Shown here piece by piece: positions 1-7,986 of a stretch of DNA of 7,986 bases. Every line of letters begins with the position of its first letter. Positions within the stretch are counted from its first letter, which is position 1. Source of the stretch: Naegleria gruberi (taxonomy: Eukaryota). The stretch lies in NCBI GenBank assembly GCA_000004985.1, contig GG739098.1; one strand, given 5' to 3'. The notes under the pieces are model-generated. The model had not been told where the DNA came from. It saw only the letters and a program-made list of their open reading frames with translations, and did not search any database. Made by a program: the position numbers and the translations under genes.

Positions 1-2
1 AA

Positions 3-1343
3 GAAGGAGGCTCAAAAGATGATTATTCTTATGGAGCTAAGAATAATAATAATCAATTCATATCAATTTTTGGAAGCCTTGGCTTAAATCCAAAATTTGA
101 TGGCAAGAATGTTCCTGTTGCTGTGTCAACTGCATCCAATGGATTCATTGCTTATTTAACAGATCCAAATTATTGTAATGGAATTGCTAGTAATAATGAG
201 ACTGTTTGTAATGGTCATGGTCAATGTCAAAAAGATGGCAGTTGCCTTTGTAGTTCAGGTTTTGGTGATCAGTGTGAATTCCCAACTTGTAACGAAATCC
301 ACTTTAATGAAACAAATGTGTGTAATGGATATGGTAACTGCACTTCTTATGATACTTGTTCCTGTAATGCTGGATGGTCTGGTCAATACTGTACCGATTT
401 TTTTACTTGTTATTCAATTGCCTCATATAATAGCTCTGTTTGTTCTGGAAATGGTTTATGTTATGCATCAAATAAGTGTAAATGTAATGATGGATGGACT
501 GGATCTAATTGTGATATGTATACCTGTTTTGGTATTGCAGCAGATAATGCCACTGTTTGTAGCAGACATGGTACTTGCAATTCTGATCATACTTGTACAT
601 GCAACGGAGATTGGACTGGTGATAATTGTAATATACCTATTTGTTTTGGTTTTAGTGGAGGGGAAAGTTGCAGTCAACATGGTTCCTGTATTTCAAATAA
701 TACTTGTCAATGTAATAATGGATGGTTTGGAGCTGATTGTTCAATTCATTCATGTAATGGAACAAGCTCTCAAGATTTACAAAATGTTTGTAATAGAGGA
801 AGAGGTCAATGTGTTGACACTGATCTTTGCTCATGTAATGAAACATGGACAGGTCAATTATGTGAAATTCCTAAATGTTTTGGAGTGAATTCAAGTGATA
901 TTTCAGTTTGTTCAAGTCATGGTCAATGTATTAATGCTGACACTTGTCATTGTAATAAGGGATGGTTTGGTAGTAACTGCTCAATTCATTCGTGTAATGG
1001 AACTAGTTCACAAGATGTGAAAAACGTTTGTAATGGAGGAAATGGTCAGTGCATTGGAACAGAGTTGTGTTTGTGTAACCAAAATTGGGCTGGTCAGTTC
1101 TGTACTATTCCTAAATGTTATGGCGTTATTTCTACAGACGCTACAGTTTGCTCTACTCATGGTAACTGTACTGATGTTAATACTTGCCAATGTAATACAG
1201 GTTGGTTTGGTCCATTATGTAATGTTCACTCCTGTAATGGAACAATCTCACAAGATGTAAAACACGTCTGCAATGAGGGTAATGGAGAATGCATTCAAAT
1301 GGATAAGTGTGATTGTAAATCTGGCTGGACAGGCCAGTTCTGT
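3..1343 (+). CDS. Cysteine-rich EGF-like (tenascin-type) repeat protein, probably secreted or a surface glycoprotein. It is partial at both ends: the 5' end lies upstream of the window and the 3' end runs into the N gap.
   Basis: Frame 3 (positions 3,6,9...) is open from the first base to the last complete codon, tgt at 1341-1343, with no stop. There is no in-frame ATG before the repeats begin, so the true start is upstream of the window. The GTG at 123 used by the ORF track is a tool artefact. Translation gives ten tandem modules: YCNGIASNNETVCNGHGQCQKDGSCLCSSGFGDQCEFPT / CNEIHFNETNVCNGYGNCTSYDTCSCNAGWSGQYCTDFFT / ... / CNGTISQDVKHVCNEGNGECIQMDKCDCKSGWTGQFC. Each has 6 conserved Cys and the classic EGF C-x-C-x(2)-G-[WF]-x-G-x(2)-C tail. 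At least 13 N-x-[ST] sequons are present (NET, NCT, NSS, NAT, NGT...). The alternate frames contain only hydrophobic junk. Confidence 0.85.
174..1343 (+). repeat. Array of ten tandem EGF-like module repeats, period about 111-123 nt (37-41 codons), truncated by the gap.
   Basis: Module starts fall at the first-Cys codon tgt: 174, 288, 408, 525, 642, 753, 876, 993, 1116 and 1233. Modules 1-2 and 6, 8 and 10 are b-type (CN...VCNxGxGxC ... WxGQxCxIPK). Modules 3-5, 7 and 9 are a-type (C[FY]G...VCSxHGxC ... GWFGxxCxxHS). Confidence 0.85.
753..1343 (+). repeat. Higher-order tandem repeat with an exact 240-bp (80-codon, b+a module pair) period, about 2.5 copies before the gap.
   Basis: CNGT(S/I)SQD starts at 753, 993 and 1233, so the spacing is exactly 240 nt twice. 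Copy 1 vs copy 2 are about 50/80 identical at the amino-acid level by hand alignment, with all Cys, GW-G and IPKC/HSC linkers conserved. Copy 3 (partial) vs copy 2 is about 25/37 identical. The DNA is visibly alignable, for example ggatggtttgg...tcaattcattc[ag]tgtaatggaac at 720 and 960. Confidence 0.8.
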
Positions 1344-4300
1344 NNNNNNNNNNNNNNNNNNNNNNNNNNNNNNNNNNNNNNNNNNNNNNNNNNNNNNNNN
1401 NNNNNNNNNNNNNNNNNNNNNNNNNNNNNNNNNNNNNNNNNNNNNNNNNNNNNNNNNNNNNNNNNNNNNNNNNNNNNNNNNNNNNNNNNNNNNNNNNNNN
1501 NNNNNNNNNNNNNNNNNNNNNNNNNNNNNNNNNNNNNNNNNNNNNNNNNNNNNNNNNNNNNNNNNNNNNNNNNNNNNNNNNNNNNNNNNNNNNNNNNNNN
1601 NNNNNNNNNNNNNNNNNNNNNNNNNNNNNNNNNNNNNNNNNNNNNNNNNNNNNNNNNNNNNNNNNNNNNNNNNNNNNNNNNNNNNNNNNNNNNNNNNNNN
1701 NNNNNNNNNNNNNNNNNNNNNNNNNNNNNNNNNNNNNNNNNNNNNNNNNNNNNNNNNNNNNNNNNNNNNNNNNNNNNNNNNNNNNNNNNNNNNNNNNNNN
1801 NNNNNNNNNNNNNNNNNNNNNNNNNNNNNNNNNNNNNNNNNNNNNNNNNNNNNNNNNNNNNNNNNNNNNNNNNNNNNNNNNNNNNNNNNNNNNNNNNNNN
1901 NNNNNNNNNNNNNNNNNNNNNNNNNNNNNNNNNNNNNNNNNNNNNNNNNNNNNNNNNNNNNNNNNNNNNNNNNNNNNNNNNNNNNNNNNNNNNNNNNNNN
2001 NNNNNNNNNNNNNNNNNNNNNNNNNNNNNNNNNNNNNNNNNNNNNNNNNNNNNNNNNNNNNNNNNNNNNNNNNNNNNNNNNNNNNNNNNNNNNNNNNNNN
2101 NNNNNNNNNNNNNNNNNNNNNNNNNNNNNNNNNNNNNNNNNNNNNNNNNNNNNNNNNNNNNNNNNNNNNNNNNNNNNNNNNNNNNNNNNNNNNNNNNNNN
2201 NNNNNNNNNNNNNNNNNNNNNNNNNNNNNNNNNNNNNNNNNNNNNNNNNNNNNNNNNNNNNNNNNNNNNNNNNNNNNNNNNNNNNNNNNNNNNNNNNNNN
2301 NNNNNNNNNNNNNNNNNNNNNNNNNNNNNNNNNNNNNNNNNNNNNNNNNNNNNNNNNNNNNNNNNNNNNNNNNNNNNNNNNNNNNNNNNNNNNNNNNNNN
2401 NNNNNNNNNNNNNNNNNNNNNNNNNNNNNNNNNNNNNNNNNNNNNNNNNNNNNNNNNNNNNNNNNNNNNNNNNNNNNNNNNNNNNNNNNNNNNNNNNNNN
2501 NNNNNNNNNNNNNNNNNNNNNNNNNNNNNNNNNNNNNNNNNNNNNNNNNNNNNNNNNNNNNNNNNNNNNNNNNNNNNNNNNNNNNNNNNNNNNNNNNNNN
2601 NNNNNNNNNNNNNNNNNNNNNNNNNNNNNNNNNNNNNNNNNNNNNNNNNNNNNNNNNNNNNNNNNNNNNNNNNNNNNNNNNNNNNNNNNNNNNNNNNNNN
2701 NNNNNNNNNNNNNNNNNNNNNNNNNNNNNNNNNNNNNNNNNNNNNNNNNNNNNNNNNNNNNNNNNNNNNNNNNNNNNNNNNNNNNNNNNNNNNNNNNNNN
2801 NNNNNNNNNNNNNNNNNNNNNNNNNNNNNNNNNNNNNNNNNNNNNNNNNNNNNNNNNNNNNNNNNNNNNNNNNNNNNNNNNNNNNNNNNNNNNNNNNNNN
2901 NNNNNNNNNNNNNNNNNNNNNNNNNNNNNNNNNNNNNNNNNNNNNNNNNNNNNNNNNNNNNNNNNNNNNNNNNNNNNNNNNNNNNNNNNNNNNNNNNNNN
3001 NNNNNNNNNNNNNNNNNNNNNNNNNNNNNNNNNNNNNNNNNNNNNNNNNNNNNNNNNNNNNNNNNNNNNNNNNNNNNNNNNNNNNNNNNNNNNNNNNNNN
3101 NNNNNNNNNNNNNNNNNNNNNNNNNNNNNNNNNNNNNNNNNNNNNNNNNNNNNNNNNNNNNNNNNNNNNNNNNNNNNNNNNNNNNNNNNNNNNNNNNNNN
3201 NNNNNNNNNNNNNNNNNNNNNNNNNNNNNNNNNNNNNNNNNNNNNNNNNNNNNNNNNNNNNNNNNNNNNNNNNNNNNNNNNNNNNNNNNNNNNNNNNNNN
3301 NNNNNNNNNNNNNNNNNNNNNNNNNNNNNNNNNNNNNNNNNNNNNNNNNNNNNNNNNNNNNNNNNNNNNNNNNNNNNNNNNNNNNNNNNNNNNNNNNNNN
3401 NNNNNNNNNNNNNNNNNNNNNNNNNNNNNNNNNNNNNNNNNNNNNNNNNNNNNNNNNNNNNNNNNNNNNNNNNNNNNNNNNNNNNNNNNNNNNNNNNNNN
3501 NNNNNNNNNNNNNNNNNNNNNNNNNNNNNNNNNNNNNNNNNNNNNNNNNNNNNNNNNNNNNNNNNNNNNNNNNNNNNNNNNNNNNNNNNNNNNNNNNNNN
3601 NNNNNNNNNNNNNNNNNNNNNNNNNNNNNNNNNNNNNNNNNNNNNNNNNNNNNNNNNNNNNNNNNNNNNNNNNNNNNNNNNNNNNNNNNNNNNNNNNNNN
3701 NNNNNNNNNNNNNNNNNNNNNNNNNNNNNNNNNNNNNNNNNNNNNNNNNNNNNNNNNNNNNNNNNNNNNNNNNNNNNNNNNNNNNNNNNNNNNNNNNNNN
3801 NNNNNNNNNNNNNNNNNNNNNNNNNNNNNNNNNNNNNNNNNNNNNNNNNNNNNNNNNNNNNNNNNNNNNNNNNNNNNNNNNNNNNNNNNNNNNNNNNNNN
3901 NNNNNNNNNNNNNNNNNNNNNNNNNNNNNNNNNNNNNNNNNNNNNNNNNNNNNNNNNNNNNNNNNNNNNNNNNNNNNNNNNNNNNNNNNNNNNNNNNNNN
4001 NNNNNNNNNNNNNNNNNNNNNNNNNNNNNNNNNNNNNNNNNNNNNNNNNNNNNNNNNNNNNNNNNNNNNNNNNNNNNNNNNNNNNNNNNNNNNNNNNNNN
4101 NNNNNNNNNNNNNNNNNNNNNNNNNNNNNNNNNNNNNNNNNNNNNNNNNNNNNNNNNNNNNNNNNNNNNNNNNNNNNNNNNNNNNNNNNNNNNNNNNNNN
4201 NNNNNNNNNNNNNNNNNNNNNNNNNNNNNNNNNNNNNNNNNNNNNNNNNNNNNNNNNNNNNNNNNNNNNNNNNNNNNNNNNNNNNNNNNNNNNNNNNNNN

Positions 4301-6496
4301 NNNNNNNNNNNNNNNNNNNNNNNNNNNNNNNNNNNNNNNNNNNNNNNNNNNNNNNNNNNNNNNNNNNNNNNNNNNNNNNNNNNNNNNNNNNNNNNNNNNN
4401 NNNNNNNNNNNNNNNNNNNNNNNNNNNNNNNNNNNNNNNNNNNNNNNNNNNNNNNNNNNNNNNNNNNNNNNNNNNNNNNNNNNNNNNNNNNNNNNNNNNN
4501 NNNNNNNNNNNNNNNNNNNNNNNNNNNNNNNNNNNNNNNNNNNNNNNNNNNNNNNNNNNNNNNNNNNNNNNNNNNNNNNNNNNNNNNNNNNNNNNNNNNN
4601 NNNNNNNNNNNNNNNNNNNNNNNNNNNNNNNNNNNNNNNNNNNNNNNNNNNNNNNNNNNNNNNNNNNNNNNNNNNNNNNNNNNNNNNNNNNNNNNNNNNN
4701 NNNNNNNNNNNNNNNNNNNNNNNNNNNNNNNNNNNNNNNNNNNNNNNNNNNNNNNNNNNNNNNNNNNNNNNNNNNNNNNNNNNNNNNNNNNNNNNNNNNN
4801 NNNNNNNNNNNNNNNNNNNNNNNNNNNNNNNNNNNNNNNNNNNNNNNNNNNNNNNNNNNNNNNNNNNNNNNNNNNNNNNNNNNNNNNNNNNNNNNNNNNN
4901 NNNNNNNNNNNNNNNNNNNNNNNNNNNNNNNNNNNNNNNNNNNNNNNNNNNNNNNNNNNNNNNNNNNNNNNNNNNNNNNNNNNNNNNNNNNNNNNNNNNN
5001 NNNNNNNNNNNNNNNNNNNNNNNNNNNNNNNNNNNNNNNNNNNNNNNNNNNNNNNNNNNNNNNNNNNNNNNNNNNNNNNNNNNNNNNNNNNNNNNNNNNN
5101 NNNNNNNNNNNNNNNNNNNNNNNNNNNNNNNNNNNNNNNNNNNNNNNNNNNNNNNNNNNNNNNNNNNNNNNNNNNNNNNNNNNNNNNNNNNNNNNNNNNN
5201 NNNNNNNNNNNNNNNNNNNNNNNNNNNNNNNNNNNNNNNNNNNNNNNNNNNNNNNNNNNNNNNNNNNNNNNNNNNNNNNNNNNNNNNNNNNNNNNNNNNN
5301 NNNNNNNNNNNNNNNNNNNNNNNNNNNNNNNNNNNNNNNNNNNNNNNNNNNNNNNNNNNNNNNNNNNNNNNNNNNNNNNNNNNNNNNNNNNNNNNNNNNN
5401 NNNNNNNNNNNNNNNNNNNNNNNNNNNNNNNNNNNNNNNNNNNNNNNNNNNNNNNNNNNNNNNNNNNNNNNNNNNNNNNNNNNNNNNNNNNNNNNNNNNN
5501 NNNNNNNNNNNNNNNNNNNNNNNNNNNNNNNNNNNNNNNNNNNNNNNNNNNNNNNNNNNNNNNNNNNNNNNNNNNNNNNNNNNNNNNNNNNNNNNNNNNN
5601 NNNNNNNNNNNNNNNNNNNNNNNNNNNNNNNNNNNNNNNNNNNNNNNNNNNNNNNNNNNNNNNNNNNNNNNNNNNNNNNNNNNNNNNNNNNNNNNNNNNN
5701 NNNNNNNNNNNNNNNNNNNNNNNNNNNNNNNNNNNNNNNNNNNNNNNNNNNNNNNNNNNNNNNNNNNNNNNNNNNNNNNNNNNNNNNNNNNNNNNNNNNN
5801 NNNNNNNNNNNNNNNNNNNNNNNNNNNNNNNNNNNNNNNNNNNNNNNNNNNNNNNNNNNNNNNNNNNNNNNNNNNNNNNNNNNNNNNNNNNNNNNNNNNN
5901 NNNNNNNNNNNNNNNNNNNNNNNNNNNNNNNNNNNNNNNNNNNNNNNNNNNNNNNNNNNNNNNNNNNNNNNNNNNNNNNNNNNNNNNNNNNNNNNNNNNN
6001 NNNNNNNNNNNNNNNNNNNNNNNNNNNNNNNNNNNNNNNNNNNNNNNNNNNNNNNNNNNNNNNNNNNNNNNNNNNNNNNNNNNNNNNNNNNNNNNNNNNN
6101 NNNNNNNNNNNNNNNNNNNNNNNNNNNNNNNNNNNNNNNNNNNNNNNNNNNNNNNNNNNNNNNNNNNNNNNNNNNNNNNNNNNNNNNNNNNNNNNNNNNN
6201 NNNNNNNNNNNNNNNNNNNNNNNNNNNNNNNNNNNNNNNNNNNNNNNNNNNNNNNNNNNNNNNNNNNNNNNNNNNNNNNNNNNNNNNNNNNNNNNNNNNN
6301 NNNNNNNNNNNNNNNNNNNNNNNNNNNNNNNNNNNNNNNNNNNNNNNNNNNNNNNNNNNNNNNNNNNNNNNNNNNNNNNNNNNNNNNNNNNNNNNNNNNN
6401 NNNNNNNNNNNNNNNNNNNNNNNNNNNNNNNNNNNNNNNNNNNNNNNNNNNNNNNNNNNNNNNNNNNNNNNNNNNNNNNNNNNNNNNNNNNNNNNN
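1344..6496. other. Assembly gap of 5,153 N bases. The size is probably an estimate. The frame relationship across it is unknowable.
   Basis: Uninterrupted run of n from 1344 to 6496. It is flanked on the left by a tandem-repeat coding array that is cut mid-module. Confidence 0.99.
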
Positions 6497-6498
6497 CC

Positions 6499-6735
6499 GA
6501 ATTATGGAACAAATTCGAAGGAACTACGTTTATAATTGCTTATCTTACAATTCAAGGTCAATCATCTCGTGTTGAAGCCTTGAGACCATCCCTTCAATTT
6601 TGGGCCAATATTGAGAGAATAGTTTTTCCAATTTCATGGTCTTATGATAATATTAAAAGAGAAATTACTCTTATTTGGTCCTTGATTGATAGAAAAGCTT
6701 TGAAACGTGACCCAATTTTCTATCATCATATATAA
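6499..6735 (+). CDS. Hypothetical protein, C-terminal 78 residues plus stop. It is 5'-partial, with the upstream part in the gap. It may be the non-repetitive C-terminus of the EGF-repeat protein or a separate gene.
   Basis: It is the only frame open across the whole post-gap stretch (first full codon 6499), ending at TAA 6733-6735. In sequence of this AT content a 79-codon stop-free frame is unlikely by chance, with a rough expectation well below 1%. Third codon positions are strongly A/T-biased, like the neighbouring genes. Codon choices (caa, ggt/gga, aga, cca, ttg/ctt) match the locus. The product ELWNKFEGTTFIIAYLTIQGQSSRVEALRPSLQFWANIERIVFPISWSYDNIKREITLIWSLIDRKALKRDPIFYHHI has no Cys, no clear TM segment and no recognisable domain. 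Confidence 0.4.
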   Translation, partial: ELWNKFEGTTFIIAYLTIQGQSSRVEALRPSLQFWANIERIVFPISWSYDNIKREITLIWSLIDRKALKRDPIFYHHI

Positions 6736-6940
6736 AAGATCATTACTAAGCTTAGAAATGGTAACATCAAATTATCTCAGTGGTCACAAAACAGATTTAT
6801 GGAAAAGCCGACAAGAATTTAAACCTTCAAATTTACATCATTAATAGATCATAAAAATACAATCAATCTTCACTAAGTAATATCTTTAATAACCCAAATA
6901 AGTCAACTCGAATTCCAAACCAAACCTTTTGAGGTGTTCA

Positions 6941-6952
6941 TTTATTTTTTTT
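6941..6952 (-). promoter_or_regulatory. Second AATAAA followed by an A8 run on the minus strand (T-run TTTATTTTTTTT on +). It could be an alternative distal poly(A) signal for actin, or a T-rich downstream element for the + strand gene.
   Basis: tttattttttttg at 6941-6953 on + corresponds to caaaaaaaataaa on -. It lies about 210 nt from either stop codon in the convergent intergenic region. Confidence 0.15.
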
Positions 6953-7110
6953 GCCAATGAAATATTGTCTAGCTCTCTAATTTCAATCGTTGCCTTCCCC
7001 ATCGCTAACTACTTGACAATTTAAAAAGGTTCACACACCTGGGCCCACCAAACAAACCATGGAGATTCCAAAAATCAAGTCATTTTTGAAAAATTCATTT
7101 AAATTACAGA

Positions 7111-7116
7111 TTTATT
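7111..7116 (-). promoter_or_regulatory. Candidate poly(A) signal AATAAA for the actin transcript, 39 nt downstream of the actin stop on the minus strand.
   Basis: The + strand tttatt at 7111-7116 is aataaa on the - strand, inside the sense sequence gtaaaaataaatctgtaattt. Whether this organism uses AAUAAA is unknown. Confidence 0.25.
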
Positions 7117-7154
7117 TTTACAGAGCTCGATAGTTGACTATACAAAGTGCCAAT

Positions 7155-7986
7155 TTAGAAACACTTTCTGTGAACGATACCTGGACCGGCATCCTCATAT
7201 TCTTCCTTTGTGATCCACATCTGCTGAAAGGTCGAAAGGCTCGCTAAGATGGAACCTCCAATCCAGACAGAGTACTTTCTTTCTGGTGGAGCAACAACCT
7301 TAATCTTCATTGAGGCAGGAGCCATAGCAGTCAATTCCTTGGTCATTCTTTCAGCAATACCTTCGAACATGGTAGTACCACCAGACAAGACAACGTTACC
7401 GTACAAATCCTTTCTGATATCAATATCACATTTACCAATTGAATTGAAAGTAGTTTCATGAACACCAGCAGCTTCCATACCAATAAAGTTTGGTTGGAAC
7501 AAAACTTCTGGACATCTGAATCTTTCATTACCAACAGTGATAACATTACCATCTGGCAATTCGTATGATTTTTCAACTGAGGATGATTCAGCAGCAACCT
7601 TCATTTCAGCTTCAAAGTCCAAAGCAATATAACAGAGCTTTTCCTTAATATCTCTGACGATTTCTCTTTCAGCAGTTGTGTTGAATGAGTAACCTCTTTC
7701 CATCAAAATCTTCATCAAGTAATCAGTCAAGTCACGACCAGCCAAATCCAATCTCAAAATAGCGTGTGGCAAAGCATAACCTTCATAAATTGGAACAGTG
7801 TGAGAAACACCATCACCAGAGTCCAAAACAATACCAGTAGTTCTACCAGAAGCATACAAGGACAAGACAGCTTGAATGGCAACATACATAGCTGGAACTG
7901 AGAAGGTTTCAAACATGATTTGAGTCATCTTTTCACGATTTGCCTTTGGATTCAAAGGAGCTTCAGTCAACAAGACTGGATGTTCT
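7155..7986 (-). CDS. Actin, conventional. The C-terminal ~277 codons are present. The N-terminal ~100 codons lie beyond the window end. No intron in this portion.
   Basis: The minus-strand translation is unmistakably actin: (EHPV)[24 protein letters not shown]...[13 protein letters not shown]...[15 protein letters not shown]...[23 protein letters not shown]...[50 protein letters not shown], then TAA (+ strand tta at 7155-7157). Codons 7974-7985 continue the actin sequence (E-H-P-V), so the ORF-track start at 7973 is a TTG tool artefact. By recollection it is about 85-90% identical to vertebrate cytoplasmic actin. Codon usage is strongly biased (Leu almost all TTG, Arg AGA, Gly GGT, Ala GCT, Pro CCA, Gln CAA), as expected for a highly expressed gene. 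Confidence 0.97.

What the first reader, a model, noticed from the sequence alone, without database searches (positions are those of the whole stretch)
3..6496. Very large tandemly repetitive EGF-like surface-protein gene that the assembly could not close
The coding array of 6-Cys EGF-like modules is still in perfect register when it hits the gap. Module 10 is cut after its sixth Cys, and the exact 240-bp higher-order period has just been established. The missing 5 kb therefore most likely contains many more copies (about 21 more 240-bp units if the gap estimate is right). That implies a >2,000-residue secreted or surface glycoprotein. Dense N-x-S/T sequons and the absence of any hydrophobic stretch in the visible part support an extracellular location. 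Such long, internally repetitive Cys-rich proteins in protists are typically adhesins, cyst or cell-wall components or variant surface antigens. They are systematically under-described because short-read assemblies break on them. The visible copies are only about 60-70% identical, so collapse is not a foregone conclusion. Deeper copies may be more similar, which would explain the gap.
Basis: partly seen in the sequence, partly recalled or inferred. Interest (0 to 1): 0.6.

Follow-up and report, generated by a model that had tools for sequence, protein, structure and literature searches.

The report
Naegleria EGF-repeat surface gene, gap-truncated
This is an ordinary EGF-repeat surface glycoprotein gene of the amoeba Naegleria that runs into a scaffold gap, and the far side of the gap is a decayed retrotransposon recombinase gene rather than more EGF repeats, so a giant protein of over 2,000 residues is not supported.

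Summary
Positions 3-1343 are one open frame of 447 codons. It encodes ten 6-Cys EGF-like modules (Pfam EGF_Teneurin and EGF_2, ten stretches each). The last five or six modules form a 240-bp two-module super-repeat. An N-run at 1344-6496 begins directly after Cys6 of module 10.

The best relative is a partial Naegleria gruberi protein, XP_002668614.1, 92% identical over the first 145 residues. It supplies the missing 5' part: a hydrophobic leader and a ~440-aa beta-rich domain.

The claim that the gap holds about 21 more units is not supported.
- The repeat copies are old: dS 1.3-1.6, 65-73% DNA identity, and a longest exact repeat of 14 nt.
- Identity does not rise toward the gap.
- The ORF leaving the gap (6499-6735) has no Cys. 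It is homologous to the N-terminal domain of tyrosine recombinases.
- One of those homologues sits behind RT and Dam-like methyltransferase domains on a metagenome contig, which is the layout of a DIRS/PAT-like retrotransposon.
- A conventional actin gene follows on the minus strand.

The gap must therefore hold the EGF gene's 3' end plus non-EGF sequence, possibly several kb of retroelement. This is an ordinary member of a known kind, of low interest.

The parts
3..173 (+). C-terminal end of the non-EGF, beta-rich N-terminal ectodomain. The gene starts upstream of the window.
   Evidence: It is collinear with residues 445-500 of P0001 (XP_002668614.1, N. gruberi) at 92% identity. It has no Pfam match.
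174..752 (+). EGF-like modules 1-5, each with six Cys, 37-40 codons per module including linker
   Evidence: Cys map and module table. Pfam EGF_Teneurin and EGF_2 stretches.
753..1343 (+). EGF-like modules 6-10. They form a 240-bp super-repeat in which a long 'CNGT...' module alternates with a short 'CFGV/CYGV' module. Module 10 ends at Cys6 on the gap edge.
   Evidence: TRF period 240, 2.4 copies, 74% matches. Copies lie exactly 240 nt apart. dN 0.20-0.35 and dS 1.3-1.6 between copies.
1344..6496 (.). Scaffold gap of 5153 N with unknown content. It must contain the 3' end of the EGF gene and the 5' part of the recombinase-like ORF.
   Evidence: N-run coordinates. ORFs are open on both gap edges.
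6499..6735 (+). 3' part of a Cys-free ORF, 78 codons plus a stop at 6733-6735. It is homologous to the N-terminal (core-binding) domain of tyrosine recombinases. It is not part of the EGF protein.
   Evidence: Exhaustive HMMER search: P0061 E 1.6e-14 (52% identity), P0065 E 2.6e-5, P0067 E 7e-4. P0065 carries Pfam Phage_integrase in its C-terminal half. tblastn of P0065 residues 37-111 gives E 6e-13. Alignment A1.
6764..6802 (+). Probable frameshifted remnant of the recombinase catalytic domain ('NGNIKL' and 'LSGHKTD' in two frames). It marks the copy as decayed.
   Evidence: tblastn 'LSGHKTDLW' against P0065 166-174, 7 of 9 identical, E 0.12. A frameshift-corrected peptide assembled after seeing the hit matches P0065 158-174 at 11 of 17, pairwise E 1e-5. 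This is suggestive only.
7155..7986 (-). Neighbouring conventional actin gene, residues ~100-375 plus a stop at 7155-7157. It converges on the recombinase relic.
   Evidence: Pfam Actin 9.4e-108. PDB actins E ~1e-166, aligned to residues 100-375. Coordinates.

Best explanation
The left contig carries the middle of a Naegleria gene for a secreted or membrane-anchored glycoprotein. It is a paralogue or alternative haplotype of N. gruberi XP_002668614.1.

By analogy with that relative, the protein begins upstream of the window with a hydrophobic leader and a ~440-aa beta-rich domain of unknown fold. It then continues into a rod of at least 10 compact EGF modules of the tenascin/teneurin type, which do not bind calcium. 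Each module is expected to be locked by three disulfides and carries a recurrent N-glycosylation sequon in the C1-C2 loop.

The last modules arose by old tandem duplication of a two-module 240-bp unit and have since evolved under purifying selection. The array most plausibly acts as a rigid glycosylated stalk. It would hold the N-terminal domain away from the cell surface for adhesion or for recognising prey or substrate.

The gene is interrupted by a scaffolding gap. The gap is not simply more of the same array. Its right side lies in a decayed tyrosine-recombinase ORF of the kind carried at the 3' end of DIRS/PAT-like retrotransposons. The gap therefore holds the end of the EGF gene plus at least about 0.1-0.4 kb, and possibly 3 kb or more, of unrelated and possibly dispersed-repeat sequence.

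Shown: module anatomy, family membership, the taxon of the relatives, the age of the repeats, and the homology of the right-flank ORF.

Inferred: leader peptide, disulfide pattern, stalk function, C-terminal anchor, and the extent of retroelement in the gap.
For: - One open frame with ten 6-Cys modules.
- Pfam EGF_Teneurin, EGF_2 and EGF_TEN all score above their curated cut-offs, and no calcium-binding EGF family is listed at E<=1.
- 92% identity to N. gruberi P0001, whose N-terminus is hydrophobic.
- The complete N. gruberi family member P0004 has a leader, nine EGF modules and a C-terminal hydrophobic segment in 550 aa.
- The Acrasis relative has NPCBM and Jacalin-like lectin domains ahead of its EGF array.
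- The 240-bp period is real.
- dS is 1.3-1.6 with dN/dS about 0.15-0.25, the longest exact repeat is 14 nt, and identity shows no gradient toward the gap: 6v8 73%, 8v10 70%; 5v7 69%, 7v9 67%.
- The right-flank ORF is homologous to the tyrosine-recombinase N-domain.
- The homologue P0069 is ORF3 of a 4.1-kb contig, behind a 635-aa ORF with RVT_1 (1.9e-19) and Dam-like methyltransferase (4.6e-5) matches.
- Degraded DIRS1-like sequences are reported in N. gruberi (PMC3266345).
Against: - The gap cannot be read, so continuation of the array for several kb is not excluded.
- The recombinase ORF is a decayed fragment: its catalytic domain is missing and only ~420 nt separate it from the actin stop. 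It may be a short solitary relic rather than the end of a multi-kb element.
- The closest relative of that ORF, P0061 (223 aa), also lacks a catalytic domain, so it could belong to a small host gene.
- The leader peptide and N-terminal domain are inferred from a relative, not seen in the window.
- The AlphaFold model of P0001 was unusable (pLDDT 34.6), so the N-terminal fold is unknown.
- No experiment addresses function.
Confidence: 0.8

Rival explanations
1. The gap is almost entirely more 240-bp EGF super-repeat units, about 18-21 of them. The protein exceeds 2,000 residues, and the assembly broke because deeper copies are nearly identical.
For: - The array is in register and still open at the gap edge.
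- The 240-bp period is real.
- The related N. gruberi gene P0001 is also cut at a scaffold end inside its EGF array.
- If the N-terminal 444 aa of P0001 are added, 891 aa are already accounted for. About 4.4 kb more array would fit the nominal gap.
Against: - The right edge of the gap lies in an unrelated recombinase-like ORF.
- Copies are ancient (dS saturated) and do not become more similar toward the gap. No exact repeat exceeds 14 nt.
- The complete N. gruberi family member P0004 has only nine modules.
- A N. fowleri EGF-like protein reported in a secretome is ~105 kDa.
Confidence: 0.12
2. The right-flank ORF is the end of a small host gene: a domesticated, catalytically dead recombinase N-domain protein like the 223-aa P0061. 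It is not a transposon relic. Under this reading the gap holds ordinary genes and intergenic DNA and says nothing about repeats.
For: - P0061 is the closest relative (52% identity, E 1.6e-14). It ends at nearly the same point and lacks a catalytic domain.
- The window ORF is intact over 78 codons in AT-rich DNA.
Against: - P0061 comes from an unnamed sequencing run with no context, so it may itself be a truncated element copy.
- More distant relatives are full recombinases, and one sits in an RT-MT-YR element.
- A frameshifted catalytic-domain remnant appears to follow the stop.
Confidence: 0.2
3. The window's gene and P0001 are two haplotypes of one locus. Both assembly breaks reflect haplotype divergence or low coverage rather than any repeat.
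For: - The two are 92% identical in protein and collinear with a 2-aa indel.
- P0001 sits on a 12.9-kb mini-scaffold that ends in module 3.
Against: - 8% amino-acid divergence is high for alleles.
- No DNA of the P0001 scaffold could be retrieved, so synteny could not be checked.
Confidence: 0.25

Closest known systems
Naegleria gruberi predicted protein XP_002668614.1 / EFC35870.1 (P0001)
   Same: It is 92% identical over the last 57 residues of the N-terminal domain and EGF modules 1-3, with the same module spacing and sequon positions.
   Different: It is not the same sequence: there is a 2-aa indel and 12 substitutions in 145 aa. It is truncated earlier, in module 3, by a scaffold end. It supplies the N-terminus that the window lacks.
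Heterolobosean EGF-repeat surface proteins, e.g. N. gruberi P0004 (550 aa, complete), N. lovaniensis C9374_011802, and the Acrasis kona 'von Willebrand factor D and EGF domain-containing protein'
   Same: They share the module type C-x10-C-x5-C-x5-C-x-C-x8-C with an N-x-S/T before C2. They are 38-41% identical over the best local alignment (50-68% of the query) and match the same Pfam families.
   Different: Each has a different N-terminal domain; the Acrasis protein has NPCBM and Jacalin-like domains. P0004 has nine modules and a visible C-terminal anchor. The window gene has at least ten modules and a clear two-module super-repeat, and its end is unseen.
Animal tenascin/teneurin EGF-like repeat arrays (Pfam EGF_Teneurin PF23106, EGF_TEN PF25024)
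   Same: These are contiguous, compact EGF modules that do not bind calcium and form a rod. The profiles match above their curated cut-offs.
   Different: The relative shows none of the other teneurin or tenascin domains: no type II N-terminal domain, NHL or YD shell, fibronectin III, or fibrinogen globe. The C1-C2 loop is longer (8-11 residues) and glycosylated. The resemblance is at module level only.
DIRS/PAT-like tyrosine-recombinase retrotransposons (right flank only)
   Same: The ORF at 6499-6735 aligns with the N-terminal domain of recombinases. One of these (P0069, in the same 90%-identity cluster as P0065) lies 3' of an RT plus Dam-like methyltransferase ORF on contig L002.
   Different: The window copy lacks the catalytic domain. 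No RT, gag or terminal repeats are visible, because they would lie in the gap. Identity to the element-borne recombinase is only ~35%.

Membership tests
EGF-like domain (Pfam EGF_2 PF07974 / EGF_Teneurin PF23106) | Six cysteines per ~30-40-residue module with C-x-C at positions 4-5, scoring above the curated Pfam threshold | tested here: met
   Ten modules with 60 Cys in regular spacing. EGF_2 scores 134.5 bits against 22.1, and EGF_Teneurin 152 bits against 24.3, with ten stretches each.
EGF-like domain (Pfam EGF_2 PF07974 / EGF_Teneurin PF23106) | Disulfide pattern C1-C3, C2-C4, C5-C6 and the two-hairpin fold | not testable with these tools
   It is inferred from family knowledge. No usable structure model was obtained; the P0001 model had pLDDT 34.6.
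Calcium-binding EGF (EGF_CA) | An N-terminal D/N-x-D/N-E/Q-C consensus and a Pfam EGF_CA match | tested here: not met
   No EGF_CA family appears among the Pfam hits at E<=1. Modules start with C[NFY]G/E, with no acidic consensus.
Teneurin | Type II membrane protein with an intracellular N-terminal domain, eight EGF modules, an NHL propeller, a YD shell and a toxin-like C-terminus | tested here: not met
   Only the EGF profiles match. The N-terminal 467 aa of relative P0001 match no Pfam family at E<=10. The C-terminus is unseen.
Secreted or surface glycoprotein | An N-terminal signal peptide | tested here: inconclusive
   The window lacks the 5' end. The 92%-identical relative P0001 begins with a hydrophobic segment (Kyte-Doolittle 1.82 over residues 1-19). 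No dedicated signal-peptide predictor was available.
Secreted or surface glycoprotein | A membrane anchor (transmembrane segment or GPI signal) or a free C-terminus | not testable with these tools
   The 3' end lies in the gap. The complete N. gruberi family member P0004 ends in a hydrophobic segment at 531-550.
Tyrosine recombinase (Pfam Phage_integrase PF00589), right-flank ORF | A catalytic domain with the R-K-H-R-H/W-Y residues | tested here: not met
   The window ORF has no Pfam hit and covers only the N-terminal domain, aligning to P0065 residues 37-111. Only a frameshifted 'SGHKTD' remnant follows. Only ~420 nt remain before the actin stop.
DIRS/PAT-like retrotransposon, right-flank ORF | An RT/RNase H (with or without methyltransferase) ORF upstream of the recombinase, plus terminal repeats | not testable with these tools
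   The upstream sequence is in the gap. In homologue locus L002 the order is ORF1, then RVT_1 with Dam-like MT, then the recombinase. No terminal-type repeats were found in 6497-7986.

The most novel reading that the evidence does not exclude
The array really does continue through most of the gap. That would make this one of a class of giant Naegleria surface proteins (over 2,000 aa) built from dozens of two-module EGF super-repeats behind an orphan ~440-aa beta-rich domain, a class that draft assemblies systematically break on and annotations miss.
Probability: 0.1. Interest if true: 0.4.

Novelty: new member of a known kind. Interest (0 to 1): 0.15.

Why it matters
The value is mostly in curation.
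- The gene is a further copy of an already annotated but uncharacterised family of Naegleria EGF-repeat surface proteins.
- The gap should not be read as hidden repeat copies.
- Gene models that bridge this gap would fuse a surface-protein gene with a retroelement relic.

For Naegleria biology the family is a reasonable candidate for adhesion or prey recognition. An EGF-like protein of ~105 kDa was reported in N. fowleri secretion products (PMC12089049). Nothing here makes that testable beyond what is already known.

Tried and rejected
- Word-indexed protein search with the 78-aa right-flank ORF found nothing. The exhaustive HMMER search was needed.
- Search with the N-terminal 500 aa of P0001 returned only P0001 itself, so no orthologue from long-read Naegleria assemblies was available to show the full architecture.
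- Looking up the contig that encodes P0001 found no record, so synteny and haplotig status could not be tested.
- AlphaFold on P0001 without an alignment gave pLDDT 34.6. It was unusable, so no fold search was run.
- My initial idea that the N-terminal domain is an SBBP-type beta-propeller got no support from Pfam, even at E<=10.
- A metagenome scan for close relatives gave only 28-32% identical EGF proteins on short contigs.
- There are no tRNAs.
- The only Rfam match is a sub-threshold mir-3533 hit inside the actin coding sequence: 30.5 bits against a gathering score of 104. I dismissed it.
- I rejected the idea that 6499-6735 is the cytoplasmic tail of the EGF protein. It has no Cys and no hydrophobic segment, and it is homologous to recombinase N-domains.
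- Frame continuity across the gap is uninformative, because the N count is only an estimate. At the nominal length the EGF frame would hit a stop at 6575.
Full report
**Layout.** The window has three parts. There are 1,343 bases of sequence, then a single run of 5,153 N (1344-6496), then 1,490 bases of sequence. G+C is about 35% on the left and 27-42% on the right.

**Checking the observation.**
- On the left contig only frame 3 of the + strand is open: 0 stops in 447 codons. The other five frames have 5-73 stops.
- The product has 60 cysteines, which fall into ten modules with spacing C-x8-11-C-x5-6-C-x5-C-x-C-x7-8-C and 4-5-residue linkers. The sixth Cys of module 10 is codon 1341-1343, the last bases before the N-run.
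- Pfam matches ten stretches each of EGF_Teneurin (152 bits, cut-off 24.3) and EGF_2 (134.5 bits, cut-off 22.1). EGF_TEN scores 111 bits against a cut-off of 65. No calcium-binding EGF family is listed at E<=1.
- From module 5 or 6 onward, long 'CNGTSSQD..' modules alternate with short 'CFGV/CYGV..' modules. TRF reports period 240 over 698-1278, 2.4 copies, 74% matches. The repeat finder finds three copies spaced exactly 240 and 240 nt.
- No 19-residue window is hydrophobic; the maximum Kyte-Doolittle mean is 0.79.
- The 13 N-x-S/T sequons are not more than composition predicts: 9.3 +/- 2.6, with 220 of 2000 shuffles reaching 13. They do recur at fixed positions.

The description is therefore confirmed.

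**What the gene is.**
- The best database relative is 'predicted protein, partial [Naegleria gruberi]' (P0001 = XP_002668614.1 / EFC35870.1). It is 92% identical over window residues 1-145.
- The next hits are EGF-repeat proteins of N. gruberi, N. lovaniensis, Acrasis kona and Percolomonas, at 38-41% identity. The organism is therefore a heterolobosean, most likely N. gruberi or a very close relative.
- P0001 shows what lies upstream of the window. It has a hydrophobic N-terminus (Kyte-Doolittle 1.82 over residues 1-19) and a ~440-residue region of which the window's first 57 residues are the tail. That region has no Pfam match even at E<=10 and no other homologue in the word-indexed search.
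- P0001 is itself cut off in EGF module 3, at the end of a 12.9-kb scaffold.
- A complete N. gruberi family member, P0004 (550 aa), has a leader, an N-terminal domain, nine EGF modules and a C-terminal hydrophobic segment.
- The Acrasis protein has NPCBM and Jacalin-like lectin domains in front of its EGF array.

The family pattern is a variable N-terminal domain, sometimes with lectin-like matches, on a stalk of EGF modules, with a membrane anchor in the one complete member examined. I infer the same for the window gene. It would be a surface glycoprotein whose disulfide-locked, glycosylated EGF rod presents the N-terminal domain for adhesion or recognition. This is inference from architecture, and no experiment bears on it.

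**Does the array fill the gap?** Three results argue that it does not.

1. The visible super-repeat copies are old.
   - dS is 1.3-1.6, which is saturated. dN is 0.20-0.35. DNA identity is 65-73%.
   - The longest exact repeat anywhere in 1-1343 is 14 nt.
   - Nothing in the visible array would trouble an assembler.
2. Identity does not rise toward the gap.
   - Modules 6 v 8 are 73% identical and 8 v 10 are 70%.
   - Modules 5 v 7 are 69% identical and 7 v 9 are 67%.
3. The sequence leaving the gap is not EGF.
   - Positions 6499-6735 are the last 78 codons of a + strand ORF with no cysteine at all.
   - It has no Pfam hit and no word-indexed homologue.
   - An exhaustive HMMER scan of 1.84 billion representatives finds P0061 (E 1.6e-14, 52% identity), P0065 (E 2.6e-5) and P0067 (E 7e-4). 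The other four hits are repetitive proteins matched in many short stretches, and I disregard them.
   - P0065 has a Pfam Phage_integrase catalytic domain at residues 142-286. The window ORF aligns to its N-terminal domain, residues 37-111 (pairwise tblastn E 6e-13; alignment A1).
   - P0069, in the same 90%-identity cluster as P0065, is the third ORF of a 4.1-kb metagenome contig. It follows a 399-aa partial ORF and a 635-aa ORF with RVT_1 (1.9e-19) and a Dam-like methyltransferase match (4.6e-5, below Pfam's cut-off).
   - The order 'ORF1, then RT and MT, then tyrosine recombinase' is that of DIRS/PAT-like retrotransposons. This assignment rests on my own knowledge of those elements.
   - Degraded DIRS1-like sequences have been reported in N. 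gruberi (PMC3266345).

**State of the window's recombinase copy.** It is decayed. The frame stops soon after the N-terminal domain. Only a frameshifted 'NGNIKL/LSGHKTD' patch resembles the catalytic domain (E 0.12 on its own). A peptide I assembled after seeing that hit scores 11 of 17 identities, which is suggestive only. Just ~420 nt remain before the stop codon of the next gene.

**Consequences for the gap.**
- The gap must contain the 3' end of the EGF gene, an intergenic stretch, and the 5' part of the recombinase-like ORF.
- That 5' part is at least ~36 codons by alignment with P0065, or ~143 codons by alignment with P0061.
- If the relic is the end of a largely complete element, at least ~3.2 kb lies upstream of the aligned point, going by L002.
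- With the N-terminal 444 aa taken from P0001, 891 residues are already accounted for.
- A total above 2,000 residues would need nearly all of the nominal gap to be array and the relic to be a short fragment. I put that at roughly 10-12%.
- The N count is an estimate, so frame arguments across the gap carry no weight. At face value the EGF frame would stop at 6575.
- Why the assembly broke cannot be decided here. Candidates are a dispersed retroelement, confusion between this locus and the 92%-identical P0001 locus (paralogue or haplotig), and low coverage.

**Neighbour.** The minus strand from 7986 down to 7158 encodes residues ~100-375 of a conventional actin, with a stop at 7155-7157. Support is Pfam Actin at 9.4e-108, PDB actins at E ~1e-166 and coordinates. 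The actin gene converges on the recombinase relic.

**Comparison with known families.**
- At module level the gene is a bona fide member of the EGF_2 and Teneurin-type EGF families and works like the tenascin/teneurin EGF rods.
- It is not a teneurin or a tenascin, because none of their other defining domains is present.
- It is not calcium-binding EGF.
- Its closest kin are the automatically annotated but experimentally uncharacterised heterolobosean 'EGF-like domain-containing proteins'. One such protein (~105 kDa) is listed among proteins identified in N. fowleri secretion products (PMC12089049).

**Verdict.** Its headline claim, a giant protein with about 21 hidden units, is unsupported. 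The gene is a new member of a known kind and of low general interest. The main practical lesson is that the gap flanks belong to two different genes, and one of them looks like a mobile-element relic.

Noticed in passing
window 6499-6735 (+), remnant 6764-6802: A Cys-free ORF leaves the gap. It is homologous to the N-terminal domain of tyrosine recombinases, at least one of which is retrotransposon-borne. The catalytic domain is lost apart from a frameshifted 'NGNIKL/SGHKTD' patch. It is probably a decayed DIRS/PAT-like element copy.
   Followed up: yes
window 7155-7986 (-): A conventional actin gene covering residues ~100-375 plus its stop. It has no intron over this span and converges on the recombinase relic ~420 nt away.
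   Followed up: partly
window 7398-7481 (-): An Rfam mir-3533 match (30.5 bits, gathering score 104) lies inside the actin coding sequence. It is far below threshold, and I dismissed it as not a real miRNA.
   Followed up: partly
P0001 (XP_002668614.1, N. gruberi; outside the window): The 92%-identical relative is itself truncated in EGF module 3 at the end of a 12.9-kb scaffold. It is either a recent paralogue or an unmerged haplotype of the window gene. Its ~440-aa N-terminal domain has no Pfam match and no detectable homologue.
   Followed up: partly
L002 1-4131 (ENA metagenome contig k141_831046): A retroelement with a partial 399-aa ORF1, a 635-aa ORF with RVT_1 plus a Dam-like adenine methyltransferase match, and a 306-aa tyrosine recombinase. 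The ORFs overlap by a few bases to ~44 nt. This is a DIRS/PAT-like layout from an unidentified eukaryote.
   Followed up: partly
P0061 (223 aa, from run SRR3989338): This is the closest relative of the right-flank ORF. It also ends shortly after the 'LKRD' motif and lacks a catalytic domain. That leaves open a family of recombinase N-domain-only proteins, or a shared intron or truncation point.
   Followed up: no
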